From the NCBI GenBank assembly GCA_016926755.1, contig JAFGNZ010000231.1, positions 1,008-65,007 on the forward strand: a DNA stretch of 64,000 bases. The letters run 5' to 3'. The notes under the pieces were generated by a model. The model ran no database searches, was not told where the DNA came from, and saw only the letters and a list, made by a program, of their open reading frames with translations. The translations under genes were made by a program, and so were the position numbers. Positions 1 to 64,000 of this stretch are shown here, piece by piece (the first letter of the stretch is position 1; every line of letters starts with the position of its first letter). This DNA comes from Myxococcaceae bacterium (GTDB lineage: Bacteria; Myxococcota; Myxococcia; Myxococcales; Myxococcaceae).

Positions 1-224
1 ACAATCTGGAAGCGGTGGACCTGCCCCGTGGACACACTGACCGACTTCGCCTTGCGCTCGGGGATGGCCACGACATCCCCTGGGAAGAGGATGTTGGGGT
101 TGGGGCGCTTCTGCCGGAGCGCCTCATTGTCCGGGTGCTCGTAGACCGTACGGTAGTCGAGAAAACCATACTGTCGGGCGATCGTCGTGAGGCACTCACC
201 CGGCCGAACAACATGCTTGGGCAT
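1..224 (-). CDS. LysM domain protein, N-terminal part only (gene runs off the left edge)
   Basis: Not in the ORF track because there is no stop in the window. The minus-strand ATG at 224-222 translates by hand to MPKHVVRPGECLTTIARQYGFLDYRTVYEHPDNEALRQKRPNPNILFPGDVVAIPERKAK... This has the LysM pattern (G-x-x-L-x-x-IA-x-x-Y ... NP-x-I-x-PGD-x-V-x-IP). It is co-directional with, and 52 nt downstream of, the previous gene. Confidence 0.5.
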   Translation of the reverse strand, partial: MPKHVVRPGECLTTIARQYGFLDYRTVYEHPDNEALRQKRPNPNILFPGDVVAIPERKAKSVSVSTGQVHRFQI

Positions 225-276
225 GGGGAGAGTGTATCGCAGGCAGCGAGCCCCACGCATCAGCTCCCGTGGGGCG

Positions 277-861
277 TCAGGCCGCCCGCCAGTCGCCCCC
301 GTCAATCCCCACGAACTCCACCTGGCAGTTGCCCTCGGGGATGCCCTCCAGCCTCAGCCGGCCCTTGTCGTCGGAGACGCTCTCCTTGTACGTGCCGTTG
401 GCGAGCTTGATGCGCACGCGCTGCCCCGTCACGGGCTCTCCCTCTTCGTCCTCGAGCTGCAGCCCCACCCAGCTCGTGGGCTCGGAGTCGTCCTCCCAGT
501 CGTCCGCCTCGGCCTCCTCGGGATCCGCCGTGATGAACACCGGCCGCGGGAGCTGGAGCAGCACCAGCCGACCGCTCTGGAACGCCTCCTCCAGCTCGCT
601 CCAGAGGTTCTCCAGGAAGGTGCGCCGCTCCAGGCTCGACAGCCCCCAGCGCATCCTCCCCCCCAGCGCCTCATGGACGTCCACGAGCGTCCGCTCCGCC
701 GCGGAGTCTCCCCGCCAGCCCCGCAGGCGCCACTGCGCCGAGTCCGCGGAGAGGGGCTTGCCCACCTCATTGGAGCGCACGTCCACGCCGCGGACGATGA
801 GGTACTCGTCCATCAGGCCCCGGAGCCGCCACGTCAGCCGATAACCACCATCGCTCGCCAT
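277..861 (-). CDS. hypothetical protein (acidic linker + small beta-rich C-terminal module), distal T6SS operon
   Basis: 194-aa ORF, 27 nt downstream of the preceding minus-strand gene. It has an acidic stretch (DPEEAEADDWEDDSEPTS..EDEEGEP), then VTGQRVRIKLANGTYKESVSDDKGRLRLEGIPEGNCQVEF. No family recognised. Confidence 0.5.
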   Translation of the reverse strand: MASDGGYRLTWRLRGLMDEYLIVRGVDVRSNEVGKPLSADSAQWRLRGWRGDSAAERTLVDVHEALGGRMRWGLSSLERRTFLENLWSELEEAFQSGRLVLLQLPRPVFITADPEEAEADDWEDDSEPTSWVGLQLEDEEGEPVTGQRVRIKLANGTYKESVSDDKGRLRLEGIPEGNCQVEFVGIDGGDWRAA

Positions 862-888
862 GAGGGAATCTTCGCGGCTCCCCGCCCC

Positions 889-1863
889 CTACGGCAACAC
901 CTCGGTCGCCCCCGGCTCCAGCAGCTGCGTCCACACCGAGGGCCTGTTCACCGACATGCGACTCTGGTTCACCTGGATGAGCCGCTCGTCCTGCGCCTTG
1001 CGGAACAGCCGGGGCGGCGACGAGGGCTGCCGGGGATCGCTGTCCTTGGCCGCGATCTGCTCCGCCACGCGGATCCCATCCGGCGCCACCGTCAGCGCCG
1101 CCGTGAACTCGTACTTGCGCAGCCACCGGCTGGGCAGCGGCTGGGTGCCGATGCGGCTCAGGGCGATGTTCGCCGGCTGCATGCACTTGCCGTCCTCGGA
1201 GACGAGCGGCTCGGCGACGAAGCGGTTGCCGCGCAGCGGCATGATCCGCACCATCCGCTGGCACATCTTCGGATCGTCCTTCCCCCAGCAGCGCTCGCCA
1301 TCCACCAGCAGCACCTCGATGCCGCCGATCCGCTCCAGGCGCAGCCGCGCGCTCTTCGGCAGCGCCTTCAGCGTGCCCAGCGCCCGCACCGCCAGCCCCC
1401 GCGGCGTGGCCTCCACCAGCGCCACCGGCCCGATCGCCTCCCCGTTCGAGAACCGGCGGACGATGGCCCACACCAGCTTCAGGTCCAGCCGCATCTCCGT
1501 CACGATCATCTCTTCCACCGTGAGCGGCTGGATCGGCAGCGGCGTGCCCTCCGGGGCCGTCTCGGCGCACTCGCCCGGCGCCGGATCCTGCCAGAGGATG
1601 GGCGTGCCCATGCAGTCGGTGGGCGGCAGGGGCACCTTCCCCGTCGTCTTGTCGTACCCGTTGATCAGCAGGCTGAAGAGCGCCTCCGGCCTCCACACCG
1701 CGGGGGAGACCACCCGCATGTCCGAGGGCAGCTCCGAGAAGCACAGCGCCCGCACCGCGGACTCACGCACCGGCGCCTGGCGCTTGCACCCCGCGCCCGC
1801 CATCACCAGCGCCACCAGCAACCACCGCAGGGCATGCCCCCCGCGGATCCCCATCGACGTCAT
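889..1863 (-). CDS. probable lipoprotein, T6SS-associated, unknown function
   Basis: Track ORF 889..2061 trimmed to the internal ATG at 1863 (MTSMGIRGGHALRWLLVALVMAGAGCKRQ). This gives a signal peptide ending in Cys and an ATGA stop/start overlap with the FHA gene that ends at 1860. Confidence 0.6.
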   Translation of the reverse strand: MTSMGIRGGHALRWLLVALVMAGAGCKRQAPVRESAVRALCFSELPSDMRVVSPAVWRPEALFSLLINGYDKTTGKVPLPPTDCMGTPILWQDPAPGECAETAPEGTPLPIQPLTVEEMIVTEMRLDLKLVWAIVRRFSNGEAIGPVALVEATPRGLAVRALGTLKALPKSARLRLERIGGIEVLLVDGERCWGKDDPKMCQRMVRIMPLRGNRFVAEPLVSEDGKCMQPANIALSRIGTQPLPSRWLRKYEFTAALTVAPDGIRVAEQIAAKDSDPRQPSSPPRLFRKAQDERLIQVNQSRMSVNRPSVWTQLLEPGATEVLP

Positions 1864-3440
1864 GACTCCTCCTCGGACTCGTCGCCCTCGTAGCCGTCCT
1901 CCGAGGCAGCGCCCTTGTGCGCCGCATCGCCCACGATGGCCAGGTACGCCTTGGCGAACTCCGGCCCGAACAGCACCGCCGTCAGCTCCCGCTCCTCCTC
2001 CAGGAAGGCCCGGTGCTGCTCCGAATAGCGCGCCCACCGCTTCGAGAGGCTGAAGGGCCACATCCCGCCGATCTCCGCCTCCAGCGTCTCCGGGCTCAGC
2101 CGGTGCAGCAGCCCCTTCACGCCCTCGCGCATGCCGTTGAGCAGGGCGATCTGATGGATCATCACGTCCACGAAGCCGCCCATGAGCTCCTGCACCCGCC
2201 CGGCGCTCTCCGCCACCTTGAAGTCCAGCAGGTAGCGGAGGATCTCGCGCGTGCTGCGCATGCGGATGAGCGGGTTCTCCTCGTTGGTGACGGGCACCGC
2301 CATCTGCTGGCCGAACTGATCGTGCCCCTGGCGCAGCTCGATGAAGGCCCGCCCGAACGTCTCCAGCACATCCGCCAGGTGCTCCAGGAAGCGCTCGATG
2401 TCCGCCTCGGACTGCAGCCCGCGGTTGTCCGGCAGGTAGGAGCGGACGAACCGGTTCAGCAGCTCCCGCGACGCCACATCCATCCGCTGGGCCGGCCCCG
2501 AGGCCGCCGCGCCGGGCCCCGCGCTGGCGGGCTCCGGGTGGACCGGCCGCCCCACGTTCTTGGCGATCTCCTGGAACGCCGGCTCCTGCGCCATCTCGGG
2601 CATCCGCCGCAAGAGCTGGGCGATCAGCTGGCCCCGATCCTGCTCCGGCAGCGTGTCCACCCCCTTGGCCAGCCCCTGCTGCAGCATCTTCCAGGCGGTG
2701 CGGTAGGCGTTGTACAGCGGCACCAGCTGCTGGATGGTGTTCTGCAGCGCCGCGGCCCCGCCCGGCGCCTGGGGCAGCACCTGGACGCTGCTCATCGTCC
2801 GCTTCCTCGCCGCCGGGGCCGCGGGCACGAACGCCGGCTTGCGCGGCGGCTCCGGCTCGTCTTGCGAGACCGTCCTCAGATCCAGGTTCGTCGCCTCGTC
2901 GCTGGGATCCTCGTCCCCCATCGCCGGGGCGATGATCGTCCGCGGGCTCTGCTCCAGCTGCTCCTCCCGCTCATTCTCCAGGAGCATGTCGAGGCTGGGC
3001 AGCAGCGTGGTGCGCACCTCCGGCTTGCGCTCCTGGACCGGGGTGGGCTTGAAGCTGAGCGCCTCGCCCTTGATGTCGGCCAGCGCCCGGAACTGCGTCA
3101 GCCGGGACGAGGTGTCCTTGACCGCCTTGGAGTCCCTGGAGAAGTGGAACTGGATGGAGCCGATGGTGACCTCCATCCCCGGCTTGACCCTCGCCGGCAC
3201 GTTCTTGTCGATGCGCTTGCCCCCGACGGTGACGCCGTTGGTGGACCCCAGATCCACGATGGAGATGGAGCCCTTGTCGAAGCGCACCAGCGCGTGGAAC
3301 AGCGACACGAAGGGGCGGGTGATGGGGATGTCGTTGAGCTGGTTGCGGCCGATGCGCACCGGGGACGTCGTGAAGACGTACTGCTTCTCCATCGGCGGAT
3401 GGGACTCCACGTCCTTGAGGCGGATCACCAGGGGAAGCAT
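1860..3440 (-). CDS. tagH: T6SS-associated FHA-domain protein (Fha/TagH type)
   Basis: N-terminal FHA domain (PVRIGRNQLNDIPITRPFVSLFHALVRFDKGSISIVDLGSTNGVTVGGKRI), then a long low-complexity linker and a conserved C-terminal region. It sits directly downstream of clpV in the T6SS operon. Confidence 0.85.
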   Translation of the reverse strand: MLPLVIRLKDVESHPPMEKQYVFTTSPVRIGRNQLNDIPITRPFVSLFHALVRFDKGSISIVDLGSTNGVTVGGKRIDKNVPARVKPGMEVTIGSIQFHFSRDSKAVKDTSSRLTQFRALADIKGEALSFKPTPVQERKPEVRTTLLPSLDMLLENEREEQLEQSPRTIIAPAMGDEDPSDEATNLDLRTVSQDEPEPPRKPAFVPAAPAARKRTMSSVQVLPQAPGGAAALQNTIQQLVPLYNAYRTAWKMLQQGLAKGVDTLPEQDRGQLIAQLLRRMPEMAQEPAFQEIAKNVGRPVHPEPASAGPGAAASGPAQRMDVASRELLNRFVRSYLPDNRGLQSEADIERFLEHLADVLETFGRAFIELRQGHDQFGQQMAVPVTNEENPLIRMRSTREILRYLLDFKVAESAGRVQELMGGFVDVMIHQIALLNGMREGVKGLLHRLSPETLEAEIGGMWPFSLSKRWARYSEQHRAFLEEERELTAVLFGPEFAKAYLAIVGDAAHKGAASEDGYEGDESEEES

Positions 3441-3573
3441 GGCCTTCTCCTATGCCGAACGGCGGAGGCAGCCAAGGGGGTGCCTCGCGAAGAGCAAGCG
3501 GGTGCGCAACCGGGGGCCTCCGATCCCCCGGAGCCCCCCTTTTTACGCTTCCCAGAGCGCGCTGTCCCCTTCA

Positions 3574-6201
3574 TTACGCGTGGGAGAAGGCCAGATCCCA
3601 GTCCCCGCTGGGGCTGAGCCCCACGCGCAGCTGGGTAGGCGTCGTCCCGCTCGCCAGGTGCTCGAGCAGCTCTCGCGACAGCTGGGGCATCAGCGAGGCG
3701 CGCAGCACGTGATCCACGTTGCGGGCGCCCGAGTCCATGTCCGTGCACCGCCGGGCGAACTCCTCGATGACCTCCGGGGCGAACTCCGTCTTGATGCGGT
3801 GGGAGGTGTGCAGCCGGCCCGCCAGGGAGTTGAGCTTCATGGCCGCGATGTCCTTGAGGATGTCGCGCGAGATGGGGACGTAGGGCACCACGCTCATGCG
3901 GGCCAGCAGCGCCGGCTTGAAGTGCTTGGTGAGCGCCGGCTTGATCGCGTCTCGCACCGCCTCGATGGTGGGCGGCTCGGGCTGCTGGAACATCTGCGTG
4001 ATGACGTCCGTGGCCAGGTTGCTGGTGAGGATGACGACGGTGTTCTTGAAGTCCACCGTGCGGCCCTCGCCGTCGTTGAGCACGCCCTTGTCGAACACCT
4101 GGTAGAAGAGGTTGAGCACCTCCGGGTCCGCCTTCTCGCACTCATCCAACAGCACCACGGAGTAGGGCCGCTGCCGCACCGCCTCCGTCAGCATGCCGCC
4201 CTCGCCGTAGCCCACGTAGCCCGGGGGCGAGCCGATCAGGCGCGACACGGTGTGCTTCTCCTGGAACTCCGACATGTTGATCGTCGTCAGGAAGCGCTCG
4301 CCGCCGTAGAGGGCGTCCGCCAGCGCCAGCGCCGTCTCCGTCTTGCCCACGCCGCTGGTGCCCACGAAGAGCAGCACGCCGATGGGGGTGCTCGGGTTGC
4401 GGATGCCCGCGGTGGAGGCGCGCACCGTCTCCGCCACCGTGCGCAGCGCCATGTCCTGCCCGCGCACGCGGCTGCGCAGCGTGTCCTCCAGGTTGAGCAC
4501 CGCGTTCAGCGTGCCCGAGCGCATCTTGCCCACCGGGATGCCCGTCCAGCTGGCCACCACCCGGGCCACCACGTCCGCGTCCACGTCCGCGTGCACCATG
4601 GCGGACTCGCCCTGCACGCGCTTGAGGGCCTCGCGGGCCTCGGTCACCTTGGCCTTGAGCGCGTCCTTCTCGGCCGCCTCCTTGGCCGCGTCCAGCTCCG
4701 CCTGGGCCTTCTTCAGCGCGTCCACCGCGCCGCGCTGCTCCTCCCAGTGCGCGCGCAGGGTGGCCACCTGGTCCTGCAGGGCCTTCAGCCGCTCCTCCAC
4801 CGTGGGGCCGTCCTCCGGCGGTGGCGTCTGGCCCGAGGCCAGCTCGCGCTCCCGGGCGGCCTTCTCGCTCTCCAGGGAGGCCAGCTTCGCCTCCAGCTCC
4901 ACCAGCTCGTCCGGCCGCGCGCTCTGCTCCAGCTTCACCCGCGCCGCCGCCGTGTCGAGCAGGTCCACCGCCTTGTCCGGCAGCTGCCGGCCGGAGATGT
5001 AGCGGTGCGACAGCTCCACCGCCGCCACCACCGCCTCCTCGCGGATGGTGACGTTATGGGCCTTCTCGTAGGTGGGCCGCAGGCCGCGGATCATCAGCAC
5101 CGCGTCCTGCTCCGAGGGCTCGTCCACCTTCACCGGCTGGAAGCGACGCTCCAGGGCCGGATCCTTCTCGAAGTACTTCTTGTACTCGGACCAGGTGGTG
5201 GCGGCCACGGTGCGCAGCTCGCCGCGCGCCAGCTCCGGCTTGAGCAGGTTCGCCGCGTCACCGCCGCCCTGCGGCCCACCCGCGCCGATCAGCGTGTGCG
5301 CCTCATCAATGAAGAGGATGATCGGCTTGGGCGAGGCCTTCACCTCGGAGATGACGGCCTTGAGCCGGTTCTCGAACTCGCCCTTCACGCCCGCGCCCGC
5401 CTGCAGCAGGCCCAGATCCAGCCCCAGCACGTCGAAGTTCTTCAGCGACTCGGGCACGTCTCCCAGGGCGATGGCGCGCGCCAGGCCCTCCACCAGCGCC
5501 GTCTTGCCCACGCCGGGCTCGCCCACGATGATCGGGTTGTTCTTGCGCCGCCGGGACAGCACGTCGATCACCTGGCGGATCTCCCGATCACGGCCGAAGA
5601 TCGGATCGATCTTCCCGTCGCGCGCCTTCGCCGTGAACGAGGTGGTGAAGCGCGAGAGCGCGTCCTCGCCCCGAGGCGCTGCGGCACCACCCGCCGGCGC
5701 GGCGCCCGTGCCCGCCGCGGCCACCTCCGCCGCCTCCTTGGAGCGGCTGACGATCTCCTCGAAGGCCTTCTTGAGCGCCTCGGTGGAGATGGCGTCCAGC
5801 TCCGGGTACGACTCGGCCGAGTAGCGGGCGGAGCGGGCGATCCACTGCGCCATCAGCGCGCCCGAGCGCAGGCGCAGCGCCCCGTGCTCCAGCGAGGCCA
5901 GCAGCCACGCATCCTCGAACCACTGGAAGAGGCTCTCGGAGAACACCGGCCGCCCGGCGTTGCCGGTGCGCAGCCCGCGCAGCGTGTCCTCCACCCGCGC
6001 GATCACCTGGGTCCGATCCACCTGGAACTGGCGGAGGATGAGCGAGGCCTCGCCCTCCTCGTCGTCCAGCAGCCCCCGCAGCATGTGCTCGGGGACGATC
6101 TCGTAGCAGCGGGCGGTGCTGGCCCGGGAGACGGCTCCTTCCAGCATGCGCGTGGCAGTGGAAGTGAGTCGCCGGACGAGGGTCTTCGGTTCAACGCGCA
6201 T
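3574..6201 (-). CDS. tssH: T6SS AAA+ ATPase ClpV (TssH)
   Basis: 875 aa. Two AAA+ modules with Walker A motifs GEPGVGKT and GTSGVGKT, and a ClpB-like coiled-coil middle region. Located between tssG and fha. Confidence 0.95.
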   Translation of the reverse strand: MRVEPKTLVRRLTSTATRMLEGAVSRASTARCYEIVPEHMLRGLLDDEEGEASLILRQFQVDRTQVIARVEDTLRGLRTGNAGRPVFSESLFQWFEDAWLLASLEHGALRLRSGALMAQWIARSARYSAESYPELDAISTEALKKAFEEIVSRSKEAAEVAAAGTGAAPAGGAAAPRGEDALSRFTTSFTAKARDGKIDPIFGRDREIRQVIDVLSRRRKNNPIIVGEPGVGKTALVEGLARAIALGDVPESLKNFDVLGLDLGLLQAGAGVKGEFENRLKAVISEVKASPKPIILFIDEAHTLIGAGGPQGGGDAANLLKPELARGELRTVAATTWSEYKKYFEKDPALERRFQPVKVDEPSEQDAVLMIRGLRPTYEKAHNVTIREEAVVAAVELSHRYISGRQLPDKAVDLLDTAAARVKLEQSARPDELVELEAKLASLESEKAARERELASGQTPPPEDGPTVEERLKALQDQVATLRAHWEEQRGAVDALKKAQAELDAAKEAAEKDALKAKVTEAREALKRVQGESAMVHADVDADVVARVVASWTGIPVGKMRSGTLNAVLNLEDTLRSRVRGQDMALRTVAETVRASTAGIRNPSTPIGVLLFVGTSGVGKTETALALADALYGGERFLTTINMSEFQEKHTVSRLIGSPPGYVGYGEGGMLTEAVRQRPYSVVLLDECEKADPEVLNLFYQVFDKGVLNDGEGRTVDFKNTVVILTSNLATDVITQMFQQPEPPTIEAVRDAIKPALTKHFKPALLARMSVVPYVPISRDILKDIAAMKLNSLAGRLHTSHRIKTEFAPEVIEEFARRCTDMDSGARNVDHVLRASLMPQLSRELLEHLASGTTPTQLRVGLSPSGDWDLAFSHA

Positions 6202-6242
6202 CAGGTGGCTCCTCTACGGGGTTTCGAGAAAGGGTTGCAGGC

Positions 6243-7436
6243 TCAAGGGCTGGCCGGGGCCTCGCTCCCGGCGGCCTGCGGCAGCGGGACGATCCGCGTC
6301 CTCAAGCGGGGAACTGCGGAGCGACGGCCGCCCAGGTAGGTGTTGCGCCCGAGCCGGGCGGGAGACTTCATCTTCAGCTGGAAGGCGCCCAGCACGTCCT
6401 CGCGCACACCCAGCTCCAGGGCGCACTCGAGCGGATCTCGCACCACCAGCGTCACCACCTCGCGGACCAGCGGGCTCAGATCCCCCTCGGGCAGCAGGCG
6501 GTGGTAGGTGGCCCCATCCAGCGGGGCGATGCCGATGATGAACTTCCCGGCGCGATCGAACAGCCGCCCGCCCAGCATCGAGGTGCGGCCCAGGTGCGAG
6601 TTGAGCTTGCCCAGCATCATCCGCTGCTCGGGCTCCACCTCCACCCAGCTCCCCTCGAACTGCTTGAGGGTGACGCGGGCCTCGCCCAGATCCTCACGCA
6701 GCACGTCCGAGAGCGCCAGCTCCAGCGTCCGCGCCGTGCGGGCCCGGGTGGACAGCAGGGGCGCCAGCCGCAGCAGCTGGGGCACGGACAGCCCCACCGC
6801 GGGGCCGCGCTCATAGGTGTCCAGGCCCGTGAGCGCCAGCACCCGCCGGGACCACACGTCGTCCCCGGCGCGCGTCGTCTCCGCCTCGGGCGTGTAGCGC
6901 GACAGCGCCCGGTACAGCAGCGACAGCAGGCGGTGATGGAAGAGATCCAGGAACTGCCGCCGCAGGGGCCGGTCCGGATCCTCCTGGGCGATCTCCTCGA
7001 CCATGTAGCCCGGCAGCGGAGAGGAGGCGCCGGTGAGCCCCAGGAAGGTGGTGACCACCTCGAAGACGTGCTTGGGGCCGCCCTGCTGCACGCCCCACTC
7101 TTCCTTGCGAGGCACCAGCCGCACCTGGCTCACGTCCCCGGCGCTGAAGACGAGCGACGGATCATGCTTGAAGCGGATGGCCTCCTCGGAGGGAGGGCCG
7201 TCGCCGCCCACGCGCACCGCGCTGGCCGTGAGCCGCTCCAGCAGGGCCACCAGCGAGGCGAACCGCACGTCCCCCGCCGTGAAGTCGAGCGTCGCGTCCA
7301 GCCGGAAGCGGACCGTCTGGTCGCCCCCGCCCTGCGCGCGCACCTGCATCGCGCCGGACGTCAACCGCTCCAGCCGAGTGGCCAGAGAGAGGGTCGCGAG
7401 CTCCCCGGGCTCCTCGTCCGGCTCCTCCTGGCTCAT
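6243..7436 (-). CDS. tssG: T6SS baseplate protein TssG
   Basis: Track ORF 6243..7469 trimmed to the ATG at 7436 (MSQEEPDEEPGE..), which makes an ATGA overlap with the tssF stop at 7433. Size and position (after tssF, before clpV), plus motifs such as FLGLTGASSPLP and RLLSLLYRA, fit TssG. Confidence 0.9.
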   Translation of the reverse strand: MSQEEPDEEPGELATLSLATRLERLTSGAMQVRAQGGGDQTVRFRLDATLDFTAGDVRFASLVALLERLTASAVRVGGDGPPSEEAIRFKHDPSLVFSAGDVSQVRLVPRKEEWGVQQGGPKHVFEVVTTFLGLTGASSPLPGYMVEEIAQEDPDRPLRRQFLDLFHHRLLSLLYRALSRYTPEAETTRAGDDVWSRRVLALTGLDTYERGPAVGLSVPQLLRLAPLLSTRARTARTLELALSDVLREDLGEARVTLKQFEGSWVEVEPEQRMMLGKLNSHLGRTSMLGGRLFDRAGKFIIGIAPLDGATYHRLLPEGDLSPLVREVVTLVVRDPLECALELGVREDVLGAFQLKMKSPARLGRNTYLGGRRSAVPRLRTRIVPLPQAAGSEAPASP

Positions 7437-9175
7437 ACGATCGGCTGACGGCCGTTGCGCGGGGCCCACCGGTACTCCACCTGAGAGGGTTGGATGCGGA
7501 TCAACAGCTCGCTGAAGGCGTTCAGGCTCACGTAGGACGCGAACATCTCGTCCAGCACGCAGCCGAAGAGGAAGGCATCTCCCAGCCCGTTGAAGCCGGA
7601 CTCCTCGACATCAATCATCACCTGGGCGCCGCGCACGGGTGCGCCCTGCAGGAAGCGCGTGGCGGCCTTGCCCGTCACGCTCCGGAGCGAGTCGATCCGG
7701 AGCTGGTTGGCCCGCGCGGCCGGCTGGTCCGCCGTCGTCTGGAAGTTGTACAGATCCAGCACCGCCTTCAGCGCCCCAGGATCCATCAGCGAGCGCTGGT
7801 TCAGCGCCAGGTGCGACAGCAGCCGCCAGTGCAGCTCCGAGCCCAGCGGCGGACGCACCGGCTTGGTCACTGCGATGATGTTGCGGAACTTCGCCGTCGT
7901 GGGGGACGCGGGCGTCGGCATGCTCAGGTCCCCCACCTGGAGGCGGGCGGGCAGCGAGCGGTTGGTGCACGTCAGATCAATGGAGAGCGTCTCCTCGGCC
8001 GCCGTGGGCGAGGCGTCCCGCGGGCTGCCCAGCGACAGGAGGGTGTCGATCCCGTCGTTCAGCGGCGAAAGCCCACGCCGCAGCCGGAAGAAGCGCGCGT
8101 TCTCCCCGGCGTTGTGGGCGAAGTCGAAGAAGGGCCGGTAGTCCAGCCGATCGGTGCGCCCGGCCTGCAGGCCGGTGACGGTGTCCACCGAGTAGACCTC
8201 CATGTGCTCCGGATCCAGCCCGGAGGCGCGCAGCAGGTGCTCATGGCCCAGCGTGCCCACCCGGATCGGATCCGAGGACGTGGAGAAGAGGTTCACCACC
8301 GGTGCGCAGTGCAGCTTGAAGATGTCCTTGGGCACGCGCCCGGGCAGCGGCGGAGGCCGCTCGAACTCGAAGATCAGCTCCAGCCGCTGGCCGGTGATGG
8401 AGGAGGCCGCCTGCAGCCCCCTCACCTCGATGAAGAGGAACTTCTGCGGCAGCGTGAAGTACTCCTGCAGCATCCGGTAGCCTTCGGGCGCCCGGGCCGG
8501 CCACGGGATCAGCTCATCCTCCGGCGTGAAGCCCACCGCGTGCAGGTTGCCCGGCGCCAGGCGGACCGGCTCGCTGCCCGCCGCCCCGCGCGCCAGCACC
8601 CCCCGGCAGTGCCGCATCATCCACATCAGCAGCGTGGAGCTGACGGCCAGATCCCCGTTGATGAAGAGCGACAGCCCCTCCTCCTGGAAGATCTCGCCGC
8701 GCCCCTGCTCGGCCACCTGGAGCTGCACCCGCAGCACGGGCGCGGCCGGCGAGGACTGATCCAGCACCGTCTCCACCAGCGTGAGGGGCAGCAGATCCAC
8801 CGGCCGCGTGGTGCGGAACACGCACGTCGTCCCCTCCACCGGCTTGGAGCCCACCTCCGCGCCAGCGGGGATCCGCGAGCGGCCGCGCAGCAGGCGCGCG
8901 TGCGGGGTGAACTCCACCACCGAGCACGAGGGCAGCACGCGCAGGTAGTGCGGCAGCAGCAGATCCACCAGGCCGTGGACCACCTCGGGCACCGCGTCGT
9001 CGATGCGCTCGCGGATGCGCGCCGTCAGGAACGCGAAGCCCTCCAGCAGCCGCTCCACGTCCGGATCGCCGCCACGCTCCACGAGCATGCCGGCCAGCGC
9101 GGGGTTGGCGCTGCCGAAGGCCTTCCCCATCTCCCTCAGGTATGCGAGCTCGCTCTGGTAGTACTTGCTGAACAC
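7433..9175 (-). CDS. tssF: T6SS baseplate protein TssF
   Basis: 580 aa. The N-terminus MFSKYYQSELAYLREMGKAFGSANPALAGML..DPDVERLLEGFAFLTARI is the canonical TssF (ImpG/VasA) start. It is flanked by tssE and tssG. Confidence 0.9.
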   Translation of the reverse strand: MFSKYYQSELAYLREMGKAFGSANPALAGMLVERGGDPDVERLLEGFAFLTARIRERIDDAVPEVVHGLVDLLLPHYLRVLPSCSVVEFTPHARLLRGRSRIPAGAEVGSKPVEGTTCVFRTTRPVDLLPLTLVETVLDQSSPAAPVLRVQLQVAEQGRGEIFQEEGLSLFINGDLAVSSTLLMWMMRHCRGVLARGAAGSEPVRLAPGNLHAVGFTPEDELIPWPARAPEGYRMLQEYFTLPQKFLFIEVRGLQAASSITGQRLELIFEFERPPPLPGRVPKDIFKLHCAPVVNLFSTSSDPIRVGTLGHEHLLRASGLDPEHMEVYSVDTVTGLQAGRTDRLDYRPFFDFAHNAGENARFFRLRRGLSPLNDGIDTLLSLGSPRDASPTAAEETLSIDLTCTNRSLPARLQVGDLSMPTPASPTTAKFRNIIAVTKPVRPPLGSELHWRLLSHLALNQRSLMDPGALKAVLDLYNFQTTADQPAARANQLRIDSLRSVTGKAATRFLQGAPVRGAQVMIDVEESGFNGLGDAFLFGCVLDEMFASYVSLNAFSELLIRIQPSQVEYRWAPRNGRQPIV

Positions 9176-9203
9176 CCGTGGCTCCCGCCTGTGGCTGGCA
9201 CCT

Positions 9204-9596
9204 TCACCAGACCTCGACCTTGCCTCCCGGTGTCATCTGCGTCCGGAAGCGCAGCACGCCCCGGGCACTTCGATCCGCCGGCTGCGCGGTGATCTCGAAC
9301 CGCAGCACCAACGGATCCTCGTCCGGCACATGGCGGACGCTGACGTTGCGCACGCGCGGCTCATACTCCAACACCGTGGCGCGGATGGCCGCCTGCAGCG
9401 TCTGGATGGCCGAGGGGAAGGCATGGACCAGGTCCGTGAAGTCCACCACCCCGAAGCCCGGCACCGTCGCCGAGTCCCCCTTGCGCGTGTTGAGCAACAC
9501 CCGCAGGTGCTCGACGATGGAGGAGGTGACGTCCAAGCCTCGCGAGGACGTCCCCTCTTCCGACTCGATCCGTGACAGAAGTCCTCGTCCTGCCAC
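9204..9596 (-). CDS. tssE: T6SS baseplate protein TssE (gp25-like)
   Basis: 130 aa. SIVEHLRVLLNTRKGDSATVPGFGVVDF..EYEPRVRNVSV matches the GPW/gp25 lysozyme-like fold family. It lies between hcp and tssF. Confidence 0.85.
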   Translation of the reverse strand: MAGRGLLSRIESEEGTSSRGLDVTSSIVEHLRVLLNTRKGDSATVPGFGVVDFTDLVHAFPSAIQTLQAAIRATVLEYEPRVRNVSVRHVPDEDPLVLRFEITAQPADRSARGVLRFRTQMTPGGKVEVW

Positions 9597-9665
9597 TGTC
9601 GTGTCCTCTCTTCAACCCGGGGCCGCGCGCCCGCTTCAGCCCTGGCGCACGGCCCACGGAGGTGA

Positions 9666-10157
9666 CTAGCGCTGCGCGTCCCAGGTGTCCCCGTGCGTCA
9701 CGCCACCGTTGGTGTACGTCCACTCGATGGTGTGGAACACGAAGGTGACCTCCTCGAGCGGCGGCTCGGTGGAGGTGGCCGGGCTGAAGGAGTCCGGAGA
9801 CAGCTGCTTGATGCTGGCGACGCGGCCCTTCTTGATGCTCACCGAGTAGAACTGCTCGGTGGTGCCGTCACCCGTGGGGTTGGGGCGGAAGAACTTGAAC
9901 GTCCCTTCCACGGCCTGGTTCTCGCACAGCGCCTTCATCAGCAGCGGCGAGGACTTGTCGATGCGCTTGCGGATGAGCAGCGGGGTGTACTGGCGGCGGC
10001 CGGTGGCCAGGCTGGTGCCAGCCTCGCGCGCGGTGATGACGCCCTGCTCATAGTAGACGCACTCGATGGAACCCTCGCGCCCGAGGCTCACCTGGGTGCT
10101 GTCCCCCTTGATATCGGTCCCGTTCGCCTTGAGGAACAGGTGTACTGTCTCGGCCAT
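9666..10157 (-). CDS. hcp: Hcp (TssD) inner tube protein
   Basis: 163 aa. MAETVHLFLKANGTDIKGDSTQ...EEVTFVFHTIEWTYTNGGVTHGDTW is typical of the Hcp1 family. It lies downstream of tssBC. Confidence 0.9.
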   Translation of the reverse strand: MAETVHLFLKANGTDIKGDSTQVSLGREGSIECVYYEQGVITAREAGTSLATGRRQYTPLLIRKRIDKSSPLLMKALCENQAVEGTFKFFRPNPTGDGTTEQFYSVSIKKGRVASIKQLSPDSFSPATSTEPPLEEVTFVFHTIEWTYTNGGVTHGDTWDAQR

Positions 10158-10319
10158 CGCACTTCTCCTTCTTTCGCCTGCGTGACTGACTGCTCGCTAC
10201 ATTGAGCTGCTTCGAGGGCCCCCCTCCCAGGAGAGCCCGAATCTTCGATTGTAGCCGCCGGCTCCGACGACTCCGGCGACCTTCAGCGGACCGGGGGTTT
10301 TCCCCAGGGCTCCACCCCA

Positions 10320-11804
10320 TCACTCCTTGTCGAGCTTGCCGACGAGGGACAGCGTGAAGGAAGCGCCCATGTACTTGAAGTGGGGGCGCACCGAGAGGTT
10401 ACACCGGTACCAGCCCGGCTGCCCCTCCACGTCCTCCACCTTGATCCGGGCCGAGCGCAGCGGCCGCTTGGAGCGCACCGTCGGAGCCGGATCATCCATA
10501 TCCGCCACGTACTGGCCGATCCACTGGTTCAGCTCGCGCTCCAGATCCGCGCGCTCCTTCCAGCTGCCGATCTGCTCGCGCTGCAGCACCTTCAGGTAGT
10601 GCGACAGGCGAGACATGATGAACATGTACGGAAGCTGCGTACCCAGGCGGTAGTTCGTCTCGGCGGCCTTGCCCTCGGGGCTGTTGCCGAAGAACTTGGG
10701 CTTCTGCACGGAGTTGGCCGAGAAGAAGGCGGCGTTGTCCGACTCCTTGCGGAACACCATGCCGATGAAGCCCTCCTCGGACAGCTCGTACTCGCGCCGC
10801 TCGGTGAGGAGCACCTCGGTGGGGATCTTCGTCTGGATCTCCCCCATGGCCTCGTACTGGTGCAGCGGCAGGCTCTCCACCGCGCCACCGGACTGCGGGC
10901 CGATGATGTTGGGGCACCAGCGGTACTTGGCGAACGAGTCCACCACGCGGCTGGTCAGCGCGATGGAGGCGTGCCCCCACAGGTAGCTGTCGTGCTTGCC
11001 GATGACTTCCTCGTTGAAGTTGAAGGACTTCACCGAGATCGTCTTCTCGCCGTAGGGCAGCCGCAGCAGGAAGCGCGGCATGGCCAGGCCCACGTAGCGC
11101 GCGTCCTCGCTCTCGCGGAAGCTGTGCCAGCGCGCGTACTGCGGACCCTCGAACAGCGACTTCAGGTCCTTGAGGCCCGGCAGCTTCAGGAAGGAGGTCT
11201 CCCCGAAGAACTCCGGCGACGCGTTGGCGATGAACGGCGTGTGCGCCATGGCGGCCACCGAGGCGCACTTCTGCAGCAGGGCGGTGTCCTCCGCGCCGGG
11301 CCCGAAGTCGAAGTTGGCGCAGATGGTGCCGTAGGGCTTGCCACCGAACACGCCGTACTCGTTGGAGTAGACCAGGCGGTACAGGCCGGACTTCACCGTC
11401 TCCGGCGCGTCCTCGAAGTCCGTGAGCAGATCTTCCTTGGTGGCATTGAGCATCTCCACCTTGATGTTCTCGCGGAAGTCCGTCCGGTCGATGAGGAACT
11501 TCAGGCCGCGCCAGGCGGACTCCAGCGCCTGGAACTTCGGGTGGTGGAGGATCTCGTTGACCTGCGCGCTCAGCCGCGCATCCACCTCCGCGATCATCGC
11601 GTCCACCAGGGCCTTGTCCACGCGCTCGGCGGTGCGGCCCGGCGCCAGCATCTCCGCGATGAAGGCCTGGACGCCCTTGCGAGCGACGTCATAGCCGTCG
11701 TCGCTGGGCTTCATCTTGGTCTCGGCCAGGATCTCATCGAGCAGGGATCCCTGGCCTTCGACTGTCGTTGCGGCGGCGGTATCCGCCTTGGCTTCAGTGC
11801 TCAT
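10320..11804 (-). CDS. tssC: T6SS contractile sheath large subunit TssC
   Basis: 494 aa with conserved TssC/VipB blocks (LLDEILAETK, FKALESAWRGLKFL, PRFLLRLPYG, CPNIIGPQSGG). Immediately downstream of tssB. Confidence 0.95.
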   Translation of the reverse strand: MSTEAKADTAAATTVEGQGSLLDEILAETKMKPSDDGYDVARKGVQAFIAEMLAPGRTAERVDKALVDAMIAEVDARLSAQVNEILHHPKFQALESAWRGLKFLIDRTDFRENIKVEMLNATKEDLLTDFEDAPETVKSGLYRLVYSNEYGVFGGKPYGTICANFDFGPGAEDTALLQKCASVAAMAHTPFIANASPEFFGETSFLKLPGLKDLKSLFEGPQYARWHSFRESEDARYVGLAMPRFLLRLPYGEKTISVKSFNFNEEVIGKHDSYLWGHASIALTSRVVDSFAKYRWCPNIIGPQSGGAVESLPLHQYEAMGEIQTKIPTEVLLTERREYELSEEGFIGMVFRKESDNAAFFSANSVQKPKFFGNSPEGKAAETNYRLGTQLPYMFIMSRLSHYLKVLQREQIGSWKERADLERELNQWIGQYVADMDDPAPTVRSKRPLRSARIKVEDVEGQPGWYRCNLSVRPHFKYMGASFTLSLVGKLDKE

Positions 11805-11842
11805 CAGTGTTCACGCCTCTCTATGCTTGCGCGGCTGTTGCC

Positions 11843-12346
11843 CTACTCGGGCTTCTTGCCGTTTGCGCCCAGTCCCAGCTCGTCCATCAGCTTCTGGCGA
11901 CCCTCGGTGTCCCCGAGCAGCCCCTGGATCTTCTTGCGGAAGGCCGGCACGTTGCCCAGCGGCCCCTTGAGGGCGTTGAGCGCGGCGCGCAGCTCCAGCA
12001 GCTGCTTGAGCTGGGGCACCTGGTTGACGATGCCCTCGGGGGTGAAGTCGGCCAGCGTCGAGAACTTCAGCGACACCGCCATCTCCGCGCCCTTCTCATG
12101 GGAGAGCTTGTCGTTGACGTTGATGTCCAGCGCGAGGTTCTGCTTGGTCATCACCTCGTTGAAGTTGGACTTGTCGATGTTGATCGGCGCCCGCTCCTCG
12201 ACGGGGCGATCATCCTTGCGGCCGGTGTAATCCCCCACCATGAGGACCTTCAACGGCAGCTCGACCTCCGCCTGCGCGTTGCCGGTATCGGACTTGTAGA
12301 CGATGTTGACGCGCTCTTTCGGCGCGACAGATCCTTCCTTGCTCAC
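11843..12346 (-). CDS. tssB: T6SS contractile sheath small subunit TssB
   Basis: 167 aa. SVAPKERVNIVYKSDTGNAQAEVELPLKVLMVGDYTG is the canonical TssB/VipA N-terminus. Confidence 0.95.
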   Translation of the reverse strand: MSKEGSVAPKERVNIVYKSDTGNAQAEVELPLKVLMVGDYTGRKDDRPVEERAPINIDKSNFNEVMTKQNLALDINVNDKLSHEKGAEMAVSLKFSTLADFTPEGIVNQVPQLKQLLELRAALNALKGPLGNVPAFRKKIQGLLGDTEGRQKLMDELGLGANGKKPE

Positions 12347-12409
12347 CTCATGACCTCCTGGTTGGGGACGACGTTATCCCGCGCGGACTCACCGTAAGAG
12401 GCCCCCCTC

Positions 12410-14029
12410 TCACAGAGACACCCTCAGGGCAGCACTGGGATCGATCAGGCACAGGCGATGATACCGGGCGTTGAACTCTGACACCAGCCCCTCCGGCGAC
12501 TTCGGCGGGGGCTTGGAAACCCCTAATAGTCCCTCGAGGCACTCGGCCGCGAGCGCCGGCTCCCACGCGTCCAGCCCTCGCTCGGTCGCCTCTCGATCGA
12601 GCGCCTCGTAGAGCGCGCGAGCGACATTAGCCTGTCCGCTGGCCGCGCAAAGTTTTGCGAGGGCCAGCCTCGCCCTGAAGCGCTTGCGGCTGGAGGTGGC
12701 GCTCTCCACGCGCTTCTGGAGCAGGGCGATGGCGTCCGGCGCCTTGCCGCTGCCCAGGAGCTTGCGGGCCTCGGCCAGGGCCGCCGCCTCGTCGTCCGTC
12801 CCCTCCCCTCCCGCCTTGCTGACCGCGGCTCCTCCGCCAGCGGCGGGTGGGGCCAGCTCCGACTCGAGCCACGCGCGCGTCTCGCCGCTGGCCGTGGGCG
12901 AGCCATCTCCGAACATGAGCTTGGGCACCGCGGGCATGCGCTTGAGCCACGCCCCCAGCTCCACCAGCAGGGACTGGCGCGCCGGCTGGTAGGTGGGGCC
13001 CAGCTCCGCCAGCGCCCGGGCGCTGAGGTAGTGCAGGTCCACCCAGAAGCGGTGCTGCAGGAGGGCGGACTCGGCCTCCTCCAGCACCTCCGCCCACTTG
13101 CCGTTGGCCGCCATCTTCTCCAGCTGCGTGCGCATCGCGGCGGGCGGCGCGGGGATCGACGTCTTCCCGCTGGCGTCCGCGGGCGGCGGCTGCACCAGGT
13201 GCAGGTACAGGCCCACGCGCAGCATCCGGTAGGACTGCGGATCGGTGGCGACGGCGCGCCGCAGCGTGCCCGCCGCGCTCGCCAGCGCCGAGCCCGTCTG
13301 GCGCAGGAAGTCCGTGGCGCCCTCCGCGCCGGCCATCGTCGCCACGGGTGGCGTGTCGATCGCGGCGGGGGGCGGCGCCGCCGGCGTGGCGGCAGGCGGC
13401 GGCGGGGCCGCGGTGGCGGGCTTCGCCTGAGGAGGAGGCGGCGGCGGGGGCGGCGGGGCCTCCGCGGGCAGCGAAGCCTTGAGGCGCTGGACGCTCTCGA
13501 GCAGCGGCCGGACCGCGGGGCCGTTGGCCTCGAACTTCTGCCGCGCCACCTCGGCCAGCCGCGCGGCGGCGACATCGAGCGCCTCCACGCGCTCGCGCGC
13601 GCTGGCGTCCACCTGCAGATCGGGCAGCGTCTGGGACGCGCGCTCGATCAGCCAGCCCAGCGCGTTGGCGCGGCCGCGCATGCGCGCCAGCTCCGGGAAG
13701 AGGCCCGGCCAGTACCGGTCCATCATCTCGGAGACGACGACCAGGCCGGTGGCCAGCCCATCAATGCCCTGCGTCTGGTACAGGCCGAAGGCCAGGTACG
13801 TGGCGATGCGCAGATCCTTGGAGACGCTCTGGAGCACCTTCCCGCCGGAGTCGAGCACCATGGCCCAGTCCACGGCCCCGCCCGTCACCGACTCGAGCTT
13901 GGCCATCTCGGCGATGACGGCCTCGTACTGAGGGTTCGTCTTCGCCGCGGCGCCGGCCGGAGCCGCCGCGGAGACGGGCTCGATCCAGGTCTTCGCCTTC
14001 TCACGGAGTTCTTCGATCGAGATTGCCAT
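12410..14029 (-). CDS. tssA: T6SS protein TssA (ImpA N-terminal family)
   Basis: 539 aa. ImpA_N-like N-terminus (IEPVSAAAPAG..NPQYEAVIAEMAKLES), a Pro/Ala-rich linker (EAPPPPPPPPPQAKPATAAPPPPAATPAAPPP) and a helical C-terminal domain. It is the first gene upstream of tssB. Confidence 0.8.
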   Translation of the reverse strand: MAISIEELREKAKTWIEPVSAAAPAGAAAKTNPQYEAVIAEMAKLESVTGGAVDWAMVLDSGGKVLQSVSKDLRIATYLAFGLYQTQGIDGLATGLVVVSEMMDRYWPGLFPELARMRGRANALGWLIERASQTLPDLQVDASARERVEALDVAAARLAEVARQKFEANGPAVRPLLESVQRLKASLPAEAPPPPPPPPPQAKPATAAPPPPAATPAAPPPAAIDTPPVATMAGAEGATDFLRQTGSALASAAGTLRRAVATDPQSYRMLRVGLYLHLVQPPPADASGKTSIPAPPAAMRTQLEKMAANGKWAEVLEEAESALLQHRFWVDLHYLSARALAELGPTYQPARQSLLVELGAWLKRMPAVPKLMFGDGSPTASGETRAWLESELAPPAAGGGAAVSKAGGEGTDDEAAALAEARKLLGSGKAPDAIALLQKRVESATSSRKRFRARLALAKLCAASGQANVARALYEALDREATERGLDAWEPALAAECLEGLLGVSKPPPKSPEGLVSEFNARYHRLCLIDPSAALRVSL

Positions 14030-14048
14030 GTCAGCTCCCGCCCGCCCC

Positions 14049-14984
14049 TCAGCTCGAGAACGCGAGGATCAGCGCCTCGGCCGTCGAGCTCTCCTCGTCA
14101 AGGGCGCGCCGCTGGACGACGTTGAGCGATCCCTTCGCGGTCTGGATGGCGTTGGCCGCCTTGGTGCGCAGGGGCCACACCTTCATGCTGGAGTGATCGG
14201 GCCTGGCCAGGTGCATCAGCAAGGACGAGGGCGGCGGCCCGAGCGACACCAGCAGCCGCGGGTTGGGCCCGAAGTGCCAGAACAGCGCCGGGGAGGACGC
14301 GCGCCACACCAGGAGCCGGCGCGCCATCTCCACCCACGGGAAGGGCCCCATCTCCTCGGGGAAGGGGCAGTCCAGCGTCACCCCCGGCTTGGCGGCCTCC
14401 TTGCCTCGCTCGGCGGCGCACGCCATCAGGAAGGTGCGGAACGCGTAGTACTGGGCATCCGGGGCGGCCCCATTCCCGATGAACTGCTTCACCAGCGTCG
14501 AGGCCGGCATCGCCTGCACCCTGCGCCGGTAGGTCTCCGCGGCGGCCGAGTCCCCGCTCGCGTGAGCCCCCAGCGCCTCCACCCGCTTGCCCAGCTCGTC
14601 CGCGGACAGCTTCGCCGCGTCCGCCAGCAGCTGGCGCGCCCCGGCATAGAAGGCCTGGTGGGAGCCATGCAGCGTGGGCGAGTTGCCCGACACCGGGCCC
14701 ACGTCCACCGGCACGTAGACGGTGAGCGGGAAGTGGCGCCCCACCTTGTCGGTGCTGGGGGCCATCATCCCCACCAGCGCCTGGCGTCCGCCGGGCGCGG
14801 TGAAGACGAAGCAGATCGGCTCGGCAGGCAGGGTGAGGTTGGCACGCCGGACGGCCTCGTGCCCCTCCTCCAGCCACTTGTGGAACTGCTGCGAGACGGG
14901 ATCCACCGCGTTCCAGCGGATGAAGTCCCCCTGACAGGGCGCCTTGCCCAGCAGCGCCACGGCGTTTGGCTTTACCCCGAACAT
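14049..14984 (-). CDS. tagF: T6SS-associated protein TagF (DUF2094 type)
   Basis: Track ORF 14049..15320 trimmed to the ATG at 14984 (MFGVKPNAVALLGKAPCQGDFIRWNA...FHKWLEEG). This is the TagF GK-x-P-x-x-GDF start. The longer N-terminal extension is Arg/Gly-rich shadow sequence overlapping tssM. Confidence 0.75.
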   Translation of the reverse strand: MFGVKPNAVALLGKAPCQGDFIRWNAVDPVSQQFHKWLEEGHEAVRRANLTLPAEPICFVFTAPGGRQALVGMMAPSTDKVGRHFPLTVYVPVDVGPVSGNSPTLHGSHQAFYAGARQLLADAAKLSADELGKRVEALGAHASGDSAAAETYRRRVQAMPASTLVKQFIGNGAAPDAQYYAFRTFLMACAAERGKEAAKPGVTLDCPFPEEMGPFPWVEMARRLLVWRASSPALFWHFGPNPRLLVSLGPPPSSLLMHLARPDHSSMKVWPLRTKAANAIQTAKGSLNVVQRRALDEESSTAEALILAFSS

Positions 14985-17900
14985 CCAGCCCCCCTTCCGA
15001 TCGTCCGCGGCGGCACCACGCCAGCCGCGCGGAATGGCTGAAGCATCCCCGTCCCCGGCCCCGGAGAGGTGCCGAAGAACGGCGTGGCGGTACGCGCGGG
15101 GCGGAAGTCGATCACCACGTCCGCGCCCACCGAAGGCATCTTCCACGTCACCGAGAACACGCGCGCGCCCCGGTCCACGTGGGGCGCCCCCGCCTCCATC
15201 AGGCGGAACAGGCCCCACTCGCCCTCCTGATCCAGCGTCTCCACCTGGCCGCGGTTGTTGCGCACCTTGATGAAGGCCCCGGACTTCTTGCCGTCCCCGG
15301 GCCAGCGGAACGCGTGCCACTCCTCGGGGCCGTTCTTGTACTCCACCGAGGTGCCATCCACCGCGAAGGTGATGGAGGCCAGCTGCGGCGAGGGGCGGAT
15401 GTGGATGGTGAAGTTCACCCCGGGCTCGGGGTTGCCGGGCGAGAACAGCGAGGTGGAGATGTCATCCGAGCGCTTGAGGAAGGTGAACAGCGCCGAGTGG
15501 AACGAGGCGCCGCCCACGCCGCGCACGGCCTTGTAGCTGGAGCCCGCCTTGCGCACGTTCTCCTTGAGCGAGGCGGCGTAGAAGCCCCACACCGTGCCGC
15601 TGTCCGGCCGGTAGAAGTCCCCCACGTCCGCCAGCGCCGCGTCATGCCCCGTCTTGTTGAACGGGTAGCGGTTGAGCAGGTTGAGCTTGAAGGGATCCGA
15701 CACCTCGCTGCACCAGGCCTGGTTGAGCTCTCCGCCCACCGCGCCGCTGACGGCGCTGGAGGCCACCTCCAGCGGCGGCATCAGCACCTTGTTGAGGAAC
15801 GGCCGGATGTTGGGATCCTCCTGGCCGTTGATGAGCGACTGGATGGACACCTTCGCGGTGGACAGGCGCGCCACCAGCGCCTTGTTCTCCGCGGGGTTCT
15901 CCACGAACTGGCGGAGCGCGTCCCGCACGAACACCAGCTGCTCCTGGTACAGATCCAGCTGGACGGACTCGGGCGCCGCGTCCTCCGTGGCGGGCTTGGG
16001 CGGCACGCCGAACTTCACCAGCGCGTCGAACGCGGCCTGCACGTGGAGCGCGCTGTACTGGATCTCCCCCGTCTCCTCGCCACCCTGGACGAACCTGGCG
16101 CCCACCGCCATCGCGTCCTTCTGGTTCTTGGACGCCTTCTTCTGGAACACGTCCGTGATCTTCTTGAGCGCGTCCTCGCTGGCCTCCTCCGCGGCGCTCT
16201 TGTTCGGCAGCTTGACGTTGTACGAGAGGGCCTGGAACAGGCGCGCCAGCGGCGGCGGCTTGCCGCGGGTGAACTCCTCCAGCTCCGCGAGCACCTCGGG
16301 CTGCCCGCTCGGCCGCTGCACCTCGATGGAGTCCAGGAAGGCCTGCCACTCGTTGATGTACGACTCGAAGTAGCGCGACTCCAGCCGCTTGATCTGGCGC
16401 TCGATCTCCGCGTCCGGGGTGTTCTTCGTGTCCCGGTTGAGCACCCAGAGATCCGCGTTCTGCAGCGGATTCTCCAGCCGCTCGCGCACCAGCTTGTCCC
16501 AGCCCTTGCGCGTGAAGGCGCTGCGGATCAGGCCCTTGGACTTGATGTTGGCGGTGGTGCCCCCCAGGATGCTGGAGAGCTTCAGATCGAACTCGCGCCC
16601 CGTGTCCGCGATGATCTGGTTGAGCAGCAGCTGCTCGAAGGGGAGCTTGCCCAGCGCCAGCCGCGTGTCATTGATGATCTTGTCGTTGCGCTTGAAGGCC
16701 AGCGACGGATCCTGGGCCAGCAGCTTCACGTAGAGATCCAGGTGCTCGGCGAGCATGCCCTGGCGCTCCTTGCTCTCCGCGAAGCCGGAGCGGTTGCTCC
16801 AGCGCTCGCCCAGGTGGTTGACGATCCACGCGCGCTCGGCCTCGCCGATCGGCGGCTCCGCCTCGGTGCGCGGCCCTGTCAGGAAGAGGTTCAGCTTGAG
16901 CAGGCTGAAGAAGCGCGCGTACTCCCGCTCGTCCGGCGCGCTGCCCTCCTCGCCCGCGTGCTTCTTGGCGAAGGACGTCAGCTCCTTCATGTCCTGCAGC
17001 AGGATGGGCTCCACGAAGGTGCGCCGGACGGCCGCGCCGTAGAACTTGCTCAGCGGCTCGAAGAGCGCGTCCCCGCTGTACATGCCGAACCGCATCCCCG
17101 TGGGCGGCCCCTCGAGCCGGTTCTTGCGCAGCTCGTCGATCCGGTTGCTCAGCACCTTCAGATCCTCCACCGCGATGGAGGCGGTGGAGGCGGCGCTGCC
17201 GCTGCCCTGCTGCGCCAGGAAGAGCTTGCGGGTGTCCTGGATCAGCTCCCGGTTCTGGAAGAAGGCGATCGTCGGGAACAGGAGGATCAGCACCGCCACC
17301 AGCAGCGCGCCGCCCGCATACGCGTACTGCAGCTGGCGCTGGCGCCGATCCTCGGAGGTGCTCTGCACCGCCAGATCCTGATCCGGGAAGATGACGTTGG
17401 CGAAGACGTCCCGCAGGAAGTAGCTGCGTGACTCCACCGCGGAGCTGGAGCTCGTCGGCAGCGCGCTGCGGATGCCGAAGGCGTCCGCCATCGCGTTCAT
17501 CACGCGATCGATCGGGCTGCCCTCCTGCGTGCCGCTGGTGAAGTACACCCCGCGCATCACCGGCGTGTCCTGGTACACGTTCTCCGCGAAGAGCGTCTGC
17601 ACCATCGCCGCGATGTTCTCGCGCAGCCCGTCGAACTGCTGCGGGAAGCGGTAGATGCGCTCGCGCGTCTCCGGGTGGCGCTCCTGGCCCATCCGCTGGA
17701 TGGAGCGCTGCTCCACCACCTCGGACAGCTCCGAGAAGCGCTCCTTGAAGATCTCTCCCAGATCCTCGCCCTTGTCCGCCACCGGGGTGGTGAAGCCCCA
17801 GATCTGGCCGCGGTCGGACTTGGACAGATCGCCGAAGATGTCCACGAAGCCAGCCAGCAGGTCGCACTTGGTGAACAGCAGGTAGACGGGGACGATCATC

Positions 17901-18610
17901 TTCAATCGCTCCATCACCTCGTCCACGCGCTCGCGCAGCCGCTGCGCCAGCTGGATCGTCTCCTCCTCGTCGATGCCGATGATGTCGCCCACGCTGACCG
18001 CGACGATGAGGCCGTTGACCGGCTTCTTCGCGCGGTTGCGCTTGAGCATGTCCAGGAACGAGAACCACTCGTCCCGATCATCCTCCTCGGTGGTGTAGCG
18101 GCCGGCGGTGTCGAGGATGACGGCCTCGTTGGTGAGCCACCACTCGCAGTTGCGCGTGCCGCCCACGCCCTTCACGCCGCCGCCGCGCGCGGACAGGTAC
18201 GGGAACTTGATGCCCGAGTTGCGCAGCGCCGTGCTCTTCCCGGAGCCCGGCGGGCCGATGATCATGTACCAGGGCAGGACGGAGAGGGCCTCCTTGCCGC
18301 CCCGGCCCCGCGCCAGCTTGGAGGACTTGAGCGAGGCGATGGCCTTGGCGAACTCGGCCTGCATCGCCTGGACCTCTTCCTGCAGGTCCGGCCGGGCGTT
18401 CTGGGCATCCGCGGAGGCCTGGGCCGCCAGCGCCTTCTCGATGTCACCCGCGGCCTTGGCGGCCTTGATGTGCCGCATCGCGACGATCGCGATCAGCACC
18501 AGGATGATGAGGGTGGTCGCCGCGATGGCGATCCAGATCGGCAGCTGGAACACCAGGACGACCGCCCAGAGGGCCGCGGCCACCAGCGCGGCAATGATGT
18601 ACTTGAACAT
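14972..18610 (-). CDS. tssM: T6SS membrane complex protein TssM (IcmF)
   Basis: 1212 aa. N-terminal TM helices, Walker A GPPGSGKST, and a long periplasmic IcmF-related region. It follows tssL. Confidence 0.95.
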   Translation of the reverse strand: MFKYIIAALVAAALWAVVLVFQLPIWIAIAATTLIILVLIAIVAMRHIKAAKAAGDIEKALAAQASADAQNARPDLQEEVQAMQAEFAKAIASLKSSKLARGRGGKEALSVLPWYMIIGPPGSGKSTALRNSGIKFPYLSARGGGVKGVGGTRNCEWWLTNEAVILDTAGRYTTEEDDRDEWFSFLDMLKRNRAKKPVNGLIVAVSVGDIIGIDEEETIQLAQRLRERVDEVMERLKMIVPVYLLFTKCDLLAGFVDIFGDLSKSDRGQIWGFTTPVADKGEDLGEIFKERFSELSEVVEQRSIQRMGQERHPETRERIYRFPQQFDGLRENIAAMVQTLFAENVYQDTPVMRGVYFTSGTQEGSPIDRVMNAMADAFGIRSALPTSSSSAVESRSYFLRDVFANVIFPDQDLAVQSTSEDRRQRQLQYAYAGGALLVAVLILLFPTIAFFQNRELIQDTRKLFLAQQGSGSAASTASIAVEDLKVLSNRIDELRKNRLEGPPTGMRFGMYSGDALFEPLSKFYGAAVRRTFVEPILLQDMKELTSFAKKHAGEEGSAPDEREYARFFSLLKLNLFLTGPRTEAEPPIGEAERAWIVNHLGERWSNRSGFAESKERQGMLAEHLDLYVKLLAQDPSLAFKRNDKIINDTRLALGKLPFEQLLLNQIIADTGREFDLKLSSILGGTTANIKSKGLIRSAFTRKGWDKLVRERLENPLQNADLWVLNRDTKNTPDAEIERQIKRLESRYFESYINEWQAFLDSIEVQRPSGQPEVLAELEEFTRGKPPPLARLFQALSYNVKLPNKSAAEEASEDALKKITDVFQKKASKNQKDAMAVGARFVQGGEETGEIQYSALHVQAAFDALVKFGVPPKPATEDAAPESVQLDLYQEQLVFVRDALRQFVENPAENKALVARLSTAKVSIQSLINGQEDPNIRPFLNKVLMPPLEVASSAVSGAVGGELNQAWCSEVSDPFKLNLLNRYPFNKTGHDAALADVGDFYRPDSGTVWGFYAASLKENVRKAGSSYKAVRGVGGASFHSALFTFLKRSDDISTSLFSPGNPEPGVNFTIHIRPSPQLASITFAVDGTSVEYKNGPEEWHAFRWPGDGKKSGAFIKVRNNRGQVETLDQEGEWGLFRLMEAGAPHVDRGARVFSVTWKMPSVGADVVIDFRPARTATPFFGTSPGPGTGMLQPFRAAGVVPPRTIGRGAGCSG

Positions 18611-18622
18611 CCGCGGGCTCCG

Positions 18623-19318
18623 TCAGGGCTGGGCAGGTGTGGAAGAAGTGGTAGAGGCGGCCTCGATCTCCTCGACGAGCGAGGAGGTGCTGCTGCTCAT
18701 CCCGAGCCGCAGCCCGCCGTAGACCAGCAGCGCGAAGGCGACGACGCCGCCGGAGATGGCCAGCAGCGGCAAGGTCCGCTTGGCCGTCCTCAGGCTGCCC
18801 CCGGGGCGCTCCCCGCTGGGCGACAGCGTCTCCGTGTCGAACTTGAAGGAGGGCGCCAGATCCCGCTGGAGCTGCTCGATGAGCTGCATCAGCTCCAGCT
18901 CGCCGCCGCGCACCCGGTAGCGGCCCTGGAAGCCGAACACCAGGCACAGGTAGTAGGCGCGCAGCGCCTCCGTGCGCCGGGGATCCCTGCGGATCTCCTG
19001 GAGCTTGGTGAAGAAGCCCTCGCCGGCGCGGTTCTCCTTGAAGTACTGGAACTGCAGCAGGTTGCCCAGCCAGTAGTCTCGGAACTCGTCGGACTTGCTC
19101 AGGGCCAGCTCGTCCGCGAGCGCCACCAGGGCGTAGGCGATGTCATCCACGTCCTGCTGGGGCAGCCCCTCGTCCCGGGCTTTGCGCATCATGTCGCTGA
19201 CGAAGGAGCGCAGGCGCTGCTGGACCTGCTCCGGGGAGGGCAGATCCGCGGGCTCCGCCTGGCGGATCTGCAGCAGCGCGCCGAAGCAGTCCTTGGTGAT
19301 GAGGTTGAGTCGATCCAT
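18623..19318 (-). CDS. tssL: T6SS membrane complex protein TssL (DotU), no peptidoglycan-binding extension
   Basis: 231 aa. DotU-type cytoplasmic domain (DDIAYALVALADELAL..YWLGNLLQFQYF) and one C-terminal TM helix (LPLLAISGGVVAFALLVYGGL). Only a short Ser/Thr-rich tail follows. Confidence 0.9.
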   Translation of the reverse strand: MDRLNLITKDCFGALLQIRQAEPADLPSPEQVQQRLRSFVSDMMRKARDEGLPQQDVDDIAYALVALADELALSKSDEFRDYWLGNLLQFQYFKENRAGEGFFTKLQEIRRDPRRTEALRAYYLCLVFGFQGRYRVRGGELELMQLIEQLQRDLAPSFKFDTETLSPSGERPGGSLRTAKRTLPLLAISGGVVAFALLVYGGLRLGMSSSTSSLVEEIEAASTTSSTPAQP

Positions 19319-19321
19319 GTG

Positions 19322-20704
19322 TCAGCGCCCCCTGCTGCCTTCCTTCTTGCCGGGCACGGCCATCAGCTCCAGCTTCGTCCGCGTGGGATCGAAGGGCTGA
19401 GGCAGGTAGATGGCGAGCGTCTGATCCTTGATCGCGTCCTTCCAGTACCGATCCGTGATGTTGAGCGAGAAGTAGACGACCTTCGGCTTGACGGGGATCT
19501 CCGGAGGCGGCCGGAACGTCACCTCCAGGGGCACGCCGGGCGTGGCGGCCTGGATGATGTTGTGGATCTCGTCCCAGCTGGCGATCTTCGCCAGGGCCGG
19601 GAGCTGATCGGCCGTCTGCTGCTCGGGCAGCTCGCTCTTCACCGCGAGGATGAAGTGGCTGCAGCGCGGCAGCCGCTCGTCCTCCAGCCGCCCCAGGTGC
19701 ATGCCGTCCTTGCGGGACTCCAGCGCCACGGCGATGGACTGATCCAGCGCCACCGAGCGCAGCAGCCCGTCCAGCCGCACGAAGAGCCCCTCGAAGGTGG
19801 CGCGCAGGTTGGTGTACAGGAACTTGGGCAGGTTGGCCGGATCCGCGTCCGCGGAGAAGGTGGACAGCTGCCCGGCGGCCTGGCTCAGCAGCAGGTAGAG
19901 GAACTGCGGAGACATGTCCGCCGCCTCCACCGCGTGGGCCACCTGGGGGATCAGCCCGTTGAGCGCGCTGAGCTGGAGGAACTTCGTCACGTCCGCGCCG
20001 GTGAACTCCAGCGAGGCCTCGTCCCGGTGGCGCCGCGTGTCGGCCAGCTCCCGCTGCTTGCCGTGCATGGACTTGAGCAGGTTGCGCAGGCTGGCGAGGA
20101 TGTAGGGCGAGGCGGAGATCCGCAGGCACGGGGGGATGTAGGTGGGCGACAGCGTCGCCGCGCCCGTCTTGTCCCGCACCAGCTCCGCGATCTTGATGAC
20201 CTCGTAGTCCTCGCGTGGCTCGGTGCCGAAGAGGAAGCGGATGTTGCGGTGCGCGAAGGCCACCGAGGCCACCGACTCGGTGGTGATCAGATCCGCCACG
20301 GAGCGGTTCACCACGCGGAAGCGCGGCGAGGTGGTGGAGCCGTTCGGATCGCCATAGCTGGCCACCCCGTCCCGCTCGCGCGCCAGGCCCAGGTACACGT
20401 CCAGCGACTTCTTCGAGGCGCCGAAGTGCTCCTCGATGGGGCGGGCCTGGGGCTCCTCCGGCTGGCCGCGCTCGAACGTCACGGGCAGGCCGTCCGGGAG
20501 GATGCCGAAGAAGCGCAGCAGCTGGAACTGCCCGCTCGCCAGCGCCTTCTCGTCCACCTCCATCTCCACCACGCCCCAGTCATAGGGCGACAGCGCCCCG
20601 AGCCGGGCCGCCAGCAGGGACTCATGGTAGAGATCCGCCTGCTGCAGGTGCTGGGGATTCATGAACATCCCCTCGGACCACACGACACGCTGAGGAATCT
20701 TCAT
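19322..20704 (-). CDS. tssK: T6SS baseplate protein TssK
   Basis: Track ORF 19322..21001 trimmed to the ATG at 20704 (MKIPQRVVWSEGMFMNPQHLQQADLYHE), the canonical TssK start. This makes an ATGA overlap with the tssJ stop at 20701. Confidence 0.9.
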   Translation of the reverse strand: MKIPQRVVWSEGMFMNPQHLQQADLYHESLLAARLGALSPYDWGVVEMEVDEKALASGQFQLLRFFGILPDGLPVTFERGQPEEPQARPIEEHFGASKKSLDVYLGLARERDGVASYGDPNGSTTSPRFRVVNRSVADLITTESVASVAFAHRNIRFLFGTEPREDYEVIKIAELVRDKTGAATLSPTYIPPCLRISASPYILASLRNLLKSMHGKQRELADTRRHRDEASLEFTGADVTKFLQLSALNGLIPQVAHAVEAADMSPQFLYLLLSQAAGQLSTFSADADPANLPKFLYTNLRATFEGLFVRLDGLLRSVALDQSIAVALESRKDGMHLGRLEDERLPRCSHFILAVKSELPEQQTADQLPALAKIASWDEIHNIIQAATPGVPLEVTFRPPPEIPVKPKVVYFSLNITDRYWKDAIKDQTLAIYLPQPFDPTRTKLELMAVPGKKEGSRGR

Positions 20705-28435: not shown

Positions 28436-28684
28436 CTAACGTGAGCGCCTGACTCGTACCACGTCGCCTCGAGTGTCATCGATCGCCAGCTCTACCCACC
28501 GGCCACGCTCGACCGCAAAACGGACGAGCCAGACCCGCACGTCCCGCACCGGAGAGGGCTTCTCCGGGCCACCTTCGCTCAACTCGATGTACTGCTGCTC
28601 GGCGGTGGCGAGCCTGGCCTCGCGAGGGACCTCCTTCTCCTCGCGGACGGCCTCCGCGATCGCCTGAGCCTGTTCCCGGGTCAT
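28436..28684 (-). CDS. small PepSY-like protein
   Basis: 82 aa. MTREQAQAIAEAV...VRVWLVRFAVERGRWVELAIDDTRGDVVRVRRS. Its start overlaps the upstream stop by 4 nt (28681-28684). Confidence 0.5.
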   Translation of the reverse strand: MTREQAQAIAEAVREEKEVPREARLATAEQQYIELSEGGPEKPSPVRDVRVWLVRFAVERGRWVELAIDDTRGDVVRVRRSR

Positions 28685-29163
28685 GGAGCGGGCGCCTCCG
28701 CGGGCAGCAAGGAGATGACGGCACGCCGGGCGGGGTTGATGCGCACCAGGAGCCCCAGGGAGGGCTCCTCTCCGGGCGGCTCCAGGCGCAGCTCAAGGCA
28801 CCCCTTCTCCCCCTGTCTGGACTCGACCAGCTTCAGCCCCGGACGCAACAGAGCGCTGGCGCGCGCGATGGCGAGAGCCTCCGCATCCGTCAGCGGCTCC
28901 CAGCGGCACCGCTCCCATTTGTCGTGGTCCACATACCCCACGACGCGATTGTCGGCATCGAGCACCACCTCGAACTGCCCGTAGCGCCTCCAGAGCACCA
29001 TGGATCGGTCGACTGCGTACCGCAGCTCGACGGGATCCCAGACCAACGCCTGCTCGGGCGGTAATTCGATGGGCTCGGCCAGGTAGTCACCACTCAGGTG
29101 TTGCTGCGCGAACGCCAGACAGTCGGCGATCGCCTTCTTCTGGAGCGTCTTCAGGTCGAACAT
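28681..29163 (-). CDS. hypothetical protein with PepSY-like C-terminal module
   Basis: 160 aa. LTDAEALAIARASALLRPGLKLVESRQGEKGCLELRLEPPGEEPSLGLLVRINPARRAVISL. Co-directional and tightly packed with its neighbours. Confidence 0.5.
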   Translation of the reverse strand: MFDLKTLQKKAIADCLAFAQQHLSGDYLAEPIELPPEQALVWDPVELRYAVDRSMVLWRRYGQFEVVLDADNRVVGYVDHDKWERCRWEPLTDAEALAIARASALLRPGLKLVESRQGEKGCLELRLEPPGEEPSLGLLVRINPARRAVISLLPAEAPAP

Positions 29164-29206
29164 ACCAGGCTCTTCCCCAGGGCTCTCGCGCGGTCCCAGC
29201 TCCGCC

Positions 29207-29743
29207 CTACTGCTCGTCCAACTCCGTGTCGCGTTCGATCTGCGTCTTCAGGGTGGCAATGAGCTCCTGATGAGCGCGAACGGCCGCCTCCTCTTCGCCC
29301 TCGGAGGCCTCTATCACTCCGAAGAGGATGTACTGGCTCGGTGTGGGGCCGCGGCCGTCGATCGCGACGATGTACCGGCGGCCCGTCTGCGCGAAGTCAG
29401 GGCCTCCCCATGCTTGGATGGTGATGGGGCTCTTCAGCTCCGCTCCATGGAGCACGCGCTCGACCTCTACCTCCAGGAGGACCTTGGCCCCCCGTGATCC
29501 CTGTTGCAGAGCCTGAACCTTGCGTACCTTGACGAGCGCGACGCGCCCCCACTCCTGCTCGATGCACTCCCGAAGCGGCTGTGCATCCATCATCCTGGGC
29601 ATTCGTTCCACTCGGTGCTCCCGCGGTGCCGCCGTGCCCGACCGGACTGGAGGGGCTGCGTCTGAAAGTCCTGGCCTCGCCGAGCATGCCAGCAAGAGCA
29701 GCAGAGCAGTCGCTGGCCACCCTTGTCCGCTCCTCAGCTGCAT
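29207..29743 (-). CDS. lipoprotein directly downstream of the extended vgrG (immunity candidate)
   Basis: Track ORF trimmed to the ATG at 29743 (MQLRSGQGWPATALLLLLACSARPG), giving a signal peptide with an LLAC lipobox. It begins 32 nt after the vgrG stop. It is a paralogue of 27450..27821. Confidence 0.6.
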   Translation of the reverse strand: MQLRSGQGWPATALLLLLACSARPGLSDAAPPVRSGTAAPREHRVERMPRMMDAQPLRECIEQEWGRVALVKVRKVQALQQGSRGAKVLLEVEVERVLHGAELKSPITIQAWGGPDFAQTGRRYIVAIDGRGPTPSQYILFGVIEASEGEEEAAVRAHQELIATLKTQIERDTELDEQ

Positions 29744-29774
29744 GAAAGCACCTCGCCTCTCGAAAAACACGGTC

Positions 29775-32700
29775 TTACTTCAGCAACGAGACGACGCTGG
29801 TCACGACCCCGGCGATGGCCCGGCCCAGCGCGGTGAAGGGCTGGAGCAGCGGATGGTCGATGGCGCCCCCTCCCTGACCGAACAGGACAGGGCGCATGCT
29901 GCCGTAGTAGGGGGCGCCCACGTCATAGAAGACAGCGGGGATCTTCGCGGGATTGAGCTGATAGGAATTGCCCCACTTCTGGTAGAAGTTCCGGGCCATC
30001 TCACGCGCGTCGCCATCCGGGATGTAGCAGCGGAAGGCCAGGTAGTTTCGAGTCCCCCGAGAGGTGAAGGCATCCGCCAGACTCCGCTCCCACCCAGCGA
30101 CACACGTGTCCATGTAGACGAGGTACCGCGGCACGCTGGGGACCGCCGCATCCCGGACCTCTCTGTCTCCGAACACCGTCTCCCCCAGGACCACCACGCT
30201 CCGCCAGTTCCCTGGCAGCGCTCTCGGTGGATTCCTGTCGGGGTCATCGTTCAGCTGGAGGGTGTCGTCGTTGCGGTCCACGACGTCCCCATGGCTGGCG
30301 TGATGATACGCGTACGTATTCCGGAGAACGGACCCCCACTTGCGTACGGAGAGCACCCGCGTGGTGCATGAGTACTGGCCCACCTTGTGGTGGCTGTGAG
30401 CGCTCAGCAGGCCGGCGATCTCCGCCATCTCCGCGCGAGTCGTCAGCGCCCGACGCGGATCCGGAGGCGTGTCCGCGATGGTGTCGCTGACGCACATGTG
30501 CCAGTACTCGACCTGGAGCGTCTTCGCCTTGTCCTTCCCCAGATCCGAGGGGCTCTCCGCCGTCAGCCCCTTGTGCGACAGCTTCACCTGGAGGGAGTAG
30601 AACGGCTGGTCCCAGGGATCCCACGGCAGGTGCTTGGCCTCGAAGGTGAACTCCGGCGCCTTGCCGGTGGCCTTGGCCACCACCTTGCCGCCCTTCACCT
30701 CCAGATCCTTGATGGTGCCTTCCTTGATCCGCGCCCCGGTGGCGCAGTGAAGGATGGCGATCAGCGCCTTGGTGCCGTCCGGGACGTTCTCGGTCTTCAC
30801 CTCGATGGTCACCTTGGCCTCCGCGGGGATGGCGCCCCCCGGAGGAGCACCGCTGTTGTGGTTGGGCACGACCTTGCCCTTGCTCCACTTCAGCTCCTTG
30901 ATGGAGGGGACGGGCTCCTGCTTCTCCTTCTTCGGATCCTTGGGCTTCTTGCCCTTCAGGCTCTTCTGCGAGCCGGCCGCCACCAGCTTGACCTTGGAGC
31001 CCTTGAACTTCGTGTCGCTCCCGTCGACGGTGATGCTCTTGCCGGTCCACTTGACGTTGCCGGACTGCTCCACCGTCAGCACCACCTTGCCGCCGACCGA
31101 GATCGTCAGCTTGTCCGCCTTCAGCTCGAACTCCTTCGCGCTCCAGCTCGTGGCGGCCTTGATCGCTACCGCTGCGTCCCCTTTGACTTCGTCCGTGAAG
31201 TCCTTGGCGACCTCGACCGCCAGCGTCTCCTGGATCGTCGCCTTGGACTCGCCGAAGACCTTCGAGACGAGCTTGCCCTCGACGTTCTCCTGTCGATCCT
31301 CCGCGATGAGCTCCGTGGAGGAGCCGGCGATGATCTCGTTGCGGACGCCGATCGTGGACTCGTTCATCCCCATCCCGACCGTCACCGCGTAGGCGCCCCC
31401 CACCGTCAGCGCCTTCGCCGCGCCGATGGTCTCCAGGGCGGCCATGGCCACGCTCACCGTGGAGGCCATCCCCACCGTAACGCTCTGGCTGCCGGTGATG
31501 CGCTCCCGCTGATCGAGCCCGACGTCCACCTCGCGGTTGCCCGTCACATCCAGCGTCTGGCTGCCCTGGATGGCGCGGGTGTCGTCCAGCTGCACGGTCA
31601 GCAGCTGGTTCTGATCCACGCTCTGGGTGCGGTTGCCGCCCACCGACAACGTCTCGTTCGCGCCGACGGACTGGGTCTTGTCGTTCTCCACCTCGATCTG
31701 CCAGTCCTTCTGGCCATGGAGGTGGATCAGCTCGGAGCCGGTCGCGTCCTCGTACTGCAGCTCGTTGTAGCCGTCGCCGCCCAGGCTGGAGTTGGAGCGC
31801 AGCGTGCTCTTCGTCTTCTCGTCCGGCAGCGGCAGCGGCGTGGGGTTCTCGCCGTTGTAGACCGAGCCCACCACCAGCGGCCGATCCGGATCTCCCTCCA
31901 GGAAGCGGACCACCACCTCCTGGCCGATGCGCGGCAGGAACAGGGCACCCCACCCCGCGCCGGCCCAGGCCTGGCTGACGCGGATCCAGCACGAGCTCTT
32001 GTCGTCCCCCGGCGCCTCGCGATCCCAGTGGAACCGGACCTTGATGCGGCCGTGCTCGTCCGTGTGGATCTCCTCGCCCGAGGGCCCCACCACGATCGCC
32101 GTCTGTGCCCCCGCGATCGTCGGCGCGGCCGTGAGCCGAGGTGGGCGGAACGGCACCGCCGCGGGGATGGCGTGGAAGCGGCTCTGGTAGGCCTCGTGCC
32201 CACCGAAGTGCTCCACCGACACCAGCAGGTAGTCCCCCTCGAAGGTGGCGTCCGGGTGCTCCGTCAACGTGAAGTGGAAGCCGGGCGCCAGGCGCACGCT
32301 CGAGCACTCGCCCTCACAGCGCTCGGTGTCGTGGCGCAGCTCCTCCAGGCGCACCTTCGCCGTGTCCTTCCCCACGCCGGGCTCTACGTACTTGCCCGGG
32401 GCGTCGTAGACCTCCAGCACCGTATCCGCGTTGGCCGCCTCCCGCGTCGCCGTCAGATCGAGCGCCGGGCGGACGAAGTCGAAGTCCCGCAGCGCCACGG
32501 CCCCGGGCCGGATCCGGGACGCGCGCTCCAGGGCGAGCACGTGCTCCTCACCGGGCTCGGCGCCGGTCGGCCCCCGGAAGGGCAGGCGCGACTCGCCCGG
32601 GAGGGGGCTGTGCGCGTCAGGCCCGTCTCCCAGCATGAGGACGTGGGAGTCCTCGGTGTGCTCGAAGAAGTAGAAGATGCCCTCGGACTCCAGCAGGCGC

Positions 32701-33188
32701 GAGACGAAGTCGAAGTCCGACTCGCGGTACTGCACGCAGAACTCCCGGGGCGCGTAGCTGCCCTGGAGGCTGCCGCCGTGGGCGATCCCCGCCTCGTCCA
32801 GCACGGCCTGGACGATCTCCGGGACGGTCTTCTCCTGGAAGATCCGGCTGCGGCGGGTGTGGCGGAGCTTCCAGAACTCGGGCACCAGCAGCGCCCGGTA
32901 GCGCATGCGCCCCTGCCGCTCGCCCAGCGCCTCCACTCGGCCGATCAGGCCGTGGACGAAGCGGGAGGCGCCGTTCACCGCGTCGTGCAGGGAGAGCAGG
33001 CCCTTCTGCCCCAGCATCTCCCGCGGCTGCGGGGCCGTGTCCTGCGCGGCCGCCAGCTCCACCGTGAAGGCGAAGGCGCGCGACAGCTCCTCTCGTCCCG
33101 AGAACGCTGTGACGGCGAGCTCCTGCGAGGTGTATGGCCCCGCCTTGAACTCAAAGGAGATGCGGCGGGTCTCCTGTCCTGAGGCCAC
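29775..33188 (-). CDS. vgrG: VgrG (TssI) spike protein with ~395-aa C-terminal extension (evolved VgrG)
   Basis: This is the real part of the 2009-aa track ORF. A GTG at 33188 gives (M)ASGQETRRISFEFKAGPYTSQELAVTAFSGREELS..., a canonical VgrG N-terminus. gp27/gp5 blocks are present (VQYRESDFDFVSRLLE, HTDEHGRIKVRFHWDREAPGDDKSSCWIRVSQAWAG, PRIGQEVVVRFLEGDPDRPLVVGSVYNG), followed by the beta-helix and then an unrelated extension. Everything upstream of 33188 in that ORF is antisense to the other vgrG. Confidence 0.85.
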   Translation of the reverse strand: MASGQETRRISFEFKAGPYTSQELAVTAFSGREELSRAFAFTVELAAAQDTAPQPREMLGQKGLLSLHDAVNGASRFVHGLIGRVEALGERQGRMRYRALLVPEFWKLRHTRRSRIFQEKTVPEIVQAVLDEAGIAHGGSLQGSYAPREFCVQYRESDFDFVSRLLESEGIFYFFEHTEDSHVLMLGDGPDAHSPLPGESRLPFRGPTGAEPGEEHVLALERASRIRPGAVALRDFDFVRPALDLTATREAANADTVLEVYDAPGKYVEPGVGKDTAKVRLEELRHDTERCEGECSSVRLAPGFHFTLTEHPDATFEGDYLLVSVEHFGGHEAYQSRFHAIPAAVPFRPPRLTAAPTIAGAQTAIVVGPSGEEIHTDEHGRIKVRFHWDREAPGDDKSSCWIRVSQAWAGAGWGALFLPRIGQEVVVRFLEGDPDRPLVVGSVYNGENPTPLPLPDEKTKSTLRSNSSLGGDGYNELQYEDATGSELIHLHGQKDWQIEVENDKTQSVGANETLSVGGNRTQSVDQNQLLTVQLDDTRAIQGSQTLDVTGNREVDVGLDQRERITGSQSVTVGMASTVSVAMAALETIGAAKALTVGGAYAVTVGMGMNESTIGVRNEIIAGSSTELIAEDRQENVEGKLVSKVFGESKATIQETLAVEVAKDFTDEVKGDAAVAIKAATSWSAKEFELKADKLTISVGGKVVLTVEQSGNVKWTGKSITVDGSDTKFKGSKVKLVAAGSQKSLKGKKPKDPKKEKQEPVPSIKELKWSKGKVVPNHNSGAPPGGAIPAEAKVTIEVKTENVPDGTKALIAILHCATGARIKEGTIKDLEVKGGKVVAKATGKAPEFTFEAKHLPWDPWDQPFYSLQVKLSHKGLTAESPSDLGKDKAKTLQVEYWHMCVSDTIADTPPDPRRALTTRAEMAEIAGLLSAHSHHKVGQYSCTTRVLSVRKWGSVLRNTYAYHHASHGDVVDRNDDTLQLNDDPDRNPPRALPGNWRSVVVLGETVFGDREVRDAAVPSVPRYLVYMDTCVAGWERSLADAFTSRGTRNYLAFRCYIPDGDAREMARNFYQKWGNSYQLNPAKIPAVFYDVGAPYYGSMRPVLFGQGGGAIDHPLLQPFTALGRAIAGVVTSVVSLLK
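31986..32034. repeat. 49-nt run identical, in inverted orientation, to 34520..34568 (longest identical block within the vgrG/vgrG inverted homology)
   Basis: Hand alignment. The reverse complement of 31986..32034 is gttccactgggatcgcgaggcgccgggggacgacaagagctcgtgctgg, which equals 34520..34568. Further identical runs: 35 nt (32701..32735 vs 33771..33805) and 37 nt within 32041-32110 vs 34441-34510. Confidence 0.85.
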
Positions 33189-33308
33189 ATCATCCCCCTG
33201 GGCTAGAGCGACGTCGCCGGGGAAGGTAGCATGATCGCCCGTCTCTGGTGGACTTGCTGTAACCGGGGTGCCTATCGTGACGGCCCAGCTGAGAGGGGGA
33301 ACTACCTG

Positions 33309-35579
33309 GTGAGACCCGCTAGCGTCCTGACCGCCAGTCAGCCCGAGTTCGAGTTCGAAGCGGGCCCGTTCACCCAGGGAGAGCTCGCCGTCGTGGAGTT
33401 CGAGGCCCGGGAGAGCCTCTCCGGTCCCTACCGGATCGACGTCGTCTTCACCGCCTCCCCCGACATCGTCGTGGAGGCCGCCGACCTGCTCGGCCAGCCG
33501 GCCGCGCTGGTGGTGAACCAGGGCACGGAGGGCATCCGCTTCCTGCACGGCATCCTCTCCGAGCTGAGCCGGTGGAACGCGGGCGGAGGCCCCCAGCGCA
33601 ACCGCTACCGGGCCGTCCTCGAGCCGCGCTTCCACCAGCTGCGGCACACCCGCCGCAGCCGCATCTTCCAGCAGAAGAGCATCCCCGAGATCGTCCAGGC
33701 CGTGCTGGACGAGGGCCAGGTGACGTACGCCCTGGAGCTCCAGGCCTCCTACCCGCCCCGGGACTACTGTGTGCAGTACCGCGAGTCGGACTTCGACTTC
33801 GTCTCCCGGCTCCTGGAGGAGGTGGGCATCTTCTACTTCTTCCGCCATGAGCAGGGTGGGCACGAGCTGGTCCTCGCGGACTCTCCGAGCGTGCACGTCC
33901 CCATCCTCGGCGAGCCGCTCCTGCCGTTCCGGGATCCGGCCGGCATGGCGGCGGACGAGGAGTGCGTCTACGAGCTGAGCGGGAGGATGGAAGTGGTCCC
34001 CGGCGCGGTGGCGCTGCGGGACTTCGACTTCGTGCGGCCCTCGCTGGACATGACGGTGGACAGCAAGGCGTCCGAGGGTGATCCGGCGCTGGAGATCTAC
34101 GACTACCCGGGCAAGTACGAGGATCCCGATCCGGGCAAGGACGTGGCGAAGATCCGCCTGGAGGAGCTGCGCGCCCCGGAGCACGTGGCGTGGGGCCAGT
34201 GCCAGAGCCGGCGGCTGTGCCCGGGGTACAAGTTCGAGCTGACGGGCCACGCCGAGCCCGAGCTCAACCGGGAGTACCTGCTGCTGTCGGTGACGCACGA
34301 GGGGTACCAGCCGGAGGTCCTGCTCTTCGAGCAGCAGAGCGGGGGCCTGTCCGGGCGCAAGCCCTTCCGCAGCATCTTCCACTGCATGCCCTCGGAGGTG
34401 CCCTACCGCCCGGCGCGCAGGACACCCCGCCCCGTCATCCCCGGGCCCCAGACGGCGATCGTGGTGGGCCCCTCGGGCGAGGAGATCCACACGGACGAGC
34501 ACGGCCGGGTGAAGGTCCAGTTCCACTGGGATCGCGAGGCGCCGGGGGACGACAAGAGCTCGTGCTGGGTCCGCGTCAGCCAGGCCTGGGCCGGCCCAGG
34601 CTGGGGCGCGCTGTACCTGCCGCGCATCGGCCAGGAAGTGGTGGTGGACTTCCTGGAGGGAGATCCGGACCGGCCGCTCGTCACCGGGCGCGTCTACAAC
34701 GGGCACAACCCTCCCCCGGCGGAGCTGCCGGGCGCGCGGACCCAGAGCACGCTGCGCTCGGAGTCCAGCCCTGGAGGCGGCGGCTTCAACGAGCTGCGCT
34801 TCGAGGACGCCGCCGGCTCCGAGCAGATCTACCTCCATGCCCAGAAGGACATGGACATCGTCATCGAGAACGACAAGACGCAGTCCGTCGGCGGGAACGA
34901 GTCGCTCACGGTGGCCAAGGATCGGCGGCGGGACATCGGCGGCAACCAGTCGCTGACCGTCACGGGCAATGACGAGACGACGGTCCGCGGCAACCAGAAG
35001 CTGGACGTGGTGGCCAACCGGACGACGACGGTGAAGGGCAACCACACCGAGTCCGTCGGCGGCAACCAGGCCACCGAGGTGGGTGGCACGCACGCCCTCA
35101 ACGTGGCGCTGGCTTCCTCGGAGATGATCGGCCTGGGCAAGGCGCTCACCGTGGGCGGTGCCTACGCCATCACCGTGGGGGCCGCCATGAACGTGGCGGT
35201 GGGCGGGCTCAAGGCCGAGGAGGTGGGCGGCGCGAAGGTGGAGACGATCGGCGCGCAGAAGACCGAGAAGATCGCGGGCTCGCGCACGCTCACCGTCGGC
35301 AAGGAGATGTCGGAGGTGGTGGGCGAGGCGCGAACCATCGAGGTGGGCAAGGACCTGACCCTGAACGTCGGCGGGGCGCTGAACCAGGTGACGAAGAAGA
35401 CCCACAAGCTCTCCGCCAAGGAGATCGCGCTCGTGGCGGAGGACAACTTCACCATCACGGTGGGCTCGGCCTCGCTCACCTTCAAGAAGAGCGGGGACAT
35501 CGTCATCAAGGGCGCCAAGATCGAGGTGACCGCCAGCGGCGACGTCATCATCAAGGGCGGGAAGATCGGCGACAACTGA
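33309..35579 (+). CDS. vgrG: VgrG (TssI) spike protein, canonical length, on the opposite strand from the rest of the locus
   Basis: The track ORF starts at 33231. I prefer the GTG at 33309, which sits 8 nt after GAGAGGGGGA and gives (M)RPASVLTASQPEFEFEAGPFTQGELAVVEFEARESLS. The full gp27/gp5 core and beta-helix are present, ending ...IKGAKIEVTASGDVIIKGGKIGDN. Confidence 0.9.
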   Translation: MRPASVLTASQPEFEFEAGPFTQGELAVVEFEARESLSGPYRIDVVFTASPDIVVEAADLLGQPAALVVNQGTEGIRFLHGILSELSRWNAGGGPQRNRYRAVLEPRFHQLRHTRRSRIFQQKSIPEIVQAVLDEGQVTYALELQASYPPRDYCVQYRESDFDFVSRLLEEVGIFYFFRHEQGGHELVLADSPSVHVPILGEPLLPFRDPAGMAADEECVYELSGRMEVVPGAVALRDFDFVRPSLDMTVDSKASEGDPALEIYDYPGKYEDPDPGKDVAKIRLEELRAPEHVAWGQCQSRRLCPGYKFELTGHAEPELNREYLLLSVTHEGYQPEVLLFEQQSGGLSGRKPFRSIFHCMPSEVPYRPARRTPRPVIPGPQTAIVVGPSGEEIHTDEHGRVKVQFHWDREAPGDDKSSCWVRVSQAWAGPGWGALYLPRIGQEVVVDFLEGDPDRPLVTGRVYNGHNPPPAELPGARTQSTLRSESSPGGGGFNELRFEDAAGSEQIYLHAQKDMDIVIENDKTQSVGGNESLTVAKDRRRDIGGNQSLTVTGNDETTVRGNQKLDVVANRTTTVKGNHTESVGGNQATEVGGTHALNVALASSEMIGLGKALTVGGAYAITVGAAMNVAVGGLKAEEVGGAKVETIGAQKTEKIAGSRTLTVGKEMSEVVGEARTIEVGKDLTLNVGGALNQVTKKTHKLSAKEIALVAEDNFTITVGSASLTFKKSGDIVIKGAKIEVTASGDVIIKGGKIGDN
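34520..34568. repeat. partner of the inverted 49-nt identical run at 31986..32034
   Basis: See the partner entry. Both copies lie in the HWDREAPGDDKSSCW coding block of the two divergent vgrG genes. Confidence 0.85.
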
Positions 35580-35614
35580 GGCGGCCTGTCCGGCGCTCCA
35601 GGCGCGGGCTCCGC

Positions 35615-36691
35615 CTACCTCACAGGGCGCAGGGATACCGAGCTCGGGCGCCGAGCGGGCGGCTCGGGCGCGCGCCCGGGCTCGACGCGGATGGCGCTGA
35701 CCTCGAGCGGCTCGCGCTGCAGCACGAGGTGGCCCCGCCAGAGCATGAACAGCCTCATGGCGTCCGTGTCTACGATCACCGTGTCGAGGTTCAGCGGCAG
35801 CCACGTGTCCGGCTGGCCATGGCAGGCCACCAGCACGCGCGGCGGCGGGGTGCCGGGGAGCTGGAACGAGAGCCTGCCCTCGGGGGTGGCGTTGGCGATG
35901 ACGACGGGCTCCCCCCCCTGCAGGTAGCCGGGCGCGATCAGGCCGGGCGACGCGGCGTTGAGGAACCGCCGATCGAAGTCGCGCGGCAGCAGCGGCTTGC
36001 GGGACTTCTCCCAGGCCTCGTCGTAGGTGCCCGCCAGGGCGGCGCGGGGCTGCCAGTGGGGGCTGATGAAGCCGAAGCCCGCGGGCGGGGGAGTGTCTCC
36101 CCAGCCCTTCAGCGGCTGGGCGGGATCCTCCAGGTTGGGGAGGCGAACCCCCTCCTCGAAGCGGCCGCTCCTGGAGCGGAACCCCGTGCCCACCGGGTTG
36201 CGCGGCTCGAACTGGTGCCTGGCCGCGTCCGGATCGCTGCGATCCCAGCCGCCGAAGGCCCGCTCGTAGCGCAGGGGGATGCGCTCGAAGGGCACGGGCT
36301 TCGTCATGGAGATGCTGCCCATGCTCTTGAACCAGGCCCGATCGCCGATCACCCGCACGCCCTTCTGCAGGCCCCCGACTCGCAGCGCGACCAGCAGCTC
36401 GCGGGTGTTGCGCTCCTGCGCGTGGGCGTGGCCCACGAGGACCACGTCCGTGGCGGGCTTGAAGAAGGCGACCTCGGGCTCGTACCGATCGCTGGATTCG
36501 TCCGCGTCGTCCCAGCGCTTGCCCTTCAGCTCGAGGGGCGCCTGCTCCTCCGCCAGCGTGAGCGCGCCCTGAGGGCTGATCTCATAGGTGGCCTTCACCA
36601 CCGGGACGCAGAGCGGACGCATCTCCTCGTCCGCCAGGAAGAGCGGCTCGAACGTGAAGGGCGTGAGGTTCTCGATTCCGGGGTGCGCCAT
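35615..36691 (-). CDS. DUF2169 family T6SS accessory protein
   Basis: 358 aa. NLTPFTFEPLFLADEEMRPLCVPVVKATYEI..., ATDVVLVGHAHA, ERAFGGW, NPVGTGF and the C-terminal NLDTVIVDTDAMRLFMLWRG match the DUF2169 pattern usually found next to vgrG. Confidence 0.8.
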   Translation of the reverse strand: MAHPGIENLTPFTFEPLFLADEEMRPLCVPVVKATYEISPQGALTLAEEQAPLELKGKRWDDADESSDRYEPEVAFFKPATDVVLVGHAHAQERNTRELLVALRVGGLQKGVRVIGDRAWFKSMGSISMTKPVPFERIPLRYERAFGGWDRSDPDAARHQFEPRNPVGTGFRSRSGRFEEGVRLPNLEDPAQPLKGWGDTPPPAGFGFISPHWQPRAALAGTYDEAWEKSRKPLLPRDFDRRFLNAASPGLIAPGYLQGGEPVVIANATPEGRLSFQLPGTPPPRVLVACHGQPDTWLPLNLDTVIVDTDAMRLFMLWRGHLVLQREPLEVSAIRVEPGRAPEPPARRPSSVSLRPVR

Positions 36692-36759
36692 GCCCCCCCT
36701 TTCTATCAGGGGTTGGCGGGCGCTCGCTCAGGGCTTCGTGCTGGCTGACCCGGAATCCG

Positions 36760-38199
36760 TCATCGCCCTCGGGCGAGGGCGGGGCGAAGGCGCGCGGGCG
36801 GGGAGTCCGGCGAGGGACGGATCCACACCTTCGGAGCGAGCCCGTCCACCTCGCGCGCGAGATCCACCTCCGGATCCAGGAAGGCCGCCGCGGGGCGCCC
36901 GTTGAGCGACACCCGCGCGTCGGCATGCACCTCGACGGGGCCCTTCCCCTGCGCCTCGAAGTCCCGGGCGATGCGCCGGGCAAGCTGCAGGATCAGATCG
37001 GGCTGCACTGACATCTCCCGCTCCTGGATCGGGGTGAGGTACTGGCGCGGAGGAACATGCCACTCCCTGCCTGTGGCCGGGGAGCGCACCACGAAGGTCA
37101 CGCTGCCGTTCTTCTCCCGAGCCATCACCCGCCACGAAAAGCGCATGCCCTGCTCGTGCCAGAGGACGTTGCCGCCGTAGAGGTGCGTCCTGAGGGGCAG
37201 GAGGAGCTGGAGACCGCCGTAGATCACCGCCACGCCCAGCGCGAGCCGGGCCTTCCAGCCGGGAGGCGCCAGGGCGGGCGCCGCGAGCGTTGCCGGCGGC
37301 TCGGGTCGGCGGCCCTCCTGCTTGAGCAAGGAGCGCAACCGCGCGGCCAGCCTCCGCGGCCAGGACGGCTCGAAGAAGACCAGCGCGGCGGTGACCATGA
37401 TGACGGGGAACATCCCGATGGGGAACAGCGCCGAGGTGGCCACGTGGAACCCCAACACCACCGCATAGGCGAGCGGGCGCAGCCGGCGCGTGAGGAGGAA
37501 GGCGACGATGGTCGTGTCGAAGAGGAACCCCGCCCAGGCCGCCGCATACGCCACCCAGCGCTGATCCAGGATCGGCCCCACGAGCGGCAGGTCCGTGCGC
37601 GCCGACAGCCAGATGTTGAGGGGCTGCGCGTGGAGCAGCCAGTCCTTGGTGAGCTTGGCCAGCCCGGCAAACACGTAGACCACTGCCACCTGGAAGCGCA
37701 GCAGGTACGTGCACCACGCCGGCAGCGTGTCTCGCCGCAGCTCGGGCCGCCGCCACGCGTCGACGGAGAAGGCCCGGTGCGCCGGGATGAAGCTGAGCAG
37801 CCCGGCCAGCAGGCTCACCAGGTAGTAGTGGTTGAGGTACGTGGTGACGTCCACGAGCTGGACGTAGGTGAACGTGACGAACAGGAGCGCGAGCGCCACG
37901 CGGTAGTAGAGGCCCACCGCCACGCAGAGCCCCAGCACCCCCAGCGCCGCGAAGATGGCGTGGATCCACGGCGCGGATAGCGCCGGCACCCAGCCGAAGC
38001 CCCAGTAGGTGAAGTGGAAGCTCGGCCGGACGAAGAACTCGTCGACCCAGCCGTAGGCCAGGAAGCGCGCCGCCGACACCGAGACCATCAGCCCGAACGC
38101 GATCCGGAAGATCGCCAGCGCCGCGATGTCTCGGGGGGCCAGCAGGCGCTCCCAGAGGCGACTCACGCCCCGCCGCCCGCGCGCCTCCTGCTCAGTCAT
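36760..38199 (-). CDS. HTTM domain (vitamin K-dependent gamma-carboxylase-related) membrane protein
   Basis: 479 aa and polytopic. IAALAIFRIAFGLMV...FFVRPSFHFTYWGFGWV...YYRVALALLFVTFTYVQLVDVTTYLNHYYLVSLL is the HTTM signature region. Its start overlaps the upstream imelysin-like gene by 8 nt. Confidence 0.8.
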   Translation of the reverse strand: MTEQEARGRRGVSRLWERLLAPRDIAALAIFRIAFGLMVSVSAARFLAYGWVDEFFVRPSFHFTYWGFGWVPALSAPWIHAIFAALGVLGLCVAVGLYYRVALALLFVTFTYVQLVDVTTYLNHYYLVSLLAGLLSFIPAHRAFSVDAWRRPELRRDTLPAWCTYLLRFQVAVVYVFAGLAKLTKDWLLHAQPLNIWLSARTDLPLVGPILDQRWVAYAAAWAGFLFDTTIVAFLLTRRLRPLAYAVVLGFHVATSALFPIGMFPVIMVTAALVFFEPSWPRRLAARLRSLLKQEGRRPEPPATLAAPALAPPGWKARLALGVAVIYGGLQLLLPLRTHLYGGNVLWHEQGMRFSWRVMAREKNGSVTFVVRSPATGREWHVPPRQYLTPIQEREMSVQPDLILQLARRIARDFEAQGKGPVEVHADARVSLNGRPAAAFLDPEVDLAREVDGLAPKVWIRPSPDSPPARLRPALARGR

Positions 38200-39406
38200 T
38201 GTCCCCCTCGAGGCTCTGGGGCAGCTCGAGATCGAGCACGGTGGCCAGCTCGGTCTTGAGGAGATCCGTCACTCCCTTGATCGCGTCGTAGACCGCGCGG
38301 ACCGAGGCCTTGTCCTGGACGAGGGCCTCCCTGAAGTCCGCCTCCTCCACGGCTCCCAGCGCGGCCTCGGCCGCCACCACCCGCTCCCGCAGCTTCACCG
38401 CGAGCGGCTCCGAGCCCACCGCCACCAGCAGATCGTCGAACCCCTTGCCCGCGAAGCCCTCACCACACCCCTCGATGATGCGCCGGAATCCCACCAGGTT
38501 GGCCCGCACGTTCGCCTTCGAGCGTCCCGCGAAGCTCGACTCCAGGCTCTCCGGACACGTGTCCGCGTCGCAGTTCCGCAGCCCGAGCGGCTCCGCGAGC
38601 TTCATGTCCTTGACGTCCTTCTCCACATAGAAGAGCGCATCGCTCACGGAGTTCAGCGCCGCCTGGCTCGTCGGATACACCGCGTTGCCAGGGCCCGCCG
38701 TCTCCAGCGTCTGCGCGAAGTTCCCCTTCCCCGCCGCCCACGCATCCACCAGCTCATCCGCGCGCTGGCGCACGGCTGCCGCCGCCGCCGCCGCATACGC
38801 GCGCTTGCGCGCCTGCAGCTCGTCCGCCGAGAGCGCCGCCCACCCCCCGCTGGACACCGCCGGAGAGCTTGGCGGGCAGATCGTATCGCTCCCCTCGTAG
38901 AACAGCAGGTACTCGATCGCGTAGAGCCCGCGGCGGCTCACCAGCGACGTGGGAAAGTCCGATGCCTCGTAGCCGCGAGCGGCGAGCTGCTCCTCGAGGG
39001 AGCACCGGCTCACCAGGGGCCAGGAGTAGATGTTGTCCCGAAGCTCCTGCCCCCCCGGCAGGCTCCGCAGCGCCGCGGGCCCGATCTGCATCACCTCGAG
39101 CACCTGCCACGCGTCCATCGCCCGCTGGTAGGCCTCGCGCGCGGCCTCACGCCTGCCAGCGTCGGGGCCGGTGGCCAGGGCCCCCGTCGCCGCCTCCAGT
39201 TGCGCCGCGAGCGCCTGGAAGTCTCCCGCGCTCTTCCGCACGCAGGCGCTCACCGCGCTCAGCAGCTCCTTGCGCTCTGCCTCCGCGCCAGGCCCGCCGC
39301 CCCCATCCGGTTTGCCCCCACCCTCCTTGCAGGCGCACAGAGACGTCAGAGCGGCAAGCACGAGCACGCCCGCACGACGGGACTCCTCGGATCGGATTCG
39401 CTGCAT
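38192..39406 (-). CDS. imelysin-like (peptidase M75 / IrpA-type) lipoprotein
   Basis: Lipobox LAALTSLCAC. Helical protein with imelysin-like blocks (AYQRAMDAWQVLEVMQIGP, IYSWPL, GLYAIEYLLFYEG). It lies downstream of Fur-box-like sites. Confidence 0.6.
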   Translation of the reverse strand: MQRIRSEESRRAGVLVLAALTSLCACKEGGGKPDGGGGPGAEAERKELLSAVSACVRKSAGDFQALAAQLEAATGALATGPDAGRREAAREAYQRAMDAWQVLEVMQIGPAALRSLPGGQELRDNIYSWPLVSRCSLEEQLAARGYEASDFPTSLVSRRGLYAIEYLLFYEGSDTICPPSSPAVSSGGWAALSADELQARKRAYAAAAAAAVRQRADELVDAWAAGKGNFAQTLETAGPGNAVYPTSQAALNSVSDALFYVEKDVKDMKLAEPLGLRNCDADTCPESLESSFAGRSKANVRANLVGFRRIIEGCGEGFAGKGFDDLLVAVGSEPLAVKLRERVVAAEAALGAVEEADFREALVQDKASVRAVYDAIKGVTDLLKTELATVLDLELPQSLEGDND

Positions 39407-39430
39407 GCCCTGCCCCTAGCAGGCGACTTT

Positions 39431-39449
39431 AGAAATGACAAGCATTCTC
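39431..39449. promoter_or_regulatory. weaker Fur-box-like site proximal to the imelysin-like gene
   Basis: The reverse complement GAGAATGCTTGTCATTTCT matches 12/19 positions of the E. coli Fur consensus GATAATGATAATCATTATC (hand count). It sits in an AT-rich patch 25 nt upstream of the minus-strand start at 39406. Confidence 0.3.
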
Positions 39450-39516
39450 AAAAACAGCCCCGCTCAGGAGCCGGCTTGCTTGACAGCCCCGAGCGCGGTG
39501 AGGTAACTGCCGTATC

Positions 39517-39543
39517 AATTGAAAACGATAATCGTTTTCAATT
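39517..39543. promoter_or_regulatory. Fur box: perfect 13-1-13 palindrome
   Basis: AATTGAAAACGAT-A-ATCGTTTTCAATT is a perfect inverted repeat. The core GAAAACGATAATCGTTTTC (39521..39539) matches 15/19 of GATAATGATAATCATTATC. It lies 33 nt upstream of the ATG at 39576, in the divergent intergenic region of an iron-type locus. Confidence 0.6.
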
Positions 39544-39575
39544 CCATCCTCGACTCGACCCTGGGAGGGGCAGAG

Positions 39576-41033
39576 ATGAAGAACGAGACAGCGTCCCGTG
39601 ACTTCGGGAGCACATTCGTGGGCGCGGCGGTGCTGGCGCTCGCCCTGGCCCTCGCGGGCGGCTGCGGTGATGAGACGCCGGAGGAGCCCGGCCCGGACGC
39701 TGGCACGGACGCTGGCACGGACGCCGGCACGGACGCCGGCACGGATGGCGGGATCCTGCCCTCCGAGGACACCGAGTTCGCGATCGCGCGCTTCAACGCC
39801 AATGGCACCCTGGACACCTCGTTCGGCACCAACGGCGTCGCGCACGTGGAGCTGGGCGCTGGCACCACGAGCGTGCGCGAGAACCTCTGGGGGATGGCGC
39901 GTGACAGCTCGGACCGGCTCGTCCTGTTCGGCTCTCGGAAGGGCAAGGATCGCATCGACGCCGACCGGGTCGTCGTGCGGCTCACCGCGAACGGCGCGCT
40001 GGACACGACGTTCGCCGCCGCCACCGAGAACGTGCACTCCCTCAACATCTCCAACCTGGGCGACAACGCCCGCCACGGCATCGTCCAGCCTGACGGGAAG
40101 CTCGTGGCCTCCGGGTACACCTCCCAGCCGACGGGTGTGGGGACGCAGTCCGCCAACCGGGTGGTGCTGCTGCGGCTGAACGAGGACGGCACGCCGGACA
40201 ACAGCTTCGGCGCGAAGGGCGTGGTGAACTCGGCGCCGTACATGCCCGCCGATCCCGTCAACACCGAGTGGGGCATGGCCGAGGCGTACGCCGTGGGCTA
40301 TCAGGCCGGCAAGTACGTCACCGTCGGCTATGGCCGCTCCGCGCCCTCGGGCACCGTGGACCTGGTCTCCTTCCGCTACACGGAGAGCGGGCAGCTCGAC
40401 ACCACCTGGGGCACCCACGGCATCTTCAACCTGGGCCTGGCGGGTGACGATCGGGGGCGCAACATGGTCGTCCTGCCGGACAACCGCGTGTTCATGGTGG
40501 GCAGCGCCACCGCGAGCTCTCAGAACATCGACGCCATGACGCTGATGCTCACGCCAGAGGGAGACCGGGACACGGACTACGCCCCGGAGGGCTACAAACT
40601 CCACACCTTCGACCGCACGGACGAGGCGTTCTTCGGCGCCGCCGTCTCGCCGGCCGGGGATTGGGTCGCCGCGGCGGGCTACGTCGCCGGCGGCGCCGAG
40701 GATGAAGATGCGCTCCTGTACCTGCTGCCGACGGGGGGCGGCAGCGAGTTCATCCAGACCGTCCCGCTCTCCGAGACGGCGAATGATCGCTTCTGGGCCG
40801 TCGCCTTCGACTCGGAGGGCAAGGCCTACGGCGCCGGCTTCGTGACGGAGAACGGTGACAGCCGCATGGCCGTGGCGCGCTTCAACACGGATGGATCGCG
40901 CGACACGAGCTTTGGGACGGGTGGCGTCGTCACCCTCAACGTCATCGAGGCCGGCACGGTGGAGGCGGTCCGCGCCGTCGTCATCCAGTCGGACGGCAAG
41001 GTGGTCGTCGCAGGCACCGTGGAGAAGAAGTAG
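39576..41033 (+). CDS. delta-60 repeat (beta-propeller) lipoprotein
   Basis: The start was moved to the ATG at 39576, after GGGAGGGG (the track start at 39519 lies inside the Fur palindrome). Lipobox LALALAGGC. Repeats of the type ARFNANGTLDTSFGTNGV, VRLTANGALDTTF, LRLNEDGTPDNSFGAKGV, FRYTESGQLDTTWGTHGI and ARFNTDGSRDTSFGTGGV are present. Confidence 0.7.
   Translation: MKNETASRDFGSTFVGAAVLALALALAGGCGDETPEEPGPDAGTDAGTDAGTDAGTDGGILPSEDTEFAIARFNANGTLDTSFGTNGVAHVELGAGTTSVRENLWGMARDSSDRLVLFGSRKGKDRIDADRVVVRLTANGALDTTFAAATENVHSLNISNLGDNARHGIVQPDGKLVASGYTSQPTGVGTQSANRVVLLRLNEDGTPDNSFGAKGVVNSAPYMPADPVNTEWGMAEAYAVGYQAGKYVTVGYGRSAPSGTVDLVSFRYTESGQLDTTWGTHGIFNLGLAGDDRGRNMVVLPDNRVFMVGSATASSQNIDAMTLMLTPEGDRDTDYAPEGYKLHTFDRTDEAFFGAAVSPAGDWVAAAGYVAGGAEDEDALLYLLPTGGGSEFIQTVPLSETANDRFWAVAFDSEGKAYGAGFVTENGDSRMAVARFNTDGSRDTSFGTGGVVTLNVIEAGTVEAVRAVVIQSDGKVVVAGTVEKK
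39696..39743 (+). repeat. 4 x 12-bp tandem repeat encoding (DAGT)4 in the lipoprotein linker
   Basis: gacgctggcacg gacgctggcacg gacgccggcacg gacgccggcacg, read directly from the sequence. Confidence 0.9.
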
Positions 41034-41093
41034 GCACCGCGCCACGCGGCCGGCGCCAGATGCAGGGGCTCGCCTTCCAAGGAGAAGTCTTCA

Positions 41094-43514
41094 ATGGATG
41101 CACGTGTGTGGGTGGTCGCGGCGCTCTTGCTCGCCGCGACCAGGGCGGATGCTCAATCGACCGAGCCGGAGGCCACGCCGCCGCCCGGAGTCGGGGAGTC
41201 CCCGCCCCCTCCCCCGGCGCCCCCCCCTGTCCCCGCGCAGGAGGGCGAGCCTCCAGCGCCAGCCTCCCCGGCGCCTCCCTCGCCCACGCCCACTCCGCTA
41301 CCGGATGGCATGCCGCCCGCGCCCGGACCGGGGGAGCCGAGCCCGGAGCTCCAGGAGGCCGCGCCTCCGGTCGAGCCGCCGAGCCCCGAGCCCGCGGCGC
41401 CCCCGGAGCCCTCCGAGGCGGGGCAGAAGAAGTTCGAGAGCGTGGTCGTCGGGACCTCCGAGGCGCGCACGAGCGGCTCGGTCCACATCGTCAAGGCCAG
41501 CAAGCTGCAGCGCTTCGAGCAGGATGATCCGCACGCGGTCCTGCAGTCCGTCCCCGGCGTCTACACCCGAGGTGAGGATGGCTTCGGCCTCCGGCCGAAC
41601 GTGGGGCTGCGTGGGGTCAACCCCGATCGCAGCAAGAAGGTGACGCTCCTGGATGACGGCGTCCTCTTCGGTCCGGCTCCCTACTCCGCGCCCGCGGCCT
41701 ACTACTTCCCGCTGATCACCCGCATGCAGGGCGTGCGCATCCTCAAGGGGCCCGCGGCCATCCAGCACGGCCCCCAGACGGTGGGTGGCTCCGTGGAGCT
41801 CATCACCCGGGACATCCCCGCCGGGGATGACTTCGGGGTGGACGTGGGCGGCGGCCAGGATCTGTACGGCAAGTTCCACGGCTACTTTGGGGCGAGCACC
41901 GAGCGCTCGGGGTTCCTGGTGGAGGGGCTGCACCTGCGGAGCAATGGCTTCAAGGAGCTGGACGGCGGCGGCCACACGGGCTTCCGGCGCAACGAGTGGA
42001 TGCTGAAGGCCCGCCACCAGCTCGACGTGACGGGTGACTCCCGCCACAGCCTCCAGCTCAAGCTCGGCTACTCCGATGAAGGATCGAACGAGACGTACCT
42101 GGGCCTGAGCGATGCGGACTTCCAGGCGAACCCGCTGCGCCGCTACGGCGCGAGCCGGCTGGATCGCATGGAGAACCAGCGCACCCAGGTCGTCCTCAGC
42201 CATCACCTCGAGTCCGGCGCGCTGGCGGTGACGACCTCGGCCTACCGGCACGACTTCCACCGCGCCTGGCGCAAGGTGAACCGCTTCCAGGGCACGGACA
42301 TCGCCAGCGTGCTCGCGGATCCCACGAGCGCGCGCAACGCCATCTACTACGGGGTCCTCACCGGGCAGCTCGACTCCTCCACGCCGCAGGAGACACTGCT
42401 GATCGGCCCCAATGATCGCACCTTCGTCTCCCAGGGGCTACAGAGCGTGGGGAGGTGGAGCACGAGCACCGGGCCGGTGAGCCACAACCTGGAGCTGGGG
42501 GCGCGCTACCACTTCGACAGCATCGAGCGGCTCCACTCGGAGGACGGCTTCCAGGTGCTCGCGGGAGAGCTCGTCCCGACCGGCGGCCCCACGGCCACCA
42601 CCGCCAACAACCGCGACTCGACGCACGCGGTGGCGCTCCATGTGACCGACGCGATGACCTGGGGGCGGCTGGTGGTGACGCCGGGCCTCCGGCTCGAGGT
42701 GCTGCGCTCACAGTCCGTGGATCGTCTCTCCGGCGAGCACCAGGAGGGCGCCGTCGAGGTGCTCCTGCCGGGCCTGGGCGTCTACGGCGCGCTCACCCAC
42801 TCCCTGGGCCTGTTCGCCGGGGTGCACCGTGGCTTCTCGCCACCCGCGCCAGGACAGCCCTCCGCGGTGCTCCCGGAGGAGAGCCTCAACGTCGAGGCAG
42901 GCGCCCGGTGGGCGCGCAGCGGCGAGCGCTTCGAGCTGGTGGGCTTCCTCAACGCCTACTCGAACCTGACGGACATCTGCACCTTCTCCAACGGGTGCCT
43001 GGACGAGGACCTGGATCGCCAGGTGGACGCAGGGGCCGCCCGCATCCTCGGGCTGGAGGCCTTCGCCGAGAAGACGTTCCGGCCGGGCGGCGGGGTGACG
43101 TTCCCCACCTCGATCTCCTACACGCTCACGCGCACGCGGCTGCTCGAGGACTTCCGCTCGGCGGATCCGCAGTACGGCGTGGTGCGCGCCGGGGACGAGA
43201 TGCCGTATGTGCCGCGGCACCAGCTCTTCGCCTCGGCGGGTGTGGAGTCGGCGCGCGGGGGCCTCCACCTGAGCGCCACCTTCGTGGACTCCATGCGCGA
43301 GGAGGCGGGCCAGGGCGAGCTGGAGCCGGGGAAGAAGACAGATCCCCTGCTCACCTTCGACCTGAGCGCGAGCTGGAGCTTCGCCAAGGAGGCCGCGCTC
43401 TACCTCAACGCGCGCAACCTGCTGGACAACCGGGTCATCGTGTCGCGCCGGCCATACGGGGCGCGGCCCAATGCGCCACGCGCGATCCTGATCGGGCTGA
43501 AGTACTCGCTCTGA
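41094..43514 (+). CDS. TonB-dependent outer-membrane receptor with ~100-aa Pro-rich N-terminal extension
   Basis: AAGGAGAA RBS. Signal peptide (VVAALLLAATRADAQ). Plug domain blocks (VLQSVPGVYTRGEDGFGLRPNVGLRGVNPDRSKKVTLLDDGV, ILKGPAAIQHGPQTVGG), followed by a long beta-barrel. Confidence 0.85.
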   Translation: MDARVWVVAALLLAATRADAQSTEPEATPPPGVGESPPPPPAPPPVPAQEGEPPAPASPAPPSPTPTPLPDGMPPAPGPGEPSPELQEAAPPVEPPSPEPAAPPEPSEAGQKKFESVVVGTSEARTSGSVHIVKASKLQRFEQDDPHAVLQSVPGVYTRGEDGFGLRPNVGLRGVNPDRSKKVTLLDDGVLFGPAPYSAPAAYYFPLITRMQGVRILKGPAAIQHGPQTVGGSVELITRDIPAGDDFGVDVGGGQDLYGKFHGYFGASTERSGFLVEGLHLRSNGFKELDGGGHTGFRRNEWMLKARHQLDVTGDSRHSLQLKLGYSDEGSNETYLGLSDADFQANPLRRYGASRLDRMENQRTQVVLSHHLESGALAVTTSAYRHDFHRAWRKVNRFQGTDIASVLADPTSARNAIYYGVLTGQLDSSTPQETLLIGPNDRTFVSQGLQSVGRWSTSTGPVSHNLELGARYHFDSIERLHSEDGFQVLAGELVPTGGPTATTANNRDSTHAVALHVTDAMTWGRLVVTPGLRLEVLRSQSVDRLSGEHQEGAVEVLLPGLGVYGALTHSLGLFAGVHRGFSPPAPGQPSAVLPEESLNVEAGARWARSGERFELVGFLNAYSNLTDICTFSNGCLDEDLDRQVDAGAARILGLEAFAEKTFRPGGGVTFPTSISYTLTRTRLLEDFRSADPQYGVVRAGDEMPYVPRHQLFASAGVESARGGLHLSATFVDSMREEAGQGELEPGKKTDPLLTFDLSASWSFAKEAALYLNARNLLDNRVIVSRRPYGARPNAPRAILIGLKYSL

Positions 43515-43822
43515 GCCGGATCCCGCCCCCGCGACGAGCGGAGCTGGGGCACCCGCGCTGGACGATCGCTCCGCCCAGCGGCCGAGGAACAGCCAGGCAG
43601 GCGCCTCTCCACCTCCACCACCACCGGACCCTCGCGGTGGGCCCGGGTCCCCCTGGACGGGGCTCTGTCTGTGTTCCCCCGGCCTTGCAGCACCCGCTGC
43701 TGGACGGTGTCATGGGTGGGCAATCAACCCCTTCTCCAGAGCACGCTCCCGGCCATGCCCCGCTTCATACGTTGGGGCAAACACCGCCCTCCGTCCAGAG
43801 AGGGCCCTCGCAGGGAGATGTG

Positions 43823-45313
43823 ATGACACGAAGCCATTGGAAGGGTCTGCTGTCGGCGCTCTTCGCCAGCCTCGCCATGCTCGCGGCCGGCTGCGATGAT
43901 GACGAGGGAGGCACGGTACCGCCTCCCATCGCCACTCCACCGGATGACAATCAGGTGCCGCGCTCGACGCTCCGCCTCGTCCACGCTTCACCGGACGCGC
44001 CCGCAGTCGACGTCTATATCCAGGGTCAGCAAGAGCCGCTCATCACCCAGCTGACGTATGGCACCGCCACGGGCGACCTGCCGATCCCGTATGGCAGTCA
44101 GGTGCTCGAGTTCCGCCCGGCGGGCACGGCAGCGACTTCGCCGCCGGTGTTCTCCACTGATCCCATCGACTTCATCCCAGCGGAGCGGGTGACGGCGGTG
44201 GCCGCGGGCCTGTTGAACGCGCGGTCAGAGGACAACTCCTTCCGGGTCCTCGCACTGGCCGAGGGGACTGGTGAGCCGACTCCGAACACCGCGAGCGTGC
44301 GCATCGTCCACGCGGGGGCGGACGCGCCCACGGTGGGCATCGACGTGGGCAATGATGGCAGCGTGGAGGTGGCGGACCTCGATCGCTTCGCGGACACCGG
44401 ACGCACGGCCGTGGCGCTCCCCCCGGGGATCTCCTTGCAGGTGGGCATCGTCTCCGAGACCGGCGAGAAGGTGACGGCCTTCACGCTGCCCACGCTGTCC
44501 GCGGGGACGGAGGTCATCCTCGTCGCCACGGGGCTGCTCTCCGCGGCGCCTCACCAGCCAGAGGGCTTCGCCCTGCTGGCCGTAGGCCGCGAGGGGAGCA
44601 TCGGCTTCGTCCTGCAGAACCCGGTGGTGTACGCGCTGCACGCCTCTCCGGATGCGCCCGCGGTGGACATCTTCTCCGCTGGGACCGAGGTGGCAGACGA
44701 TCTGACCTTCGGAGAGCTCTCCTCCCCGATCCAGGTGCCGCCCGGCACGTATGCCCTGGATTTCTTCAGCCACCAGGCCGGCCGTGAGCAGCCCGCGGGC
44801 GACCCGGCCGCCCAGGGCAACACGCCCATGCTGACGGCGGGGCAGCGCTACCTGGTGGTGGCCTCCGGGTTCCTCGGCCGGACGGGCGAGGCGCGGAGGT
44901 TCTCGCTGCTCTCGTACGCCGAGTCCTTCGCAGAGGCGGGGGAGCAGGTCCGCCTCCGGCTGGTGCATGCGGTGCCGGACGCGCCAGCCGTGGATGTGGG
45001 CCCCCTGGACAACCAGGGGCTGCTGCCGGAGGAGTCCGTCACGTTCCAGGATCTGGCCTACAGCCAGGCCTCGGCGCCGGAGGGCGTGGCGCTCCCCGCG
45101 AGCCCGATCGCCGCGGGCGTCACGGCCGCGAACGCCGCGGAGCGCGAGCCCCTGCTCTCCTTCTCGATCGATCTGAGCCCGCTCCAGGGGAACAGCCTCT
45201 TCCTGGTGGCCGCGGGGGCGCTGTCCCCACAAGAGGGTGAGCAGCGCTTCCAGCTGGTGCTGGTGAACACCACCAGCACCCCCTGGTCCACCCAGTCAGT
45301 GGCGCCGCGCTGA
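43823..45313 (+). CDS. DUF4397 domain lipoprotein
   Basis: This is the real part of track ORF 42455..45313. The ATG at 43823 gives MTRSHWKGLLSALFASLAMLAAGCDDD (lipobox). Three LR(L)VHASPDAPAVDV-type repeats are typical of DUF4397. Confidence 0.75.
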   Translation: MTRSHWKGLLSALFASLAMLAAGCDDDEGGTVPPPIATPPDDNQVPRSTLRLVHASPDAPAVDVYIQGQQEPLITQLTYGTATGDLPIPYGSQVLEFRPAGTAATSPPVFSTDPIDFIPAERVTAVAAGLLNARSEDNSFRVLALAEGTGEPTPNTASVRIVHAGADAPTVGIDVGNDGSVEVADLDRFADTGRTAVALPPGISLQVGIVSETGEKVTAFTLPTLSAGTEVILVATGLLSAAPHQPEGFALLAVGREGSIGFVLQNPVVYALHASPDAPAVDIFSAGTEVADDLTFGELSSPIQVPPGTYALDFFSHQAGREQPAGDPAAQGNTPMLTAGQRYLVVASGFLGRTGEARRFSLLSYAESFAEAGEQVRLRLVHAVPDAPAVDVGPLDNQGLLPEESVTFQDLAYSQASAPEGVALPASPIAAGVTAANAAEREPLLSFSIDLSPLQGNSLFLVAAGALSPQEGEQRFQLVLVNTTSTPWSTQSVAPR

Positions 45314-45494
45314 GGCTCGGCGTCAGGGCTCCGGTCCGCCTCTCCTCCAGGGGCGGGAGCGCCCGCAAGGCGCCATCTCCGGAGCCCCGGAAGCGGCGCG
45401 CTTTAACTTTGAAATGGCTCCGGGGTTCTCCTCACAGACACCGTCGCCGTTGGGGCGACGACCTTCGATCCAGCACCCAAGGAGAATCCCACCC

Positions 45495-45878
45495 ATGCGC
45501 CTCAGGCCCGCCATGCTGTCCACCACCCTCGCCGCCCTGCTGCTCACCACGCCCGCGCTCGCGGCCCAGGAGCCCGCGCCTCAGGGCCAGGAGGCCCACG
45601 GCGGGTGCCGCGGCGGCAAGGGAGGGAAGATGTTCCACAAGCTGGCGCGCATGGAGCACCGGCTCGATCGCGCGGTGGAGCGGGGCCGCCTCACGCAGGC
45701 CCAGGCGGATCAATTCAAGGCCGAGGCCCGCCAGCTCCGCCAGGAGTTCGAGACCCAGCGCACGACCAGCGGCGGCCAGCTCACCGAGGAGCAGAAGCAG
45801 CAGTTCCGGCAGCGCAAGCAGGCCCTGCGCGAGAAAGTGAAGGCCGCCCTCAAGGCCTCCAATCCCCAGGACGTGTGA
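45495..45878 (+). CDS. periplasmic Spy/CpxP-like protein (LTXXQ motifs)
   Basis: The ATG at 45495 follows AAGGAGAA. Signal peptide MRLRPAMLSTTLAALLLTTPALAAQ. Helical protein with LTQAQADQF and LTEEQKQQF motifs. Confidence 0.6.
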   Translation: MRLRPAMLSTTLAALLLTTPALAAQEPAPQGQEAHGGCRGGKGGKMFHKLARMEHRLDRAVERGRLTQAQADQFKAEARQLRQEFETQRTTSGGQLTEEQKQQFRQRKQALREKVKAALKASNPQDV

Positions 45879-45882
45879 GGCT

Positions 45883-47394
45883 TCAGTCGAAGAGGCCCTG
45901 GAGATAGAAGCGGCCGTCCCGCGCGTCTCGGAAGACCCAGGCCGGGCCCATCCCCTCGAAGTGGACCCGGTAGTAGTCCCGGCTGTAGGGCTCCGGCGCC
46001 CACCACTCGCCGCTCAGGCGCTCGGGGCCCGCCATCGCCATCACCCGGCGCCGCTTGCCCAGCAGCCACGCGGCGAGCAGCTCCCCGGAGTCCGCCACCT
46101 CGGCGTCCAGCGTGGCCGGCTGCTCCAGCAGGCGCGAGGGGCGCTCCCGCAGCGCCTCCTCCACTGGCACCTCCACCGGCTCTTGCGGCAACAGCTCCCC
46201 CGCCATGCCTCGCGAGGAGGGGGGCGGACGGAACGCCCGCGCCACGTAGGCCTGCTCGGGGCGGTGGACCGCCTCCAGCGAGGCGGAGAAGAGCGACTCC
46301 TCGCCCAGCGTCGTGGCCAGCCGGGACAGCACCACCTCCAGGGCCGCATCCCCTTCCGGCGTGTCCCCCAGCGCCAGCTGCTGGCCCCGATCCTCGTTGT
46401 GCTCCTCCACCCGCACCGAGAGCCCCGCCACCGGGTTCTCCAGCCGCAGCTCCGACAGCTGGTGGCGCGCCAGATCCAGCAGCAGCTTCGCGCGCGCCGA
46501 GGGCCGGGCCAGGGTGAGGGGCAGCTCCACCTGGCCGGTGGGATCCAGCTTCAGCATGAAGCTCAGCCGCACCGCCGCCCGGCGCCGCCCGGCCAGCCGC
46601 GCGCAGAGCCGATCCAGCAGCGTCTTGAGCGCGAACTGCAGGGGCTCGAAGGACTCGGCGGGCCAGTCCAGCGTCATCCGCTCCTCGAGCACCTCCTCCA
46701 GCACCGCCGCGACGAAGGGCGTGTCATCCCCTCCCCTGCAGAGCGTGTGCGCGCGCAGGCCTGCAGCCCCACCACGCGCCGCCACCGCGCCCGCCGGCAG
46801 CGCCGCCACCTCTCCCAGGGTGCCCAGCCCGAGCGCGGCGAAGGGCTCACACTCCGGCCCCTCCAGCGCGGAGAGCGGCAGGGGTGCCAGCGCCCTGGCG
46901 CCACCGCCCTCCGGCACCACCTGCACGGGCCGCGTGCCGTGGCGGGCCAGCACCCGGGAGGTGAACAGCTCCGAGGCCACTACCGCCCTGCCCCGGTACC
47001 CGTGGCCCGCGCAGACCTCCAGCGCCCGCTGGCACAGCCCCTCCTCGCCTCCGAAGAGGTGCGCCGCGCTCGCGTCGAACCACAGGCCGTCCGGCGCCGA
47101 GCGCTGGAAGGCCGGAGTGACGCACATGAGCGCCTCGCCCAGCGACGTCAGGGCGCGGAGCTCGTCCTCGGCCTTGTAGGGGAAGTGCTGGAGCGAGGGC
47201 TCCAGGGCGCTCGCGGCCGTCAGCGTCATCCCCGGGCGGACCCCGGCCTTGAGGGCGCTCGTGGAGGCGCAGGCCACCCGCCGCGCGCTCCGCACCTCCT
47301 CCTCCAGCACGAAGGGCTTCCCCGCCAGCGCGGGCACCTCGATGACCCGGCGCTGCGCCGGGAACCGCGAGAAGTGCAGATAGCCCAGCCGCAT
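45883..47394 (-). CDS. imuB: ImuB, Y-family polymerase-like protein of the imuA-imuB mutagenesis cassette
   Basis: 503 aa. The N-terminus MRLGYLHFSRFPAQRRVIE...GKPFVLEE...VACASTSALKAGVRPGMTL is typical of ImuB. It lies directly downstream of imuA. Confidence 0.75.
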   Translation of the reverse strand: MRLGYLHFSRFPAQRRVIEVPALAGKPFVLEEEVRSARRVACASTSALKAGVRPGMTLTAASALEPSLQHFPYKAEDELRALTSLGEALMCVTPAFQRSAPDGLWFDASAAHLFGGEEGLCQRALEVCAGHGYRGRAVVASELFTSRVLARHGTRPVQVVPEGGGARALAPLPLSALEGPECEPFAALGLGTLGEVAALPAGAVAARGGAAGLRAHTLCRGGDDTPFVAAVLEEVLEERMTLDWPAESFEPLQFALKTLLDRLCARLAGRRRAAVRLSFMLKLDPTGQVELPLTLARPSARAKLLLDLARHQLSELRLENPVAGLSVRVEEHNEDRGQQLALGDTPEGDAALEVVLSRLATTLGEESLFSASLEAVHRPEQAYVARAFRPPPSSRGMAGELLPQEPVEVPVEEALRERPSRLLEQPATLDAEVADSGELLAAWLLGKRRRVMAMAGPERLSGEWWAPEPYSRDYYRVHFEGMGPAWVFRDARDGRFYLQGLFD

Positions 47395-47408
47395 GAGCCC
47401 CCCCTGCC

Positions 47409-48287
47409 TCAGCGCGGCGCGGTGCCAGTCCCCAGGCGGGAACGGAAGGAGGGCATCGCCGCGTCACGCCCGGGGCGCTGGCCCAGGATGCCGCACGCGT
47501 TGCGCCGCTCCCAGCTGCGCCCCCGGTAGAAGTCCGGGACGAGCTCCTCGTTGGACGGGGCCTCTCCAGCGAGCAGCGGGGCCTCCTCGCCCTCGGGCCC
47601 CAGCGCCGGGTAGAGCGAGCTCCACTCCAGGACGGCCCGCGTCCCCAGCCCGCCCTGCCGGCTGCGCACCACCTCCACCGCGAGCCCCTCGGGCCCCAGG
47701 GACTCGGTCCGAATGCGCGTCACGCCATCCGCGGGCGCGGTCGGAGAGGACAGCAGCAGCAGCAGGCTCCCTCCACGGAAGGCCGCATCCGCGAGCTTCT
47801 TCCCCTCCGCGAGCGACAGCCGCAGCCCGGAGGACTTCCCGCCCGAGGCGCCCGCCGCCAGGCCCTGGGTGAGATCCAGCACCACGCACGCGAACGCCCC
47901 GCTCCGAGCCAGCTGCACCGCCGTCCACGCCAGCTGCGCTGGCTGCTGGGGGCGCACGATGAGCAGCCGGGACAGCTCCACGCCCATGGCGGCAGCGGCG
48001 GGCGGATAGAGCTCCTTGGGGCCATCCACCCAGGCGCACAGCCGACGCTCCCGGTGCGCCGCCGCCACCGCGCGCAGCGCCAGGCTGGTGCGCCCCGAGG
48101 CCGCGTCGCCGCACAGCTCCACCGCCTGCCCCAGCGGAAAGCCACCCGAGGGCAGCAGCGCGTCCACCTCTTCCACGCCGGTGCGCAGCGTGGCCAGATA
48201 GCTCCGGGGCGCGGCCTGGAGCTGGCGGATGCGCTCGCGCAGCTGCTCCACCACTGCTCCCGATCGCTGTTCCGCCGTCGCGCTCAT
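47409..48287 (-). CDS. imuA: ImuA, RecA/SulA-like protein of the mutagenesis cassette
   Basis: Track ORF trimmed to the ATG at 48287 (MSATAEQRSGAVVEQLRERIRQLQ...). GVEEVDALLPSGGFPLGQAVELCGDAASGRTSLALRAVAAA is the ImuA-type degenerate RecA core. Confidence 0.7.
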   Translation of the reverse strand: MSATAEQRSGAVVEQLRERIRQLQAAPRSYLATLRTGVEEVDALLPSGGFPLGQAVELCGDAASGRTSLALRAVAAAHRERRLCAWVDGPKELYPPAAAAMGVELSRLLIVRPQQPAQLAWTAVQLARSGAFACVVLDLTQGLAAGASGGKSSGLRLSLAEGKKLADAAFRGGSLLLLLSSPTAPADGVTRIRTESLGPEGLAVEVVRSRQGGLGTRAVLEWSSLYPALGPEGEEAPLLAGEAPSNEELVPDFYRGRSWERRNACGILGQRPGRDAAMPSFRSRLGTGTAPR

Positions 48288-48313
48288 CACATCGTCTCCG
48301 GGCTCCGAGCCAG

Positions 48314-48330
48314 CTACACGCTCGTTCAGT
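48314..48330. promoter_or_regulatory. LexA-box-like site upstream of imuA
   Basis: CTACACGCTCGTTCAGT matches 16/17 positions of the Myxococcus xanthus LexA motif as I recall it (CTRHAMRYBYGTTCAGS). It lies 27-43 nt upstream of the imuA ATG. Confidence 0.45.
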
Positions 48331-48631
48331 ATGCTCACGGATCTGACGTACGGCACGAAGGACCCATGGCGATGGGCGCGCTCGCGAGCCGGGAGCCCCC
48401 GCGATCCACGCGAGATCACGGGCCATTGGCCCCTCGACCCAACCTCTCAGGCTGGATCGCCCCGGAGGACGGGCGAAAGTGCCTCCTCGGAGGCGATTCT
48501 ACATCACGGCTGCGCACCCACCCTCGTCCAGCACCGCGGGGATGGCTCGGCCCGCCCTGGCTCCTCATGGCACAAGAAACCTCCGCCTTGGTTCCGTCTC
48601 AGCGCCTTCTGCGAGTACCCTAAAGGGGCCC

Positions 48632-50815
48632 ATGGCGAAGATCGGCGGCCATCTCCCACCTACAGTCCCGCGGCCTTCCCCGAGCCCCGCGGGAAAGGCC
48701 GAGCCCGCGGCCACGCCACAGCAGCAGCCGCAAGGGCCCGCCTCACAGGCTACGCCGGCCAAGCCCGCGCCCGTCGCGGTCCAGGCGCAGCAGGTCGCCC
48801 AGCAGTTCGGCTCCGCTTTTCAGTCCGCCGGGCGGCTGGCGGGGCAGCTCTTCAAGGGCCTCGGCACCAAAGAGGCCGGGCAGTCGCGCGGCTCCGAGAA
48901 GTCCTCCTCCTCCGAGCGGACCGAGGAAGGCAAGGGCGAACAGGGCGCGCAGGAGGCCGGGCAGGGCCCCGACGAGGCGGGTGGCGAAAATCCGTTCATG
49001 GCCGCATTCGGGGCGCTGAAGCGCTCGCGCCAGTCCCGCCTCCGCAAGGCCGCCAAGAAGCGGGCAGGACAGAGCAGCGAGGTCTCCGCCTCCACCCAGG
49101 TCGCCCTCGAGGAAGAAGAAGAGGAAGAGGAAGAGCAGAACCCACGACGCGCGCGCAACTACCTGCTGGGAGAGGAGCAGGAGGAGACCCCCTTCGATCA
49201 GGCGAAGCGCGAGGCCCTGTTCCTGCAGCACCTGGAGCGCGAGGGAGAGCCTGCCTCGAACATCGCGCGGCTGTTGAACGCACAGCTCGGGGTGGACCGG
49301 GACCGTGAGTTCAAGGATCTGCTCACCGATCAGGTCAAGCCGCAGCTGGAGTCGATGGCGAGCCGCGTCGCCGAGGCCCCCGCCGATGAGCGGCGGACGC
49401 TCGCCGCGCTCGTCTCGCGCGCGGCCTACCAGGTGGGGAGCAAGAGCTCTGGCGCGTTCACGAAGCTACTGGCCTCGGCGGGGGTGGCGGAGGCGGCCCA
49501 TCTGGCGACCTCCTCCGAAGCAGTGGTCGCGCGCGCCACGCAGTTCGAGCAGGCACTGCGGCGAGCCGCGAGCCCGGAGTACCGCTCGGCGCTGATCGAC
49601 GCGGGACGCGCCACCCTGGAGCAGCTGGCGCGTGACGCGGAGGGGCTGACGCCCGAGGAGCGGCACCCCACCTGGATCTCCCTCCTGCGCTCGGCCGAGA
49701 GCCTGGAGCCCCAGAGCCTCCCCGCGATGGCAGAGGCCGTCGTGAGCGGGATCCTTGCCACCGGGCGCGCCGAGGCGGCAGGCACCCTCGCCGAGTTCCT
49801 GCCACCCGCCCTGAAGGTGGCTCCCGGCGGTGGGAGCTGGGCGTTCCAGCTCGCCCTCACCCTCTTTGCGCGTGGCGAGGTGAAGGCGGCCGAGCAGCTG
49901 GGCGGAGCGCTCCACGAGTGGATCCGTCAGGCCCGCGGGAGCTGCACTCCCATCTTCAAGAACCTGCGCGAGCTCAGCGCCGCTCCGTCCGGCGGCGCCA
50001 GCGAGGCCACGCTGCTTCGCGAGCTCGAGGCCCACATCTCGCTCCTGGCAGCGACGATCCCGGCGTGCGCTTACATGATCGAGCACGGCCAGGGGCTGCC
50101 GCCGGCCGCGGCCCCCCTGCTCACCGAGGCCACGGTCTCGATGGCCTCGCTGAACATCGTGGGCGCCACGGCTCCCGGACAGCAGCTGCTGCGCCGGATG
50201 CTCCTGGCGCAGGAGCGAGGCGGTCAGACCTTCTTGACCACCCTGCCCCGGCTGGCGCTCGCCCTGTCACAGAAGCAGCTGGTCCAGCCCCTCTGGAACA
50301 ACGGCCTGCTCCCGGCGAGCTACCAGTTCGGTGGGCGGCCCTTCCTGGATCGTGTCGCCCTGCACACCGGCCGGGCCCTCGCGGCGCCCGTCCTGGCGCG
50401 GAGCAAGAAAGGCGATGAGGGCTCGGCGAAGGTGCTCTTGCGCACGGCGATCCTCGGCAACGCCGCGCTGTTCGGCCTCAAGCCCGACGGGGCACACCTC
50501 GCCGCGGAGGCTCTGGAGTCGCTGAGGCAGAGACCGGGCTCGCTGGCGCTGCGGCGGACTCTGGAGCTGTTGGAGAAGATCCGGGAGAAACAATCCACCA
50601 GCAGCACGGAGACCCTGCAGGAGCTCGCCAAGGCCCTGGCGGACAGAGAGAGCAGGCTCGTGCCGCTGTCAGGACAGAGCCAGGGGCCCCGGGTTCCCAC
50701 CAAGCTGTCCCTGCGCGAGATCGCCATGGACCAGTCGGCCCACGCGAAGCAGAGCGCGGCACCCCGTGATGCGCCCGCCCCTCCCCTGGGTGGCGCTCCT
50801 CGAAGCCACAAGTAG
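48632..50815 (+). CDS. large hypothetical protein (disordered N-terminal third, helical remainder)
   Basis: Track ORF 48479..50815 trimmed to the ATG at 48632 (MAKIGGHLPP...). The N-terminal region is Pro/Gln/Ala-rich with a Glu run (LEEEEEEEEEQ). No family recognised. Confidence 0.55.
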   Translation: MAKIGGHLPPTVPRPSPSPAGKAEPAATPQQQPQGPASQATPAKPAPVAVQAQQVAQQFGSAFQSAGRLAGQLFKGLGTKEAGQSRGSEKSSSSERTEEGKGEQGAQEAGQGPDEAGGENPFMAAFGALKRSRQSRLRKAAKKRAGQSSEVSASTQVALEEEEEEEEEQNPRRARNYLLGEEQEETPFDQAKREALFLQHLEREGEPASNIARLLNAQLGVDRDREFKDLLTDQVKPQLESMASRVAEAPADERRTLAALVSRAAYQVGSKSSGAFTKLLASAGVAEAAHLATSSEAVVARATQFEQALRRAASPEYRSALIDAGRATLEQLARDAEGLTPEERHPTWISLLRSAESLEPQSLPAMAEAVVSGILATGRAEAAGTLAEFLPPALKVAPGGGSWAFQLALTLFARGEVKAAEQLGGALHEWIRQARGSCTPIFKNLRELSAAPSGGASEATLLRELEAHISLLAATIPACAYMIEHGQGLPPAAAPLLTEATVSMASLNIVGATAPGQQLLRRMLLAQERGGQTFLTTLPRLALALSQKQLVQPLWNNGLLPASYQFGGRPFLDRVALHTGRALAAPVLARSKKGDEGSAKVLLRTAILGNAALFGLKPDGAHLAAEALESLRQRPGSLALRRTLELLEKIREKQSTSSTETLQELAKALADRESRLVPLSGQSQGPRVPTKLSLREIAMDQSAHAKQSAAPRDAPAPPLGGAPRSHK

Positions 50816-50838
50816 CAAGGGCGCCGCAGCCGCCCTGC

Positions 50839-52059
50839 TTACTGCGCGCAGAACAGCTTCACCTCGACGCCCTGATCATCCGCCCGGCGCAGGCAGTCGC
50901 CCAGGAAGAAGAGGCGCGCGGGCCGGTCCTCCCCGGCCGCGTCGTAGCGCAGGTCTCCCCCCGCCACGCTGCACACCTGCACCGTGCCGTCCCCTCGCGT
51001 CAACTCCACCCGCGCCAGCCGGGGGTCCGGCAGGTTCATCACCTCGATGCTCTGCGAGATGGCGGCCAGCTCGGCGATGGCCACCAGCGTCTCGCGGTAG
51101 CTGGGCTTGCAGATGGAGTCCAGGTTCTGCAGCCGGCTGTCGAAGCGCTCGCTCATCGCCCGGTGGCGGAAGCCCGGTCCGTAGGATGTCGGGCACTCCA
51201 CGTTGCGCACGAACGTCCCCTGGGGCGTCACGTCCTGGACCAGCCCGGCGCGCTTGTCGCTCAGCGCCACCGGGCCGATGGTCGCCCACAGCACCTCACG
51301 CGCGGCGCCCTGCCCGTCCCGCAGCCCCTGGAGGGTGTTGAAGTACTCCTCCACGGAGGTGAGGCTCTTCTCCTGCTCCGAGCAGAAGTCCCGCGAGGTG
51401 TCCTCCGTGAGCAGCACCGGCGGCGGGCGCTGCGTGGAGCTGCAGTCCTCCTCGTCGGTGACGACCACCACCAGCAGCCGCGCCCCGTCCCTCAAAAAGC
51501 CCCCATTGCCCCCCTGCTCCAGCGGCTGGGTGGCCAGCGAGGAGGCCACCGCCAGCCGGACCGCCTCGAAGGGCGACTCCTGCCCGCTGCCGCTCGTCCC
51601 CTGCTTCACCAGGCGCCGGGACTTCTCCAGCACCTCCGGATCCGAACCCTCCAGGTAGCGCTCGGCGCTCGGCTCCCCGCTCGGAGTGGGGACGGGCCTC
51701 AGCCGGCCGGCCTCTTCCGGGTACTCCCGGTACTCCTCGCGGTTATTGAAGAACGAGCGGCGATACACGGAAGTCGTAATGACGCCGACCCGGAAGTCCT
51801 GCGTCACGCCGCCTCCCTGGCGCAGCTCCTCCAGGAAGGCGGGCAGCTCGGTGGCGATGGCCGCCTGCTCCTCGGCCATCGATCCGGAGTTGTCGATGAC
51901 GAACAGGATGTCGGTCCGCTGGGGAGCGATGGAAGGGGCGTCCGCCTGGCACGTCCCAGGCACCGTGGAGCCCGGCTGATCCACGGGAGACTCACATGCC
52001 GCCACCCACCCCAGGATGGCTGCCACGAGGATGAAAGGAGCAGGCGTTCGAGCCCTCAC
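50839..52059 (-). CDS. von Willebrand factor A (VWA) domain lipoprotein
   Basis: Signal peptide with Cys (ILVAAILGWVAAC). MIDAS motif DILFVIDNSGSM, and later LLVVVVTDEEDCS. Confidence 0.75.
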   Translation of the reverse strand: MRARTPAPFILVAAILGWVAACESPVDQPGSTVPGTCQADAPSIAPQRTDILFVIDNSGSMAEEQAAIATELPAFLEELRQGGGVTQDFRVGVITTSVYRRSFFNNREEYREYPEEAGRLRPVPTPSGEPSAERYLEGSDPEVLEKSRRLVKQGTSGSGQESPFEAVRLAVASSLATQPLEQGGNGGFLRDGARLLVVVVTDEEDCSSTQRPPPVLLTEDTSRDFCSEQEKSLTSVEEYFNTLQGLRDGQGAAREVLWATIGPVALSDKRAGLVQDVTPQGTFVRNVECPTSYGPGFRHRAMSERFDSRLQNLDSICKPSYRETLVAIAELAAISQSIEVMNLPDPRLARVELTRGDGTVQVCSVAGGDLRYDAAGEDRPARLFFLGDCLRRADDQGVEVKLFCAQ

Positions 52060-52298
52060 GGGGGATCCCTCCAGATCCGCGACGCGCCTGGACGCGCCGC
52101 ATCAGATGATAACAGGGGTCCAGCATGCCCCACCTTCCAGGGCTTCGCGACAAGCGTCCGGGGGCAAACGTCCATCCGGAAAAATGCACGCCGCGTTTGC
52201 CATGGGCGTTTTGGTTGCTACGTTGGGTCAACTGGCACAAAAGAACAGCTGTAATGAACCGCCCGACACCCAAGCGGGCGATTAGAGGGTCGAACCAA

Positions 52299-54794
<2,496 letters not shown>

Positions 54795-54818
54795 CCTTAC
54801 GCCCCTCCTCTGAGGTAC

Positions 54819-54859
54819 CAGCGGGCAGGCTCCCTCGGGGGCCTGCCCGCTGTCTTTTT
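54819..54859 (+). terminator. rho-independent terminator of lon
   Basis: Perfect 12-bp stem CAGCGGGCAGGC / GCCTGCCCGCTG (54819-54830 / 54841-54852) with a 10-nt loop, followed by TCTTTTT. It begins 25 nt after the lon stop. Confidence 0.8.
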
Positions 54860-54886
54860 CCTCGAACGTCGGGGAGGAGCCCACCG

Positions 54887-55867
54887 ATGAAGTACGCCTA
54901 CCTGGGGCGGACCGGCTTGAAGGTGTCCCGTATCTGCCTGGGGTGCATGAGCTTCGGCAGCACCTCGTGGCGCAAGTGGGTGCTGGACGAGGAGGCCGCG
55001 CAGCCCTTCTTCCGCAAGGCGGTGGAGAGCGGCATCAACTTCTTCGACACGGCGGACATGTACTCGCTGGGGGTGAGCGAGGAGATCACCGGCCGGGCGC
55101 TCAAGCGGTACGCGCGGATGGAGGAGGTGGTGCTGGCCACCAAGGTCTACTTCCCCATGGGCGAGGGGCCCAACATGGGCGGCCTGTCACGCAAGCACAT
55201 CGTCCAGGGCTGCGAGGCCAGCCTGAGGCGGCTGGGCGTGGAGACGATCGATCTGTACCAGATCCACCGGCTGGACCCGAACACGCCCATGGAGGAGACG
55301 CTGGCGGCGCTGGATCAGCTCGTGCGGCAGGGGAAGGTCCGCTACCTGGGGGCCAGCTCCATGTACGCATGGCAGTTCGCCCGGGCGCTGGGCGTCTCCG
55401 AGCGCCACGGCCAGGCGCGCTTCGTCTCGATGCAGAACCACTACAACCTCGTGTACCGCGAGGAGGAGCGGGAGATGCTGCCGCTGTGCCAGGCGGAGGG
55501 CATCAGCGTCATCCCCTGGTCCCCGCTGGCGCGCGGCCTGCTGGCGGGCTCGCGCAAGTCGCTGGAGGACCGCACGGCCACGACGCGGGCGGGCTCGGAC
55601 GCGCACGCGGTGGCGCTCTACGACAACCCCAACGACTGGGAGGTCGTCGAAGCGGTCAGGCGGGTGGCGGCGGCGCGCGGGAGCTCGATGGCGGAGGTGT
55701 CCCTCGCGTGGCTGCTGTCACGGCCCGGGGTGGCGGCGCCGATCGTGGGCTCCACGAAGCTGGAGCACCTGGAGGCGGCCCTCCGCGCGGTGGACCTCCA
55801 GCTCACGGCGGAAGAGATCGCGGCGCTCGAGGCGCCCTACAAGCCGCACCCGGTCCGAGGCGTGTAG
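54887..55867 (+). CDS. aldo/keto reductase
   Basis: 326 aa. [48 protein letters not shown] and [12 protein letters not shown] are standard AKR blocks. Confidence 0.9.
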
Positions 55868-55891
55868 CCGGAGGCCTCACCCCAGCGGGGC

Positions 55892-56860
55892 TCACTTCTC
55901 CTTCGTGAGCTCGTCCACCTGCTGCTGGAGATCGATCGCCTCCCCGAAGAAGTCATCCGCGGAGCTGGCAGGCAGCAGCCGGAAGGACGCTGGCAGCAGC
56001 GTGCGCGGGAACTCCATGGACATGCTGAAGTCCTCGTTGCCCAGCAGATCCTCCGCCTGCATGAGCGCGCCAAAGCCCAGGACGATCGCCCCCACCGTCG
56101 CCCCCAGCCGCCGCGAGTCCCAGCGCGTCACGTAGCGCAGGTGCCAGAACAGGCCCCACGCGACCAGCCCCAGGTAGCCGAACATCGCCAGCCACGAGAG
56201 GGCCGTCCCGGAAGCCAGGCTGAAGCCCAGGAGCGTCAAGAAGCCGGGCAGGCAGATGGTGCCCAGCAGCACCAGGCTGCCGATCGCTCCATGCGCGCGG
56301 AAGTGGAACTGCCGGCGCGCGATCCGGCTCGCGATGGACCAGCCGCCCGCCCAGGCCAGCGCGAAGGCGGTGGGCAGCAGCATGGAGAACAGCAGCTCGC
56401 CCCAGTCCACCTGGTCGTAGCTCGTCAGGTAGCTGGAGAGCAGCGAGGCCGCCATCGCCGCCCCGAGCGCCCCCAGGAAGATCCGCGGCCGCTCGAAGAC
56501 GCGCTGCCGGATCCCCACCGGCGCCTCGGCCACCAGCGTGCCCTCCACCGCGTAGCCGCGCCCCCGGAAGCGCAGCACCGTGTCGCCCACCATCACGCGC
56601 GCGTCGTCGGTGAGCACCAGCTCCGCCAGCCGCGCCCACGGCTCCACCCGGAAGGTGCCGTTGCGGCTGCCCAGATCCCGCACCACCAGCCCGCCGTCCT
56701 CGGCGCGCTCGACGCGCAGGTGCGCCGCGGACACCTTGGGATCATCCAGGATCACGTCGCTGCCGTAGCCGCGCCCCACGGTGACGGGGAAGCGCTCCAG
56801 CCGGTGGCGCACGTGGACGGCGTCCCCCTCCAGCACCTCCAGGTAGATCACTTCGTCCAC
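55892..56860 (-). CDS. FHA-domain protein with C-terminal multi-pass membrane domain
   Basis: N-terminal FHA domain (FPVTVGRGYGSDVILDDPKVSAAHLRVERAEDGGLVVRDLGSRNGTFRV), then about 5-6 hydrophobic helices. The GTG start at 56860 overlaps the upstream protease gene by 13 nt. Confidence 0.8.
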   Translation of the reverse strand: MDEVIYLEVLEGDAVHVRHRLERFPVTVGRGYGSDVILDDPKVSAAHLRVERAEDGGLVVRDLGSRNGTFRVEPWARLAELVLTDDARVMVGDTVLRFRGRGYAVEGTLVAEAPVGIRQRVFERPRIFLGALGAAMAASLLSSYLTSYDQVDWGELLFSMLLPTAFALAWAGGWSIASRIARRQFHFRAHGAIGSLVLLGTICLPGFLTLLGFSLASGTALSWLAMFGYLGLVAWGLFWHLRYVTRWDSRRLGATVGAIVLGFGALMQAEDLLGNEDFSMSMEFPRTLLPASFRLLPASSADDFFGEAIDLQQQVDELTKEK

Positions 56861-58203
56861 GACAGCCCCTCCAGGTAGCGGCGCGCGAGCTTGTAGGCGT
56901 TCTCTGGAGAGAAGCCGGCCAACGTGAGGCTGGTGTCCACGCCCTGGCTGCTCGAGGGGAGCGGGGCGGCCCGGAGCACCAGATCATAGAGCCCCGGGAA
57001 CTTCTTGTAGGCGCGCAGGCACAGCGCCGCGCGCAGGGTGAGCCCCCCCGAGCTCACGAACTCCGAGTGGCAACGGAAGTTCGTCACATCATCCCGCGTG
57101 GCCTCCACCACCGAGGGATCCGAGGAGAAGAAGGCGCTGTAGAGCGCCGAGAAGCGCAGGGCCCCCAGCTTCGTGGAGGAGAGGTGCTGGTGGGAGTAGG
57201 ACACCATGCCCGTGCGCTGGTCCGAGGAGACGTACAGATCCTCCTCGGAGGAGCACTGGTAGTTCGTCACCGTGTACTGCGCCTCCGGATCGTGCGGCGT
57301 GTCTCCCCAGCACTTGAGGAACGGCAGCCACCGCCCGGGGACGTGGTAGGGCCCCAGGGACTGCTGCGGCAGCGATGTGCCCAGCAGGCGCTCGGTGATG
57401 CGCTGCTGGTGATCCAGCAACTGCGCGTGCACGGCGGCCAGCAGCGCCTTGGGCGAGGAGTCCTCCGCCTGGGCCCCCAGCGCGCGGTTGAGCAGCGCCC
57501 GGGCGTGATCCACCGGCACGAGGAACCCCACCTGGTTGCCCATGGTGGCCACGTTGACGCCCACCACGCGCCCCTCGCCGGTGAGCGTGGGGCCACCGCT
57601 CATGCCCGGGTTGATGGCGCCGCTGAAGTGGACCCGATCATAGAGGGCGTCCTGGACGAGCCCGTTGTACGTGCCCTCGACGATGGTGGTGCCCAGATCG
57701 CGCGGGTTGCCCATGGCGAACAGGCGCGCGCCCTGCGGCGGCGGCTTCTCCTGCAGTTGGAAGAAGTCCGGCACCGGCTGGCCCAGATGGACGATGGCCA
57801 GATCGTGCACCACGTCCACCGCGACCAGGCTCACCGCCCCGGGCTCCTGCCCATCCCGGACCAGCTCCGCGGTGTAGTCCTCCGGGTGGAACACCAGATC
57901 CGAGACGACGTGGTAGTTGGTGATCGCGTGCCCATCCGCGCTCACGAAGAAGGCCGAGCCGATGGACGACTTGGTGCCGGAGCGACGCTCGATGATGCGG
58001 ACCTGGGCCACCCGGCGCTTGATGCGCTCGAACAGCTCGTGCGTGGCGGGCGGCAGCGTGGCCACGGGGAGCTGCGGGACGATCTCCGGCTCACCCGCTT
58101 CCGGCGGGGAGGGTTCGACCTGGACGGGAGCCAGAGGGGGTGCCGGGGACTGGGCGGGCACCGGCGCCTGCGCGAGGACGGCGAGGACGAGAAGAGCAAC
58201 CAT
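56848..58203 (-). CDS. secreted trypsin-like (S1/DegP-type) serine protease with unknown C-terminal domain
   Basis: Signal peptide MVALLVLAVLAQA. Catalytic blocks GHAITNYHVV (His), VHDLAIV (Asp) and NPGMSGGP (Ser). About 200 further aa belong to no recognised family. Confidence 0.8.
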   Translation of the reverse strand: MVALLVLAVLAQAPVPAQSPAPPLAPVQVEPSPPEAGEPEIVPQLPVATLPPATHELFERIKRRVAQVRIIERRSGTKSSIGSAFFVSADGHAITNYHVVSDLVFHPEDYTAELVRDGQEPGAVSLVAVDVVHDLAIVHLGQPVPDFFQLQEKPPPQGARLFAMGNPRDLGTTIVEGTYNGLVQDALYDRVHFSGAINPGMSGGPTLTGEGRVVGVNVATMGNQVGFLVPVDHARALLNRALGAQAEDSSPKALLAAVHAQLLDHQQRITERLLGTSLPQQSLGPYHVPGRWLPFLKCWGDTPHDPEAQYTVTNYQCSSEEDLYVSSDQRTGMVSYSHQHLSSTKLGALRFSALYSAFFSSDPSVVEATRDDVTNFRCHSEFVSSGGLTLRAALCLRAYKKFPGLYDLVLRAAPLPSSSQGVDTSLTLAGFSPENAYKLARRYLEGLSWTK

Positions 58204-58409
58204 GCTGGCCGCAGCGTAGCGGAGGCGCGGCCCTCCTGGGGGGCGGGTGTGCCGAGGCCGCCCGGAGCACGACCTGTCAGGTAGCGCCCTGGAGCGCGAG
58301 CGGCCAACGCTTCACGTCCTACCCGCCCAGCAGGCGCCGAGCGTCGCGCCGCGGGTATACTGGGATCTTTCTCCAGGGCGGCTCTCGCGTTCCGCCGGAG
58401 GATTGAGCG

Positions 58410-59189
58410 ATGTCTCTCCCCCATTACGAGACGGTGGATGGCTCGACGCCGGAGATCACCCCGCTGCCCGCGGAGCATGGGCGGCGGCTGCCGCTCTCCG
58501 CCTTCACGCTGCTGGACGGGGGAGACGTGTTCGAGTCACGCGGCGGCAAGCCGCCCCCGGATGGCGCCGCCCGCGCGCGCGCGTACCTGAAGGCCCAGGT
58601 GACGATCGCGGCCCACGGCGCGCCCCCCGAGCAGCTCCAGCGCGTGGAGGGGGACATCGTCCGGCAGCTCTCCGGCAACCTCCAGCTGATCGGACGGCTG
58701 GAGGCGTCGCGGCCGGTGACGATCGATCTCATCCCCCCTGGCCAGCCCATGGCGAAGTACGGCTATCCCCGCTCCGTCTCGCCGAACGCGGCGGGGCTCT
58801 TCTGGGATCACCCGGAGTGGGAGCGAGCGCGCATCGCGCTGCGCCAGGACAAGCTCGGCGTGGAGCCGCACCTGGTCTTCCACGAGGTGGCGCACGCCAT
58901 CCAGGGCCTGGCCTTCACCCAGGAGGAGAACGATCTCGTCTACCGGACCATGCTGCGCACCTACCGCCACCGCGCCATGGTGGACGAGGTGTTCGCCATC
59001 TACAGCGAGCGGGAGTTCGTCCCCGCCGTCACCCAGCATGATCTGCGCGCGCCCGGCGTATACGGCATGGCGCGCCAGCGCTGGGACGAGGGGCACCTCT
59101 TCACCCGCTTCGTGCGCAACCTCTACTTCCCCTACAAGCCGCTGGCGGGCCCGGGCTCGGGCAGCATGAGCCCGGGCTTCGGCTTCTGA
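58410..59189 (+). CDS. hypothetical protein with HExxHxxQ zincin-like motif
   Basis: 259 aa with no signal peptide. The single motif is LVFHEVAHAIQGL. The rest is unrecognised. Confidence 0.45.
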   Translation: MSLPHYETVDGSTPEITPLPAEHGRRLPLSAFTLLDGGDVFESRGGKPPPDGAARARAYLKAQVTIAAHGAPPEQLQRVEGDIVRQLSGNLQLIGRLEASRPVTIDLIPPGQPMAKYGYPRSVSPNAAGLFWDHPEWERARIALRQDKLGVEPHLVFHEVAHAIQGLAFTQEENDLVYRTMLRTYRHRAMVDEVFAIYSEREFVPAVTQHDLRAPGVYGMARQRWDEGHLFTRFVRNLYFPYKPLAGPGSGSMSPGFGF

Positions 59190-59239
59190 GCCGCCTGCTC
59201 CCCAGGCCGGGAGCGCGGCGCCTGCTGCGCTGGGCCCCC

Positions 59240-59268
59240 TTGACAAGGCGTCCGCTATAACGGATATA
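59240..59268 (+). promoter_or_regulatory. sigma70-like promoter candidate (TTGACA-N17-GATATA) overlapped by operator-like inverted repeats
   Basis: TTGACA at 59240-59245 and GATATA at 59263-59268. Inverted repeats TCCG-CTATAA-CGGA (59251-59264) and ATCCGT-TTTC-ACGGAT (59275-59290) are present. The ACGGAT half-site occurs three times, in an AT-rich patch upstream of the micro-ORF/regulator pair. Confidence 0.35.
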
Positions 59269-59318
59269 TGGATCATCCGTTTTCACGGATGACTGTCCGA
59301 TAACGAAGAGGTCTCCAC

Positions 59319-59450
59319 ATGAGCGCCGCTGTCATCGACCTGCAGGACTTCCGCAAGAAGCGAGAGGCCGAGCAGTGTCAGATGATGCGGCCCGCCCCGG
59401 TCAGGCCTTGGCTGCCTGTCTGGGTATGGGTCATGGTCTGGCCCGCATGA
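59319..59450 (+). CDS. candidate 43-aa micro-ORF with Trp-rich hydrophobic tail, translationally coupled to the regulator
   Basis: Not in the track. AAGAGG lies 7 nt before the ATG at 59319. Hand translation gives MSAAVIDLQDFRKKREAEQCQMMRPAPVRPWLPVWVWVMVWPA. Its TGA overlaps the ATG at 59447 (ATGA). Codons mostly end in G/C. Confidence 0.3.
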   Translation: MSAAVIDLQDFRKKREAEQCQMMRPAPVRPWLPVWVWVMVWPA

Positions 59451-60238
59451 AGTCTGTCCGGGAGAACACGGGGCGCAAGAGCCGTGGGGGTTCGCCTCGC
59501 CGCAAGGAGGCAGAGCCCCCCACTGAGGCCCTTGCGCCCGAGCCTCCCGAAGAGCCCGCCGAGAAGCTGCCCGAGATCCGATCCCCCGTTGCCTCTCCTT
59601 CCAAGGGAGCTCCCAAGGGAGCCCCCAAGGGAGAAGAGGCATGGATCTACGAGGTGGCCCACCCGGATGCGGACCAGGATCTGGCGCCCGTGGTGGGCCG
59701 CAACCTGCGGCGGCTGCGCGTGCAGCGCGGGCTGTCGCTCGAGCGGCTGTCGAAGGCCTCGGGCGTGAGCCGGGCCATGCTCGGGCAGATCGAGCTGGGC
59801 CAGAGCGCGCCCACCATCAACGTGCTGTGGAAGATCGCCCGCGCGCTGGATCTGCCGTTCTCGGCGCTGATCAGCACCACGGGCGGCGCCGGGACGCGGG
59901 TGATGAAGGCGTCGCAGGCCAAGCGGCTCACCTCGCATGACGGGCGCTTCGCGTCCCGGGCGCTCTTCCCGTTCGACGAGCCTCGGCGGGTGGAGTTCTA
60001 CGAGTTGCAGCTGAAGGGCCACAGCGAGGAGCGGGCCGATCCCCACCCGCCCGGCACGCTGGAGAACCTCATCGTCACGCGCGGGACGGTGGAGATGGAG
60101 GTGGGCCCCGAGCGGCACCTGCTGGCCACCGGGGACGCCATCCTCTTCGAGGCGGACAAGCCCCACGTCTACCGGAACGTGGGGCCCGAGGACGTCACCA
60201 TGTACCTGGTGATGACGTACGCCGAAGAGGTGGGCTGA
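59447..60238 (+). CDS. XRE-family HTH + cupin-domain transcriptional regulator
   Basis: HTH block GRNLRRLRVQRGLSLERLSKASGVSRAMLGQIELGQSAPTINVLWKIARALDLPFSALI. C-terminal cupin (LENLIVTRGTVEMEVG...GDAILFEADKPHVYRN). The start is ambiguous (59375 in the track); 59447 is preferred because of the ATGA coupling. Confidence 0.8.
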   Translation: MKSVRENTGRKSRGGSPRRKEAEPPTEALAPEPPEEPAEKLPEIRSPVASPSKGAPKGAPKGEEAWIYEVAHPDADQDLAPVVGRNLRRLRVQRGLSLERLSKASGVSRAMLGQIELGQSAPTINVLWKIARALDLPFSALISTTGGAGTRVMKASQAKRLTSHDGRFASRALFPFDEPRRVEFYELQLKGHSEERADPHPPGTLENLIVTRGTVEMEVGPERHLLATGDAILFEADKPHVYRNVGPEDVTMYLVMTYAEEVG

Positions 60239-60239
60239 G

Positions 60240-60710
60240 CTACTTGGCCATGCCCATCATCGTGGGCATGCCGTTGCACATCATCATCATGGGCGCGCCC
60301 ATGGCCATCATGGAGTTCATGGCGTCGCAGCACTCCTTCATCATCGCCATGTCCTGCCCGTCCATGGGCATCATCTTGCAGATCATGCCGTCCTTGCCCA
60401 TCTCGCAGTTCATGCGGGTCATCATCGGCATCATCTGACGCATCATCATGGGCATCATCATGGGCATGCCCATGCCCATGGGCATCATCATGGGGTTCAT
60501 GCCCATGCCGCCCATCATCATGGGGTTCATGCCCATCATGCCCATGGGCATCATGCCGCCCATCCCCCCCATCATCGGGTTCATGCCCATCATGCCGCCC
60601 ATCATGGGGTTCATGCCCATCATCGGCATGCCCATGTTCATCATGGGGTTCATGCCCATGGGCATGTTCTGGTTGGGCATGTTCATCGGCATGGCGTTCG
60701 CGGTCATCAT
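60240..60710 (-). CDS. extremely methionine-rich low-complexity protein with Cys-containing C-terminal region
   Basis: The track ORF 60240..60740 uses a GTG. I prefer the ATG at 60710, 7 nt after GGAGGAG. By hand count, 71 of 156 residues are Met. Repeats are of the type MGMNPMM(G/M)G, and the non-repetitive tail is NCEMGKDGMICKMMPMDGQDMAMMKECCDAMNS...MMMMCNGMPTMMGMAK. Caveat: the ATG/CAT-rich DNA keeps several frames open on both strands. Confidence 0.55.
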   Translation of the reverse strand: MMTANAMPMNMPNQNMPMGMNPMMNMGMPMMGMNPMMGGMMGMNPMMGGMGGMMPMGMMGMNPMMMGGMGMNPMMMPMGMGMPMMMPMMMRQMMPMMTRMNCEMGKDGMICKMMPMDGQDMAMMKECCDAMNSMMAMGAPMMMMCNGMPTMMGMAK

Positions 60711-60955
60711 CGGGTCGTCTCCTCCCGGTCCCCCGGGCACGTGAAGAAAACGCCCCCTGGATAGAGCAGGTGGACCCGGACAGCGAGTGAACGGCCATGC
60801 ACGCGTGCGCTTTCCTCCGAGGCAACGGAGGCCCCGCCCGGAACGGCGGAGGCGCTGTCGGTTCGGGCGGAGGACCGTCCGCTGGCGCGGACAGGAGCGT
60901 GGGCCAGTGGATCCTCGGCCCCTGCCGCGTACCGCTCACCCGGGTGCCCCCCCGC

Positions 60956-61516
60956 TTACTTGGGAGCCCAGACTTGCTTGAACTCAAGCCCCCTCATGCC
61001 GGCGGCCCTCCACAGCTCGACGACACGCTCACTCACAAAGGTGGGACTCACCCGAAGGTTTGGGATCTTGAAGAAGAGAAGCCCTCGGATGGCATCAGCG
61101 CGAAACCCATAGCGACTGATGCGCATGATACGCCCATCGCTGAAACGAAGCACGGAGGATGCGGCTTCATCGAGCGCATCGACGACTCGGGTGGGATTGA
61201 ATATCCGCAACTCTGCGCCATCGCATGCCACTGGCAGCAACTCACCGTACTCGCGCAGCATCGGCCCAAGGACCTCAACAGCCCGAGGCCTGAAGATGAG
61301 GGCGTGTGAACCAAGCCATGGTGAGTCAGACTCCAGGAGCTTTCGCCCCTCGTCCTCTTGAATCAGTCGCATGACGACTGGACTCCAGCCTCCCGCCCGG
61401 GGCACCCCGTTGATCTGAACGTGGATGTTCTCGAAGTCCTCCTGCTTGACAGGGTGACAGAACTCGTAGCCTTCGAGAGGCGACGGCGTGTAGACAGCCA
61501 TCACCCTATCGCTCAT
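60956..61516 (-). CDS. Imm11 (DUF1629)-type immunity protein for the RHS AHH toxin
   Basis: 186 aa. Its start overlaps the RHS stop by 4 nt. The C-terminus GLLFFKIPNLRVSPTFVSERVVELWRAAGMRGLEFKQVW fits the Imm11 pattern. Visibly lower GC. Confidence 0.65.
   Translation of the reverse strand: MSDRVMAVYTPSPLEGYEFCHPVKQEDFENIHVQINGVPRAGGWSPVVMRLIQEDEGRKLLESDSPWLGSHALIFRPRAVEVLGPMLREYGELLPVACDGAELRIFNPTRVVDALDEAASSVLRFSDGRIMRISRYGFRADAIRGLLFFKIPNLRVSPTFVSERVVELWRAAGMRGLEFKQVWAPK

Positions 61517-64000: not shown

Follow-up and report, generated by a model that had tools for sequence, protein, structure and literature searches.

The vgrG gene and its genomic setting

The window (the whole stretch of Myxococcaceae DNA analyzed, 64,000 nt) carries a vgrG gene whose product continues beyond the VgrG core into a long C-terminal extension, with five small genes following on the same strand. 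Coordinates are window positions; "ext" numbers count residues within the extension.

29775..33188, minus strand: complete vgrG (core plus effector extension), 1137 aa and stop codon; start-codon scan, translation, Pfam
30972..33188, minus strand: VgrG core, aa 1-739, last residues KFKGSKVKLVAAG; translation, Pfam
30909..30971, minus strand: Lys/Glu-rich linker, aa 740-760, including KKPKDPKKEKQEP; translation, with lower model confidence
30477..30908, minus strand: predicted beta-sandwich (Ig-like) module, aa 761-904; strands at ext 23-163 in the model, Foldseek
29847..30476, minus strand: predicted CHAT-like clan CD cysteine peptidase domain, aa 905-1114; model, Foldseek, weak Pfam matches, conservation
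30291..30293, minus strand: codon of predicted catalytic His966, with Gly967, the next residue, also invariant; translation, 63/63 sequences
30102..30104, minus strand: predicted catalytic Cys1029; translation, invariant in 63/63 sequences
29778..29846, minus strand: predicted C-terminal hydrophobic/amphipathic helix, aa 1115-1137, LLQPFTALGRAIAGVVTSVVSLLK; ext 377-397 in the model, homologue tails
29207..29770, minus strand: w187, 187 aa, lipoprotein-type signal (..LLLLLAC|S), candidate periplasmic immunity protein; ORF, homology
28681..29163, minus strand: w160, 160 aa, cytoplasmic, first gene of a conserved trio; tblastn, hhalign
28436..28684, minus strand: w82, 82 aa, PepSY-like, 4-nt overlap with the 160-aa gene; homology, weak Pfam match
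27859..28398, minus strand: w179, 179 aa, possible tandem PepSY-like fold (weak), C-terminal Arg; homology, AF2 model, Foldseek
27450..27821, minus strand: w123, 123 aa, at the family's usual lipoprotein position; homology

The vgrG gene starts at a GTG codon (window position 33188) with GGGGGA just 5' of it, based on a start-codon scan. A 2009-aa ORF over vgrG was ruled out as a read-through artefact of high GC content; the real gene encodes 1137 aa. Phage_GPD (E = 1.7e-90), Phage_base_V (5.2e-16) and the Gp5 beta-helix, Gp5_trimer_C (7.4e-36), span VgrG aa 32-572 in Pfam searches, and the combination of these domains identifies the protein as having the core of an evolved VgrG. Its location in or next to a T6SS cluster is also that of an evolved VgrG: tssJ, tssK, tssL and tssM are encoded at 21210-15917 on the strand shared with vgrG, and a second vgrG and genes for DUF2169, Tox-PAAR-like, DUF6484, AHH and Imm11 proteins lie nearby. 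In orthologous loci, tssJKLM come immediately after the protease cassette. In one myxobacterial clade, the main T6SS cluster has the CHAT-like VgrG as its resident spike.

Architecture of the C-terminal extension

The original prediction, made from the letters of the window, was of a VgrG with a C-terminal extension of ~395 aa; 398 residues follow KFKGSKVKLVAAG (VgrG aa 727-739). They comprise, in order, a Lys-rich linker, a beta-sandwich and an alpha/beta domain, with a hydrophobic helix at the C-terminus. The linker had been recognized at the outset, and its KKPKDPKKEKQEP segment occupies aa 747-759 (30912-30950); pLDDT is 62-85 across the first two 10-residue blocks of the extension in the AlphaFold model. 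Many homologues have a comparable charged, Lys/Glu-rich stretch directly N-terminal to the module.

The beta-rich module and the last domain are both present, but their expected sizes (~110 and ~250 aa) had to be revised; the model gives ~140 aa for the former (ext 22-165) and ~210 aa for the latter (ext 166-375), after which comes a helix of 22 aa. This helix (ext 377-397, LLQPFTALGRAIAGVVTSVVSLLK) accounts for the hydrophobic tail noted earlier. Comparison of 63 tails showed a true transmembrane helix at this C-terminal position, with Lys/Arg after it, in ~15 homologues. Nearly all homologues keep the beta-sandwich together with the protease domain, with 85-100% of the extension aligned. Its secondary Foldseek matches are to Ig-like or carbohydrate-binding sandwiches, including a weak one to the Wzt carbohydrate-binding domain, and there is a further weak match to 9jg8_C, which belongs to a cargo complex bound to VgrG.

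A predicted CHAT-like cysteine peptidase

The AlphaFold model of the extension (pLDDT 93.2, pTM 0.89) shows a clan CD-like fold, whose elements run beta-alpha-beta-alpha-beta(His)...beta(Cys)-alpha-beta-alpha-alpha-beta. A strand at ext221-225 precedes H227-G228 (His966-Gly967) and a second, at ext284-288, precedes C290 (Cys1029); translation places both codons exactly where they had been read, 63 residues apart. Conservation and Pfam counts were taken over 63 family sequences. His-Gly and Cys, whose conservation bears directly on the original claim, are invariant in all 63, as are several neighboring residues, in sequences from many phyla. The predicted structure and the sequences show two features typical of clan CD: an alpha/beta fold with a central sheet, and a conserved His and Cys in the expected order.

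A Foldseek search with the extension model, another check proposed at the outset, returned clan CD proteins as the closest PDB matches among the best 50: SAVED-CHAT, metacaspase 4, separase, Csx29/TPR-CHAT, Dronc and gingipain R, with probabilities of 0.96-1.0. SAVED-CHAT (8tl0) is the top match (E = 2.5e-5, probability 1.0, ~250 aligned columns). Pfam CHAT is the sole family matched by the domain, with weak matches in 41 of the 63 family members at E≤0.1 (best, 1.1e-6). For the window extension, the match to CHAT (PF12770) covers both His and Cys and scores 13.8 bits (E = 0.041), short of the gathering threshold of 24 bits; the family is CHAT-like or related, with the window sequence outside CHAT by Pfam's criterion. 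Because sequence searches against solved structures, with either the extension alone or a 63-sequence profile, gave chance-level matches only, the clan CD assignment is based on the fold and the weak Pfam matches. Neither NCBIfam nor PADLOC gave a match to the extension or to any of the neighboring small genes; these proteins belong to neither a known defence system nor a named family. A clan CD (caspase/CHAT-like) peptidase on a VgrG, as first proposed, is supported by fold, profile and conservation.

Sequence and predicted secondary structure also suggest a geometry for the His/Cys pair and an S1 pocket. By sequence position, ext163 is Asp or Glu in 59 of 63 sequences, while ext288, two residues before the Cys, is Asp in 34, Ser in 18 and Asn in 11. 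The conserved acidic residue that closes strand beta1 (ext163), together with Asp at Cys-2, hints at a basic P1 residue and cleavage after Arg or Lys.

Distribution of the family and age of the fusion

The family is rare (150 matches in 1.84 billion representative proteins) and occurs in at least 6 phyla: Myxococcota, Planctomycetota, Verrucomicrobiota, Bacteroidota, Desulfuromonadota and Proteobacteria. The carriers include Piscinibacter (Ideonella) sakaiensis 201-F6, a well-studied PET-degrading strain. N-termini joined to the module are VgrG, PAAR, Tox-PAAR-like, OmpA/PG_binding_1 and short motifs, and the module is the most C-terminal domain across the VgrG, PAAR, Tox-PAAR-like and OmpA+PG_binding_1 fusions. 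The OmpA/peptidoglycan-binding fusions are found in some relatives. Standalone forms carry only 20-30 residues N-terminal of the module, with the motif MPSPKSG.. in standalone relative(s) encoded downstream of vgrG. MxIGExV is another N-terminus in the family. In most other loci a vgrG gene lies directly upstream of the protease gene, or a PAAR gene downstream.

The extension was originally thought to be less GC-rich than the core and therefore consistent with a swapped-in module. The difference is numerically real (0.652 vs. 0.696 GC; GC3 0.88 vs. 0.95). VgrG fusions in Myxococcus stipitatus and on a metagenomic contig (L022 and L023) have extensions 70-71% identical to that of the window and cores 66-77% identical, the Hyalangium versicolor orthologue has an extension of identical type, and in Hyalangium gracile the same small genes come after a gene for a VgrG of 1135 aa. 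Extension and core diverge in step among the myxobacterial orthologues, on which ground a recent module swap was rejected; orthologues share the extension, and a swap stands on a deep evolutionary scale only. Judged from these sequences, the VgrG-protease fusion is old in the myxobacteria.

Accessory genes downstream of vgrG

Two downstream ORFs had been put forward as candidates for rescuing cells from the toxin; the genes are there, but there are five of them. In the window, w187 is an intact lipoprotein copy directly after vgrG and is paralogous to w123 (37% identity, E = 3e-17). No signal peptide is present on the window's w123; members of this lipoprotein family elsewhere bear signal peptides or lipoboxes, and w123 appears to be a decayed paralogue of w187.

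Homologues of the 82- and 179-aa genes occur after the protease gene in 19 of 19 distinct loci with downstream DNA (L002 duplicates L001, and L004 ends before the downstream DNA). By tblastn, 14 of 20 loci have a recognizable 160-aa gene immediately behind the protease gene, and inspection adds L014. In most loci the protease gene is directly followed by this trio, not by the lipoprotein, and a signal-peptide or lipoprotein gene is recognizable within the cassette of most loci, across phyla. Gene overlaps indicate that the cassette is one operon, and the conservation of accessory genes with the protease suggests more than a simple toxin-antidote pair. In the five w179 contexts examined, from myxobacteria and related metagenomic contigs, the layout is identical, with a VgrG-protease gene in all five; orphan copies of the trio, which would favor an immunity role, were not found among them.

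None of the five downstream genes matched a Pfam or NCBIfam immunity family, and Imm36 and Imm57, the predicted Tox-Caspase immunity families, are absent from these five genes in both databases. Pfam matches within the 179-aa family are weak (DUF4901 in 3 members, 2.5e-4; FTP in 1), as are those of the 82-aa family to PepSY (2 members, 0.02). The AF2 model of w179 (pLDDT 77), built from a shallow alignment of database homologues, has as top Foldseek matches PepSY proteins and M4/M36 propeptides at non-significant E-values (0.06-0.18). The w160 family is distantly related to the 179-aa family (hhalign probability 79%, E = 1.6e-5). The 82-, 160- and 179-aa proteins may thus be PepSY-like, on matches that are individually non-significant (E = 0.02-0.2) and a model of pLDDT 77. 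The C-terminus of the 82-aa family (F82) is an invariant Arg-x-x-x-Ser-Arg and most proteins of the 179-aa family (F179) end in Arg; the endings of both families covary with effector residues ext163/ext288.

Proposed function and alternative explanations

We think it fairly probable that the extension is what makes this evolved VgrG toxic: a predicted CHAT-like clan CD cysteine endopeptidase, with His966/Cys1029 as its catalytic pair, that the T6SS fires into neighboring cells. The catalytic pair is invariant, the gene is linked to the T6SS and the accessory genes are conserved; the extension protease probably acts as a toxin. The spike would carry the predicted protease into neighboring cells, where the beta-sandwich may position or target the enzyme and the C-terminal helix may tether it to a membrane, with the periplasmic face of the target's envelope as the probable site of action. 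The lipoprotein (w187 in the window) is the likeliest immunity protein because it is the sole exported protein of the cassette. The cytoplasmic trio (160, 82 and 179 aa) most likely binds the protease in the producer, as trans-acting inhibitors and/or chaperones that work much as propeptides do. Self-release from the spike could be a further role of the Lys-rich linker.

The order and conservation of the accessory genes can be read differently. The trio, not the lipoprotein, immediately follows the effector in most loci, no partner is conserved more strictly than its 82- and 179-aa genes, and PepSY/FTP domains are known as peptidase propeptide inhibitors (Pfam descriptions). The invariant ..SR of F82, the mostly Arg-ending F179 proteins, the covariation of these endings with ext163/ext288 and the missing signal peptide on the window's w123 would likewise fit a protease that acts in the target cytoplasm, with the PepSY-like trio as the real immunity set (stoichiometric inhibitors) and the lipoprotein otherwise employed. 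We consider this unlikely, though a serious contender: most cassettes across phyla include a signal-peptide or lipoprotein gene, an intact lipoprotein gene directly follows vgrG in the window, some relatives are OmpA/PG-binding fusions, and a C-terminal transmembrane helix with Lys/Arg after it would fit insertion from the periplasmic side.

Periplasmic action could also be part of a more elaborate scheme, distinctly unlikely as a whole, in which a secreted clan CD protease is controlled in two compartments. In the producer cytoplasm, three paralogous PepSY-like proteins would clamp the enzyme, with a C-terminal Arg (..R-S-R in F82, mostly ..R in F179) filling the S1 pocket as a product mimic; F82 versions that run past SR would be trimmed by the protease itself. 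After delivery, the protease would tail-anchor in the inner membrane from the periplasm and cut an envelope protein after Arg/Lys, while a dedicated lipoprotein would shield kin cells. The short N-termini of standalone relatives (MPSPKSG.. downstream of vgrG) would represent new T6SS loading tags.

According to Zhang et al. (2012, PMC3482391), the caspase-like domains of polymorphic toxins mostly serve as releasing peptidases. The domain might therefore be mainly a self-processing peptidase like the MARTX/TcdB CPD, cutting the Lys-rich linker and not itself being the toxin; the charged stretch right before the module in many homologues, and acidic residues that hint at cutting after basic ones, would suit such a role. 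It is improbable, since only the 22-aa helix lies beyond the domain, leaving no separate toxin to release, and since dedicated accessory or immunity genes are conserved alongside the domain and standalone forms have just 20-30 N-terminal residues. Self-release and toxicity are compatible with each other.

A periplasmic immunity candidate, the PG_binding_1/OmpA fusions of some relatives and the weak resemblance of the beta-sandwich to carbohydrate-binding sandwiches (Wzt carbohydrate-binding domain) might instead point to non-hydrolytic or non-protein chemistry by the His/Cys pair, either transpeptidation/ligation (as in GPI8 and legumain) or cleavage of peptidoglycan stem peptides. Every close structural neighbor among the best 50 Foldseek matches is an endopeptidase, however, and we know of no clan CD peptidoglycan hydrolase, making this highly improbable. 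VgrG C-terminal Ig-like/transthyretin-like adaptors exist and the beta-sandwich weakly matches 9jg8_C of a VgrG-bound cargo complex, but a catalytically dead structural or cargo-binding module is scarcely credible given that His-Gly, Cys and several neighbors are invariant in 63 sequences from many phyla and that the module is also found without VgrG.

Comparison with known systems

SAVED-CHAT (8tl0) and Csx29/TPR-CHAT of the type III-E CRISPR Craspase (7zoq, 8eey, 7y84) share the His-Gly-then-Cys arrangement and are the best structural neighbors of the domain among the best 50 Foldseek matches, yet sequence identity is 11-14%. Those proteins function in intracellular signaling, whereas the window domain sits on a secretion spike; the VgrG protease is without a SAVED or TPR sensor domain and, unlike them, is predicted to have a beta-sandwich on its N-terminal side and to end in a membrane helix. 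None of the PADLOC defence models matches the extension or the neighboring small genes.

Amidases, lipases, nucleases, NADases and pore formers are among the characterized T6SS effectors, as are a few metallo- or papain-like peptidases. V. cholerae VgrG3, a peptidoglycan hydrolase, and P. aeruginosa VgrG2b, a metallopeptidase, are both evolved VgrGs; VgrG3cp is reportedly pesticin-like (PMC9927483). As in these proteins, the effector domain of the window protein is covalently attached to a VgrG core and an immunity gene (here a candidate) lies downstream, but the predicted payload is a clan CD cysteine peptidase and the accessory genes number four or five, not one. Staphopain is a secreted cysteine protease with a cytoplasmic inhibitor, staphostatin, from the same operon, and M4/M36 peptidases have FTP/PepSY propeptides. 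The window protease resembles these in being bound for export and encoded with small proteins that could silence it in the producer; it would differ, by analogy, in being a clan CD protease with three separate putative inhibitor genes.

The self-cleaving CPD of MARTX/TcdB belongs to clan CD, family C80 (PMC3482391). It likewise places a clan CD fold in a delivered toxin, with possible self-release at a nearby linker in the window protein, but is InsP6-activated and located upstream of or between effector domains, whereas the window domain is terminal; no CPD structure is among the best 50 Foldseek matches. A further described class is Tox-Caspase, a computational prediction of caspase-like toxin/releasing domains in polymorphic toxins with T6SS among their routes (Zhang et al. 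2012, PMC3482391). By that description, the likeness lies in a caspase-like H/C fold, a position at the toxin C-terminus and T6SS among the delivery routes, and the present family has the same architecture, with the H/C domain most C-terminal behind swappable trafficking N-termini. The immunity partners listed for Tox-Caspase are Imm36/Imm57 (PMC3482391); those in this family are instead three possibly PepSY-like proteins and a lipoprotein.

Significance

The extension was originally not recognized as a described T6SS effector domain; we found no characterized equivalent, but the class had been predicted, as Tox-Caspase (PMC3482391). In the literature searched there was no characterized clan CD (CHAT, caspase-like or metacaspase) T6SS effector, and that on PepSY as T6SS immunity and on Myxococcus VgrG effectors yielded no characterized equivalent. 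CHAT-domain proteins have been annotated near the T6SS variable region of Bacteroides fragilis (PMC11854122). We take the proteins to be an uncharacterized family of putative T6SS clan CD protease effectors, a variant of the previously predicted Tox-Caspase kind.

The partner set, in which two or three possibly PepSY-like proteins are in most cases joined by a lipoprotein, does not conform to the rule of one effector and one immunity protein. The cassette offers a tractable system for learning how a dangerous protease stays silent before export and is neutralized after delivery, and its substrate, once found, could expose a new weak point in the envelope of Gram-negative bacteria.

The extended vgrG gene

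GC content in the window is ~69%, and mechanical ORF lists are rich in over-extended frames. A 2009-aa ORF (29775-35804, - strand) was rejected as vgrG; it is a high-GC artefact running through a divergent vgrG on the opposite strand, and could lead automated annotation to a wrong vgrG start. Of the 90 codons that precede the conserved VgrG N-terminus, only one can serve as a start, a GTG at 33188 with GGGGGA in front of it. The gene is therefore 33188-29775 (- strand), encoding 1137 aa. The VgrG beta-helix ends with KFKGSKVKLVAAG (aa 727-739), leaving 398 residues after it, here called the extension and numbered separately (ext); adding 739 converts ext positions to VgrG numbering. The original prediction had placed the linker, the codons of His966 and Cys1029 and their 63-residue spacing correctly.

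Domains and sites of the extended VgrG
aa 32-330, Phage_GPD (Pfam)
aa 376-444, Phage_base_V (Pfam)
aa 461-572, Gp5_trimer_C (Pfam)
30912-30950, linker KKPKDPKKEKQEP (translation)
30291-30293, His966 codon (translation)
30102-30104, Cys1029 codon (translation)
ext 1-21, linker, lower confidence (AlphaFold2 model)
ext 22-165, beta-sandwich (AlphaFold2 model)
alpha/beta domain, strand ext 221-225 then His227-Gly228, strand ext 284-288 then Cys290 (AlphaFold2 model)
ext 377-397, terminal helix (AlphaFold2 model)

Fold, conservation and rarity of the predicted protease module

The AlphaFold2 model of the extension, built from the alignment, has a pLDDT of 93.2 and a pTM of 0.89. Its top Foldseek match in the PDB is SAVED-CHAT (8tl0; E 2.5e-5, prob 1.0, ~250 columns), followed by metacaspase 4, separase, Csx29/TPR-CHAT, Dronc, gingipain R and the CHAT-bearing anti-sigma factor DdvA; lower matches in between are Ig-like or carbohydrate-binding sandwiches and belong to the N-terminal module. 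CHAT is also the only Pfam signal in the extension. In the window protein this match covers both His and Cys and scores 13.8 bits (E 0.041) against a threshold of 24 bits; it is present at E<=0.1 in 41 of the 63 members (best 1.1e-6). The window protein is CHAT-like, and not a CHAT family member by Pfam’s criterion. Profile searches against PDB sequences gave no match.

Searched against a database, the 398-aa extension matched 62 proteins, covering 85-100% of its length (62-100% in a few), so the beta-rich and alpha/beta parts travel together. Residues N218, H227, G228, C290, R305, G306, F313, W333 and P341 (ext numbering) are invariant in the 63-sequence alignment, and the proposed conservation check thus finds His966-Gly967 and Cys1029 unchanged throughout. 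Fold, conservation and weak profile similarity support the clan CD, caspase/CHAT-like His...Cys peptidase originally proposed.

The family is rare: a profile search run exhaustively over 1.84 billion representative proteins recovered just 150 relatives with E<=1e-3, 60 of them with E<=1e-30, and neither NCBIfam nor PADLOC has a model for it. In some distant relatives the protease domain occurs without the beta-sandwich, at the C-terminus of ~1050-1140-aa proteins (e.g., P0149 and P0161, 1063-1071 aa) with weak Reprolysin-like metallopeptidase matches near residue 680; such proteins may be two-protease toxins. Among the secondary Foldseek matches of the beta-sandwich (30477-30908) are the carbohydrate-binding domain of Wzt, which recognises O-antigen (8dl0, 8dky, 7k2t), and, with prob 0.92, chain C (9jg8_C) of a VgrG-bound cargo complex from Bacteroides; the sandwich might bind envelope glycans or spike components.

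A conserved cassette of accessory genes

Where the original prediction saw two ORFs as rescue candidates, there are actually five genes, named here by the length of their products.

Genes 3' of the extended vgrG
29207-29770, w187, 187 aa
28681-29163, w160, 160 aa
28436-28684, w82, 82 aa
27859-28398, w179, 179 aa
27450-27821, w123, 123 aa

In a Pseudomonadales MAG, a standalone protease homologue precedes genes of 154, 82, 185 and 140 aa that correspond to w160, w82, w179 and w123 (E 2e-19, 3e-15, 7e-24 and 3e-3). Homologues of w82 and w179 follow the protease gene in 19/19 distinct loci with downstream DNA (tblastn), a count that leaves out L002 (duplicate of L001) and L004 (cut off); a w160 homologue was recognised in 14/20 loci, plus L014 on inspection. 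The families (F160, F82, F179) occur in the order F160-F82-F179, with stop and start codons that mostly overlap; in three deltaproteobacterial-type loci (L010-L012), copies of the lipoprotein family (w123/w187) lie between F82 and F179.

Most loci have a recognisable gene of the lipoprotein family, identified by tblastn in 8 and as signal-peptide ORFs at the same position in others, and members outside the window carry a signal peptide or lipobox. In w123 this signal has been lost by deletion and frameshift relative to Hyalangium orthologues; with the hydrophobic core and lipobox gone, translation of w123 begins at an internal ATG and the product has no signal peptide. Upstream of w123 (27822-27900, - strand) only '..AMNPTRAL..' is left, in another frame, versus MAMNPRLGALCTLSLVFAC.. 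in H. gracile. Directly after vgrG, the paralogue w187 (37% identical to w123) has an intact lipobox (..LLLLLAC); it may have taken the place of w123, which would then be a copy in decay.

No partner scores above threshold in Pfam or NCBIfam. Scanned one member at a time, the families give weak Pfam matches that all fall in the PepSY group (F179, DUF4901 in 3 members, 2.5e-4, and FTP; F82, PepSY in 2 members, 0.02). F179 and F160 come out as related in profile-profile comparison (prob 79%, E 1.6e-5), and F82 shows a weak relationship to the C-terminal half of F179. For the AF2 model of w179 (pLDDT 77), Foldseek ranks highest CD1622, YpmB and YpeB, all PepSY proteins, and the vibriolysin and fungalysin propeptides (E 0.06-0.18); these matches are mutually consistent, each being non-significant, and point weakly to a PepSY/propeptide-like fold.

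The conserved core of F82 ends in an invariant R...SR, where 10/19 sequences stop and the rest continue, and F179 has a C-terminal Arg in 13/19 diverse and 24/24 close sequences. These endings co-vary with effector residues ext163 and ext288 in a pattern confounded by phylogeny: Asp/Asp pairs with F82 ending at SR, and Glu/Ser or Gly/Ser with extended F82. Lys or Arg is also the C-terminal residue of 23/63 effector relatives, typically in ..S-L-(F/L)-K. Such effector and partner ends could be meaningful for an Arg/Lys-specific enzyme (e.g., tail self-inhibition) or coincidental.

T6SS setting and carriers

T6SS-associated genes around the cassette
35615-36691, - strand, DUF2169 gene, upstream of the extended vgrG
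33231-35579, + strand, second vgrG (782 aa, no extension), divergent, upstream of the extended vgrG
26874-27359, - strand, Tox-PAAR-like
~26332-26840, - strand, DUF6484 protein
25410-26300, - strand, AHH-family nuclease toxin
24791-25489, - strand, Imm11 immunity gene
21210-15917, same strand as vgrG, tssJ, tssK, tssL and tssM

The divergent vgrG pair is also kept in M. stipitatus, H. gracile and related metagenomic contigs. The Tox-PAAR-like/DUF6484/AHH/Imm11 genes form a separate effector module (24791-27359, - strand) between the protease cassette and tssJ; it is missing at this position in H. gracile, L023 and L025, where tssJ directly follows the cassette.

Loci with protease homologues span Planctomycetota, Verrucomicrobiota, Bacteroidota, Desulfuromonadota, Myxococcota and Proteobacteria. 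Among 19 genomic loci, vgrG lies directly upstream of the protease gene in L005-L007, L009-L012, L018 and L019, and L006-L008, L018 and L019 have a PAAR gene after the cassette; the Burkholderiales loci L013-L017 and L021 (Piscinibacter sakaiensis 201-F6) have no full vgrG within 8 kb. N-termini fused to the module include VgrG, PAAR, Tox-PAAR-like, OmpA with PG_binding_1, a 229-aa region common to six homologues (no Pfam match), short motifs (MPSPKSG.., MxIGExV..) and a ~90-aa unknown domain. In gene setting and choice of carriers, the module resembles a T6SS toxin module.

Many standalone relatives (P0006-P0013, P0019, P0024, P0027, P0028, P0030, P0036 and P0056) begin with a conserved MPSPKSG(T)/MNPKSG motif, after which comes a long stretch of charged, low-complexity sequence; one gene of this type lies just downstream of vgrG (L006, 7779-9107), and the motif may be an unrecognised T6SS cargo-loading tag. 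A second standalone class (P0012, P0015, P0017, P0022, P0025, P0029, P0033, P0039) has ~20-30 N-terminal residues beginning M-x-(I/L/V)-G-E-(L/P/S)-(V/I). Its L001 representative (6001-7209) has an Imm11 gene directly upstream and no vgrG within 6 kb. The ~90-aa domain (..RPLN..AV..AD.E.YA.H..G.R.PL...DP....R.EW..LY..NGG; no Pfam match) is carried by P0032, P0034, P0040, P0048, P0049, P0053, P0054, P0057 and P0058, and is presumed to be the N-terminal type at the Burkholderiales loci.

Sequence comparisons indicate that the VgrG-protease fusion is old in myxobacteria. Myxococcus stipitatus (L022) and a metagenomic contig (L023) encode orthologous VgrGs of 1135 aa that share 70-71% identity with the window protein over the extension and 66-77% over the core, and the Hyalangium versicolor orthologue (L003) has the same extension. 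In L023-L026 (myxobacterial or related) a 1134-1136-aa VgrG precedes the same small genes, with tssJKLM directly after the cassette in L023-L025. The lower GC content from which a swapped-in module had been proposed is real (0.652 in the extension vs. 0.696 in the core; GC3 0.88 vs. 0.95), but since orthologous myxobacterial VgrGs share the extension it does not mark a recent swap; carrier switching holds at the deep scale.

Proposed function

A class named ‘Tox-Caspase’, made up of caspase-like toxin or releasing domains of polymorphic toxins, including T6SS-delivered ones, was predicted in 2012 together with its partners Imm36/Imm57 (PMC3482391). As a general concept, a clan CD toxin domain carried by a T6SS component is already known. 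Our literature search turned up neither an experimentally characterised T6SS effector of CHAT/caspase type nor any account of this cassette; the protease family, the architecture of beta-sandwich and tail helix, and the multi-gene partner set are undescribed.

The window combines a clan CD fold with invariant His-Gly/Cys on a VgrG, linkage to a T6SS and a conserved partner cassette, and the VgrG-borne domain would be an endopeptidase toxin. Its specificity is hinted at by ext163, acidic in 59/63 sequences, and by Asp as the commonest residue at Cys-2; both suggest cleavage after Arg/Lys, in which case self-release might also take place at the Lys-rich linker. A purely self-processing peptidase is a lesser rival, as are non-proteolytic chemistry and a dead adaptor.

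The main rival is a cytoplasmic target, with the cytoplasmic trio (F160, F82, F179) as immunity. We favour action on the periplasmic side of the target, with the lipoprotein as the immunity protein, because among the partners the lipoprotein alone is exported and OmpA/PG-binding fusions occur in some relatives. The C-terminal helix is amphipathic in many homologues; in ~15 it is a true transmembrane segment with Lys/Arg after it. Its probable role is to tether the enzyme to a membrane. For such a periplasmic toxin, the putatively PepSY-like trio resembles trans-acting propeptides or inhibitors that would hold the enzyme inactive or ready for export inside the producer cell.
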